64,000 bases of DNA from Eledone cirrhosa (Eukaryota): positions 100,068,001 through 100,132,000 of the forward strand of contig OZ024741.1 in assembly GCA_964016885.1 (NCBI GenBank). The letters run 5' to 3'. The notes beneath the pieces were generated by a model that saw only the letters and a program-made list of their open reading frames with translations, had not been told where the DNA came from and did no database searches. The position numbers and the translations under genes were made by a program. Shown piece by piece: positions 1-64,000 of the stretch (within the stretch, counting starts at the first letter, position 1; each line of letters opens with the position of its first letter).

Positions 1-1668
1 ATTTAGATCAGTCGAAAGCCTTCGATAGGGTCGACCATCGTTACCTAGCGGCAGTCCTGAGGGCGGCTGGCTTTGGGCCCGTCTTCAGAGGCTGGATTGC
101 TGCCATGCACAGCGACATCTGCTCTGTAGTGAGAGTGAACGGTCACCTTTCGGAACCGTTCAACATCATGCGCTCGGTCCGCCAAGGATGTCCCCTCTCG
201 TCCCTATTGTACGTATTGACTTTCGAGCCATTACTGCACAAACTGGAGACGTTGAGGGGGGGTCCCGCGCGAACTAGGATGCGGAAGATCCGTGTCAGCA
301 TATGCCGACGATTTCACCGTAGTGGTGTCGAACGCCAAACACATCGAGGCGATCGGCACTACACTAAGAGAATACGAAGCGGTGACAGGAGCAATGATCA
401 ACCAGGAAAAGTCAGTGGGCCTGCAGCTCGGCACCTGGAGAGGCAGGTCCATGCCGTCCAACAGCGTCGTCGGGCGCTGGACGGACGGACCGGTTAAATT
501 GCTAGGGGTCTGGTTCGGTCCAGACCTCCAGACGGACAAAAACTAGGACGAGGTGACGAGCAGGGTGGCTTCTCTCACCCAGAAATGGGCCGAGAGAAAG
601 CTATCCCTGAAAGGTCGAGCGGAGGTGGCGAATGCGTACATCGCATCCGTCATCTACTACCGCCTGACCGTCGTACCTTGTCCTAAGCCCCGCCTGACTG
701 CGCTGGAGCGTTTGCTCTTTCGCTTCTTGTGGAAGGGACGCGCTCCGATGGTCAGGCGGTCCATCTGCTGTCAACACCCGCTACGTGGAGGGCTGGGCAT
801 GCCGTGGCTGATGATGCGCAGACACGCGCTCAGGCTACGACATCTCCACCTCTTCCTCGACGGTGATCAGGTGTGGTCGCCGTTTGCAAGACACGTTTTT
901 CCCCAGCTCGTCTCCTTGACGGAGCTGCAGTCCTGGGTCAAGCGAAGACCGAGAGGGAGCGCTTGGAGACTGGAATGTCTTCAGGCGCTCACAGCCCTCG
1001 ACCAATCGGGCAATGTGATCGGTGGAAACTCCACCTTGGCGTTCTATAGGGGATTAGTGGAGGGGAAGAGCGACGACGTACTTGGAGAAACTCTAGGCGT
1101 CGACGAAAATCAACTAGCCAATCTCTTCGGAAGGACTTTCGGGCCGGGGCCTATGGACAACTTCCAGAAATCCCTGGCCTGGCAGTGCTACCGAGGAGCT
1201 TTGCCAGTTCGGGATAAACTCTACAGGCATGGAGGTGCCGTCAGCCGGGCATGTCCGAGATGCGCGCAGGGCGACGAAACCGTCCTGCACGCACTCGTCC
1301 AGTGTTTGAGCATTGCTGACTTGTGGGTTTATGTCGAACACCTGCTGTCACGTGTAGGACGGATCCAGCTATCAGCTGAGTCCATCGTGAGGATTGCCCC
1401 GCCCCCTTCCTTTAGCCTGGAAGGGCAGGCAGTTTTTATCTGTCTGGTGGCCATGGCGAAAGAGATAGTATGGTGGACACGTTTGAAAGGGCTGAAGACG
1501 AGCACTTACCTCTTCGGTGATGCCCTGATTAACTTTTTCAAATTTCATTTGAAAAGGAAAATCAGGGTAGAGAGGGAAGTGCTCTCTTCCCAGCATTTTG
1601 TTGAAAGATGGGTGAGAGAAGCAAGTATGGCCCGAATGAATGGGCCTTCTCTGAGTATGTGTCTGTAA
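1..1668 (+). pseudogene. Disrupted ORF2 (reverse transcriptase) of Tx1 copy A
   Basis: Frameshift near 260 (ORFs 105..497 and 292..546), in-frame TAG at 544-546, continuation in ORF 553..1668. Confidence 0.88.
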
Positions 1669-1928
1669 ATTAAAGGTGGAAAACTGGGAGAGGGCACTTG
1701 CCCTGGTTGTCAGGGCCACTGTGGTCTTTTAATGGGCTTTCTCCACAAATGTCCCTTGGAAGTCTCCCCCCTATTCGGGAATTTTTCTTTGTTATTTTAT
1801 TTCAACCTCTGTTTTTTTACACGCAGAAATGCCCATTTGTACCGTCCTGTATTGTCCTGTACTGTCCTTAATGTCTACTTTATGTGAACCCTTGTGGTTA
1901 ATAAAGAAAACATTATTATTATTATTAC
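1..1928 (+). mobile_element. Tx1-clade non-LTR retrotransposon, copy A (3' part: RT C-terminus, C-terminal Cys/His motif, 3' UTR, (TTA)n tail)
   Basis: ORF2 motifs DQSKAFD (nt 7-27), SVRQGCPLS, AYADD, LSLKGRA, GGLGMP and CPRC..ETVLHALVQC; AATAAA near 1900 followed by GAAAACATTATTATT. Runs off the left edge of the window. Confidence 0.92.
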
Positions 1929-2110
1929 AGTTGCATTTATCTTGCTTTATGTTCATACGAGTTATAACCAAGTCACAACCAGTGACCTCAAGAGACAACA
2001 AGGTCCGCCATGTTCAGGAAAGAACATACATATTCACCCATGCATCTTTAGTGTTTAGACTTGTGATGTACTTATATTGACAGAATCTTCCTTAGTATAT
2101 GGGCAGTTCC

Positions 2111-2144
<34 letters not shown>

Positions 2145-2357
2145 GGCGACCTACGTAGAAAATCGTATTATCGTGAGCTCCGCAAAGGTGTGTTGTTTTC
2201 AGTTGATTAAATTTGCCTTTATGGAAAATATTTATTGTTAACTGTATATAAGTGCACATACATTGTTTTCTGAAAAGGACACTCAAAAAGATTAGGGCCT
2301 TGAGCCCAAAATTTAAACTTTTATAATTATCAAACAAAAATTTCTTTGAAAAAATCA

Positions 2358-3685
2358 TGGACGACTCACACCTTCCTCACAAAATAACACCTCACACCGA
2401 CACCACCATTGTAAATATTACTACGTTTGCAAACACTAAAAATATAAGCAGTAGCAATAATTGAAATTTGTCTCATACAGACATTCATTTCCCGCCATTA
2501 CCAATGACTGCAGGGGTTGAAGCCGCCACCCCCACCACCACCACAGCGACAACAGAAACAAAAGAAAAAAATAAATTATCTCGTGACATCGAAATGGTTT
2601 CACCCAGAATGGAATCTTCCACACCGAACACCACTGACGTCACCACCCCTACAACCGAAACAAAAAAATAACAATAACAAAAATAACGATAACAACAACA
2701 GCAACAACAATGAGAATAAGAAAACTACCCTGTCTTTTGCCAGAGTAGCAAAAAGGTGCGAAGCAATCCAAGTAACTCAGGAGGAATTAGATGAAGTCAA
2801 GAGAATGGTAAAGAAAGATGGGTACATGGTCAGCCTCACCCCACCCCCACCCCACACCCACACACACGTAATAAAATGGAGCATCGGCGCCTATGCACCG
2901 TGTCTTATCGGTCGATAAGCATAAAATCGCGCCGAGTGCAACGGGCATCCGAGTCCTAAATCCAAAAAGCTTTGGGACATGTGTGGGCAAAAATAGCCCA
3001 CATCAGATGTGGCCAGAAATATGGAATCGTGGACGTCTACTTTCGAACACCACAGGAGGCCAGAAAACACTCCATGGCCCCATTAAGAAGTGACGACTTT
3101 ACACTCGTCCCAAGCCATTGTGGCCAGAGACTCGTAAAGATCAGGGTGACCCACGTTCCACCGGCCATCGAAATTCCCTGGCTAATGGCTGCCGTCCTAG
3201 CCGGCATCGAGGCCAACACCAACATAATCGAAATAGCGAAAGAAAAGCAGGAGAACTGGTCCGGGTCTGGGATGGAGCTCCTAATCCAAGCAGACGAAAA
3301 AAGCATTGAGGAGATCCCAGAGGTAATAGACCTCACTGACGGCAGCCACCTCACCGTAATCGTCGAGGGCAGAAGGCCTAGGTGTGTCGTTTGTGGTGAA
3401 GGAACCCACCTAAGGGCTTTCTGCCCTCAGGCTAAAAGGTTGAGGCCACCTCTCTTACCCACCCCAGTGACTCAACCATCAACACCACCAGCAGCAGAAA
3501 TGGCAGCAACAACTGTAGCAGCAACAACAGAAGCAACTGTAACAGAAACAACCCCAGCAACAGTAGCAAAATCAACACAACCACCACCCAACGCGCCAGA
3601 ACTAGCACCAGCGCCTACATCATCCACCACGCCACAACCAAAACCAACGCCTGTGGAGGATTTTCCACTCCCCGACCTATCGTAA
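2358..3685 (+). pseudogene. ORF1 (gag-like nucleic-acid-binding protein) of Tx1 copy B, disrupted
   Basis: ORF 2972..3685 has a CX2CX4HX4C zinc knuckle (CVVCGEGTHLRAFC) followed by a Pro/Thr-rich tail; upstream pieces 2358-2918 are broken by stops and frameshifts. Confidence 0.75.
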
Positions 3686-4330
3686 CCGTAGACAGATTAT
3701 GACGACGAGGAGTGTGAAACGGTATCAAGAAAATAGAAAATAAGAAAAAGAAACCAAAATAGAAAAAAAATTCTCTTCCTTCCCCTTCCAAAAAAAAAAA
3801 ATACAGAGGGAAACAAATAAACTATCAAACAAAAGAGTTAGGACAGCTATTCCACCATCCACACCAGCATCACAAACCCCATCACCGCATACACCAACAC
3901 CATCACCATCATTAACCCCAACTCCACCATCACCAACACCACAAAAGTCACCAAAAAGTGAAACAGAAACAAACCCACAACAAACGCAAACAAAACAAAA
4001 CAACCAAAACGATACACACTACACAGCATTAAATTTGAACAACAACCAATTATTACACTACATCCAACACAACACCAGCATCACAGAAAAAGGCTACACA
4101 ACAACCCAAAAGTTCACACCAAATCACTCGCATCACACAGAAAACGTATACGACACTAAAACCAAAATTCACCAAAGACATCGGAGGCTTCCGACAAGCA
4201 CTCTCCAGGTGGATTTAAAAGGACATCCTTCCGGAGGAGGCCACAAGCGGTGAAAAGGATGGTGAAATCATCCTTCCTCTACGAGAAGTAAGGTAAGTGG
4301 TCTTTCCCATCTTTTCCACTCCATTTCTAC

Positions 4331-6471
4331 ATGACCTCACTCAGAATAGGCAGCATAAATGCCCGTGGCTTGGGGTCGTCATGGAAGCAAGGCCACCTGC
4401 TCAACGACCTCAGGTCACTAAACATAGATGTAGTGGCCATCAGCGAGACAAGAATCTCCGAAGCACGGGCCTTCGCACCGATCTTCGGCGGCTACGATGT
4501 GTACGCAACTCCCAGCCGTCCTGGATCGGGAGGAGGAGTTGCTGTGCTTTTTCGGAGAGGTTTGGATCTCACCATGCGGGCCATCTTCCTTGACTCAGAA
4601 GGTAAGTTGGTGGTGCTGGACGTGACCAGCAGAGACGGGCAAGCTTTCAGGCTAGTGACCGTCTATGCCACGACAGGAGCAGGGCGGCCTGCTTTCTACC
4701 GGCGTCTGGAGATCTTTCTTGGAACGTCTCCCACTTTAGTGTTAGTGGGCGACTGGAACGCGATCTTAGATGCACGCTTGGACTGTGTAGGATTAGCGGA
4801 TAGGGGAGGAGGGCGCAAGAGCCTCACCAACCCGCTCAGGCGTTTTGAACTGTCTGACAGGTACCGATTGGATTTCCCGAATGTGCCAATGTGGACTTGG
4901 ACAAATCGCATAGGATCATCCAGATCATATCTAGATAGAATATTTTGTAGGGAAATAGATAGGTCTAGCATAGGCTGTTCACAATTCAAGATAGTCAGCT
5001 ACACGGACCACAAATTCGTGATCTGTGTGCTTGACTTAGATAGGCTTCATAGACGAGGACCCGGCTACTGGAAGCTAAACGCGTCCTTACCAGCGCGCAA
5101 GACCTACAGAGACCGGATTAGCCAACTAGTTAAGCGGGCGTTGACGGGGGCCATCGTCAACAATAAGTCGTGGTTTGCTCTGAAAATAGCGACTAGAATA
5201 GATTCCATTAGGTTTAGTAAGGTTTTAGCAATAGAGAAAAATAGAGCAGAGGGAGAACTAGTTAGAAAATTAGACGAGGAGCTTATAAAAGGCATCGCGA
5301 CCGACGTACTTGCGTCGAAATTGGCCCTTGACCAATTCTTCAATGCAAAGCACGAAGGCTGCGTTGTCAGAGCTAGGTTGCGGGCTCTCAGACACGAGGG
5401 GACGAAAGCCGTTCTTTGGGCCTGGGTGGCGGAGGCGCGACGTGACAACAAAGCCAAGGTCCGGTCTTTGGTGGACCACGACGGGCGCATGCTTTTCGAT
5501 CCCGGTCAAATGTGTGAAGTTTTTCAGCGACACTTCGCTCAGCTGTTCGGGGGCAGCGGCGGATCGAGTCGAGGGATGGACTTTAGTGTCTACCTCGACG
5601 GACAGCCACTGAGGCGGAGTGTTTCGAAAAGCCCATAACAGCCGCTGAAGTACGGGAGGCAATGACTGGCTGCACAAGGGGTAAATCGCCTGGTTTGGAT
5701 GGTCTGCCCTATGAACTTTACGTACAAATGCCAGACTTGTTCGGAGGCCTCTTGGCGGACGTCTACTGCAACTGGCAACAGAACGGGAGAATTCCCAGCT
5801 CTGTGAGCCGAGGAGCGGTGGCGCTGCTGAGAAAGGATCCGAACAAGGGGGATAACATAGATAATTTTAGGCCCATAACTCTGCTAAACACAGAGTTCAA
5901 GATTTTGGCCAAGGTGCTAGCAAAGAGGTTGGCGCTTGTCGTTGGTGGTCCGGTGGGAGACGCGCAGACATGCGCCATTCCCGACAGATCTATCCACGAC
6001 AACCTCCACCTCATGCGATACATCGTAGAGAGGGTAGCTAGGGTACCTGGCACGGGTGGGTCCTTGATCAATTTAGATCAGTCGAAAGCTTTCGATGGGA
6101 TCGACCTAGCGGCAGTCCTGATGGCGGCAGGCTTTGGGCCCGTCTTCAGAGGCTGGATCGCTGCCATAGACAGCGACATCTGCTCTGTGGTGAGAGTGAA
6201 CGGTCACCTTTCGGAACCGTTCAACATCATGCGCTCAGTCTGCCAAGGATGTCCCCTCTCGTCTCTCTTGCACGTATTGACTCTCGAGCCATTTCTGCAC
6301 AAACTGGAAAATGTGAAGGGGATCCCGCGCGAACTAGGATGCGGAAGATCTGTGTCAGCATATGCGGACGATGTCAGCGTAATGGTGTCGAACGCCAAAC
6401 ACATCGAGGCTATCGGCACTACACTATTAGAATACGAAGCGGTGACAGGAGCAATGATCAACCAGGAATAG
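4331..6471 (+). pseudogene. ORF2 of Tx1 copy B: APE-type endonuclease + reverse transcriptase, frameshifted
   Basis: 4331..5638: SINARGL, ISET, GGGVAVL, VGDWN, SYLDRIF, YTDH, GPGYWKLN (APE). 5662..6471: KSPGLDG, FRPITLLN, DQSKAFD, QGCPLS, AYADD (RT). Frameshift near 5610; stop at 6469-6471. Confidence 0.92.
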
Positions 6472-6489
6472 TCAGTAGCCCTGCAGCTC

Positions 6490-8350
6490 GGATCAATCTA
6501 AAGCACTTGTTAGGGTCGGTATCTGGCTGCGGTCCTCGAAATGGCCGGCTTCGAGCCTGTTTTTAGGGGCTAGATCACTGCGATGCACAGCGACATCTGC
6601 TCGATTGTGATGGTGAATGGTCACCAGTGCAGCCTTTCAGCATCATGCGCTCGATCCGCCACGGTTTCCCCCTCTCGTCCCTCTTGTACGTACTGGCCCT
6701 CGAGCCGTTACTGCACAATTGGAGACAATGAGGCGGGGTCCCACGCGAACTGGGATGCGGGAGATCTGTGTCAACTTACGCCAACGACACACCGTGGTGG
6801 TGTCGAACACCAAACACGTCTAGATGCTTGGCACCGTTCTCAGGAACACTAAGCGGTGACAGGAGCAAACATAAACCTTGAAAGTCGGTGGACAACTCGG
6901 CACCTGGAGAGGAAAGTCCATGCCGTCCGACAGCATCGTGGGGCGCTGGACGGAAGGACCGTCTAAATTGCTCGGGATCTGGTTCGGTCCGGACCTCCAG
7001 ATGCAGAAAAACTCGAGCGAAGTGACCTCTCTCACTCAGAAATGGGCCGAGCGGAAGCTGATTTCGGTGGCACAATACATCCGTAATCTGCTACCGCCTG
7101 ACCGTCGTACCTTACCCCGCTCAACTCTGACCAAGATGGGGCACCTTCTCTTCCGCTTTTTGTGGAAGGGACGTGCTCCCATGGTCAGACGATATTTGCC
7201 AGTTGCGTGGAGGACTTGGCATGCCGTGGCTAACGATGCGCAAACATGCGCTGAGGCTGCGATATCTCTGGTGCTTCCTTGACGGTAGAACAGGCGTGGT
7301 CGCCATTTGCCAGACGCGCTTTTCCCCAGCTCGTCTCCTTGAGGGAGCTGCAGTCATGGATCAGGAAAGGACCCAGGGATAGCGCTTGGAAGCTGGAATG
7401 TCTCCAAGCGCCCACCGCCCTCTACCATGTGGGCACTTGTATCGGTGGAACATCCACCTCGGCGTTCTATAGAGGGCTAGTGGATGGAAAGAGTGACGAC
7501 GTTCTCGGGGAGACCCTGGGCGTCGAAGACGGTCAGCTGTTCGCTCTCTTCAAGAGAACGTTCAGACCGGGGCCTAGGGACAACTTCTAGAAATCCCTGG
7601 CCTGGCATTGCTACCGGGGAGTGTTGACGGTTCGGGATAAGCTCTAAAGGCACGGAGGTGCTGTCAGCCGAGCCTGGCCGAGATGCGCACAGGGCGACGA
7701 AACCGTCCTGCATGCATTCGTTCCTTGCCCGTGGATTGCTGACTTGTGGAGTTATGTCGATCAGGTGCTGTCGCGTGTAGGACGGATCTGGTTATCGACT
7801 GAGTCCATTGTGAAAAAAAACCCACCATCCTCCTTTAAAGAGGAGGTGGCCATGGCGAAAGAGATTGTGTGGTGGACAAGGTTGAAAGGGTTGAAGGCGG
7901 ACACGTTCCTCTCCGGCCAATCCCTGATTAACTTTTTCAAGTTTCACTTGAAGAGGAAAATCAGGGTGGAGAGGCAAGTGCTGTCTTCTAGTAAGTTTGT
8001 TGAAAGATGGGTGAAAGTGGCGAGACTGGTCCGAGTGAACGGGCCCGCTCTGAGTATGCGCCTGTAGACTGAGCAGTGGGAAAACAGTGAGCGCGCTTGC
8101 CCTGGTGGTCAGGGTGGCCGTTGTCTTTTGCGTGGTTTTCGCCACGAGTGAACCTCGGAGTTTTCCCCCTTTTTGGGGAATTTTTGTTGTTTGAATTTTT
8201 TTTATTTCTATCCCGATTACTATCTTGTTATAACCTGTTTACACGACCAAAACCCAATTTGTATCGTACTGTACTGTTCTTTGCCGTCTCTAATGTTTTT
8301 CTTCATGTTAGCTCTTGTGGACAATAAAGAAACCATTATTATTATTATTA
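6490..8350 (+). mobile_element. Tx1-clade LINE copy C, 5'-truncated and more decayed, with 3' UTR and (TTA)n tail
   Basis: Colinear with copy A from the DQSKAF motif to the end of ORF2 (fragments 6878..7282, 7279..7590, 7744..8067); ends AATAAAGAAACCATTATTATTATTA. Confidence 0.9.
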
Positions 8351-9610
8351 ATAGCTATTGTTTTGTGCAGAGATGTTTTTGTGGCTCATGTACTCCTCTT
8401 GTTTTCACATTTTTAAATCGTTATTTTGTTAAAATTTCCTGTTACAAAGAGACAGAAACATCAGACTTTGTCCTCAACACATGATACCTCATAATCACTG
8501 GTACTTTGCCCCAAATATATGAACTTTACAATTTGAATTTATTCCCGCAATTTTTTAAAATGAAGATGCCACATCTCCATCCCGCCAGATTAGCTATAAA
8601 ATCCAGTCACATAACAGAAACTCGAACTATACCGCCATTCTCAGCACTGTCACTAATAGCTCTATAGACACCACCAAAAATGCTATCGGCACCAATAGCA
8701 AAAACAATAACGGCTATAGGGAAAACGGCAGCAGATACAAGGGCAACGACAACAAAACAGCAGCCGCGACAACGACAAAAACAACGATGACGATGACAGC
8801 AATAACAACAACAGCAATAACAATGGTGCCAATTACAACAGCAACAATAAAGACAGAAGTACATTCGCAGCAACAACTGCGAACATTATCGAACTGCTCC
8901 ATATGGTCTTGACCAGCAGAGAGGAAAATTTGGCTCAGGCAACCAAACTTGTTTTAGTGGAGGAAACCTGGGCAAACTGAGGTGTTCCGCCTGAAGTGTT
9001 AGCAGCGACTGAAATAAATACCCTAAGGTACAGATATATCGGTATCATGTCCAAAAACCAGAGCTGGGTCCACAATCCCTCGTAAATGCCATTAAGTTAA
9101 ATCGAGGGTCTATGATTTTGCAAAAACGCCCAAAAATATTGTAAATGAAAGCATGGCTCAACGGCAACAGTACCTGATAGGAAGACTGTTGCTGCTTCAA
9201 TTGGTGTTGCGACTGTTCCCACAGCAATAATATGTGCAGCTTTGAGTATAGCCAAATTAGAATTTGGAAAGCTCTGATAAAATAATTTCCGCTCCATCGT
9301 CTCTCAGCGATAGAGATTTGTGGATAATGTGTCAAATCACGTTTGCAAAGGGATATATAATGAGAAACAGATTATAAGCATTTATAATTGTTCGTCACAA
9401 GTATGAAAATACAATCTTGACAGGTGCAATATGTCCGAACACGGAAGAGCCAAACTCCCACCGTCATCTCCCCTATCTCTTTCGCCCTCTCCATCTCTCT
9501 GTATAGTGAGAAAATGGGGTACCACGTGCTGGCCGCCCCACAGTCCCGGCGGACAGAATGGAGAAGGCGTTTCCCCGGAGGATAGTAAAGGAGATGCGCT
9601 GGAATAGCCA
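8351..9610 (+). mobile_element. Probable 5' UTR + decayed ORF1 of a fourth, older Tx1-like copy (D)
   Basis: 8351-8570 shares ordered words with the copy B 5' UTR (gtggctc/gtgagctc, tgttttca, ttgccccaaatatatgaacttt vs ttgagcccaaaatttaaacttt, A-run before ATG); Thr/Asn-rich start; remnant knuckle DRCNMSEH near 9420. Confidence 0.55.
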
Positions 9611-10799
9611 TTTTATTGGGAAAGAAGAGATGAAAGAAAATATAATCAAGAAGAAAATAACACATGGGATAAAGGAAAAATATCAAGTACTTGCAAAATA
9701 CTGTTGGTGAAAACCGCGAAATCAATCGATGTGCAGCTGCTTAGTTTCTCGCAAGGAGATTTGGTAGGTTCTTAAAATCTGCTAAGTATACTTACGTCTG
9801 AGAATAATAGATTAAAGTTTGAATGGAAGATGAACAGAAATGGACAGAGTCCGATCTATCTGGCGGTAACTCAATTTGAAGCGTGTGGGTTTTACTTGGG
9901 TATTATACTAAATCCTATGCTTATTCCAAAATATTGAATTAATTGTTCTCCGTTTATTTTGTATGTACATTCGATGTATGGTAAGTTTTGTATTATTTGA
10001 TGGACAGTTTTGGTCAATGGCGAAATTACAATAAAAATTGTTATTATTATATAAATGACTGAGTTAGTGAATGAAAATCGGAATTATCCAGAAAACAGAG
10101 TTTCGGTCAAGAACAGAGTAGGTAATTATAAACGTATAAAATAGTGTTGTATCGACTTGGAGCCTCAGTAAAGACATTTTAAATATTTAGTTGTTGATAC
10201 CGAAGATAATGAGAGATCGCCGGGGAGCAATATGTGGCGATCTAGTATGAACTAATTTGTAAATTCTAACTCGTGTGAATTTAAATGATTTTGATGTTTT
10301 TATTTTGAAATATCTTATTTTAATTATTGTATTTGTAATATTATATGTATTCTCTTTCTATCAATTTTTCATACGGTCGTTTCATAATCTCTCGTTTTTA
10401 TAGTTGTTTCCTGTTCAGATCTATATATTATTGTAATAACCATGTTTTAAAGTTTAGTGTGTGCAAGCATGGGCCTTGCGTATTAGTTCAATACCTAAGA
10501 ACAAAGAGAAAATTTACTCCGGTAAATGTTTTACAGTATTTATCCCGACTCTTTTCGATCTTAGTTTTATCACCCCGGTTGGATGGAATGAAACACCAGT
10601 CGATTAATCCTCTATACATTTCAACCCAATTCTTTCACTTTATCTATCTTTGTTAAACAATATCATTATACAGGAAAAAGGAGAGTCCCTCCAGATATAT
10701 CTTATAATTTTAGTTTTATCCTTTCTGTTATGGGTTTAAATCTTTACAGTTTCCGATGTAAATGGATTATTGATAAAATAAATCATGTTGTAATCAGAG

Positions 10800-10950
10800 A
10801 AATAGCAGAATTATTAGAACATCGGATAGAGGTATTTGCGGTATTTGTTTCGGCTCTCTGATCTCTGAGTTCAAATCCAGCCACGGTCAACTATGGATTT
10901 TATCAATTCAAGGTCGATGAAAAAAGTACTAATCTAGTACTGAGGTTGAT
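10800..10950 (+). mobile_element. Decayed tRNA-derived SINE (same family as the 52.4-53.1 kb array)
   Basis: tagcagaattatta...ctgagttcaaatccagcc...ggtcgatgaaaaaagtact matches the family consensus. Confidence 0.7.
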
Positions 10951-11097
10951 TCTTCCTGCATATTTCTTCTCTAGATTCCTTTCTCCCACTCTCTGTCTTT
11001 ATGACGAAGAAATCTGCTGTGGACAGTCTTGGTGAGTAGATGGGCGCCGCCAGTATTAGAAATGCCAGCGAATCACCATACGTCAATATGACGCCCA

Positions 11098-11098
11098 T

Positions 11099-11148
<50 letters not shown>

Positions 11149-11225
11149 TCTACTACTACGACGACGACGACGACACGACGACGACAACTACTACTGCTGC
11201 TCTGCTACTCCTGCTGCTGGTGCAA
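11098..11225. repeat. Compound trinucleotide microsatellite (CTA)n(CTG)n(CGA)n
   Basis: Directly visible. Confidence 0.95.
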
Positions 11226-12610
11226 CAATAAAAACAACTACTACTAGAAACGGAGGTAAAACATTATTTAGAAGGAGAGATTTTAAAGGATAACACAAAG
11301 TAGGAGAGAGTTGGTTGAAATGTGTGAGAGAATATATCGTACATTGATAAATTAGGTGTGAGCTGAGATGGATAGAATGAGTTGAAAGATTATTGAAGGA
11401 GACGAGAAACCGAGAGGAGGGTTGTAGGCAATATTTGAAGAAGAAAATGTCGAAAAAGTAGTGAGAAGGCATGAGAGACGAAAGAAAAGGAATATTAAAA
11501 AGAACCATAAGACGTGGGGGTAAGATTAAGTGAAAGGAGGGGGCTGATAAAGTAAACAAAGCGTGGATACTAAATAACAAGAAAAACGGAGTGGGGGTAT
11601 AAAAGTTGGCAAACCAAATGAACAATTGAACAGGGGAAAGGGAAGAGCGGAAGTAAAGAATGAGGTGGTAGGAAGGTAGAGAAGGGGATGCAGCTATTGT
11701 TGAATAGCTTTCTAGAATATGATGGTAGTTGAGGAAGGGGAAGCAAATAAGTGGTAATGGTCGTTATAGTACAACTGAACACTGGGAGGTAAATGAGTAA
11801 AAGTGACGTAGTGTGAGTGAGTTTGATTGTGTTTGTATTAATGGAGTAGTGATTGTGTGGTAGTGGGTTATTGTCACTCGTGGTGGGGATAGTAGTGATA
11901 TTGCCGATAGCGTTCATCGACCCGCTGTATGTGGAAGTTGTTTAATGATAGTGGGGACAGTATTGTTAATATGGTTGCTGTATAGTCCCAGGACAGTTCT
12001 GAACTTGCAGGCCTATGGTCAAAAGTATTCCAAGTGTAACAATCTTTTTTTTCCAACGGGCAGGGGATCTAAAAACACATTATATATAGATATTGTTGTA
12101 AATGTGAGGAAAGTGATGATAGTATTGGCGATTATGTTGGTGGAAAGGTAATGATGCTACGGCTAATTGTGTTGAATATGTTATTCTCGTGGTGAGGTTG
12201 TGTCAGTGATGATAGTGGTCTTTGTGGTGATAGTCGTGGATGATGGGAGTAGCATTGGAGGTGGAGGTATTTGTGAGGTGATAGTCGTATTCGTGATAGT
12301 AGCTGTAAGAAGTATGTTGATAAATTGCAGCGGCATATTTGTCGCGATGGTGGTAAAGATATGAAGCCTTGATGTATAGAGTTTTACTGATGGATCTGAA
12401 TGAAAAGGCGGCAAATTAGCAGAATGATTCCAAATATGGTAGCGTTTTACATATTTATCGATGATATAATAATTATGATGAGTTTAATAAAAAGCTAAAT
12501 CACATTAAGAGAATCGTATACTTTATTACTCATAAAATTACATTCAAAGGCCCTAATAGGCATGAATCGTTTCATACTATCGTATACATACATATATGTG
12601 TATATATATA

Positions 12611-12660
<50 letters not shown>

Positions 12661-12667
<7 letters not shown>

Positions 12668-13655
12668 AAAAAATGGGGAGAAGAATACTGCATGGTTGCA
12701 CGTGGATAACATGTTATAAAATGAGTCCCTCATCAGTGATTTACCAACGGTCATAGGTATTTCATTACATTAAAAATCATATATTTCACGTTGGCGCAAT
12801 AATAACTAAAATAAGTTATTAGGACAATTAAAACGCGTAAAGCGAGTGAGACAAGTAAACAACACAGAGGAAAACTAACGGAAGATAGGAAAGACACAAG
12901 CTACATAGTTATTCTATCAGTATAAGCTGGGTGAATTATGAGCGAGTAAGAAATAGACCTTTCGAGATGAATCCAATGTAAGAAAGAAGGAAAATCGTTA
13001 ACATCGCGAACGGGGGAAGTGAGAAGGGGAGAAACAGTGAGTGAGTGAGTAGAAGTGTGAGGAAGAGGTCAGTAGAGAGAAAATGTTAACTGACATGACA
13101 GAGGGGACGAAAGAAAGTAAGAGAAACAGAGAGAACGAGGGAGCAGTAAGAGAGAGAGAGAGAGAGAAAACAGAATCGCAGTTTAGGTAAATATATGTGA
13201 AAAAATGGGGAGAAGAATACTGCATGGTTGCACATGGATAACATGTTATAAAATGAGTCCCTCATCAGTGATTTACCAACGGTCATAGGTATTTCATTGC
13301 ATTAAAAATCATATACCTCACGTTGGCGCAATAATAACTAAAATAAGTTATTAGGACAATTAAAACGCGTAAAGCGAGTGAGACAAGTAAACATCACAGA
13401 GGAAAGCTAACCGAAGATAAGAAATACACAAGCTACATAGTTATTCTATCAGTATAAGCTGGGTGAATATATGAGCGAGTAAAAAATAGACCTTTCGAGA
13501 TGAATCCAATGTAAGAAAGACGGAAAATCGTTAACATCGCGAACGGGGGAAGTGAGAAGGGGAGAAACAGTGAGTGAGTGAGTAGAAGTGTGAGGAAGAG
13601 GTCAGTAGAGAGAAAATGTTAACTGACATGACAGAGGGGACGAAAGAAAGTAAAT
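12661..13655 (-). mobile_element. Partial tandem (about 534 bp period) of a PLE pLTR-like repeat between (TA)n tracts
   Basis: 12661-13120 is nearly identical to 13194-13653; each unit has TCATCAG (CTGATGA on the minus strand); a related sequence lies at about 31040-31260. Confidence 0.6.
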
Positions 13656-14239
13656 ATATATATAGAGAGAGAGAGAGAGTGAGAGTCATATTAGGGCATA
13701 TAAATCACCATAACGATACGAAAATGGGTATTAGAACGCTTAGGAATCGAACCAACACCTCTTCATTCGTGGAAAAGTAAGTTGGATCGATTACGCAAAC
13801 ATGTCCACTCATATTTCCCCGTTAATCCTAGAGGACTATAGAGATAATATCGTTAAATATGAATGTACGTGTTAATTAGAAAACAGTAGATGAACGAAAA
13901 GTTTGAAATTATAATTAGAAGCTTTCACCGTTTATTGACAAGAGAAAATAATTAAATATTCGGGCATATGAACGCCCATAAGAGAACAAAATGGACATTA
14001 ACACGCATAGACACCGAACACACATGTGGGAGCAAGTTATATTTTAAAATTGTATAAAAGAAAACAGGAATCTTAAGCTGACAAAACTCCTGATGGTGTA
14101 AATGTTAAATATATAAAAGTAGATATGATTCAGATCAGAATATTTGCTGTTTGAAGCGAAGAACAGCAGGGGCCATATTAGAAAATACGAGAACGTTCTG
14201 AGCAATTGAAACTGAAAATAGACTTGTATTTGAAAACCG

Positions 14240-14590
<351 letters not shown>

Positions 14591-15169
14591 ATATTTATTT
14601 TTATACATACACATATGGACAAACCCATAGGGTGAGTGTGTGTCTATCTATGTGTGGAACTGAATGGATGTCTGAGAGAGAGAAAGAGAGGGAGAGAGAG
14701 AAAGAGAGAGATGGGGAGGACTGTGACTCTCAGCTCTTCTACTAAACACATACTCACATGAATAAACAACACATATCACTTACGTTTTGATACATAATAC
14801 CAATCATTTTGAAGAGCTCAACAGTAACGGTAAAATATTAATTTCCTTGACGAACTTTGGAATTCAGTCGTCATCTAAATTTGGCTTCTATTTGGTCACA
14901 AATTTGTTTCCATTTCATTTACAGCTGTGCAAGATACATTCCATAATAACTTGATGCTTCCCTTTTCTTTATTTTCTTAGAATATTGAACGGAAACATAC
15001 ACGTTGAATAATATTGTTTTGTTTTTCAGCCACGTAACATCCAGAACATCTTTGACGTTGAATGTTTGGAATCTAAATGACTTGCAATACATCAAAAAGC
15101 AACTTCGTGCATATGCACGAATACAAAATATTTAATTATATACGTACATGCACTAGCAGGAATACGCAC

Positions 15170-15211
<42 letters not shown>

Positions 15212-15214
<3 letters not shown>

Positions 15215-15403
15215 GAAACGAGTAGGACCCCGACGGCTGAGCTCAAGCCGTCTCGGAGGCTAATTCAGTCCAGAATTAGCCGTCGAAACGGCTTGAGCTC
15301 AGCCGTCGGGGTCCTACTCGTTCCTATTACCCACTCTACTACCCTAAGTATTGAGTACTTTGGTGCGTTATGGTCTATCTGGTTCCTTACCACATTTCCT
15401 TCG

Positions 15404-15405
<2 letters not shown>
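15212..15405 (+). mobile_element. Fold-back mini-element (55-bp arms, 6-nt loop) with ACTC-hairpin-GAGTACTT tail, inserted in (TA)n
   Basis: Arms 15212-15266 and 15273-15327; motif 15333-15360; a second copy lies at 61731-61925 (-) and a tail-only copy at 47247-47322 (-). Confidence 0.85.
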
Positions 15406-15478
<73 letters not shown>

Positions 15479-15817
15479 GAGTGAGAGAGGGAAAGAGAGA
15501 GTGAAAGTGAGTGAGAGAGAAAGCGAAAGATACGTAAAAACACACACACATCTCAGTATATTCATATGTGTCTCTATGTGTAAGGATGTGCGTATGTTTG
15601 AATTTTATGTGAAAGTTGCCGAAGATTCTATTAACATGTGTAATCTTAACATAGTTATAATAGTATTTAAGCGTAACATTGTGCGTGGTGCGTGTGACAA
15701 TTTGAAATATTTAGATCATGTGCCAAACACCCCATGCTTTCATCCTATGCTTATACGTTTATGCACAAACACACACACACACATATATGTATATGTGTGT
15801 GTGTGCGTGTGTGTGTG

Positions 15818-15918
<101 letters not shown>

Positions 15919-16291
15919 GTATGTGCGTGCATGTGTATACATTCTATATTTCTTTGCATATTAGATTTAACAAGAATATATTTTCACGTATGAGTACTTA
16001 GGGAATGATAATACTTTAGCCTGTTCCTTTGAAATTTCTAAACATACCTTTCCGCACGAATTTATCCTTGTTTTAATGAATAGTACTTTCACTTTAATGT
16101 ATAATATTTACATATAAGTTATCTTAAGAATATGTTTTAATGACAAATTTCGAAATTTGCAAACAATTCATATTAGTGCATCTGGTTTTATTGAAACACA
16201 TTTTCGGTTCATATTACTATTTCCGGTATAACATGAGAATGTTCAGCTACTCTGTTAGTGTCTGATCAGAGTATCGTATCACATATATAAG

Positions 16292-16338
<47 letters not shown>

Positions 16339-16789
16339 ATGAGGATTATAGTGATGGTGATAAAGGTGAAATTAATTAATTGGTGACTATTTTACATACT
16401 CTGTATGGAAGAAAAGCAATGTTGACCTGTAGGAAGTTCTCCACATTTGTTTCCGTTAGTGTGAACCGTGGATGATTAGAAATAATTTACGATTTTTAGC
16501 ATTGAAATAACATTTATGCTACATAAAACCAAAATTATAACACCATACATATTTACATACATAAATATATTCATAGAGGCACGCATAAAATAAATAGATG
16601 GATCTCCGTCAGACAAGATGATGAAGGTTCCACTTATTCGATCAAAGAAACTGGCTGCTCATGAAATTAACCTGGAAGTGGTTGGGCTTTCAATGGAAAT
16701 CTGCGGCGGGTTCAGAGTGACAGAGTGTGTGTCGAGGCAGGTGCTATAAATTAAAAGTACAGATGATACGCAATGAGTGCAACTCCAGA

Positions 16790-17944
16790 ACATAACCGCT
16801 GCTATATTTTATCGACCAGGTAATGATGACAGGCAAATCTAAGCCCGGCGAGATTTGACCTTAACGCGTAAAGGGCTGTAACTCTATGCTGCAAAGCATG
16901 CTGTCTGATGCTCTACCGATGCTGCTAATCTGCCGCAAAGATATATAATAATAATTATTTCTACTTTTAGCACAAGGCCAGCAATTACCCAGTACATTAC
17001 TGGTACTTTATTTTATCGAACCCGGTAAGGATGAAAGGCAAAGTTAACCTCGGCGGGAGTTGAACTCAGATCGTAAAAGGATGTAACTATGTAGGAAAGT
17101 ATGTCCAACCCTCTACCGCTACTGCCAATTCACAATAATGGTTTCTGATATAGGCCCAAGGCCAGCAATTTTAGGGGAAAGGAAAGTCGATTAAATCAAC
17201 CCCAGTACATTACTGGTGCTTTATATTATCGCCCGCTTAAGGATGAAAGGCAAAGTAAACCTCGGCGGGATTTGAACTCATACCATAAAGGGCCATGACT
17301 CTATGTTGTAGCATGGCGTCCGATTCTCTACTGCCGATTACTGCTAATCTGCCGCAAAGATATATAATAATGGTTTCTTATATAAGCACAAAGCCACTAA
17401 TTTGGGGGAGGAGAAAGTAGATTAAATCGAACCCAGTGCGTGACTGGCACTTTATTTTATCGACCCCGTAAGGGTGAAAGGCAAAGTTAACCTCGGTGGG
17501 ATTTGAAATCAGAACGTAAAGGGCCGTAACTCTATGATGTAAGCATGGCGCCCGACTCTCTACCGATACTGCTAATTCACCGCCCTTAGATATATAATAA
17601 TTGTTTCTACTTTAGACACAAGGCCAGCAAATAACCAGTGCATTACTGGTACTTTATTTTATCGACCCCGTAAGGATGAAAGGCAAAGTTAAGCTCGGCG
17701 GGATTTGAAATCAGAATGGCAAGGGCCGTAACTCTATGCGTCTAAGCATGGCGTCCGACCCTCTACCGATACTGCTAATCTACCGCTTATTTTTACTTGA
17801 GGCACAAGGCCAGCAATTTCGAGGGAGGTTGAAACTCGATTAAATCGACGCCACTTCTTAACTGGTAGTTTATTTTATCGACCCAGTAAGAATAGAAGGC
17901 AAAGCTAGCCCCGGCATGATTGGAACACAGAAGGGAAAGAGCTG

Positions 17945-17950
<6 letters not shown>
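16790..17950 (-). mobile_element. Head-to-tail array of about 6 tRNA-derived SINEs (Meta-domain-like core)
   Basis: Repeated units, read on the minus strand: A-box-like TGGCAGTATCGGTA, B-box GAGTTCAAATCCC, core GACTTTGCCTTTCATCCTTACGGGGTCGATAAAATAAAGTACC, 3' end AGAAAC(A/C)ATTATT. Confidence 0.88.
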
Positions 17951-18032
<82 letters not shown>

Positions 18033-18710
18033 CATACATAAATATATACATATAGCGTTTCACTGTATGAACCGAATTGCCCATTCCCATTGCGTAGGAA
18101 ACATCCGTTCCGGTTTTAGCACTTGTTCACATGTAATTGAAATGTTTGTCGCGAATAGTGTGTAGAGTAGATAAAGATCTACAGGGAACTGAGTACATTA
18201 CATTATGCCCAAATCTTCGAAACTTTTATTTTTTATCATATTTTTAGATGGATTCGACAAAACACACCATTTGAAAATGAAACCAAATAAATTTACTACC
18301 AGTATTATCAGCCGAATCGTATTCTGTTTCGTTTTTCAGTGAAATGCATTCAATGCAACGATTCAAAACCTAGATGAAGTACGTGTAATCTGGTGTAATT
18401 ATTACAGCGTCAAGACAACGGCGATTACATCACCGCAACAACAACCTAAACATGCTATACTAGAAGAACCATGTCTCCAGCTAACATTTCTAATACATGT
18501 TACACGACTGATGACGATAACCGCATTGAGAATATTTTCGGATAATATTCATTCATAGTCTGCGCAAAAAAGGAGTGGATTTGCGTTATTTAATCATGAT
18601 AAGGACTAACCAACAAGATTAAAGGAGCCCAGTCTTCTATATTAGGATTCTTTAGCAATATTTCATATTTAGAATACATATATATGTAAACGAAACTTTC
18701 TCGTTTTTTC

Positions 18711-18815
<105 letters not shown>

Positions 18816-19034
18816 AACACACACAAACACACACACATATATATATATATGAATATACACACATAAATATATAGATACATATATATATATATTCCACAAT
18901 GTGAAACACACAGACTGACCAACTTTATAGACATACTACTAAAACCAATTCTCAAACACATACCAAGCCTTGTAAGAGACGATCTGGACCTCTTAAACCA
19001 CATCCCCAAACATGTCAACAACGGCACTATTATT

Positions 19035-20237
19035 GTGTCTTTCGATGTAGTGAATCTCTACACAACGATCCCACACCAATACGGACTAGAAGCAATAGGA
19101 TTCTGGCTAGATAAATATCCCAATGAGATACCTGACAGAATAGAAAACACCTTCATCACCGAGGGATTAAAATTCATCTTACAGAACAACTTTTTTGATT
19201 TCGATGGCAGTACTTACAAGCAAATATCGGGGACTGCGATGGGTACAAAAGCCGCTGCGACTTATGCCAACTTAGTCATGGCATACTTAGAAGTCCAGAT
19301 ATATGAACAGTCCAAATCGAAATACGGATTGAACTTCCACAAATATTTATCAGAGAATTGGAAACGCTATTTGGATGATTGTCTCATTCTTTGGTCCCAC
19401 ACACTCGACCAACTGAAGGATTTCAAAAATGTAATAAACGGCATCAATAAACACATCCAATTCACAATGGAATACAGCGATCAACTCCCATTTCTGGACA
19501 TCTTAATCTTTAAAAAAGACACAAATATTGAAACTTACATACACTACAAACCAACAGATTCCAAACAATACCTGCTATTCACCTCCAACCATCCAAAGCA
19601 CACGAAGACGAACATTCCTTTTAACCTAGCAAAAAGAATTTGCACAATTGTCTCTAATTATGGAACGCGAAATAAAAGACTTCAAGAATTAATGGAAATT
19701 CTACTCGAAAGAGAGTACCCACCATTACTAATAAATAATGGAATAGAAAGGGCTAAAGCAATAGGCATTGTTGAATTACGTAAACAGAAACAAATTCAAG
19801 GTACGTCCAATATTCTATCATATATCTCAACACACAACCCAAGAAATGCGGAAGCTTACAAGACTATTCACAAGAACATCCCACTACTAAAACAAAACCC
19901 AAGAATGAAAAAAGCCCTTGAAACACACAAAATAATCAAAAGCAAAAGACAACCGAAATCACTCAAAACATTACTCACCAATGCCAAATTACCTACCACA
20001 AACCCACAACCAACTGTCAAAAAATGTGGTCGCTCTAATTGTGGAACCTGCACTCATCTCATTGAAGGCAACCCGTATACATTTAAATCAGGACAAAATT
20101 TTACTGTAAAAAATCACTTCTCTTGCTCATCAAAAAATCTACTTTATGCCATTAAATGTAAAGGATGCAATGAAGATTATATAGGACAAACTAAACTCAC
20201 ACTCAGAAACAGAATGACAGTTCATCGCCAACAATGA
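19035..20237 (+). pseudogene. PLE reverse transcriptase + GIY-YIG endonuclease (5'-truncated; premature TGA, homology continues to about 20420)
   Basis: SFDVVNLYT, GTAMGT, RYLDD, LPFLD, YKPTD, linker CGRSNCGTC, LYAIKCKGCNEDYIGQT, RMTVH; after the TGA the frame continues RDPTTRQIPLSAHLDICA. Confidence 0.92.
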
Positions 20238-21791
20238 CGAGATCCAACCACGAGACAGATACCACTAAGCGCACATCTAGACATATGCGCAAGTAATAAG
20301 ACACCCAAATTCCAAGTCTTCCCATTTTCCCTTGCGCTAACAATACAACAGAACAAATACGAATAAATAAGGAAAATATGTTTATTCAAAAATATAGACC
20401 AGCATTAATTATGGTTTAATATACATTATGTCAACACCATAACATGCTAACCATCCAAACAGACACATACACACACACATAACACCTTCTACTTTAGAAA
20501 ATAAAAACCCGAACTAAATAAACCTTAACATACGTTTGCGCTGACAATACAACAGAACAAATAAGAATAAGTATGGAAAATATGTTCATTCAAAAATATT
20601 CCTACTAAAGGAATCATTTTCCTACACACACACACACACACACACAATATATATATATTCTCTTCATCTTAACATGCTAACCATACTCCCACACACATAA
20701 CAACCCCCACCCCCACACACACAACTCCCTCCCCCATTTCTACTAATAGAATCACTTTCCTACACACATATATACACACACACAAAATATATATATTCTC
20801 TCCATCTTAACATACTCCCACCCACACACATATATATAACACCCATATACACACACACACACAACTCCCTCCCCCATTTCTACTAATAGAATCATCTTCC
20901 AATACACACACACACACACACAAGCACACAAATAAACATACATATCTTTACTTTCTTTATTCAATAGAAAATCTGAATTCTGACACCCCAGAGAACTAAC
21001 CATATTCACTGAACCAGAACAATTCTCCAATCAAATTTCTCTTGACCATTATCTTTTACTTATCATAAAATTCTCTAAAAAGGCTACATAATAGATTTCC
21101 AAATAAGGACGCGAAAATTTAATGAAAACTTGTTCACGTGACAGCCATAATTTCATTTATAACCAATCAAATTACGTTTATTAAAAAAAAGCCTTCGTGA
21201 GCTCCCTTTTTTTAAAGTAAAATGAAATTCAAACACACACACACAACACACACACACACAAACACACATACACACACACACACACACACACAAGCACACA
21301 AATAAACATACATATCTTTACTTTCTTTATTCAATAGAAAATCGGAATTCTGACACCCCAGAGAACTAACCATATTCACTGAACCAGAACCATTCTCCCA
21401 TCAAATTTCTCTTGACCATTATCTTTTGCTTGTCAAAAAATTCTCTAAAAAGGCTACAGAATAGATTTCCAAATAACGGCGCGTTAAATTTAATGAAAAC
21501 TTGTTCACGTGACAGGCATAATTTCATTTTTAACCAATCAAATTACGTTTATTAAAAAAAAGCCTTCGTGAGCCCCACCTTTTTTTAAGTAAAAAGAAAT
21601 TCAAATATGAAAAAACAACCTGTGACCCCCCTTTGTAACGCGAAATGGCGGGAAATTTATTATAATTATTGACCGACGAATCAAATTACTTCTCGAAAAA
21701 CCTGGCTTTTCGAGCCACTTTTTCCATATAAAACAAGTAACATTCAGAGACCAACCAGATGTGAGAAAAACCACAGACCCTCCATCTCAAC

Positions 21792-21832
21792 TCTACTTTT
21801 GAAAAGCAGAAGAACTGCGAAACCGGTATAGG
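21792..21832 (+). ncRNA. Minimal type I hammerhead ribozyme, U3-A8 core variant
   Basis: TTGAAAA (21799-805), stem II GCAG/CTGC, GAAA, palindromic ACCGGT, cleavage triplet GTA; stem I is weak (TCTA/TAGG). Confidence 0.55.
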
Positions 21833-21962
21833 AACCAAATAAATATATATATTTTTTTTAAAATAAGACTCCAGTTGCATTTTCGATTTCATCTTTTTTT
21901 CTTTATACTTTCACTCGTGTAGGACACCTCGGTTATTTTTCATTTTGTAAAAAAAACCTCAC

Positions 21963-22040
<78 letters not shown>

Positions 22041-22160
22041 TATATCAGTTATTTATATATATATATCATATATATATATCAGTTATAAACATTTATATTT
22101 GTTGAATTACCAACAAATTGAATATCCCTTCTGCTTATATATATACATATATGTATGTAT

Positions 22161-22199
<39 letters not shown>

Positions 22200-24058
22200 T
22201 GTGTGTGTGTGCGTAACTTTGTCATAATTACGTATTTCAACGACAAACATCTTGCCTCTATTTGAGATTCTAATTTAAGTCTCACCCAATGCCGTATTAG
22301 TCTTATATCTTTCGCCTTATGGCGGAGTTGGTATTGGCAATGTGCGTTTATACACCCTATATATATTTTATTGATAGCAAACATCTCTGTGTTTATGAAA
22401 ATATATTAAAATCCTCATCTACACGAAGTATATTTCGGGACTATTAACATAGTATAACCTATCCCTTTTCAAATGATACCAGTGGGGCAATATCTAATAT
22501 AGAATTGACGTTATATGATACCAAATCTGTCGGTAATTTTACGTTCATGTCACTGATAAAATAGTCGTTATATACTTCTTTGTAAATAGGACCAGTGCGT
22601 TTAAAGAACTGCGAATTTGACGATCAACTTAAGAGTTTCCGTTGTTTATAACAAACGACAAAGGAAATACTTTCGATACCTCTCGTCTAAAGTGATCGGC
22701 ATATTATTTAATTTTGTTATACTATTAGTTATTAGTCTAATTAAATGTTTCTCTTAAGTTAAGAATATATTTGTGTGGTTGGAAATCTATATGTTTCTGG
22801 ATAAACTGTCGTCAAGCGGGTATTTGTCATACGCACTGTGTTAATTGCTGAGCTACACTTTTTAATTGCTCCCCTTTGCACAGAGTGATTCATCTAACAT
22901 ATGTAATGTTTTGACTTGTGCGGGAATTGTTTGGTACGAAATAAGTCTCACTCGCTTGTCCAGATGTGCCTTTCTTCAAAGAAAAGACTAGGTCAAGTCG
23001 GCTGCTCCTATGTTAGTATGCAATGGATTGAAAGAACATCCAGAGTGCCTCATGTTATTCTTTTAGTTCCACCTTTCTTATGTGACCACTCAAAACGCTG
23101 TTAATGTATTCAGAGTAACACGCTGGAATCAGTCCTCAGAACCTAACTCACTAATAGCTAAAGATAACGCTATTGCCTTTGGCCAATCTATTCCGCTTCT
23201 CAAAGCGGTTTATCTATGTCTGGCTGCTACATATGCTTCACCACTTCTGAGTAATTGGAAATAGATGGAAATAGTGTCCAAAGAGAGAATAATCGTCTTA
23301 TACACTTCTAAGGCGTTAACCTTTAGATATGACTCAATATCAAAATGGATTACTGGACTTTTCATTAAAATAATTCTATGCTATAGATGAAAGTGTTTAG
23401 AATTGTTTAATTAGTTAATCCGAAATATATTAGATCGTAAAATATGTTTGGGTAAATGTATGTTTATTCGTACAGCAGTGTTACTTTCACTGACCTCATC
23501 TCACATTAATACTTCGCTATTGCTGCATTTATCTTATGTTAAATAAATTAATTTTCATGGCAAAATGAACATACAATTAAGAGTGATATATTATATTCAA
23601 AGCAATGCAATTTAGTATCATATATCTGCATATTATGATGAATTAAACACTATAGGTAAATCTCTTTATGAACAGTCCAGCTATTTCAAAGGAAGTGAGA
23701 GATAGGTCAAGCACAATATCATATAAATCAATGCACAAATAATAGACACGCATCAACATTAGGACGAAATTAAGGATAAATCAAGTTATATGAATAGCTA
23801 TAAGATGGGGAAATATGAATACGTAAGGAAATAACACATATTGGTACGAAATGTCGACCAGCTAAAATGTGAAAACCCCTTACAAACACATACTAACACG
23901 AGAATAGTTTGCTTATGGTTAACGTTCGTTAGTATGAGTTACTCCACTTAGGCGTTCACGTTAGAATACCCACTTATATATATTTCTGTATATAGGCAAA
24001 TAGACAATCTCTTTCGGTTTTCTTTCACTTTGCTCACTTTGCACTTATAGAAATAGAC

Positions 24059-24160
<102 letters not shown>

Positions 24161-24355
24161 ATATAGAAATGGCTTCTACAGCACTAGAACTGTTTCATTC
24201 GGATGTGGTGTTTCTTACCTGTGGTTACTGTGGTTTCTTACCTGTGGTACTGAAGTACGGAAATAATGTAATAATGAATATTCATGCATATATCCCTGTG
24301 AGAAGCAAGTGAAATTCCAAAGTAATTACACTCATTATTTGGCTTAATAAGATGA

Positions 24356-24447
<92 letters not shown>

Positions 24448-25099
24448 ACACGCAACCAAACACACAAACATACACACAAACATTCACACAATCATACACA
24501 CACACACACTCATATATATATATATATATAATAATGTTAAGGTATCAGAACATATGTACGGTATATGATGAATGTGCTTAAAGAAAGCTCTATTAAAAAA
24601 AGCTCTATTGAACGGAATCGATAATTGGTAACCGATAGTCGATGGCGTAGTTCGATTTTGCTTTTGACTAGATCTTTTGGACTATGAAACATTACTTTTA
24701 GGAAAATATTGCTTTTTCATCCTTAAAGTATGTATTCTTTCCTGAAAATTATTTGTATTATATATAAGTGCAAAATAATGTGTTGCTCCCTCAATATATG
24801 AGTCTTTCTCTCGCTCTAATAATATCTTTTAAATTTGAATTATTGATGCTCTGAACTAAATTATAGTTATTTAATGATAATCGTGGTTATCATACATAGT
24901 AAATATATGTTGATACCTTAACATTGTGTGTTGCTGTTTTAGGTTTAATTTGTTGAGTTGATCCAACTGTGAGTGTTATTTCGCTGCTCTTTCTAGCCCA
25001 TAAAATGTCCAATTGTATATCAATCTTCCCTCGCCATTAATCAATTTGTGATCTCATATGGAGTAGAAGCTTATAGAAACTCTCTGATCACCGAACTAT

Positions 25100-26270
25100 A
25101 CATTCTATCGAGTAACGTTACTTAAAAAACCCTTCGGAGGAACCAAATGTCGCCCGTTTGTATTTGCGATCGTATTCTTTCGGTCCTTACCGAAGATTCC
25201 TGACTATAAGTAAGTGTTGGCACGAATACCGAATACAAGATAGCAATTTTGGCTTTTAAACCTAGCTCCCTTCTTTTGATTACTTAATTCCGAAGCTGAC
25301 TCATTACTGCACCATTCCAGCTATTCTTACACTTAATTCTGTCTCCTGCTTTTCACTACATGTGAACATAACCCCGAGATACTTGAACTTCTCCACCTGC
25401 TTCAGTGGAACTCCATTTACATGTAGAGTGCACTGCGCAGAGTTCCTTGAAAGGTCGAATGTCTCAGTTTTCGCAGCACTGATGTTCATTCCCGCCATGG
25501 AGCACTCAGCTTTAAACCAATCACGTAGAAGACGAAAATACCTTCTGTGGAGTTAACTAGTGCCATGTCGTCTGCAAATTCCAGCCGACTGATTCTACAT
25601 TTACCAGTAGGGAACGACATACAAGCTGCGCGTGTCAATCCTGTTCATGAAATTAAAATGAACAGGAAAAGAGTCAGTACGCACCCTTGGCGATGTCTGA
25701 ATCCCACAATCAAGGGTTTCGATTTAGCACCGTTAATCCGAACACAAATATTCGGCCATTCGTATAGAGATATCAAGGAAACAGAAAGCTGATCATCGAT
25801 TCCATACCCCTGAGAAAATTCCATACCAGGTCCCGTGGAACCTGGTCATATACCTTGTCGCAGTCTACAAAACAGGCATATACCTCTTGGCAGTACTCCC
25901 TCGATTTCTCGAAGACCTGCCGTAATGTGAATATTTGTTCGTCTGTGCTGCGTCGGGGTGAAAACCGTACAGTTCATCAGCTAGTGGAATTGCAATTTCC
26001 GTTCATCACTTTGTTAGATAGTATAGACTTAACCGGGAGGGTTAACAAGGATTTTTCTCTTTATTTGGAGCAATCTCTTTTGTCTCCCTTGAAAATTGAT
26101 ATTACCACTCATGATTGCTATTGCTTCAGTACCTTTTCAGAAATCAAAGCCTCCCGGCACACACATTAGATAGCCTAGGAATGCTTTCTTTATTTAAGGC
26201 TTTTAACATCTCGGGATTAATTTCATCTTCCCCAGCAACCTTGCCACATTTGAGCTCTTTAATATAAATG
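25100..26270 (-). mobile_element. Decayed RTE-clade LINE (RT region)
   Basis: Minus-strand remnants YACFVD.DKVYD.VPR, RQGCVL..FLF, FADDMAL and GMNISAAKTE...LKQVEKFKYLGVMF. Confidence 0.8.
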
Positions 26271-28351
26271 TCCCTATTTAAAATAAAATCTTCCAAATAA
26301 TGTTGTATAATAAACATATGCAGAGTTATCTTGGCTATGAAGCAATTATAACTTTATTAAATGACTCCAAAATTATTAATTCATTGAAATAGAGTATATT
26401 GCCTTAGAAATACGGCTACGAAAGATATAAAAGTACGTATCTAAATTTGTGTCCGTCTATTTTGAATAGAGAATACAGATGGTTTCATATTTTCTACAAT
26501 ATATTAAAAATGTTTATTTTATCTCCATATAGTGTACGAAAGATATATCAACGAACCTATGAAAGAGATTTGCGTAGTCACACGGTTTGATAAATTTAAT
26601 TAACAAATTACATCCTACCTTCTTCAAATAGATGAGGAAATTTGATATCATATTACTAGGTACCTTATGTTTAAACATATAGAAGATACATGATTGACAC
26701 ACCTGGAAACAATTTCTTCTTTCGTCGACTTTGACCATGTTACTCATAAGCGAGAATCCGTCGACGTGTTGAAGCGTCGATTTGTTGGTCCGAGATAAAT
26801 AACACTAATTCGTGCGAATGGTTCTGAGTAGCAAATATTTTGTCAGTTGATAAAATATCCTCGATGTGTGAGCATAAAGAGAGCTATCATTTGCATTGAA
26901 GATATCATGTCTGATGACTTGTGACTGTAGGATTACTGAGAGGGTGGAAAAAGCAAATTAACTTACTATTTCTTGCTGATGTTCAGGTGATAATAATGCC
27001 TTATATGAAACGGGAATCGTATGTATGTGCAGACACATTCTTCCAGCATGAATTATAAATGTAATATGTATACTTTGGATTTCAGATATGATTATATTTT
27101 AAGTAATGAAAGATTTATATATGTGAGAGAAATGAGAATTATTTGCGTATTATTTAGAGTTTGTATCTCAGATATTGCTTTATAGAAGTGAAACTCTTCA
27201 TATAAAATTAATTATTGCCGTTTTCATAGATATTTACATAGTTACAAATATAGGCATTGTGAAGAACGAGAAATAAGTTTAATGATTCATCGCTAATCAG
27301 TATGTAAATTCAATTTGACTTTCAGAATAATATTCTGATTAGGAAACGGTATTCTCCTCCATGCGCTGCGAAAAGTTTGATCCACATGCCAGCCCAAACT
27401 CCGATTCGTCCGAGGCGTCACCCTCGCTGATGTTCTTGAATTATTCAATGATGTAACATCATTAGTCAACATTCAGCCAACCAGTATTACAACGCCAGCG
27501 TGGGTATTGTTGTAAATGGCGCATCGTTGTTATTGTCAAATCTGAGGCCTGGTTTAAGATTCATTACAAAATGACTTCCTATAAGTTAGCTCTTTAAGAA
27601 ATTCCATGAAAACAGATGCCACTATTTCATTGTCAGAATCAATCTACGGTGATACCAGTGGCCAAATATATAGTTGTCATAGACTGTCGATAAACAAATA
27701 TTACATCACAGATAAATCCCTCATATATGATAGAATGTGTTTTGAGAGAGATTTACAAGGTATAAATTGACCAAGTTTTAGTTTCATCTTCCCAGTCCTA
27801 AAAAAAAGGTTAATGAGATGTTAAAATAATACATACATTTATATACCATAAATTGATATAACATTTTTTTTAATGATCAGGGTGTCCATATATGTGTATT
27901 ATTTCAGTTACTCAAACTATGGATTTCATACGTATATAAATATGTAACAGGCATTAAAATAATAGTCTAGCGTAACACAAAATAAGTATACACATAATTC
28001 AATATCGAACTCTATAGCAATGTCGAAAGTATCATGAAGATACTGAAAAAAAATTGAACTTAAATAAATTAATAACATATAATTGTATATAAACATGCAT
28101 GCTTACTTCAACTACCCGTGTACATATTCAAAACAAACACACTAACGGATTTTATTTTCGAAATAAAATAACGTAATTCATTGTGCATATATCCTTTGGA
28201 AAGGCATATGCATATATATTACAATCGTAATTCACATCTTTAAAATGTCATGTGAAATGAAATAAGAATATTCTATAAATGTAACAGATATTCAGCATGT
28301 GAAAACCCTAATGTCATACATAAATAACCACTGATAAATGTCTATGTACTG

Positions 28352-28414
<63 letters not shown>

Positions 28415-29022
28415 AATATATGTATACATGAAATCTGTGTGAGTGTTTTGTGAATTATATTTATGTAAATATATTGCGTTCACATCAATTCGGCATTTAT
28501 TGCTGCCTATTTGAATACACGTGCAAGAGACGTAAACCGAATTTGAAGTCAATATCAGATTTAAACTACCAAAGTGTTGTACATTTTCATCTCATGTATA
28601 TAGTAGATACATAAATATATGTATATTCAAAGTCATAAAATATGAGTTATATTTGTACACATATATAAATATGTATATGCGCATAAGCGCATGCAAAATT
28701 ATGCATATACATGTAGGAATGGTTATATGAAATGTTATGCATAGATATGTATACAATTGTAAAACACATGTGATATTCCCTGCATACATATGTACATACA
28801 AATATACGCGCCTATGTCTATATGTGTGTTGTGAGTGTGTACATTTGCATATATTTAGAAGTGTATTCTATAAACCCACAACACATGCGCACAAAGACAC
28901 ACACACGCACATACACAAAAACATACACACACACAAACGCACACACACGCACATACACACAAACATACACACACACGAACGCACACACACACACACACAT
29001 ACACACACACGCAGACATACAT

Positions 29023-29129
<107 letters not shown>

Positions 29130-29521
29130 GAGAGAGAGAGAGAGAGAGGGGGGGAAAGAGAGAGAAAGAGAGAGATATGTTGATAGATAAAAAGCTAGGC
29201 AGACAGGTAGTTAATGTAATAGATAAATATATATATAGATAAATATGTATATATAAAGATAGACGAATAGACATATAGATGAGTAGATAGATAGGCGTGT
29301 GTGCTTATGTATGTATGTATGTATGTATGTTTGTATGTATGTGTTTTCAGTTGAAAATTAATTTTCCGTCTATATAAAAGCTTTTTCAGAAAGAGAAAAG
29401 CTCACTGATTCTTTAAACTATTCATTATAGAAAAATGAAAAATCGAATTTCATGTTTATAATATGTTAAACTGAAATTCGTATATATATATCAAAATATA
29501 TATATAAATATATGCATGTAA

Positions 29522-29578
<57 letters not shown>

Positions 29579-29841
29579 AGTGCGTTTCCTACGTATATAT
29601 ATGTATACATACTTACATACATACACAAATACACACACGTATATATCTAAATATGAATACTTAAGCCTATCCACATATGTTCGCTTGGAAATCAGATTTA
29701 TGTTAAGTGTTTTCTAAAATTTGTACTGAAGATTGAACTGACGATTTCCTCCTTTTTATGAACGACCAGGTTTCTGTTAAGCGGCCGAATAAGTGTAGAC
29801 ATTTATTTTCAGCCTCTTACTCGATATATATATATATATAT

Positions 29842-30450
29842 ATATTATATTATATTTAGAGTTTTAAACTCAAACAGTCATTTACAATTAATCAGCTCAA
29901 AGAAAGAAGCATTTCTGAGCCGTGAAATACAAGTTAATATAAATTAATATATGATAAACACATAAGTGTTTGTATTGCAAAAGACGAAGATAGCTAGAAT
30001 GAAATAAACTAATTAAAATAAATATAGATTGTCCGTCTCGATATAAATCAATAAAAACAAGCTCATATTTGAAAAAGCCGTGATTCCTGGACAAATTTAA
30101 ATTTCAAAATCCAAGCCTGCTCCGTAGATGTATTTGAACTTTAAAACCTAAATATGTTTCGTAACGGTGGTATAAAAAGTGAAATATTCAAATCTTCTGT
30201 GCTTATCAACAGGAATCCAGAAAAATTAGTACATTTCACCTCCAAAAGTTTCACGGCTTAGAAATGCTTCTTTCTTTGAGCTAATTAATTGTAAATAACT
30301 GTTTGAGTTTAAAACTCTAAATATAATATAATATTACGGCTCCTAGCTTGTCGAGCTAATTTTTAATCCCATATAAACGGCTGTTATTTCTAGCACTTTG
30401 CCTGTGTATTTTCTTCATTCTAGCATGCTCCGAAGATCTGACTGGTTATA
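29842..30450 (+). mobile_element. Fold-back element: about 86-bp inverted arms, 320-bp spacer, GCTC..GAGC hairpin and tail
   Basis: Arms 29842-29927 and 30249-30334; GCTC 30339-42 pairs with GAGC 30353-56; (TA)n on the left. Confidence 0.75.
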
Positions 30451-30585
30451 ATTTTGTATTGGCGATCGAGTAACGTGAACATAAGCGAATAGCGATCTCT
30501 AGACCTACCAGTTCAGAGAAACAATTGTCAGCTATGAGATTAAAAACCTTTTTTGTATAGCAAACCATGTCAACCTTCTTTCCTG

Positions 30586-30616
<31 letters not shown>

Positions 30617-30619
<3 letters not shown>

Positions 30620-31260
30620 GTGGAACACTGGAAGGTAATATCCGTAGTGATAGAGCACTCAGTCCAAGGGACGAGTCAGGTAGAAGTGGTTACACAACAG
30701 TTAGTTCACCATACCTAGAACAATTGTTTCACCTTAGAGGAAGATCTGCTAAGGTGAAACCATTGATCCGCTAAGGTGAAGCAACGAAAAGTGAGGAAGA
30801 AGGAGTCAAGTCCCAAATTTCCATGAATATAAGTTCGGTGAAATCGTGAACGAGAGAGAATAAAGACCATCAAACCTAGTTGAAATGTGAGCAAGGAAGG
30901 AATTTCGCACATGTCTAATGGGAGGAAGAAGGGGTCTAGTTCCTGAATTCGGTGAACATAAGTTCTGTGAAATCGTAGACGAGAGAGAGAAAAAAGGCGA
31001 ACAAGCGTGCGAAAGAAAAGAATTACGCACAGGTCAAACGGGAAGAAGGAGGAGGAGGAGAGGTAGTAACAGAGAGTGAGTGAAGAGTGAGGAAGAGGCT
31101 AACAGAGAGAGTGACTGTTAGAGAGGGTAAAGATACAGAGAAAGAGGAAGCAGTAAGAACGAAATAGACGGGTCACAACGGGGAAAAAAATATGTGTAAA
31201 TATGAGAATAAACGTGCTGCGTGGTTGCTAATGGGTTACATATGAATATATCACTTCATG
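30617..31260 (-). mobile_element. PLE-type terminal fragment with GAGTGCTC motif, short fold-back and pLTR-like sequence
   Basis: GAGCACTC 30653-60 with GAGT 30673-76; hairpin 30721-30765; 30684-30737 is the reverse complement of 45023-45072; 31040-31260 resembles the 12.7-13.6 kb repeat. Confidence 0.65.
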
Positions 31261-31644
31261 ATTCCTTTTGTTGTTTTAGAATTTTTTAGCTTTCTAAATT
31301 AATTTGTTAATTCTATTTCCAACCATTTCGTTTCTCTTGAAAGTATTTTCCATTATCAACCCACCCTAGATTTATTTTTAAAAATCTCTGACGTAATTAC
31401 ATTTTACCAATGAACTAAAGTGGTAACCACCAAAGTTGTTTCCATATTTCAATACCTGGCCCTGAGTATTTCGTCTTTGTTATGATTCGTGGATAATGCA
31501 GTAAAATAAATCTTATATTTTCATGAATTTGTGCAAATCGACTTGGCTTACCTTTTCCACTAGAGTAAAGTTCTATTCATCAAAACTTATGTGCTCCTTG
31601 TAATTTAAATCATCTTATGGTTCTGTAAAAGAACCATCTACAGA

Positions 31645-31765
31645 GGGGTGCGTGGTTTAGTGGTTATAGAATTGGATTCACAATCGTGATGTATTGAGTT
31701 TGATTTCCAGAGCTAGAGATGCGTTATGTCCTTCAGCAAGACACTTTATTTTATGTTGCTCCTTG
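31645..31765 (+). mobile_element. tRNA-derived SINE fragment (CORE-like family)
   Basis: gtggtttagtggtta (A box), gagtttgatttcc (B box), tgtccttcagcaagacacttt; related to 34198-34530. Confidence 0.6.
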
Positions 31766-33789
31766 TGCCAGGAGTTCCAGCAGGTAGATAATATCTCCAA
31801 TGGAAAGACCAATGAAAATATTGTTCCCTGAGCCCGACTTTATGCGTTCGGGGATCCTATTGATCGTCCCTTTTCTACAGAGAGGTAGGATAACAGTACA
31901 GTTTTAAATTCCATTAGTTTACGCACCTTAAATACCGAGCATTGTCGAGATTAAACGTCTCATTATTGGATAAACTGGCATTTCCTTCAAATGTTAACTT
32001 CCTAATGCACAAGTAAAAACTTTGTCACGAAGTGCTTTGGGTGTTCAATATATTAACCTTTCTGTCTTGCATTGTTTGGCGATTGATGGGTATTTCCAAA
32101 TAAATATTATATAAGTAACGTAACATTTGCCACCTTTATTGATTATCTTGATTACTTGATTATAGGGACTTATTACCCTGAAACGATAACAAAATAAACA
32201 TTTCTAATTATAATATAAATCTTCGCAAATCAACTAAAGAAATAATAACGAATAATTGTTTTTATATTTGGCACAAGGCCAGTAATTTGAAGGGAAAGAA
32301 AAAGACGATTAAATTGACCCCAGTGTTTTATTTTATCAATCCCGTAAGGATAATAAAATTAGTAAGGAGTCCTATATATTCCATTGTGGTAGGTCGCACT
32401 TGCACTATTTAAAATATAATGCTGTTGTTAAAAACTGAACATCTTTGTATGATTATTTCATGAGTCATTCCTGTGTTCAGATCATCATTAACATATTTCT
32501 CTGCATATTTCTTGTTTCAACATAATGTCATAATGGAGCTGAGATATTTAAAAGGATAGGAAATTTTCAGGACCATGAAGAATTTCGGAGTTATTTAAAA
32601 GCAATATTATTCCCATAAAAAAATTATCAATGAAATAAGTTGGGATCACGAATAACTTAAAATCCTCGTAATATTGCCAAATAATATCAACAAAAGCAAT
32701 TGAAATAATATTATAAAATAATCATGGTTGATGTAACATCTCAAAATAGACATGCTTCAATAGTTTAATACCCAACTTATTTTATAATACCATTACAATT
32801 CAATAACTCCTCAAGCTTCACTGCAACAGGATAATATTTCCTGTAACCGACAATTTTCGAAATAAATTAGTTCACATTAGACAGATTAATGCAATGTCTC
32901 ATTTTCATTCAACAAATTCCTCATAATAGAAATGTCAAAGTCAGACTTTTTCTCGTTTACGTATGCACTGCTATCACTGACGGTATTTGAGTTGAAAGTA
33001 CAGACTTCTTAAATGAAATGATTTTAACCAATAGGCCTCTTCTTAAGAATCCTAATGTGTAGAGAACATCTCCATTTCACTTCATGTCATACTGATGAGG
33101 TCTTAGAAACATTATCAGCTGAGACTAACGCGTCTCTTTAATCTTTACAAAAAAAAAAAAAAAAAAAAAAAACTCAACACAACTGGGGTTTTACGTGCTA
33201 GAAATTGCAATCAAATATATTTCAAAACACATCGTATCGATACTACATTGAATAAAATAATCACGCGTAAACTGTGTCTGATATAATTCTTCTAACATTT
33301 TAACATTGTGTGTCTGAAATAATGGACGTGATATTTATAACTGGAATGATTTAAATCTATGTTTTCTCTATTAGGGGAAGCGCAAGGTTAAACAATGACA
33401 AAACATATAATTATAATGATGTTCTGCTTACCTCTGGAAAGAATAATGTATTATCTTTCTGGAATACATCAATGCCTTTGATAGAGGTAATCTTTACTTA
33501 CCAATGCAATCCAACAAGGTCGTTTAATCTGCTTATCTGGCGCACTCATTTATTTTGCAGGCAAGTGCTTGATCGCAACATTCATTTATTTATTATAACA
33601 TTTGTTTCAGTTTGAAAGGGCGATATGCGCAGACATAAAGGACATCCCCCACACACACAGGCCTGCACAAACGTACCTCCCCATATATATATATAAATGG
33701 ATAGATACATGTTAGTATCCATAGTGAATTGAATATGAGAGTTTATATAATATCTAATTGAGGAGATTTTAATATAAATATATAGTATA

Positions 33790-34197
33790 TAGGTCCAATT
33801 GTCGGAGTCCGGAGGTCCGGAGGTTAATCAGTAGGAGTCCACGTAAGTGTGGAAGTATAAATAAAAACAACAAGAAATGAATAAACAAGAGGATGCAATA
33901 ACATGAAGTGTATTAGTTTCACGCTTGGAGGAAGAAGAATGAGTTACAAAGTCAATGCATTAGGAAAAATACAAAAGGAAAAGTACAAAGAAAATAATAA
34001 AAAAAAAAACATGAAACTTATTTTTTAGTTTTTCTATTTACTTTTATTTTTATGTTGTCTTTTTCTTGTTGAAGGGCAAATGCCAGATACGTTGACTATG
34101 TCATTCATTCTACTTCCTCCAAGCTTAAAGCTAATACATTTCATATTATTGCATGCTCATGTTTGTTCGTTTCTTGTTACCTTGTTTTACATACATA
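33790..34197. mobile_element. Inverted pLTR-like pair with a tail (PLE-type fold-back)
   Basis: 33855-33965 and 34080-34195 are imperfect reverse complements; a decayed hammerhead-like string TGTTGAA GGGC AAAT GCC A GATA CG TT occurs near 34067-34093. Confidence 0.6.
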
Positions 34198-34530
34198 GGC
34201 AGATGGCTTATTGGTTACTGCGTCGGGCTAACAAACGTGGGGTTGTGAGTTCGATTCTCAGACCTGTCTTTGTGTTGTGCCCTTCAGCCTGACATATTAT
34301 TTAACGTTGCGCCAGTTCACTCAGGTTGCGACGTCACTAGTGCCAAGCTGTATCGGCCCTTGACTTTCCCTTGGCCAACTTCAGTGGCATAGGGAGGGGG
34401 AAATGGCATGCATGGCCGACTGGTGAGCTTACGCAAATAACCTTTCCCGTACTTGAGCCTCAGAGGGAACATTTCTAGGTGCAAATCCCGTGGTCATTCG
34501 AGATCGAAGGTGGGGGGTTCTTTACTCTTA
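34198..34530 (+). mobile_element. tRNA-derived SINE (CORE-like family), near full length
   Basis: A box tggcttattggtta, B box gagttcgattctc, CORE-like tgtgcccttcagcctgacatatt. Confidence 0.65.
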
Positions 34531-34599
34531 AGCTCTTATATATATATACACGTGTGTGTGTGTTTATATATTGATGTAATTTAACCGGAATTTGCGCGA

Positions 34600-36775
34600 T
34601 TGAAGATCTACCCACTACCTTCAGCCTTAGAAGTATCAGGGGTCCTTGCTGTTACCAGTAGGCATGCCTTTTGAAAAGTTTCAAAAAGTGGTACTGGGCT
34701 TATTTTTTTTACCCAGCCTTGGTAATTCCTTGAGATAGTACCTAATGCTCCTTTGACTTTGGTCTCATGACAATTCCAAATTACTCTCAGTTCCCACTTT
34801 AGATTCTAGCATCGTTTAATTTTCTCCTTTTCTTTTTCTTTCATTCTTGTATCAAAGGGATAAGCTACATCTATAATCAGGCAATATATTTTCCTTGTCA
34901 AAATGTACCAGTTCAGGTATATTGTTTTCTAATTCTGCGTTATGCATATAACATATCTCAGGGGGAAGGTTAATGTTTGAGTTTCTCTGTGGATCCTTTT
35001 TTCCTGTTATCAATTCACCATAGACACTACAGAACAGGCTAGCCTCCTCCTTGTCAATATGATGATTCATCCAAATCATTTTAAGAGCTTCGTCATGCAC
35101 AACACGTAACATTCTCTCTGTATGAATAAACAGATTTTGTTTCCTTCAAGAAGATGCCATAAAGAGCTTTTACATAGACGTAGTTCATCCCTTCGTTGTT
35201 ACTTCTTTCTTGGAGAAACCCTGGTCGATTATCACCCCATTCAATGCAACCTTAACCATTGGCTCGCTACTCTCGAACACATATTTATATAAACAGCTCA
35301 TCTCCATCTGAACATAGTCATCAACGGTGATAAGACCTCTCCCACCTTCAGATATTAAGTACATTCGATCAACATCACCCTTCTTTTAAAATATACTGAA
35401 GGTAGTCATAACTGTCCTTGTTTTATATCCAGTTCTTTTTGCTCATTTACTTTCCTTTTAAGAATTCCCGCATTGTACATAATAATGCTTTCTTTATTAG
35501 CCACAAAGGGTCCACATTAAGGAGATATTAAAGACGGTACAGGACGATACAATGTGGGTTTTGGGGTTTTGTGTGTAAAATAAAATTCATCACAGACATA
35601 ACAAAATAATTATTAAAACAATCAAACATGACAAATTCCGCAAAGGTGAGGAGATTCGAAGGGGTTTTCATGGAGAAAGCCCACAAAAGATACGGTCACC
35701 TTGACCACTAGGGCAAGTGCCCTCACACAGTTTTTCTCCTTGAATACTACAAGAACACGCTCAGAGCAGCCCCATTTACACCTCTTGCCTCTATCACCCA
35801 CCCTTCAACAAACTGGCTAGAAAGGAGCACCTCCCTCTCCACCCTGAAATCTGAAAAAGTTATTGAGAGCGTTGCCGAAGAGAAAAGTTCCAATTTTCAA
35901 CCCTTTCAGACGCGTCCACCATATGACCTATTTCACATGGCCACCAGGCAATTAAAACTGCTTGGTCTCACTGGTTAAAGGAGGGTGGCGGGGTAATCGT
36001 CATGATGGACTCAGCTGATAGCTAGATCCATCCTACGCGCGAGAGAATATGTTCGACATAAACTCACATGTAAGTGATATTCGGACACTGGATGTTATCT
36101 AACTCCAAAATACCAAAATACGTATATCCTTCATCAGTATCGATCTCCTTCATCACGTCTCATGCTGGTATCTTGAATCCTTCGCTTCTCTTCAATTTTC
36201 CTTTTCTCGTCACTTGGATCCTACACCTGTTCACAAATTCCAATACATTATCATTGCTGAAAATATGGACAGTGCTAACAAGTACATCCAACTCCTCCTC
36301 GTTTTTCTCGAAGACTTTTAGATCGACCATGAAGAGGACATGGTTGATGGTAAGCTCTTTTGTTCCCAGTTCGTATCCTGCCTTTAATCTTCGGAATACG
36401 AGGGACAATGGTATGAAGGTTAGGACAAACCATAAAAGATACAGACTATCTCCTTGGAAGATATCTCTTTTGATTTTCAATCCTCCACAGGATTCTTCTC
36501 CTGATGTTGACTTTGTCTCCCAGTTCTTCATGCTATGGCTTACTAGCAGTCAGATGTTTTCTGCCTCAGTGAAGGGTTTTAGGCATGGTTATCAAAGAAT
36601 GAGGAATAAAATCGAATACCTTCTTTTAATCTATCCATCCCATGCAAAGGCCATTACGTTTCCTCTTGTAGTTATTTATCATTTTGTCAAATATTAACTG
36701 GTCTTTTATACGAAGGGACTTCTTTCGGCATCCATTCTGTTCGCGGTGGCTTGTCAGTATCAGTAGAGCGTCAGA
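34600..36775 (-). mobile_element. Decayed R4/Dong-like (REL-endonuclease) LINE, interrupted by a Tx1 fragment
   Basis: 36160..36531: IFQGDSL, INHVLFMVDLKVF (RT). 36626-36720: DQLIFDK..L.MGWID. 34852..35112: R.HD and decayed PD..D REL region. Confidence 0.78.
35487..36072 (-). mobile_element. Tx1 3'-end fragment nested in the R4/Dong-like element
   Basis: Reverse complement matches copy A about 1320-1910 (gtttatgtcgaac ... gtggctaataaagaaa). Confidence 0.85.
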
Positions 36776-36965
36776 CACCATGCTTTGCCGCTTAGAGTTA
36801 CCGCGCATTAAGATTTGAGTACAAATCTCGGCGAGCTTGGCTTTGCCTTTCATCCTTACGGGGTTGATGAGATAGTCACGCTCTGGGGTCAATTTAATCG
36901 ACTTTAATGCCCCCCCCCAAAAAAAAAAATTGCTGACCGTGTGCCTAAATAGGAAAACATTAATA
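36772..36965 (+). mobile_element. tRNA-derived SINE (Meta-domain-like family)
   Basis: gagtacaaatctcggcgag ... ctttgcctttcatccttacgggg ... tgctgaccgtgtgcctaaatagg. Confidence 0.75.
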
Positions 36966-37774
36966 TTTTTATTTTTTATTCATTTTTTTTTAAGGCTTAT
37001 AAATATGTAGACCAGTATTGAAATAGAGCTAAGTGTGCGATATATATAGGTTTGAAAGTATATACACCAGCCAAGTATATATATTATACTATGTCCTTAT
37101 TCACGATCTCTGATACGATTGTACCATATACAGATTCAGACTTAAGTGTATCCCTGTGTCAGATATTTGTTCCACTGTGGAAATGTTGATAACAATATCG
37201 TGCAACATAGAAACGATCGCATGAAACTACACTCATGAAAACAAACATTATATGTATATCTGCGTGTAAATCTCTATACGGCTATGTATTTGTGTGTATT
37301 TCAGTTGAAAGATTTCTTCTATTATTTCATTATAATTTAATAAAGGAAACAAAATCCGAATAGAAACAAGGGAAGAGCAAAGTGACTCTCCTGACACGCA
37401 TATGTACACGCACAAAATGCTCACATAGACAAAGACATAGCCAGAAACCTCCACGTACATAAATGTGTCTGTGTGAGGGGCATGTAAGTGTGGTAGAGTG
37501 TGTATGTGTGTAATGGCGGGTGAAGATATAATGGTTTCAGTGATAAATCAATAAGTAATTTAGTTTATATAATCAGCTACATTTGAGACCGATAGATTTC
37601 CATAATTACCGTGGTTCGCCTGTAGTGTGCCAAGCTTCGGAAATAGATACGTAGAGTTACTTACAGACACAGCATTAATTATAATGAGGAATATTCAGAT
37701 ATTTATTTCCATTATAAATTTGATGATAAAATTTAACATTATATTTCTACTGAAGATAAATTTACGTTTGTACA

Positions 37775-37804
<30 letters not shown>

Positions 37805-37805
<1 letters not shown>

Positions 37806-39260
37806 GGACCAGTTTACAGAACAAGTTGCGTATGGGTACCTGAGACGAAACAGACAGACCATACAGGGGATAAATCATTCAAAAAGCATGGCATGGAGTT
37901 CCGACAAGTTTATGATATCCCACCTTGAAGGATATTTTTATGCAATACAGGAACAAAAAATCGTTACCTAATATCTGCTACACAAAAGAGGAGGGCTATC
38001 GATTGACAATAAATGTAGGCTATGTAAAACAAAGATCGAAGATGTAAGCTACATTGTTGCCAGCTGCGAAAGAACGTCGTCTCGCTACTACCTCCCTATG
38101 AGACACGGTGATAGCTAGAACCATCTGGAACGCACTTAGAAAAACAAAATTAAAAACAAATGAGGAGGAATATGTTCAGAAAGATGGCACTAAGGAATAC
38201 TGGTGGAACCAGAAAATGAAAGCTGCCACCAAATTAAAGCACAACCGGCCTGATATTGTTGCTTGGGACCACACATTGAAAGCGTGCTCTGTTTTAGAGA
38301 TCAGCTGCCCACTTGATGTTAAGGTTGTAAGAAAAATACAAGAGAAGGAGGGTATCTACGGACCATTGATGCGGAGTTTGCAGATCCAGTATCCAAGATA
38401 TACCTTCAGCTTCAAACCCATCATTATTGGAGCCAGAAGTTATATACCAACCCGCTTGGACCAAAGTATAACTGAACTTTGATTGTAGACAAAGAGCGCA
38501 GCCCCCTAATAGACTAAAAATGGCTGCGATAGCTGCCAACTTCAAATTTGCAAAATATTCTTGCGATTCAAGGGATGACAATTTCTTTTCTTTTACAAAC
38601 TTGCCAAAAGGAAGGTGGCCGGTCAAAAATGTACTCGAAATTAAGAGAAAGAGAAATATACATCCATGCATACATATATACATACTCTGCAGAATTAACA
38701 TCGAAGAGGTCGCACATGTCATTAGCAGCTGTCCAAAAATATAATCATGGTACTATCTACCTATGAGGCATGATGTAGAGGACACAACTCTATACAATGC
38801 AATCCGTAGAACAGATAGCCTCGACAATTAGCATATGCAAATTTAGAGAAATGTGGAAGACATATACAAACGTAATATGTAAAATTACTAGTGGAATACT
38901 CCAGTCAAAACCCCAATAAAATACAAGCAAAACACATCAGATGTAATAGTATGGGACAGGGAAAAGAAGGCAAGCACAGCAGTGAAAGTCAGCTGATGCT
39001 AATATAAGATTAAAGATTAGCAAAAGGGAACATATCTACGCAGAACTAATGAGGAATCTGCAGATACTCCACCCTGACTATACCTACATATTTATACCTG
39101 TGAATATTGTGGCACTGAGATATATTAGTAACTATCTCAGTACACATTTTGAGAAGCTGGGCTTCACAGAACCAGAAAGAACACGAATTGTTAGGAATTT
39201 ACAAGTTCAATCCATAAATGGAACAGTAAAATATGTAAAACATTCAAACAATTCTGCATT
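37805..39260 (+). mobile_element. Two consecutive decayed 3' portions of R4/Dong-like LINEs (CCHC finger + REL endonuclease)
   Basis: EGYFYAIQEQ, CRLCK...IEDVSYIVASC, YLPMRH, KHNRPDIVAWD..EISCP (37805-38480); the same motif order recurs, more decayed, at about 38560-39260. Confidence 0.8.
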
Positions 39261-39544
39261 TAATAACTGCATGTACACATGAATAAATACGAAACATATG
39301 GACATGCATATATATCCCTCAAAACATACTTGTCACACATACAAAGACAACCATACGTGCACACATAAGCACGCATGCAGCCATGAATACACATTTACCG
39401 AGTTGTTTAAATTCCAATAAAAGGGTTTTGTGTCTATGTTAGAAACCGGCTCTGCCTTTATTCGTAAAAAATTATCAAAATATTGAAAGCGAAAGAACAT
39501 ACATGCATAATAGATATATATATGTGCACATCCTCACGCACAAA

Positions 39545-39662
<118 letters not shown>

Positions 39663-40158
39663 AGTGTGAGAGAGAAATGATAAATACATAGAAAATAACA
39701 AAAGGCGACTCGTTAAGGGTTGTATAAATAAATACGTTTATATAAAACTGTAGTACAAAACTTTATTGTCAGTACAGATTAAATTTTGAAGCAATGCATT
39801 TTTGCTTACATCCTATACGTGATCATCGGAAACATAGAGTGAAAGCATATATTCATTGCTTACACTTTTAATCTGTAACCAGTAATGCACTGGGTAATTG
39901 CTGGCCTTGTGCCTAAAGTAGAAACAATTATAATATATATATATAATTACTACAAAGACCAACTCACAAATATATCAGAACCGTACAGCAAATATTTATT
40001 AAAATAACAGATTAAAGTTTAAGCAAAGAATCGCTGCTTTCACCGTTTTGAAACTAATATATATATATATGTTTGTGTGTGTGTGTATATACATAAATAT
40101 GTATATGTATAAAAGGGCCTTTTTTTCTAATATAAATATATATATATACAGACAGACA

Positions 40159-40246
<88 letters not shown>

Positions 40247-40313
40247 TCCACTGAATTATTTTTGTATAAGTTCCCTGTGTCCACGTATTGCCTGGAAACT
40301 TAGCTAAGAATAG

Positions 40314-40395
40314 ACTTCCCTGATGACGAAAGGCTTCTCCGTGCTCTCTTAGGTTAGTACGTTTAATCCCTTTCAGAAACTAATTAGTTGGGAGT
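40314..40395 (+). ncRNA. Type I hammerhead ribozyme
   Basis: Stem I ACTTCC/GGGAGT; CTGATGA 40320-26; stem II GAAAGG/CCTTTC; GAAA 40376-79; palindromic AACTAATTAGTT; cleavage triplet GTT. Confidence 0.85.
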
Positions 40396-40830
40396 GAAAT
40401 TTAAGTAAGTTAATTTTATAATTTTCTTATTTTACGTCTCTCATATTATTGTTCTGCTACCCCATGCATTGAACCACATAGTTACTAAGACAAAACCTAT
40501 ATATTTGCTAACATAAGTATGCATCTGTGTATATATATGTTACTAGATATACTATTTCTTTATAATTATCTCCAAAATTATTTGTCGAGCAAAAATGGCC
40601 AAAACTGCTGCTATAGTAACAGTACGGCTGCTGTCTTACTAACAAACCACTATCCACTGATTGACCTCGATGTCACGTGATTGATTCTTTTGAATTTGCC
40701 ACCGACGCAGTAGGCAGTGATTTTATCAATGGCTTGGAATTAGTCCTCGCTTTGCTTTTTCGATCCACTGAATTATTTGTGTATAAGTTCCCTCTGTCCA
40801 CGTATTGCCTGGAAACTAAGCTGAGAATAG

Positions 40831-40912
40831 ACTTCCCTGATGACGAAAGGCTTCTCCGTGCTCTCTTCGGATAGTACGTTTAATCCCTTTCAGAAACTAA
40901 TTAGTTGGGAGT
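40831..40912 (+). ncRNA. Type I hammerhead ribozyme (second copy)
   Basis: Same core and stems as 40314-40395; differences are confined to the stem II loop. Confidence 0.85.
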
Positions 40913-41004
40913 GAAATTTAAGTAAGTAAGTTAATTTTATAATTTTCTTATTTTACGTCTCTCATCTATATATATTTATATATATATATTAGAAGATCAT
41001 GATT

Positions 41005-41190
41005 TTTTTACAAAATGCAAAAAAAAAACGAGATGTCCTACACGAGTAAAAGTATAAGGAAAAAAGATGAAATCGAAAATGCAACTGGAGTCTTTTTAAG
41101 AATATTTATTTGGTTCCTTTACAGGTTTCGCAGTTCTTGTGATTTTCAAAAGTAGAATTGAGGTGGAGGGTTTGTGGTTTTTCTCATATT
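41005..41190 (-). mobile_element. Solo pLTR-end fragment of the 18.9-22 kb PLE family
   Basis: Reverse complement of about 21758-21955, including a decayed TTGAAAA...GAAACCTGTA hammerhead. Confidence 0.8.
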
Positions 41191-41316
41191 TATATACATA
41201 TATATATATTTAATTCTGTGTCTACAGATTAATTTTTCTCAGTTTCGGAAGAACATTTCTTTACTTAAACTTTAATCTGTAACAATAAACATTTGCTCTA
41301 CGGGTTTACATATAGT

Positions 41317-41425
<109 letters not shown>

Positions 41426-41573
41426 GTGTGTGTGTGTGTGTCTGTCTGTATATATATATATATATATATGTATATTAGAATGTACTAAAAAAGGAGAAAT
41501 TGAATATCTCCTTCCCACTCTGTTTGGGCGTGTGTATATAGTATTGGGGTCTAAGCTGTGCGCGTGCATTTTT

Positions 41574-41638
<65 letters not shown>

Positions 41639-42190
41639 ATGTGAATGTGTGTGTGTGATGTCCTTGATATTTGCTATAGCTCTTTTACAATTTTCTAATA
41701 CTTCGCTAAAGTTAAATGCACTCTAGATATACCAAATGAGAAGGACAGTCTAACTCTGCTCTATAATTGATTACGTTGTCAAACGAAAGCACGCCATGTA
41801 TATTTGACTTGCCATTTCAGTTCAGTTCAACTTTATGTGACATGAAATAGAAACAAAAGCATAAGGTTGAACAACAGCATAATGTTCATCTGTTGAACAG
41901 CCGAGTGGATGAGAAAGGCAGAAAAGAGCCATTTATTTAATTTTTTCTGTGAACAACGATATTTGCAAAGTTTTTAAACCTCTTCATTGTATTATATTTT
42001 AATACTGTAGTTATATCTACATCAAGTTTACATCTTCTTATAATATATATTATAATGTAATATCTCCACCTCTATATACATTCTAACAATATATCTATCT
42101 ATCTCACTCTTCCTCTATCACACACACGTTCTCTCTTTCTCTCTCTCACACACTCTCTCTCTCTCTCTCTCGCTCTCTCGCTCTCTCTCT

Positions 42191-42291
<101 letters not shown>

Positions 42292-42796
42292 ATGTGTGTC
42301 TGTGTGTATGTGTGTCTGCGTGTCGCTACACATTTTTTAATGTCTTTACAAAATGCCTCGCATTATATTCATTTTTTATTGACAGGAACATCTGCATGCC
42401 ATGTAATTATTTCTGCTGACATGCCATATAATAGCGGATAAATTAAGAAAAAATTCCGAAATATGAAACAACTAAGGGGCACACGCACGTAAATGCATGC
42501 ACACACATACGAGCACACGCTCATGTACATAGACACGAAAAACACCAATTACACATACAGTCATTAAACAGACACGCATACGAGCAAGCATTAAACATTG
42601 ACACGAAACACAGACTCAACGATTATCTAACAGAAAATATTACCATATTAGCTGAAATGTGTACAGTAATATATGACGCAATATTCATGTTAATATACGT
42701 TATATAGGATGTGCTATCATATAATAATTTTTCAAATATATACATGGGTGTGCGTGTTTGTGTGAGGTGTAAGTTTGGTGTGTGTGCATCATGTAT

Positions 42797-42839
<43 letters not shown>

Positions 42840-43032
42840 GTTGGATTATTCTATTACTTGTTAAACTGCGGCCTGGTTGGGGCACAGCCTGAAAGTGAAA
42901 TGAGTCAATAACATCGACCACAGTAATAAAACGATTTTCCATGTATTTATTTTATCGTTCTCCCCTTTTCAATAACTTAAATTACAGAACAAAAACAAAG
43001 CTGCAAATGAAAATAGATACTGCTTGACACAA

Positions 43033-43422
43033 CCATATATGTATATATATGTGGGGTCAGCAATAGTCAGTCCTTGTATTAACATTGAACTAAACCTGTT
43101 GAGAAAGTGGCTTCCTTGTTCAATCATCTTACCAGAAGCCTGACATTATTTATGTAGGTGGACGGTACTTGATTTAGGAGCCGCAGAAACCCATATACTG
43201 GATTTTACCAATCATCCAGGGTTCTGGGTAAATTTTCAATACCCGAATTACTTGATCGTTTTTTTTGGCTATGCGAATGATTGTTTAACCATCGTCTCAG
43301 TGTGTTTGGCCTTTAACGTTTGTTATAGCTTTAGTTCATCTGAATCATTGAGCACTTGCCGCACATCTCGGAGGTTGTTTTTCGTTATTTCGTGGGCCGA
43401 AATGCGAATCCCGATAATTTAT

Positions 43423-43469
<47 letters not shown>

Positions 43470-43498
43470 TACTTGACACACACATATATGTATGTATG

Positions 43499-43583
<85 letters not shown>

Positions 43584-44263
43584 ATATCCACGGTTAGTTG
43601 TGGGGTCTAGTCTGCATGAAGAACTCAATGTAATCCATATGTTGAAAATGTTGTAGGTTAAAATAAATCCCGGAAACCAATAAAACATCAAAAGGAAAAC
43701 AGTATCACGATATAAGTTAAAACAATGAAATAACAATTCAAGTCATTAGAAATATACTTCACTGCTTTACAATCGTTTCTAGGTGATAATAATACATCGT
43801 ACGCATATTTCGTTATCGATCTATGTAGGGTTAGTTACCAAATATCAAATAATCAAATAATCAAATAAGGAATATTAGGGTCAGTAATAGTCAGTCATTG
43901 CATTAACATTGAACTAAAACCTGTTGAAAAAGTGGCTTCCTTGTTCAATCATCTTACCAGAAGCCTAACACTATTTATGTAAGCGGACAGTATTTGATTT
44001 AGGAGCCGCAGAAACCCAAATGCTGGATTTTACCAACTTTCCAGGGGTCGGGGTAAATTTTCAATCACAGATATTTTTTATTTGTTTGACTCGAATTACT
44101 TGATCGTTTTTTTGGCTATGCGAATGATTGTTTAACCATGGTCTCAGTGTGTTTGGCCTTTAACGTTTGTTATAGCTCTGGTTCATCTGAATCATTGAGC
44201 ACTTGCCGCAGATCTCGGAGGTTGTTTTTCGTTATTTCGTGGGCCGAAATGCGATTCTCGATA

Positions 44264-44265
<2 letters not shown>
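43033..44265 (-). mobile_element. Duplicated PLE-like segment (43033-43420 matches 43878-44265) with a decayed hammerhead and tail at 43580-43870
   Basis: Direct repeat of about 385 bp, each copy abutting (TA)n; minus strand reads TTGATAT...TA GAAA CGATTG TA and GAGTTCTT near the terminus. Confidence 0.55.
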
Positions 44266-44329
<64 letters not shown>

Positions 44330-44379
44330 ATATATATTTATATGTATACTTGACACCCTCATATATCTATATATATGTA

Positions 44380-44607
44380 TACTGTAGTACAAATTTAGTA
44401 TAAATATCCAAGGGTTTAGAGCACTCAGTCTATAGGACGAGTTAAGTATAATTAGTTAAAACAGTGACATTACAGCTACTTAAGTTTTGTTGGCTTGTTT
44501 ACCCTTACTCATTCAGTCTGTCGAAAAGAAAACAATACGACAGTCTGAATGAGATGGGATAAACAACCCAACGAGAATTAAGTTCCTGTACATGTCACTG
44601 CTGTATA
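44380..44607 (-). mobile_element. Fold-back mini-element with GAGTGCTC motif
   Basis: GAGCACTC 44419-26 with GAGT 44439-42; imperfect arms 44461-44523 and 44538-44605. Confidence 0.75.
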
Positions 44608-44911
44608 CATATGTAAATGTATATATATGTGTGTGTGTGTGTGTGTGTATGTGTGTGTGTGTGCGTGTGTGGGTGTGTGTGTTTCCCTATATGTGTGTGT
44701 GTGTGAAAGTTATAAAATTTTAACGAACTGGGGTTACGTTTGCAACACACCTATCAATAAATAATGATAAAGTTGCGAAAGCTAGATATTTCATTTTATT
44801 ATGTAATAATATAAATTATGAATATCTAGTTTCGCATCTTTATCATATATACTCTTACGTCTCTCTCACTCTCTGTCTGCCTGTCTGTCTCTCTCTCCCC
44901 CTCTCTCTCAC

Positions 44912-45006
<95 letters not shown>

Positions 45007-45069
45007 TACGAGCTGAGGATCCGCTAAGGTGAAACAATTTTTCTCGGTGAACTAACTGTTGTGTAACCA

Positions 45070-45111
<42 letters not shown>

Positions 45112-45896
45112 AAACGCAGGAAGATTAACAGAGGACAAAACAACGACCGAAAACAAAGCAAAACGAAAATCAATGTTTTAAGGTGAACCTGAAAAGATTT
45201 TTTTTTTTTTAAATCAAAAACACAAACGGAAGATGTCACCAGGGTCATCGGCCGTTGAGGTGGAGTTTTGCCGTGGAGTAAATTTAACACATTTGCCACA
45301 GATTATTAATGATAGACTTGGGAAAATTAACAGAGAGGACAAGACAACCAACGATAATAAATCAAAACGAAAAACAATCTTTTAAGTGGAACCATAAAAA
45401 TAGTTTCTTAATAAAAAAAATACTAACGAAAGACACAGAACTGCATTGTCATCGGCCGTTTTCATGGACTTTGGCAGTTTAGACCTATACCAAAAGTACT
45501 GTTAGTCTGACGCAAGTCAAACGCTGTCCATTGGAATATGAGATGAAAGACAAACAATAATTTATAGCAATTAAGCTATAACAAGTAGATATTGAATTTA
45601 TGTGATATCAAGAAAAAGTGCGGTGTTTTTCTAGCAGGAAAGTCTAAGATATATATAGAACCATCTCAAGGCTCAGATTTGACCATGAAGCTTGACAAGA
45701 AGTTAACCCCTGGAGCGGTACGCTAATTAGGTTTGTTTATTTTAAATTACTTTACTGTGATCTTTCCCTGGGTCATTCCGAGTCTTGTTTGAAATGGTTC
45801 TATATTTGAATTCATAAGTTTCTCCGAATTATATTCGAAGCGATGTTTTATTCATTGAAATGTAATGTATAATACTAAGTTAACTTTAAATATGTA

Positions 45897-46749
45897 TATA
45901 TTCAGTGAACATATCGCCAATTGTGCACCCAACCAACATCCAAACTTTAAAATTGTCCCCATTTACAAATTCATAGACAACGCTACTTTCATCCATCGTA
46001 CCAATAAGGAAACGTATTTCATTTATAAATTCCAACCTCCACTTAATGCACTAAACATCGGACTAAACTAACACTGGAACGAACAATGAACCAAATACAA
46101 ATAATTATGTCTCTCTAAAGAGTTACCTTCCTAACACCCTACCTAATCCTTTTTCTTAAGTAAATTAAATACCATACATCATTTCTCTCCCACCCTGAAA
46201 TACCCCCCACCCCCCTGGATATTATCTCTCTAAAAAGAGAAATCATATCAAACCCTAGACTACCATTTGCCTCCGTTATTGATCAACTAAGCCCTCTTGC
46301 TATATTAAGACATTTTGGTCTGCTTATCTTCAAGAACTATGCCTGCAAATTATATTATTTTTTCTTTCACATTGCCTTAATATGTTCCACATTACGCCCC
46401 TTTTTTTTCTTTTTTCTTTTCACTTCATAAACCTTGTTTGTAAATAACATTATTCTTTCTGCACTATTTCCTTAACATGTTCAACACCACCATTTTACAC
46501 CACTACATATTATTATCATTTGATAATGCATAAACATGCTGAAACCGGTAATAGACAATTATTAAATATATAAATAAATAAATAAATGCTATTGTTAATT
46601 AATAAATAAATTAACTAATACCTTAACACTTCACACAAAGTAAAATATTTCGTTTTAATCATTTTCTAACCCAGAAAAAAGAGAGAGAAAAATAAAAAGG
46701 AATAAAAAAATATTTTTCTTCCTAATAATCGTCTTTTTCTCCCTGTCTT

Positions 46750-46750
<1 letters not shown>
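45897..46750 (+). mobile_element. PLE 3' end + pLTR (same family as 62.1-63.5 kb)
   Basis: FSEHIANCAPNQHPNFKIVPIYKF...KFQPPLN; colinear with about 62680-63498; ends at (TA)n. Confidence 0.85.
46513..46554 (+). ncRNA. Minimal type I hammerhead ribozyme, U3-A8 core variant
   Basis: TTGATAA 46520-26, stem II GCAT/ATGC, GAAA CCGG TA, then ATAG. Confidence 0.55.
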
Positions 46751-46780
<30 letters not shown>

Positions 46781-46861
46781 CATATTTAATCCCTTTTTAA
46801 ACATTTCTTAAACACCTCAACATCACCCCTAATCAACTATCTTGCTGTTACCAACCACTAT

Positions 46862-46911
<50 letters not shown>

Positions 46912-47354
46912 GCTTTACTTCCTTTAAATCTTCATCAACACTCCTTCACTCCCACACTCATTATCACCCCGCCTCCAACACACACACACACACACACACA
47001 CACACATTTATCTCTCTTATATAAAGAGTCACACATCATAACACAACCTGATCTCTGTTTGATAATCGCTACCTATAAATACGAGTAAGATCTCCAGGAA
47101 AGTTAACCAGGAAGCTTTAAAAGTCTCCCCACCGAAGATAACAAAGAACTTACTAGAACCAAATTGTAAAATCCTGATATTATAAAATTAAATCAAATTG
47201 TTTATAACTACAAGTAAAGTCATTCTTTTCATTTTTTAATATATATAGGAAGTGTAGTAAGGTACCAGGAGGACCATAACGCACCAGAGTACTCGATACT
47301 TTGGGTAGTAGAGTGGGTAATATGACTATTTTCCTAAATATATATGTATATATA

Positions 47355-47707
47355 GGTATTAATGTGGAAAGTAATTGCGCCCGTATGTGGTATGCCGATA
47401 TGAGCACTCGATGTTCTTAGAGAGCAGAGTATCAATAATAATAATATAAAGGGAATAAAGCATCAGTGTTGCATCATATACAAATTTAGTTACATATTAC
47501 ATGTTTCACTGTCAATCAGCTCGAGGAACGATCGATTAATTATCGAACCTGACCCTGGAATCGGACGTTCCTCAGTTATATTGATAACATGTAGACTCGC
47601 GTCGTCAGGTTCGATCATTACTCGATCGTTCCTCGAGTTGATCGACACTGAAACATATGTAATATGTAATTAAATTGATTCTTTGTTCCCTTTATATTAT
47701 ATTATAT
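47355..47707 (-). mobile_element. Fold-back mini-element (about 100-120 bp arms) with GAGTGCTC motif
   Basis: GAGCACTC 47402-09 with GAGT 47427-30; arms 47435-47553 and 47604-47706; tail related to 63938-63975. Confidence 0.8.
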
Positions 47708-47752
47708 AGTTATATATATTTTTTCAAACGTTCAACAGATTGGCAGAGGTAT

Positions 47753-47795
47753 ACAATCCTGATGAAGGGTAATGGCCCAGAAACATGTTGATTGT
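47753..47795 (+). ncRNA. Minimal type I hammerhead ribozyme
   Basis: Stem I ACAATC/GATTGT; CTGATGA 47759-65; stem II GGGT/GCCC; GAAA 47780-83; palindromic ACATGT; cleavage triplet GTT. Confidence 0.85.
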
Positions 47796-48149
47796 TCCTC
47801 AATGCCAGTGTTGAACAAACGGACGACAATTTGTCATCGGCACGGCACACCTTCAATCGGGTCATTTGTTTACAAACGAATCGAATATTAATATTAATAT
47901 TCGCGATAACCCATACGTACATATATATATATGTGTGTGGGGGAAGGGGCTGTAATTATGCATAATTATTATGTATTAGATGTGCTACGACGAGAAATTA
48001 AGATTCAAATTAATATGGGGGTGTCACCGGTGATTTGAGAAAACAACACCAAATACCAGCCCGGGGCATATCACTTTTAGACCAGAATGCCGGATTCACT
48101 GATGAGTGAGAGTTTGATCTTAATTAGGTTCTTTGCAACGGAGAACATA

Positions 48150-49740
48150 ATCTCCATATAGTGGATTTTGCTCCTATTTAGCGCACATCATCAATTGACC
48201 TTCATATCTTGTGTCTTTAATAGGAGAATCGCTAGCATTTTCCAAATGTATCCCCAATTCTACTCCAAATTTCCTATTTTTCCTTCTCATTGAATGTAAT
48301 AACCGCTTCTTTCTTTCGTGATTTGCAAACATTTTTCATCATCCAGTCATCTGTAGTTTTAAGTTAATTTTTCTTTTTCAATCGTTGATACTATGCAAGC
48401 TCATTTGTTGCAAATATATTATTTTGTGACTTGAACGCAGTTTTCAAGACATCATGTACTCTTCTTTAGAAATTCCTTCCTGATTCTGTTTTTATGCGGG
48501 CGTGGTGAATACCTTGCCATTCATTGATCCCTCGATGTCTGCTTGTTGGTTCCTGTTCTAGATCTTTAATTTCCATTGAGTTAGTGTTTTTCATTCTGCC
48601 TTTCTCGAATGTTGCTTTGGCACATTTTTTGAATCCAAACTCCATCATAACTTCATCGCTGAGCACCTTAATTCTGCTCGACAATCCTTCCAATCCGCTG
48701 TCAATTTTGGCATACAGTTCCACGTCATTCATTTAAAACAGATAATTTATGTTTTTGCTGTCTATTTTGTAGCCGGAATTTGCTTATTTAGCGCTAGAGA
48801 CAGCGATGTAAATGCAATGCAAAATATCAGAAAAAAGAACGAATCACTTTGAAAAATACCACAAATAATACTTATGCTGCTAGAATCTATAGTTCCATTA
48901 CTGTGTGGCAGTGATAGCTTTGTATTCCATACAGTCATGTTATATTTCAGGAAATTTGATATTACTGGAGATATTTTCAGAGCATACAAATTTTCAGAAT
49001 CCATGCGTGGGTACTACTATCAAATGTTTCTTTATAATCAATCCCAGCAATACTCAAATTTCTCTGTTTGTTATGACAGTTTTCCAGAATCATACAGTTA
49101 ATGAGAATTTGGTGTTTGCAACAATAAGCCCCACAGCGACAACTTACCTAATCAATAGGAAAAATAGAATTTTCATCCATAAATTTGTAGGTTGTCACAG
49201 TTATGATTGAGAGGAGAATAATGTATTGTGTGGGCAGGCAAGCGATATGACAATATTTTTTTGGAATATTTGTCCGTCAATTTTGGCAAGGTATATGTTA
49301 CATCTTGTGTAACCAATCAGAAGTTTTCTCAGGATTGTGCATAATTTCGTAATAATATCTTATCAACATATCATAGGTCGACGTTAGAGAATAGAAGCAG
49401 AAGTTTGGCACTTTATCAATGCCAGATGATTTCCATTTGTTGACTTTCTATATTTCTTACTCCAGTTCTTCCATAGTTATATATTAACAAGCCTACCTTT
49501 TGAAATTATGGTATATATCTTCCATGTTCTTTATCTATTCTGCATTCACATTATAAATTTTTTCTCTACGCTACAATGTTTTGCAAAATGCTTCAATTAC
49601 ATGAATTGAAGATTCCATTACTTGAATTTTCTGTATCTCAGTTATGCTGTAAAACTTCTTTTGCATCTGACTTTAACAGCTTATTTTGCTCGTAAAAATA
49701 GTTCAATTTTGAAACTTTCTGATTATTTGAACTTTCGACT
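48150..49740 (-). mobile_element. Decayed R4/Dong-like LINE RT region
   Basis: ICGIFQSDSF..LIFCIAF.SLS (48762..49004), MNDVELYAK...MEFGFKKCAK (48466..48732), WKSSGIDKV near 49410-49440. Confidence 0.75.
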
Positions 49741-51338
49741 GCACTTTAGTGTCAATAAATTAAATATTAGTCGAGTACTGTCGCCGAAGTAATTAACTTC
49801 TCACTCCAACCCCAAATTGCTGGTTTTGTGCTAAAATTAAAAATGATATTTATGAATTGTATATGTGTATGTTTGGGTCTCTGCGGAGATGGGTTAATTT
49901 AGTACAAATCAACGATGACGACAGTGACAACGATGATAAGGACGACAACGACGACGAAGAAGAAGAAGAAGAAGAAGAAGAAGAAGAAGAAGACATTAAA
50001 GGGAAGTAGCTTGTGCTATTGTTGCGCTTAGTGATAAGGAAGATAATGTAGATGAAGATAAGACTGGTGAAATATACCACAGTTGCTGAATGATGATGAT
50101 GGTGATGATGATGAAGATGGTTGTGATGATGATGATGATAACAATTTAAGATAAGCACATGTAGGAAGGACACAAATCAAAAGAAAAAACAACTTTTTCT
50201 ATAATGGCAACCGAGACAAAAAATAAGCAACAACGCAGTAACAACAATAAAAAGAAAAATGTTGATGACATGAAAAGAAATAAAACAAATTAAATAGTTG
50301 ATATATTTGAAATGAAAAATAAATAATACCCAACTGCATCTTGCCTGCAAGCTATCATCTGAAAGCCCTACCGATATATTGCAAATAGAAAACGCACCGC
50401 CGCTTTTCTCTTATCTTTTGCCATTGTTTTATGACAACCCCCTTACCTTTATATATACAGAATAACCCGTACTTTCTTCGGATCTATTTATTTGCATATA
50501 CATGTCTTTGTGTATTTATAAAGGGTTTGTCTTTAAGAATTCCTATTTTTCTGTATACATGTGTTTGACGATAAAATAATGTGATAAGGGATGCATACGA
50601 GCGAGCGCACATATATGTACGAATATGTATATATATATATATATATATATGTATATTCGTATATATATCCGTATATATATATATGCATATATACATATGT
50701 ATTTCTCTATGTGTGTATATATATATATGCACATAAATAGATACGTAAACAAATAGATATATACTTTCATACAGACGTGTGGGCGCTCGCGATAAACACA
50801 TGTTGAGAGAAAACCTACCATATTCTCTTCCCCCGGGCGAAATAGTTGTGGCATTAAACAACACTAGATACGTCGGAGTAACTCACATTAACAATGTGAG
50901 CTTCTGTGTTAACGTAAACAACTGAATTGTCATGGCCCACAGCATATCTTCCTAAATCCTTATGGAGGAATTTTTCTCGAGATTAATATTATGGAGTTGC
51001 ACAAGTACTATCCATTTGTCAATATATCGATAAAATCAAAGGTTATTTTCGCTTTGAAATGATCGGAAAACAATGGTTCAAATAATAAACCTTTCTTATT
51101 CATATTCATCGTTCAACCTTATGAATATATTAAGTCTAATCGGTTCGTTGTAACTTATTCTATTCTATTTTTCCTCGATTACTCACTTGCCTGTTCCATT
51201 GTCCTTTCACCTCCACCATTCGTTTTTTTGTCTTTGTTCCTCTCTCCTCAATACTTTTCCTTTTTTTTTCTTTCCCTCACGGCATTTTGATCGATTTTGC
51301 CTTGGACGTGCCGCTGATCGCTTTTGATGTCCTGTTTT

Positions 51339-51386
51339 AAGCGCCGAAACATCTAAGTTCTGCCGTTCACAGCTGATGAAGCGTTT
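51339..51386 (+). ncRNA. Candidate type II hammerhead ribozyme inside a pLTR-like fragment (about 51205-51467) ending at (TA)n
   Basis: AAGCGC-C-GAAAC-ATCTAA-GTT-CTG(CCGTTCA)CAG-CTGATGA-A-GCGTTT. Confidence 0.6.
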
Positions 51387-51461
51387 TTTCTCTTGTTTCG
51401 TCCATATTACCATCTTAAGCCCTTGTTTACAGTAACCACACAGCTCGCTTCGTTTCTTGTA

Positions 51462-51507
<46 letters not shown>

Positions 51508-51568
51508 AGGAAATAGAGGGGGAGAGACAGAGGATGAGAGAAAGTGAGAGGGAGAGAGAGGTGTGAGT

Positions 51569-51612
<44 letters not shown>

Positions 51613-51746
51613 GAGAGTGAGTGAGAGACAGAGATTGGGAGTTACTAGTTTAGAGTAGTAAGACCATGTTCAACTTCGTACATACACTTCTAAACGACGT
51701 TAGCTAAGCCATCGGCCAGTAACTGTTTACAATATATATACGTATG

Positions 51747-51912
51747 TATATAACGTTAGTTCAACAACAAATTACCAAACCATACTCTAGGACCCAACGG
51801 ATACTTGGGTGAAGAGTGCGCCTACGAGTTTGATTTGCTAATCTCTTGTGGAACAAACTTTATACCGACTTCGTCCTATGAACTGAGTGCTCTACTTACT
51901 GCGGATATAACC
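51747..51912 (+). mobile_element. Decayed fold-back mini-element with GAGTGCTC motif
   Basis: Outer arms 51749-51767 and 51846-51864, inner acccaa/ttgggt; ACTTCGTCCTATGAACTGAGTGCTC at 51868-92 resembles the 44.4 kb and 30.65 kb motifs. Confidence 0.65.
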
Positions 51913-52199
51913 TCGAGCTGGCCAGCCGCAGGTGTGAGCCCCGCGAGTTGGAGTGGCTTTTCCAGCGCGTCTCCCTTGCCGTCCCCCGGGGAAGCACCTT
52001 CTCCATTCTGTCCGCCGGGGCTGTGGGGAGACAAGCCGGTTATATTACGAATTCTGTTGAATAGTCCTATATATTGTGTAGTCACCTAATTTTATATAGT
52101 TGTTATAGTTGTTGTCAGAGTGACATATATATACTATATTGTGTATGTGCCTCCCATTTCTATTTTATTCAATGTATTGAAACAATCACCTATATAGAT

Positions 52200-52395
52200 G
52201 ACCGCGTTCGACTGGAAACTGGAATGTCTCTAAACGCCACAGCACTCAGCCAATCGGTCAGTGTGATAGGTGGAGAGTCCAACGTAGCTGTATAGAAATG
52301 TTTGGTGGCGGGTAAAAACGACGACGTTCTTGGGGAGACTGTAGTGATCAATGAAAATCAACTAGCCACTCTTTTTAAGAGAACTTTCAGTCTCA
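52200..52395 (+). mobile_element. Internal Tx1 ORF2 fragment
   Basis: Colinear with copy A about 955-1140 (tggaaactggaatgtct ... aacgacgacgttcttggggagact ... gaaaatcaactagcc). Confidence 0.8.
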
Positions 52396-52399
52396 GCCC

Positions 52400-53132
52400 C
52401 TCCCCCACAATTGCTGGCCTTGTGCCTATATATGAAACCATTAGCAGTATCGGTAGAGGGTCGGACTCCATGCTTTGAAGCATAGAGTTCCGGCTCGTTA
52501 TGATCTGAGCTCAAATCCCGCCGAGGTTAACTTTGCCTTTCATCCTTATGGGGTCGATAAAATAAAGTACCAGTCACGCACTGGAGTCGATTTAATCGAC
52601 TTTCCTCTCCCCCCAAATTACTGGCCTTGTGCCTATATAAGGAACCATTATTATTAATAATAGCGGTGGAAGGCGGTGGATTGGCAGTATCGGTAGAGGG
52701 TCGGACGCCATGCTTTCCAGCATAGTTACGTCTCTTTACGATCTCAGTTCAAATCCCGCCGAGGTTGACTTTGCCTTTCATCCTTACGGGGTCGATAAAA
52801 TAAAGTACCAGTAATGCACTGGGTAATTGCTGGCCTTGTGCCTAACGTAGAAACAATTATTAATAATGGGTGGTGGATTGGCAGTATCGGTAGAGAGTCG
52901 GATGCCATGCTTTGCGGCATAGAGTTACGACCCTTTGTGGTCTGAGTTCAAATCCCGCCGAGGTTAACTTTGCCTTTCATCCTTACGGGGTCGATAAAAT
53001 AAAGTACCAGTAATACACTGGGAAAATTGCTGGCCTTCTGCCTAAAGTAGAAACAATTATTATTAATAATGATAATAATTGTTTCTACTTTAGGCACAAG
53101 GTCAGCAAATACCCAGTGCATTACTGGTACTT
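52400..53132 (+). mobile_element. Tandem array of tRNA-derived SINEs (about 3.5 copies) plus an inverted 3' fragment
   Basis: Units start near 52440, 52672 and 52868; the inverted fragment 53075-53132 forms a tail-to-tail palindrome. Confidence 0.9.
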
Positions 53133-53199
53133 TAAAAATATTGTTGTTTACGTAGTTGTTTTCATGATTACTGGATCTTCAGTTGTCATTTTAAAAGAG

Positions 53200-53271
<72 letters not shown>

Positions 53272-54403
53272 TATATATATATTTATATATATATGTGTGT
53301 GTGTGTGTCTGTGTGTTTATATCAGTATTTTTACGTACCTTTGTGACACTTTGTCGGCATATGAATCATAGGCCTTCTGTTCTTTCTGATGTGGCTTTCT
53401 GTGAAAATATATTTATATTTTACACATATGAATCCATCCATATTATGCACAGGGATTGTATCGTTCCCATATGTATATCAGACTTTTGGCATTATGTTAT
53501 TGGAAGTCAGTTTCTGTATATGTAATATTTACATCAAAGCTTTTCCTATTGTTTTCTTTGCGTTTATTTGTAGCATGCTAACTTCTGGCGAGACCTAATA
53601 CCCTCTATTTATAAGTTTACATGGCATTTGACGGGCATGCCGTTTCCATGTATTGTGGGTCTCAATTTTGAAACAAGTAAGCTCTTGCTAGGAATATTCA
53701 AGATGTTAAACTGATAATATTAGTTAGTAATAGTTGATCTAAGTCAAAAGTTCATTAGCGGAAATTATATTTCTTCACCCAGTCTGCAAGAAACATCGGC
53801 TAAATCTGTCCCAAACGACACTCTAACACATTAAAAAGTAAGCTAATAAAAGGCAACGTCTTCATAATTTACTATAGAAGTCAGAATTGCTGTGGTTCAA
53901 TGCATTTCATCATAGTTCTGCTTGCTGAGGATTTAAAAAAAAGGAGATAAACAACAACAACAACATGAGCTACAGCAATTTGAGTATGTGTAAGTGTATA
54001 TGTATGTATGTATGTATGAATTTATTTATATATGAACGTATGTATGAAAGTACCTCATTCACCTTCATATTTGATTGCATGCACTTTTTAGAGTACACAT
54101 TTCGATAAAAATAATCATAAAGGTGCAAACATAGCCATGTAGTGAAGAAGGTAGTTTTGCATTAAATATACAGTGGCCTAGATTTGATTATCTTGCATTT
54201 GTCATATTTGTCTTATATCTATAATCAAACAGCTGTATGTACAACTCCAATATCAATGGCTGCCACCTCACATATTTAATACTGAAGATGGCAAGAAAGG
54301 CACAAACCTTCCTTATTGTATTATTGATGTAAATAAAGAAGAATATATTATCAAACACAAACACGTACACACACACACACTCACACTCACGCACACACAC
54401 ACT

Positions 54404-54463
<60 letters not shown>

Positions 54464-55687
54464 CTTATTTAGATCTTATTTCATGTAACAATAAGAGTAT
54501 CATACCGGCCCGGATGGGTTTGAAATATAAACTGATACACATGAGATTAAATAAAGATATAAAGATATGGCTGTTACACTTTTGTATATTCACCAATCTC
54601 CAAATATATATTTATATATTCAATTTACATATTCTTTGATTTTAGTATGCCCAAAGGTAACCCTCACATTAATGTTGAGCTTATAACATATTTTCCTCAC
54701 ATATGTGGCAACATATTAAGCTTTTAATATATACAGTTGTATATATATACAATGTATTGTATGAATTCTGGCCAAATTTACACATTTTCTGTAGGCAAGC
54801 AGAATGAAGGCGTGAGAAACATCAACTATGTTGCTCATGCTTTGAAATATATGTGTATGCAAAATAATAGAGCTATTGTTATGATGCCCACCCAAAGCAT
54901 ATCACATAAACCTCGTTACTGGAAACAATTCTGCCATAATGGAATTCAACATTATAAAAGATACTGAAAAACAGAGAAAGTTCATTAGAAAATTGATAAA
55001 TGCCTTGTGTGAATGGGCTATTGAAAAGAAAATTAATTTGATAATCATAGAAATACTTGAAGCATCCTAATGTTTCAAGAAGTTTAACAATAACACATAA
55101 AGGAAACGTTTCCTAAGGATAGATGAACATTTATCCTCTAGATATAAAAGCTGTCTATTCAGTGGGAAAGACAAATATGAATAAAATGTATTTTAAGAAC
55201 CTATGGCGATAGATATAAAATTATCTAATGAAAGTGTATCAGTTCTTGCAGAATTTACACTAAACTTTAATATTTTCTCTACACTAAAACTTTGACTGAT
55301 CTGAGATAAACTTCAAGAGAACAAAAATCAAGTTATGCAATAAACGGGCCTGCTAATTCAGTGACTGAAAATGTTACATCCTCAATAGTTAACAACAAGA
55401 TCTTTACTATGCGCAAACTATTCCAATGCTATATCATACATAACATATTGTCATGCAAGTGGAAATAATTTTAAATATGCCAAATATACTTGTGCAACTA
55501 TCAGTTTTAGGCGTTTATGTAACAATTATGAGAAATGTTTAGAGCATTAACCGGGCTGTATTTTGTGATGGTAAATAAGATACCTTTAAGAGAATTTCAG
55601 ACTCCAAGAACTTTCATAGGTCCTGTTTTCTGCTCATGTGTAAGTTTCAGAACCATCTTCCATTTAATATTTTCTGTCAAATACATA

Positions 55688-55850
55688 GGCAGCGAATTGG
55701 CACAATCATTAAAACGTCGGATAGAGTACTTTGTGTTATTCATTCCGGCTCTCTGTACTCCGAGTTCAAATCTCTCCGAAGTCAACTTCACCTGACATTC
55801 TCTTGAGATCGATAAAAAAGTACCTGTCCAGTAATGGGATAGATTCTTTC
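55688..55850 (+). mobile_element. Decayed SINE (Meta-domain-like family)
   Basis: ggcagcgaattggcac...ccgagttcaaatctctccgaagtcaact...gatcgataaaaaagtacc. Confidence 0.7.
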
Positions 55851-56666
55851 TTGATATTTCTTGCTCAATTTCTATCCTTCTCTTAGAGAAATACATTGTT
55901 TTCATACCTGTAGTGGGTTGGCTTCTGCCAGGCTTAAAATGCCCAAGAATCTCCGTATATCACAACGACACACCTACGATTCCTTCAGAAGTTACAGGAC
56001 CACAACATATCATATAATACAACATCTCTTAGAATCTGTCCTCGTGTTTACATTTCTTCTCGAATACTCTGACAATGACTGTCATTCTACCAGTCTCGTC
56101 CGACCCACCACACTTTCAACCATCTCCCTCTCTTCTCTCTCCCTGTCTCTCTCTACATAATTTTCTCCTTTCACTCAGTATCAATATATTTATGTTATTC
56201 TAGTTGCTATACTTAACTGTAAGAACGATCCTACTTCACAATTATACTGACTTACTTTGTCTCTCGTGATTCAAAACAACCAACTTTCCTATTTAAAAGA
56301 AAACGGTAAAAGATACCATATCGGCTTATATATTTAAACAATATGAAGGTCAACTCCATCACTTTGATGTTGGTTTCTCACTACTATTTTATTTTTGAAC
56401 GTAAAGCAGATTATTTTCATTCGATATAATCTTCACGCACACACACACGCACGCACACACACGAAGGCCCACAAAAAATCTCTCACACACACACACAGTT
56501 AAAAAACACATATACATACATATGCCCATGCATACAAAGACACATTCACACATCTATACATGTGCAATGCCAATCTGTCGAGTCCTGCTGCTAATAAACA
56601 TATCACCCATGGGTATTTAGAAAATATGCGAGCCCCTTTAAAACAGGTATGCATATTAATATATGC

Positions 56667-56768
<102 letters not shown>

Positions 56769-57220
56769 AATTAATGAAGGAAACAAAACTTCGGATGTGC
56801 CTGCGCTGATGGTTAGGCGGGGATCGATTGGGACGGAGGGAGATGATCCTCCACCAAAGCTGGCTTGATGCGAGGAGCGGATATATATAGAGAATATTGT
56901 GATGCCATATAGACACATACACATGGAGACACACACACACACAAACACACATATATATTTATATATATATATATATATGTATATTTATTACAGATACATA
57001 TAAGTATATATAAACGAATGCTATGACAAAAACAATATATATTGAAATCGTGCAAACTTTGTCAATTGTCTTATGTATTTCTAAATGTTGTGTAATTATT
57101 TCTCTTGTTCCTTCTATGTTTTTGCTAGAGATCGCATTTCTCTGCAATGTTATTGATATAGGTCTGTGTGCTTCAGTATTTATGTGTGTATGCTTCTGTA
57201 AGAGTTTATGTTAATACACA

Positions 57221-57329
<109 letters not shown>

Positions 57330-57439
57330 GTTTACATAAACATTTACAGAAGCATACACACATGAATATATATATGTATATATATGCATATGATATATAT
57401 GCAGATATATTTTTATACATATATTTATGTATATATATG

Positions 57440-57509
<70 letters not shown>

Positions 57510-58489
57510 TGCATGTGTGTGTGGTAGTGTGTACGAACGGGCGTGTACATATTTATTTATGTGCATTAGTGAAAATAAGATTATTTCAACATGACAACAT
57601 ACATATATGAAAACCTATGCACTCACGTACAAGAAATTAAGAAATGCTGTGATGTCTATACAGACACACATACTCGTGTTTATTTCAGAATTCGTATTGT
57701 TTCATTTTTCATTTCTGTTGGTGAACTATATGATATATTGCATATATATACTTAATGTTTCATTCTATTTGAATGTTTTAAACTTGTATTTTATGCCGTA
57801 TGATAATGTCAATATCCACCAAATGGAAAACTAAATTCTTTCTAGTTTTTTTTTCTCTTTTAAAGTATGCTTTCGTGATATGAACTATTCTACATTTAAA
57901 TATATAAAAAGGTGCTGAGCCAGAGTTTTATATCGAAACTCAGAAACTGTATGTTTATTAATGTTAGTGGTTGTTGTTTTTATTATTGCATTACAGTGAG
58001 ACGTTAGTCCTTATCAAGCAGATCTATGATCTAAATTGTTCGACCCCAGAATATTACGTATCCACATGCATATACCTTATGTAGATTTGCATTATTGTAT
58101 GTGACCTTCCATCTTTAAAAAGTAGATTCCTTGTGACACATATAATCTGTTTCTTTATTGTATATTTCTGTAGCGTACACTCGACATTTTGCTTAACAAT
58201 CTTGGTTCATAATGAAACAATTCTGGCATTTTTACCACTGCCCAAGTGATTAACGACAACAATACTTCCTTGTTTAATCTAGTTATTGGGCCATTTTATC
58301 ACCATCATCTATGAATTTTAATGCACTTGAAGGAGTCAGCAATTTCAAAGCATGGATGTCTGATGTCCGGACTTAGATGTTCTTACACATTCCACTCTCA
58401 GAGAACTTGCATTATATCATACAAGTTGGCTTTCTTCATCCTAATAGGGCATTAAGCAAGAGCTTAACTTGCAAACTCGCATTATGAAT

Positions 58490-59260
58490 TAGGTTGACTT
58501 TGCCTTTCATCCTTACGGGGTCGATAAAATAAAGTACCAGTAATGCACTGGGTAATTGCTGGCCTTGTGCCTAAAGTAGAAACAATTATGAATTAGAAGA
58601 TATCACAAAATCTACAAAACCTACAAATAATGTTTCATATAGCGAGACCCTTCTTTGCATATTCTGTGAAAGCTTTCAACAATGGATATAAATGTTCCAG
58701 GTGCTCACAAACAGGTAATAATGGTTTCTGATATAGGTGCCAGGCCAGCAAATTTGAGGGCGGAGAAGGTCGATTAGATCAACCCTAGCACATGAATGGT
58801 ACTTTATTTTATCAACCCTGTAAGTATGAAAGGCAGAGCAAATCTCCGCGGGATTTTCCCTTTATCTTATGCTTTGTAATTATGCAATATCATACATACA
58901 TTTAGTCGAACAACACTGAACTCTCTTCTGACCGTTTTACCCTTTTTCTCAGTAAATAAATTAACTATAATAAATTTATATAACGAAAGTATAATAACTG
59001 ATGGTCAGCATATAGAATTATTCATTTCTATTTTTCTACGAAATACACTAATAAAAGCGTTTTGATGAAATAATTGTTTCTACTTTAGGCACAAGGCCAG
59101 CCATTACCCAGTGCATTACTGGTACTTTATTTTATCGACCCCGTAAGGATAAAAGGTAAACTCAACCTCGGCGGGATTTGAACTCAGACTGTAAAGGGAC
59201 GTAACTATACTGGAAAGCATGGCGTCCGACCCTCTACCGATACTGCCAATCCACCACCGT
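58490..59260. mobile_element. Three SINE copies or fragments (58490-58590 +, 58718-58856 -, 59070-59260 -)
   Basis: Family core visible in each. The last copy is flanked by the direct repeat cgtttttgatgaaataat (59058-75 and 59258-75), a likely target-site duplication. Confidence 0.85.
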
Positions 59261-60389
59261 TTTTGATGAAATAATATTCTTCCACAAATATATCAATTTC
59301 ATTTTTGTTTTTGCTTTTTAATAAAAAATAAAACCATTGTCTGTGTTTATAATTTCTTTGTCAACTAATGTATTTATCGTCACGTCGGTGCATACGAGAT
59401 AGAACTTTCCGACTAGAACAAAGTATCACTTCGTGACGTGCTCTGTTGACCTCAATCATTGTAGGAAAGTAAAACTGTAATATATTAGTTTTGTATGACA
59501 TTTTATGCTTATAATTATATGTGCCATTTTTACTACATACATAGTTAAGTAGTTTTCGTGGAGGAAGTTAATATTATAATACCTCATCTCATCTTTCGCA
59601 AAATGCAGACAATTTCGAAAGATAATATGAGTTCCTGTGTGTATTTGACTGTGATTTATTATCTCGACCCCGGAGAACTAAATTGATGTCTGTAGTATTT
59701 GAATTCAATGTATTTGTCGGAAGCACTAACATGTCTGCCAATCGTGCATTCGAAGCATAATACTTTCTGATATGTATACTAGTTCTCGTATAATGATAGC
59801 TATATTAAATAAAATATAAGTAGAAAGCAACTGAAAGCAACAAGTAAGTTTCCCCCTAAGCTTATATTGAGATGTGGTTTCAATATCCAGACAGGAATTA
59901 TTTTTTCTTTTCAATGCTAAGATACTTTGGAAAGCCATGAATATCACAATTCTAATTCTCCCTGCACCGAAATATCGGTGCTTTGTTCGATGTTACAATG
60001 AATCAAAAACAAATCTATAGTAATACTCGAACGTAATTATCTTTTTATAATATGTAAATAGACGTTCAAAATTTCTATCTTCGTCTCTTTCTTATTATCT
60101 ACACACGAGATCATCTACGAAAACAATTATTCAAGTGGGCTTATAATTGTTTGAACACATACACATACACACATGTACAAGCATATGCACTCACACACAC
60201 ACACATACATATAAATAAACGTTTTGGTGAACGTAATGATGTGTATATAAATATAGTTTTGCTTATACAAATATTGTGGTTCCTTGGTCAATATCGTAGA
60301 ATTCCGATAAACGAGCTGCTTCTATGGAACGGTCCTTATACAAATACGATCTATGCGTCAATAATGATGCTAATATTATTATTCATAGT

Positions 60390-60432
<43 letters not shown>

Positions 60433-60699
60433 CAACATTAGTAGAGGGAAATATGTTTTCATAAGACACATTTAGGTTCTTAATCGTGTCTATATCTCTG
60501 TTTGCAGAAGATGGATGCACATACATCAGGTGACACAATAGATCGATATATTTAATATCGATATGTTTTCTTTATACCTTCCAATATAAAAGCAATACAT
60601 TTTTCAGATCGGTCAACGTCGAATATTCATAGCCTGGCATGCAACACTTTGGAAGAATATAATACTGAGAGAGAAATGTAAATATAAATCTATGTTTGC

Positions 60700-60732
<33 letters not shown>

Positions 60733-61417
60733 TGTATGTATGTATGTATGTATGTATGTATGTGCAGGTGTGTGTTTGTGTATGTAACTTGCTGATAGCC
60801 ACTACAGGAAACTAAATGAGATGCAGAAGCATGCCTCTAATTTATTGCTATTAATCACTCCCGGGAACAATAGATGCTTATAATAAAGATGGATGAACGC
60901 GCATGGAAAATATTGATAGAGGAGCAGCAGAAGCCGAATGGAGATATGTATGTGGAAAAAGTAAAGAAGGAAGAAAAAACATCAGCGTTGAGGGTAAACA
61001 GTCCCCAATACAAAAATATTAATTTAAATTGAAAATTATGAAGTAATTAATCAAAATTTTGTTTCATAGAATGTGTCAAAACTGGTTATTTTCTTTGCTT
61101 AGAAAATTATAGAACGTTCGTCCTTTCTTTACTTTACCGTATGCAATATTTGCGATGAAAATTATAATTGATGGATATATGAAAAATTGTTATGGAGGAA
61201 CATATAAATATTAATTCGTATAATACCTCCTATTTAGTTTATCTGTCACAAGAAGGTAGTAGAATCTTCTGTAGCATGATTTTGGTATTTTAGCAAACTG
61301 GTGTTGGTTAGTGGTTTGGGTATCAGAACGAATCTTGCATTGTTTATTCACTTTTATAGACGTGTGACTAGCGAATGTGCTCTATTTAAAACACAAACGC
61401 ACATATACATCTCTCTG

Positions 61418-61459
<42 letters not shown>

Positions 61460-61548
61460 TCTCTCTCTCTCTTTCTCTCCATCTATTTATTTTTCTCAAT
61501 CTATCTATCTATTTTTCAAATCCACTGTTAATAAAGACACCAGGATTT

Positions 61549-61608
61549 TTTCATTCTGATGAATGAAAGCAATTTTGGTTGCTTTCAAGAAACCACTGGT
61601 GAATGAGA
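61549..61608 (+). ncRNA. Type I hammerhead ribozyme (G at position 17, probably inactivated) in a pLTR-like fragment 61500-61700
   Basis: Stem I TTTCATT/AATGAGA; CTGATGA 61556-62; stem II TGAAAGCAA/TTGCTTTCA; GAAA 61589-92; stem III CCA-C-TGG; triplet GTG. Confidence 0.75.
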
Positions 61609-61697
61609 TAATTATCTTATGTTGTTTATTACATAACTAATAAGCTCTGTAACCTACATAGAGCACTCTTTTTCCTGGACCTTTCCGACGGAATTAC

Positions 61698-61730
<33 letters not shown>

Positions 61731-61735
<5 letters not shown>

Positions 61736-61920
61736 GAAGGAAATGTGGTAAGGAACCAGATGGACCATAACGCAACAAAGTACTCAATACTTAGGGTAGT
61801 AGAGTGAGTAATAGGAACAAGTATGACCCGACAGCAGAGCTCAAGCCGTTTCGACTGCTAATTTTGGACTGAATTAGCCGTCGAAACGGCTTGAGCTCTG
61901 CCATCGGGGTCATACTTGTT

Positions 61921-61925
<5 letters not shown>
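61731..61925 (-). mobile_element. Fold-back mini-element, second copy of the 15.2 kb family, inside (TA)n
   Basis: Reverse complement of 15212-15405; arms 61811-61864 and 61871-61925. Confidence 0.85.
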
Positions 61926-61961
<36 letters not shown>

Positions 61962-62124
61962 ATACAAATAAATTTGAAAACTAAAATCCAAAGAGGCTTC
62001 GATAAGGATAAATATATATCAAATATATGAGAAACGTAGAGCAAATATTTAGTTTCAGAAGATCCCGTTAAGGGTGAAAGCAGCGATTATTTGCTTAAAA
62101 TTTAATCTGTTATTTTAATAAATA

Positions 62125-64000
<1,876 letters not shown>

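Follow-up and report, generated by a model that had tools for sequence, protein, structure and literature searches.

The focal stretch of the window, by which we mean the whole 64-kb stretch of DNA analysed, belongs to a known type of element, of which it is a dead copy. It is almost certainly the terminus of a PLE, and its motif and layout place it very probably in the Hydra clade. Hammerheads in pLTRs, PLE tails and the Hydra clade itself are known from published work. Behind the hammerhead lies a bulged hairpin that is apparently a tandem RNA signal shared across the clade, not described before and linked with both insertion ends, and the position of those ends suggests that the hairpin probably fixes the 3' junction.

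The focal hammerhead and its repeat family

The initial annotation had placed a type I hammerhead at 61549-61608(+), which is borne out by sequence reading, by the MFE fold and by a descriptor scan set against shuffles. The ribozyme is of the dimer type, with a pseudo-palindromic stem III. Read from the sequence, stem I pairs 61549-55 with 61602-08, the core consists of CUGAUGA at 61556-62 and GAAA at 61589-92, stem II (9-10 bp) pairs 61563/64-72 with 61579-87/88, and stem III (61592-61600) is self-complementary at 8/9 positions. Of the minimal type I hammerhead of PLEs, the focal sequence has the CUGANGA and GAAA core, the three helices, with stem I as the closing one, and the short palindromic helix III. 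The three-way fold is the MFE structure of the focal sequence (z -3.36; 0/200 shuffles), and since the opposite strand folds well too, z alone does not settle the strand. Exact-core hammerheads number four in the 64-kb window versus none in each of 30 shuffles. Rfam covariance models gave no hammerhead match on the focal stretch; they also gave none on the hammerhead of an intact element in contig L027, which shows that the test is insensitive.

Minimal dimer-type hammerheads described from metazoan PLEs (Cervera and de la Pena 2014, PMC4209133) share with the focal one the type I topology, the long helix II, the palindromic helix III and the location in a pLTR. In contrast to those, the focal copy lacks the G10.1-C11.1 pair, having A opposite A where most of the family depth has T at 61563, and it carries G at position 17. 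This base, 61601, directly follows U16.1. Hammerhead cleavage triplets obey the NUH rule, under which G at position 17 is non-cleavable. Because the family has A at 61601 in 99, 97, 95 and 96-97% of the depth of the four runs, the G is private to the focal copy, and by the NUH rule the change is predicted to give a non-cleavable triplet. It had been proposed that H17 should be restored; the base is G rather than missing, and the family consensus that would restore it is A. The family hammerhead would be expected to cleave as a dimer in tandem transcripts, and the focal copy with G17 would not.

The family was followed in reads of four sequencing runs, three from organism A and one from organism B, mapped on 61500-61704 at 80% likeness. 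The focal stretch is a high-copy repeat, with 2357 contigs in run X1 alone, a run that may come from the sample behind the assembly, and pieces that start at 61512. Family reads and a profile match delimit the focal copy as 61512-61700(+), a 5'-truncated copy of what is likely the 3' terminus of a Hydra-clade PLE, with an approximate 5' boundary. Among the 40 variant rows listed of 67, the hammerhead core positions are unvaried; N7 is free, and the listed stem changes preserve wobble pairs.

Two 3' ends, 61 nt apart, are found in the family. The short end, at 61639, lies in the 35-nt spacer behind the hammerhead (61609-61643, +), and (TA)n follows it in other copies (16 contigs at an agreement of 0.72, all in X1, one of the four runs). 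The long end lies at about 61700-02, after a 32-nt remainder of the tail (61669-61700, +) defined by sequence and loose read ends; loose ends at 61702 run into TA in 33 contigs of X1, five of X4 and one of X5. The sequence then enters a (TA)n target at 61701-61731, to which no strand is assigned and which is shared tail to tail with the next element. The succession of 32-nt tail and (TA)n had been noted before and is exact. Opposite-strand joints cluster at 61512-61546 in the family reads, with 3-5 reads each, and none occurs at the focal copy itself; a single back-joint was seen, in one contig of depth 3.6. The family reads thus show 5' truncation, inverted copies and an optional tail with two 3' ends, and this layout is that of EN+ PLEs as described in PMC8557442. 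Piles of read ends at 61610-13 and 61695 in run X6 fall on AATT and were taken to be library cut sites. A non-LTR retrozyme array was considered and rejected: non-LTR retrozymes (bioRxiv 10.64898/2026.07.22.740005) likewise have a type I hammerhead in a PLE-derived non-coding repeat, whereas the focal copy is single and not a tandem array of units each with a hammerhead.

The bulged hairpin within and beyond the window

The motif at 61644-61668(+), identified by sequence, scan and pair counts, consists of GCTC, an upper stem, a TA bulge, GAGC and ACTC. It reads exactly as first annotated, GCTC-TGTA-ACC-TACA-TA-GAGC-ACTC. Its general form is RCTC-[hairpin]-UN-GAGY-RCT, which covaries across families, and exact sites with an inner stem number six in the 64-kb window against a shuffle mean of 0.03 (maximum 1). 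The bulged register proposed for it is supported across families, whereas the focal motif folded alone has a 7-bp unbulged helix as its MFE structure. When copies are folded one at a time, some give the bulged hairpin and others do not, and the folds of two-motif regions are unexceptional (z -1.7 and -1.2).

As a MAFFT alignment misregistered the 5' arm, pairs were counted by anchored parsing, in 23 sites hand-picked for a hammerhead, an ORF or a sister end, several of them first seen through the U-bulge filter. The outer pair is Watson-Crick in all 23 selected sites (19 G-C and 4 A-U, all four A-U from the window), in keeping with the ACTC/GAGT to GCTC/GAGC covariation suggested earlier. The bulge begins with U in 21 of these sites and is a single U in the remaining two. 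Upper-stem pairs 1-3 form in 59/69 cells, compared with a null mean of 33.7, a maximum of 46 in 10000, and 16-25 in slid registers. Because this set was hand-picked and partly bulge-filtered, the tests of hammerhead co-occurrence and N-terminal extension given below are cleaner. The eighth base of the motif varies between C, T and G, so the GAGYRCTC palindrome is not kept.

Other readings of the focal motif were discarded. On the minus strand it has no 5' arm, and there is no tail on that side. As an in-trans substitute for hammerhead stem III it finds no match in the focal stem III, and stem III sequences vary independently. Helitron 3' ends have a hairpin about 10-15 nt before a CTRR end; the focal hairpin, unlike these, lies 32 nt from an end that reads CTTC.

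Scanning located further motifs in the window. A second family at 61732-61925(-) comprises an inverted-repeat body (61811-61925), a motif with an A-U outer pair (61778-61805) and a 46-nt tail, and its arm ends 5 nt before the motif position. A sister at 15333-15360(+) also has an inverted arm that ends at -5, and the same family recurs at 47287-47314(-) with a 39-nt tail. The motif at 30653-30676(-) has a 1-nt U bulge, a degenerate hammerhead upstream (by eye) and a 36-nt tail; sister-end comparison shows that a copy of its family at 45007-45075(+), where a hammerhead-like core is visible by eye, terminates in (TA)n 4 nt short of the motif position, and the sequence at 51869-51892(+) holds a degenerate motif of the same type. 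Three motifs follow palindromes: 44419-44442(-), after palindrome 44462-44600, with an inverted arm ending at -14, an outlier; 47402-47430(-), after a long palindrome, with an arm ending at -4; and 63940-63961(+), an internally deleted motif of the 47402 family, with an arm ending at about -8. A motif with a G-C outer pair and a 62-nt tail lies at 44175-44204(+) and has a degenerate sister at 43328. Scan and pair counts also gave a variant hairpin (GTTC/GAAC, TT bulge) at 40451-40478(+), downstream of a hammerhead at 40314-40395, whose sister 40831-40976 ends 6 nt before this position. A strict detector found a hammerhead upstream of one of the 11 window motif sites, the focal one alone; three more look degenerate by eye.

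Several hammerhead-like sequences of the window were noted in their own right. The hammerheads at 40314-40395(+) and 40831-40912(+) are 517 nt apart and have a 49-nt stem II, a perfect 10-nt stem III palindrome and U at position 17. The palindrome arms at 44462-44600 and 47483-47676 contain, by eye only, cores that resemble a hammerhead's but are one base longer (8 nt), together with a palindromic stem III. At 47753-47795(+) a minimal hammerhead sits inside an extended stem I, and the motif is absent downstream. Two pairs of 500-nt repeats end at (TA)n, one (12656-13685, -) with a CUGAUGA core and no GAAA, the other (43054-44266, +) ending in the motif.

Outside the window, metagenome contigs were scanned with a pattern whose sole requirements were RCTC, GAGYRCTY and a TA run. 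The scan gave at least 117 loci and, among the matches listed, 107 distinct sites; 18 of these have a U-starting bulge and an inner stem of at least three pairs, four have such a stem with another bulge, and most of the remaining sites are probably chance. A same-strand hammerhead lies 39-57 nt upstream in 7/33 U-bulge sites versus 1/59 others, where the gap is 12 nt (Fisher p 0.003), a count that covers the 92 sites among the matches listed with enough upstream DNA and in which some of the seven are related families. Antisense hammerheads occur at 3/33 U-bulge sites and 0/59 others among the matches listed; shuffles gave 0/276. Since PLE insertions carry inverted arms, antisense hammerheads near the motif are accounted for, and orientations can validly be compared only on the tail-adjacent arm. 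Three loci from a scan of viral contigs were left out of all counts.

Tandem hairpins in Hydra-clade elements

The link to PLE coding regions is direct in contig L027, where two intact PLEs meet tail to tail at a single (TA)n. Both ORFs show RWR, DKT, CxCX5C, CxxC and CxH, and neither has CCHH. The features given for Hydra-clade ORFs in PMC8557442 are RWK, DKT, CxCX5C, CxxC, CxH and no CCHH, and on their predicted sequences the motif-bearing L027 ORFs agree with that description. When the L027 ORFs were used as queries, Hydra ORF pieces were detected upstream on the motif strand in six elements (L027 twice, L037, L067, L048 and L020; the L020 motif counted here differs from the site matched by the pattern scan), and antisense, in the inverted-arm position, in L100 and weakly in L013. 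Together with the same-strand hammerheads, these ORFs uphold the original proposal that the motif is tied to a hammerhead-bearing, PLE-style end and that its sense strand is defined. The same queries revealed no Hydra ORF in the 64-kb window and none adjoining the focal copy, which is why the clade of the latter is read from motif and layout.

Like the focal copy, the Hydra-clade PLEs of Craig et al. (2021, PMC8557442) have a (TA)n target and a canonical hammerhead near the 3' end, and the focal stem III is nearly identical to one listed there for Hydra-1_oBim; they differ from it in carrying an ORF. We compared by eye six Hydra consensus sequences from File S7 of PMC8557442. Hydra-2_Amil and Hydra-2_Ajap have the ending hammerhead, motif, tail; Hydra-1_Ajap starts with two motifs; in Hydra-1_Crog both ends carry variants, one of them with a GCCC/GGGC change; Hydra-1_Amil stops just before the motif position; and Hydra-1_Obim has no clear motif. 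This makes three clear motifs, one variant, one sequence stopping short and one unclear. In the Naiad and Chlamys published consensus (PMC8557442), the whole-line matches of six octamers number 20, none of which lies in a bulged-hairpin context by eye, and both Neptune-type PLE ends in the window (hammerheads 46516 and 63265) end without the motif.

A sequence-only profile, R1, of length 168 was built from 11 non-window ends. The focal copy is its third-best match and the sole near-full-length one (model 9-162 of 168, E 0.008); the top eleven matches include six other motif sites as well as AT-rich noise, so the support is weak. The top match, at 14780-14910(-), is a degenerate hammerhead 3' half with a motif 3' arm and no TA end. 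Protein scans found no relatives of the L027 ORF in viral or prokaryotic contigs, and Pfam did not recognise the Hydra ORFs, with one sub-threshold match. The protein database held 3382 Hydra-like proteins among 7999 candidates, versus 27 families in the 2021 paper (PMC8557442).

In intact elements 40-55 nt separate the hammerhead from hairpin 1, which is followed after 34-42 nt by hairpin 2 and, a further 6-25 nt on, by the ATG. Both L027 elements have direct terminal repeats, of which the 5' repeat extends beyond the tail. The 5' repeats run from hairpin 1 through 42 or 37 nt to hairpin 2 and through a further 11 or 17 nt to the ATG, and the 3' repeats stop at TATA, 3 or 2 nt before hairpin 2. 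In L008 a motif lies, by eye, 6 nt before a Hydra-like start, and the two motifs of Hydra-1_Ajap, also by eye, are separated by 34 nt and precede the ATG by 25 nt (PMC8557442, File S7). On this sequence evidence, intact Hydra-type elements carry the motif twice in tandem between hammerhead and start codon; in the focal family copy 1 only is observed.

The same arrangement can be traced in proteins called through the leader. Among 120 Hydra homologues, 15 had at least 20 residues called upstream of the conserved N-terminus, and 14 of these 15 are compatible with the full motif, against 26/300 shuffled and 3/300 internal peptides; the test scores peptide compatibility, not DNA, on proteins that are related. 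Two of the N-extended proteins show two motif copies 63 nt apart.

Inserted copies end at TA, 2-8 nt upstream of hairpin 1 (short end) or of hairpin 2 (tail end). At the short end no motif is copied; the long end copies hairpin 1, as in the focal copy. Short ends determined by inverted arms or sister copies lie at -5, -5, -4, -8 and -4 in the window, at -2/-6 in L080, at -3 in L048 and at -4 in the focal family. An inverted arm or sister end was found for a minority of the 24 sites tried, with one arm at -14, and in L004 and L008 the arms diverge at positions -31 and -21, with no passage into TA.

Some further elements were observed alongside. Both terminal repeats of an intact L027 element (275-335 and 2783-2838, +) contain a hammerhead with the core pair G3-C8 in place of C3-G8, a natural version of a laboratory hammerhead double mutant. 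The hammerheads at 46516 and 63265(+) have a U3-A8 core and lie downstream of Neptune-like PLE remnants (45900-46750 and 62106-63499), and the two copies stop at one and the same base before (TA)n. The Neptune-like ORF at 62106+ was considered as parent of the focal copy and rejected, being adjacent but downstream and Neptune-like. Elsewhere the window is microsatellite-rich animal DNA, likely from an octopod since one of its PLE ORFs matches part of an Octopus protein at 64%, with a 5'-truncated Neptune-like PLE (RT, CxxC linker, GIY-YIG) at 18867-20400(+) followed by a 370-nt direct repeat (20904-21605), and GC-rich, partly duplicated LINE-like pieces (AP endonuclease, RT, zf-RVT) at 1-8350.

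Setting of the insertion ends

How PLEs choose the start of reverse transcription, and what causes the one-sided tail and inverted arms, are stated to be open questions (PMC8557442, PMC11167929). We lean towards the view that the bulged hairpin is one of two tandem RNA docking signals in a truncated Hydra-clade PLE 3' end. From the geometry of the junctions we infer, with somewhat better than even confidence, that it sets the 3' junction through RT docking and internal initiation. The RT-endonuclease would dock at each hairpin and begin copying a few bases upstream of it, at a UA predicted to pair with the nicked (TA)n target DNA. The enzyme, perhaps as a dimer, would bind two hairpins and prime from both target strands; one cDNA would arise per site, and head-to-head joining would yield an inverted repeat with a one-sided tail. 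More tentatively, at slightly under an even chance, the tandem 20-30-nt bulged hairpin may serve as a molecular ruler, with a dimeric telomerase-related RT-endonuclease binding both copies and making two internal cDNA starts, one per nicked (TA)n strand, which would explain both tail and head-to-head arms and provide a portable insertion signal. Because hairpin 2 lies outside every integrated 3' end, it must act on RNA or on the donor.

The Poseidon PLE offers the closest experimental parallel. In vitro its reverse transcription begins internally, at two sites bounding the tail, and depends on RNA lying 3' of the start; the enzyme nicks both strands and is a predicted dimer (Frangieh et al. 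2024, PMC11167929). The Hydra-type elements share the two 3' ends bounding an optional tail and, as predicted from their sequence, a need for RNA 3' of the start. They differ in tail length, about 57-71 nt (61 in the focal family) versus 30-40 in print, and in the conserved hairpin repeated behind each end; the Poseidon start sites lie in a stem-loop, and its printed sequence lacks our motif (PMC11167929).

The main rival is RNA 3'-end processing, in which a host nuclease, an element protein or termination would cut upstream of each hairpin and ordinary TPRT would proceed from the free ends. It predicts ends in the same places, 2-8 nt upstream of one or other hairpin, and RNA-seq read ends at Poseidon, which also fall on the two start sites, are compatible with either docking or processing (PMC11167929). 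However, the Poseidon enzyme starts internally on uncut RNA (PMC11167929), and long-end copies retain hairpin 1 uncut, so that cutting would have to be partial; we regard processing as unlikely. A function in DNA or cDNA, with the motif marking the intermediate for trimming through endonuclease recognition or resolution, is rather improbable. The tail has been ascribed to EN-mediated resolution (PMC8557442), the D. virilis tail is cited in PMC11167929 as required for EN recognition, and GAGYRCTC is near-palindromic, but the upper stem shows covariation and its bulge is one-sided, the palindrome is not conserved, and the position of hairpin 2 beyond every integrated end also argues against this reading. 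We give a similarly low probability to a motif that governs how the ORF is transcribed or translated from its start, as by cap-independent initiation once the hammerhead has cleaved, with the junctions nearby for another reason: copy 2 does sit 6-25 nt before the ATG, yet the distance to the DNA junction is tighter than that to the ATG, short non-coding insertions retain the motif, and a junction precedes both copies. That the parts adjoin by chance, or form a Helitron/MITE-type end with no relation to PLEs, is very improbable and largely refuted: many of the 107 listed metagenome sites are unstructured and the long palindromes between TA runs resemble MITEs, but the window shuffles, hammerhead co-occurrence, N-extension test and pair counts all speak against it, as do the one-sided extension and the direct link to PLE ORFs in L027, L037, L067, L020 and L048. 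For the inverted arms, an antisense self-priming model (PMC3846280) is an alternative.

Structured RNA positions RT on its template in several systems, through stem-loops at LINE and SINE 3' ends, in the R2 3' UTR, in hepadnaviral epsilon and in telomerase RNA. In contrast to these, the element found here is tandem, and its place is beyond the copied part, on the 3' side of the start site. No description of the hairpin was found in the literature searched, including term searches of PMC8557442, whose main text contains no occurrence of hairpin, stem-loop or palindrom, and of bioRxiv 10.64898/2026.07.22.740005, or in Rfam.

The motif is a clade marker for ORF-less insertions, of which the 64-kb window has about ten. 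With docking as the favoured reading, a conserved element at a fixed distance behind both ends makes the choice of start in PLEs testable with a compact enzyme of 700 aa. Telomerase has the PLE RTs as its sister group, and for that reason a protein-binding hairpin that flanks an internal template and sets it would bear on the origins of telomerase. The motif could also be a minimal signal for RNA-templated gene insertion.
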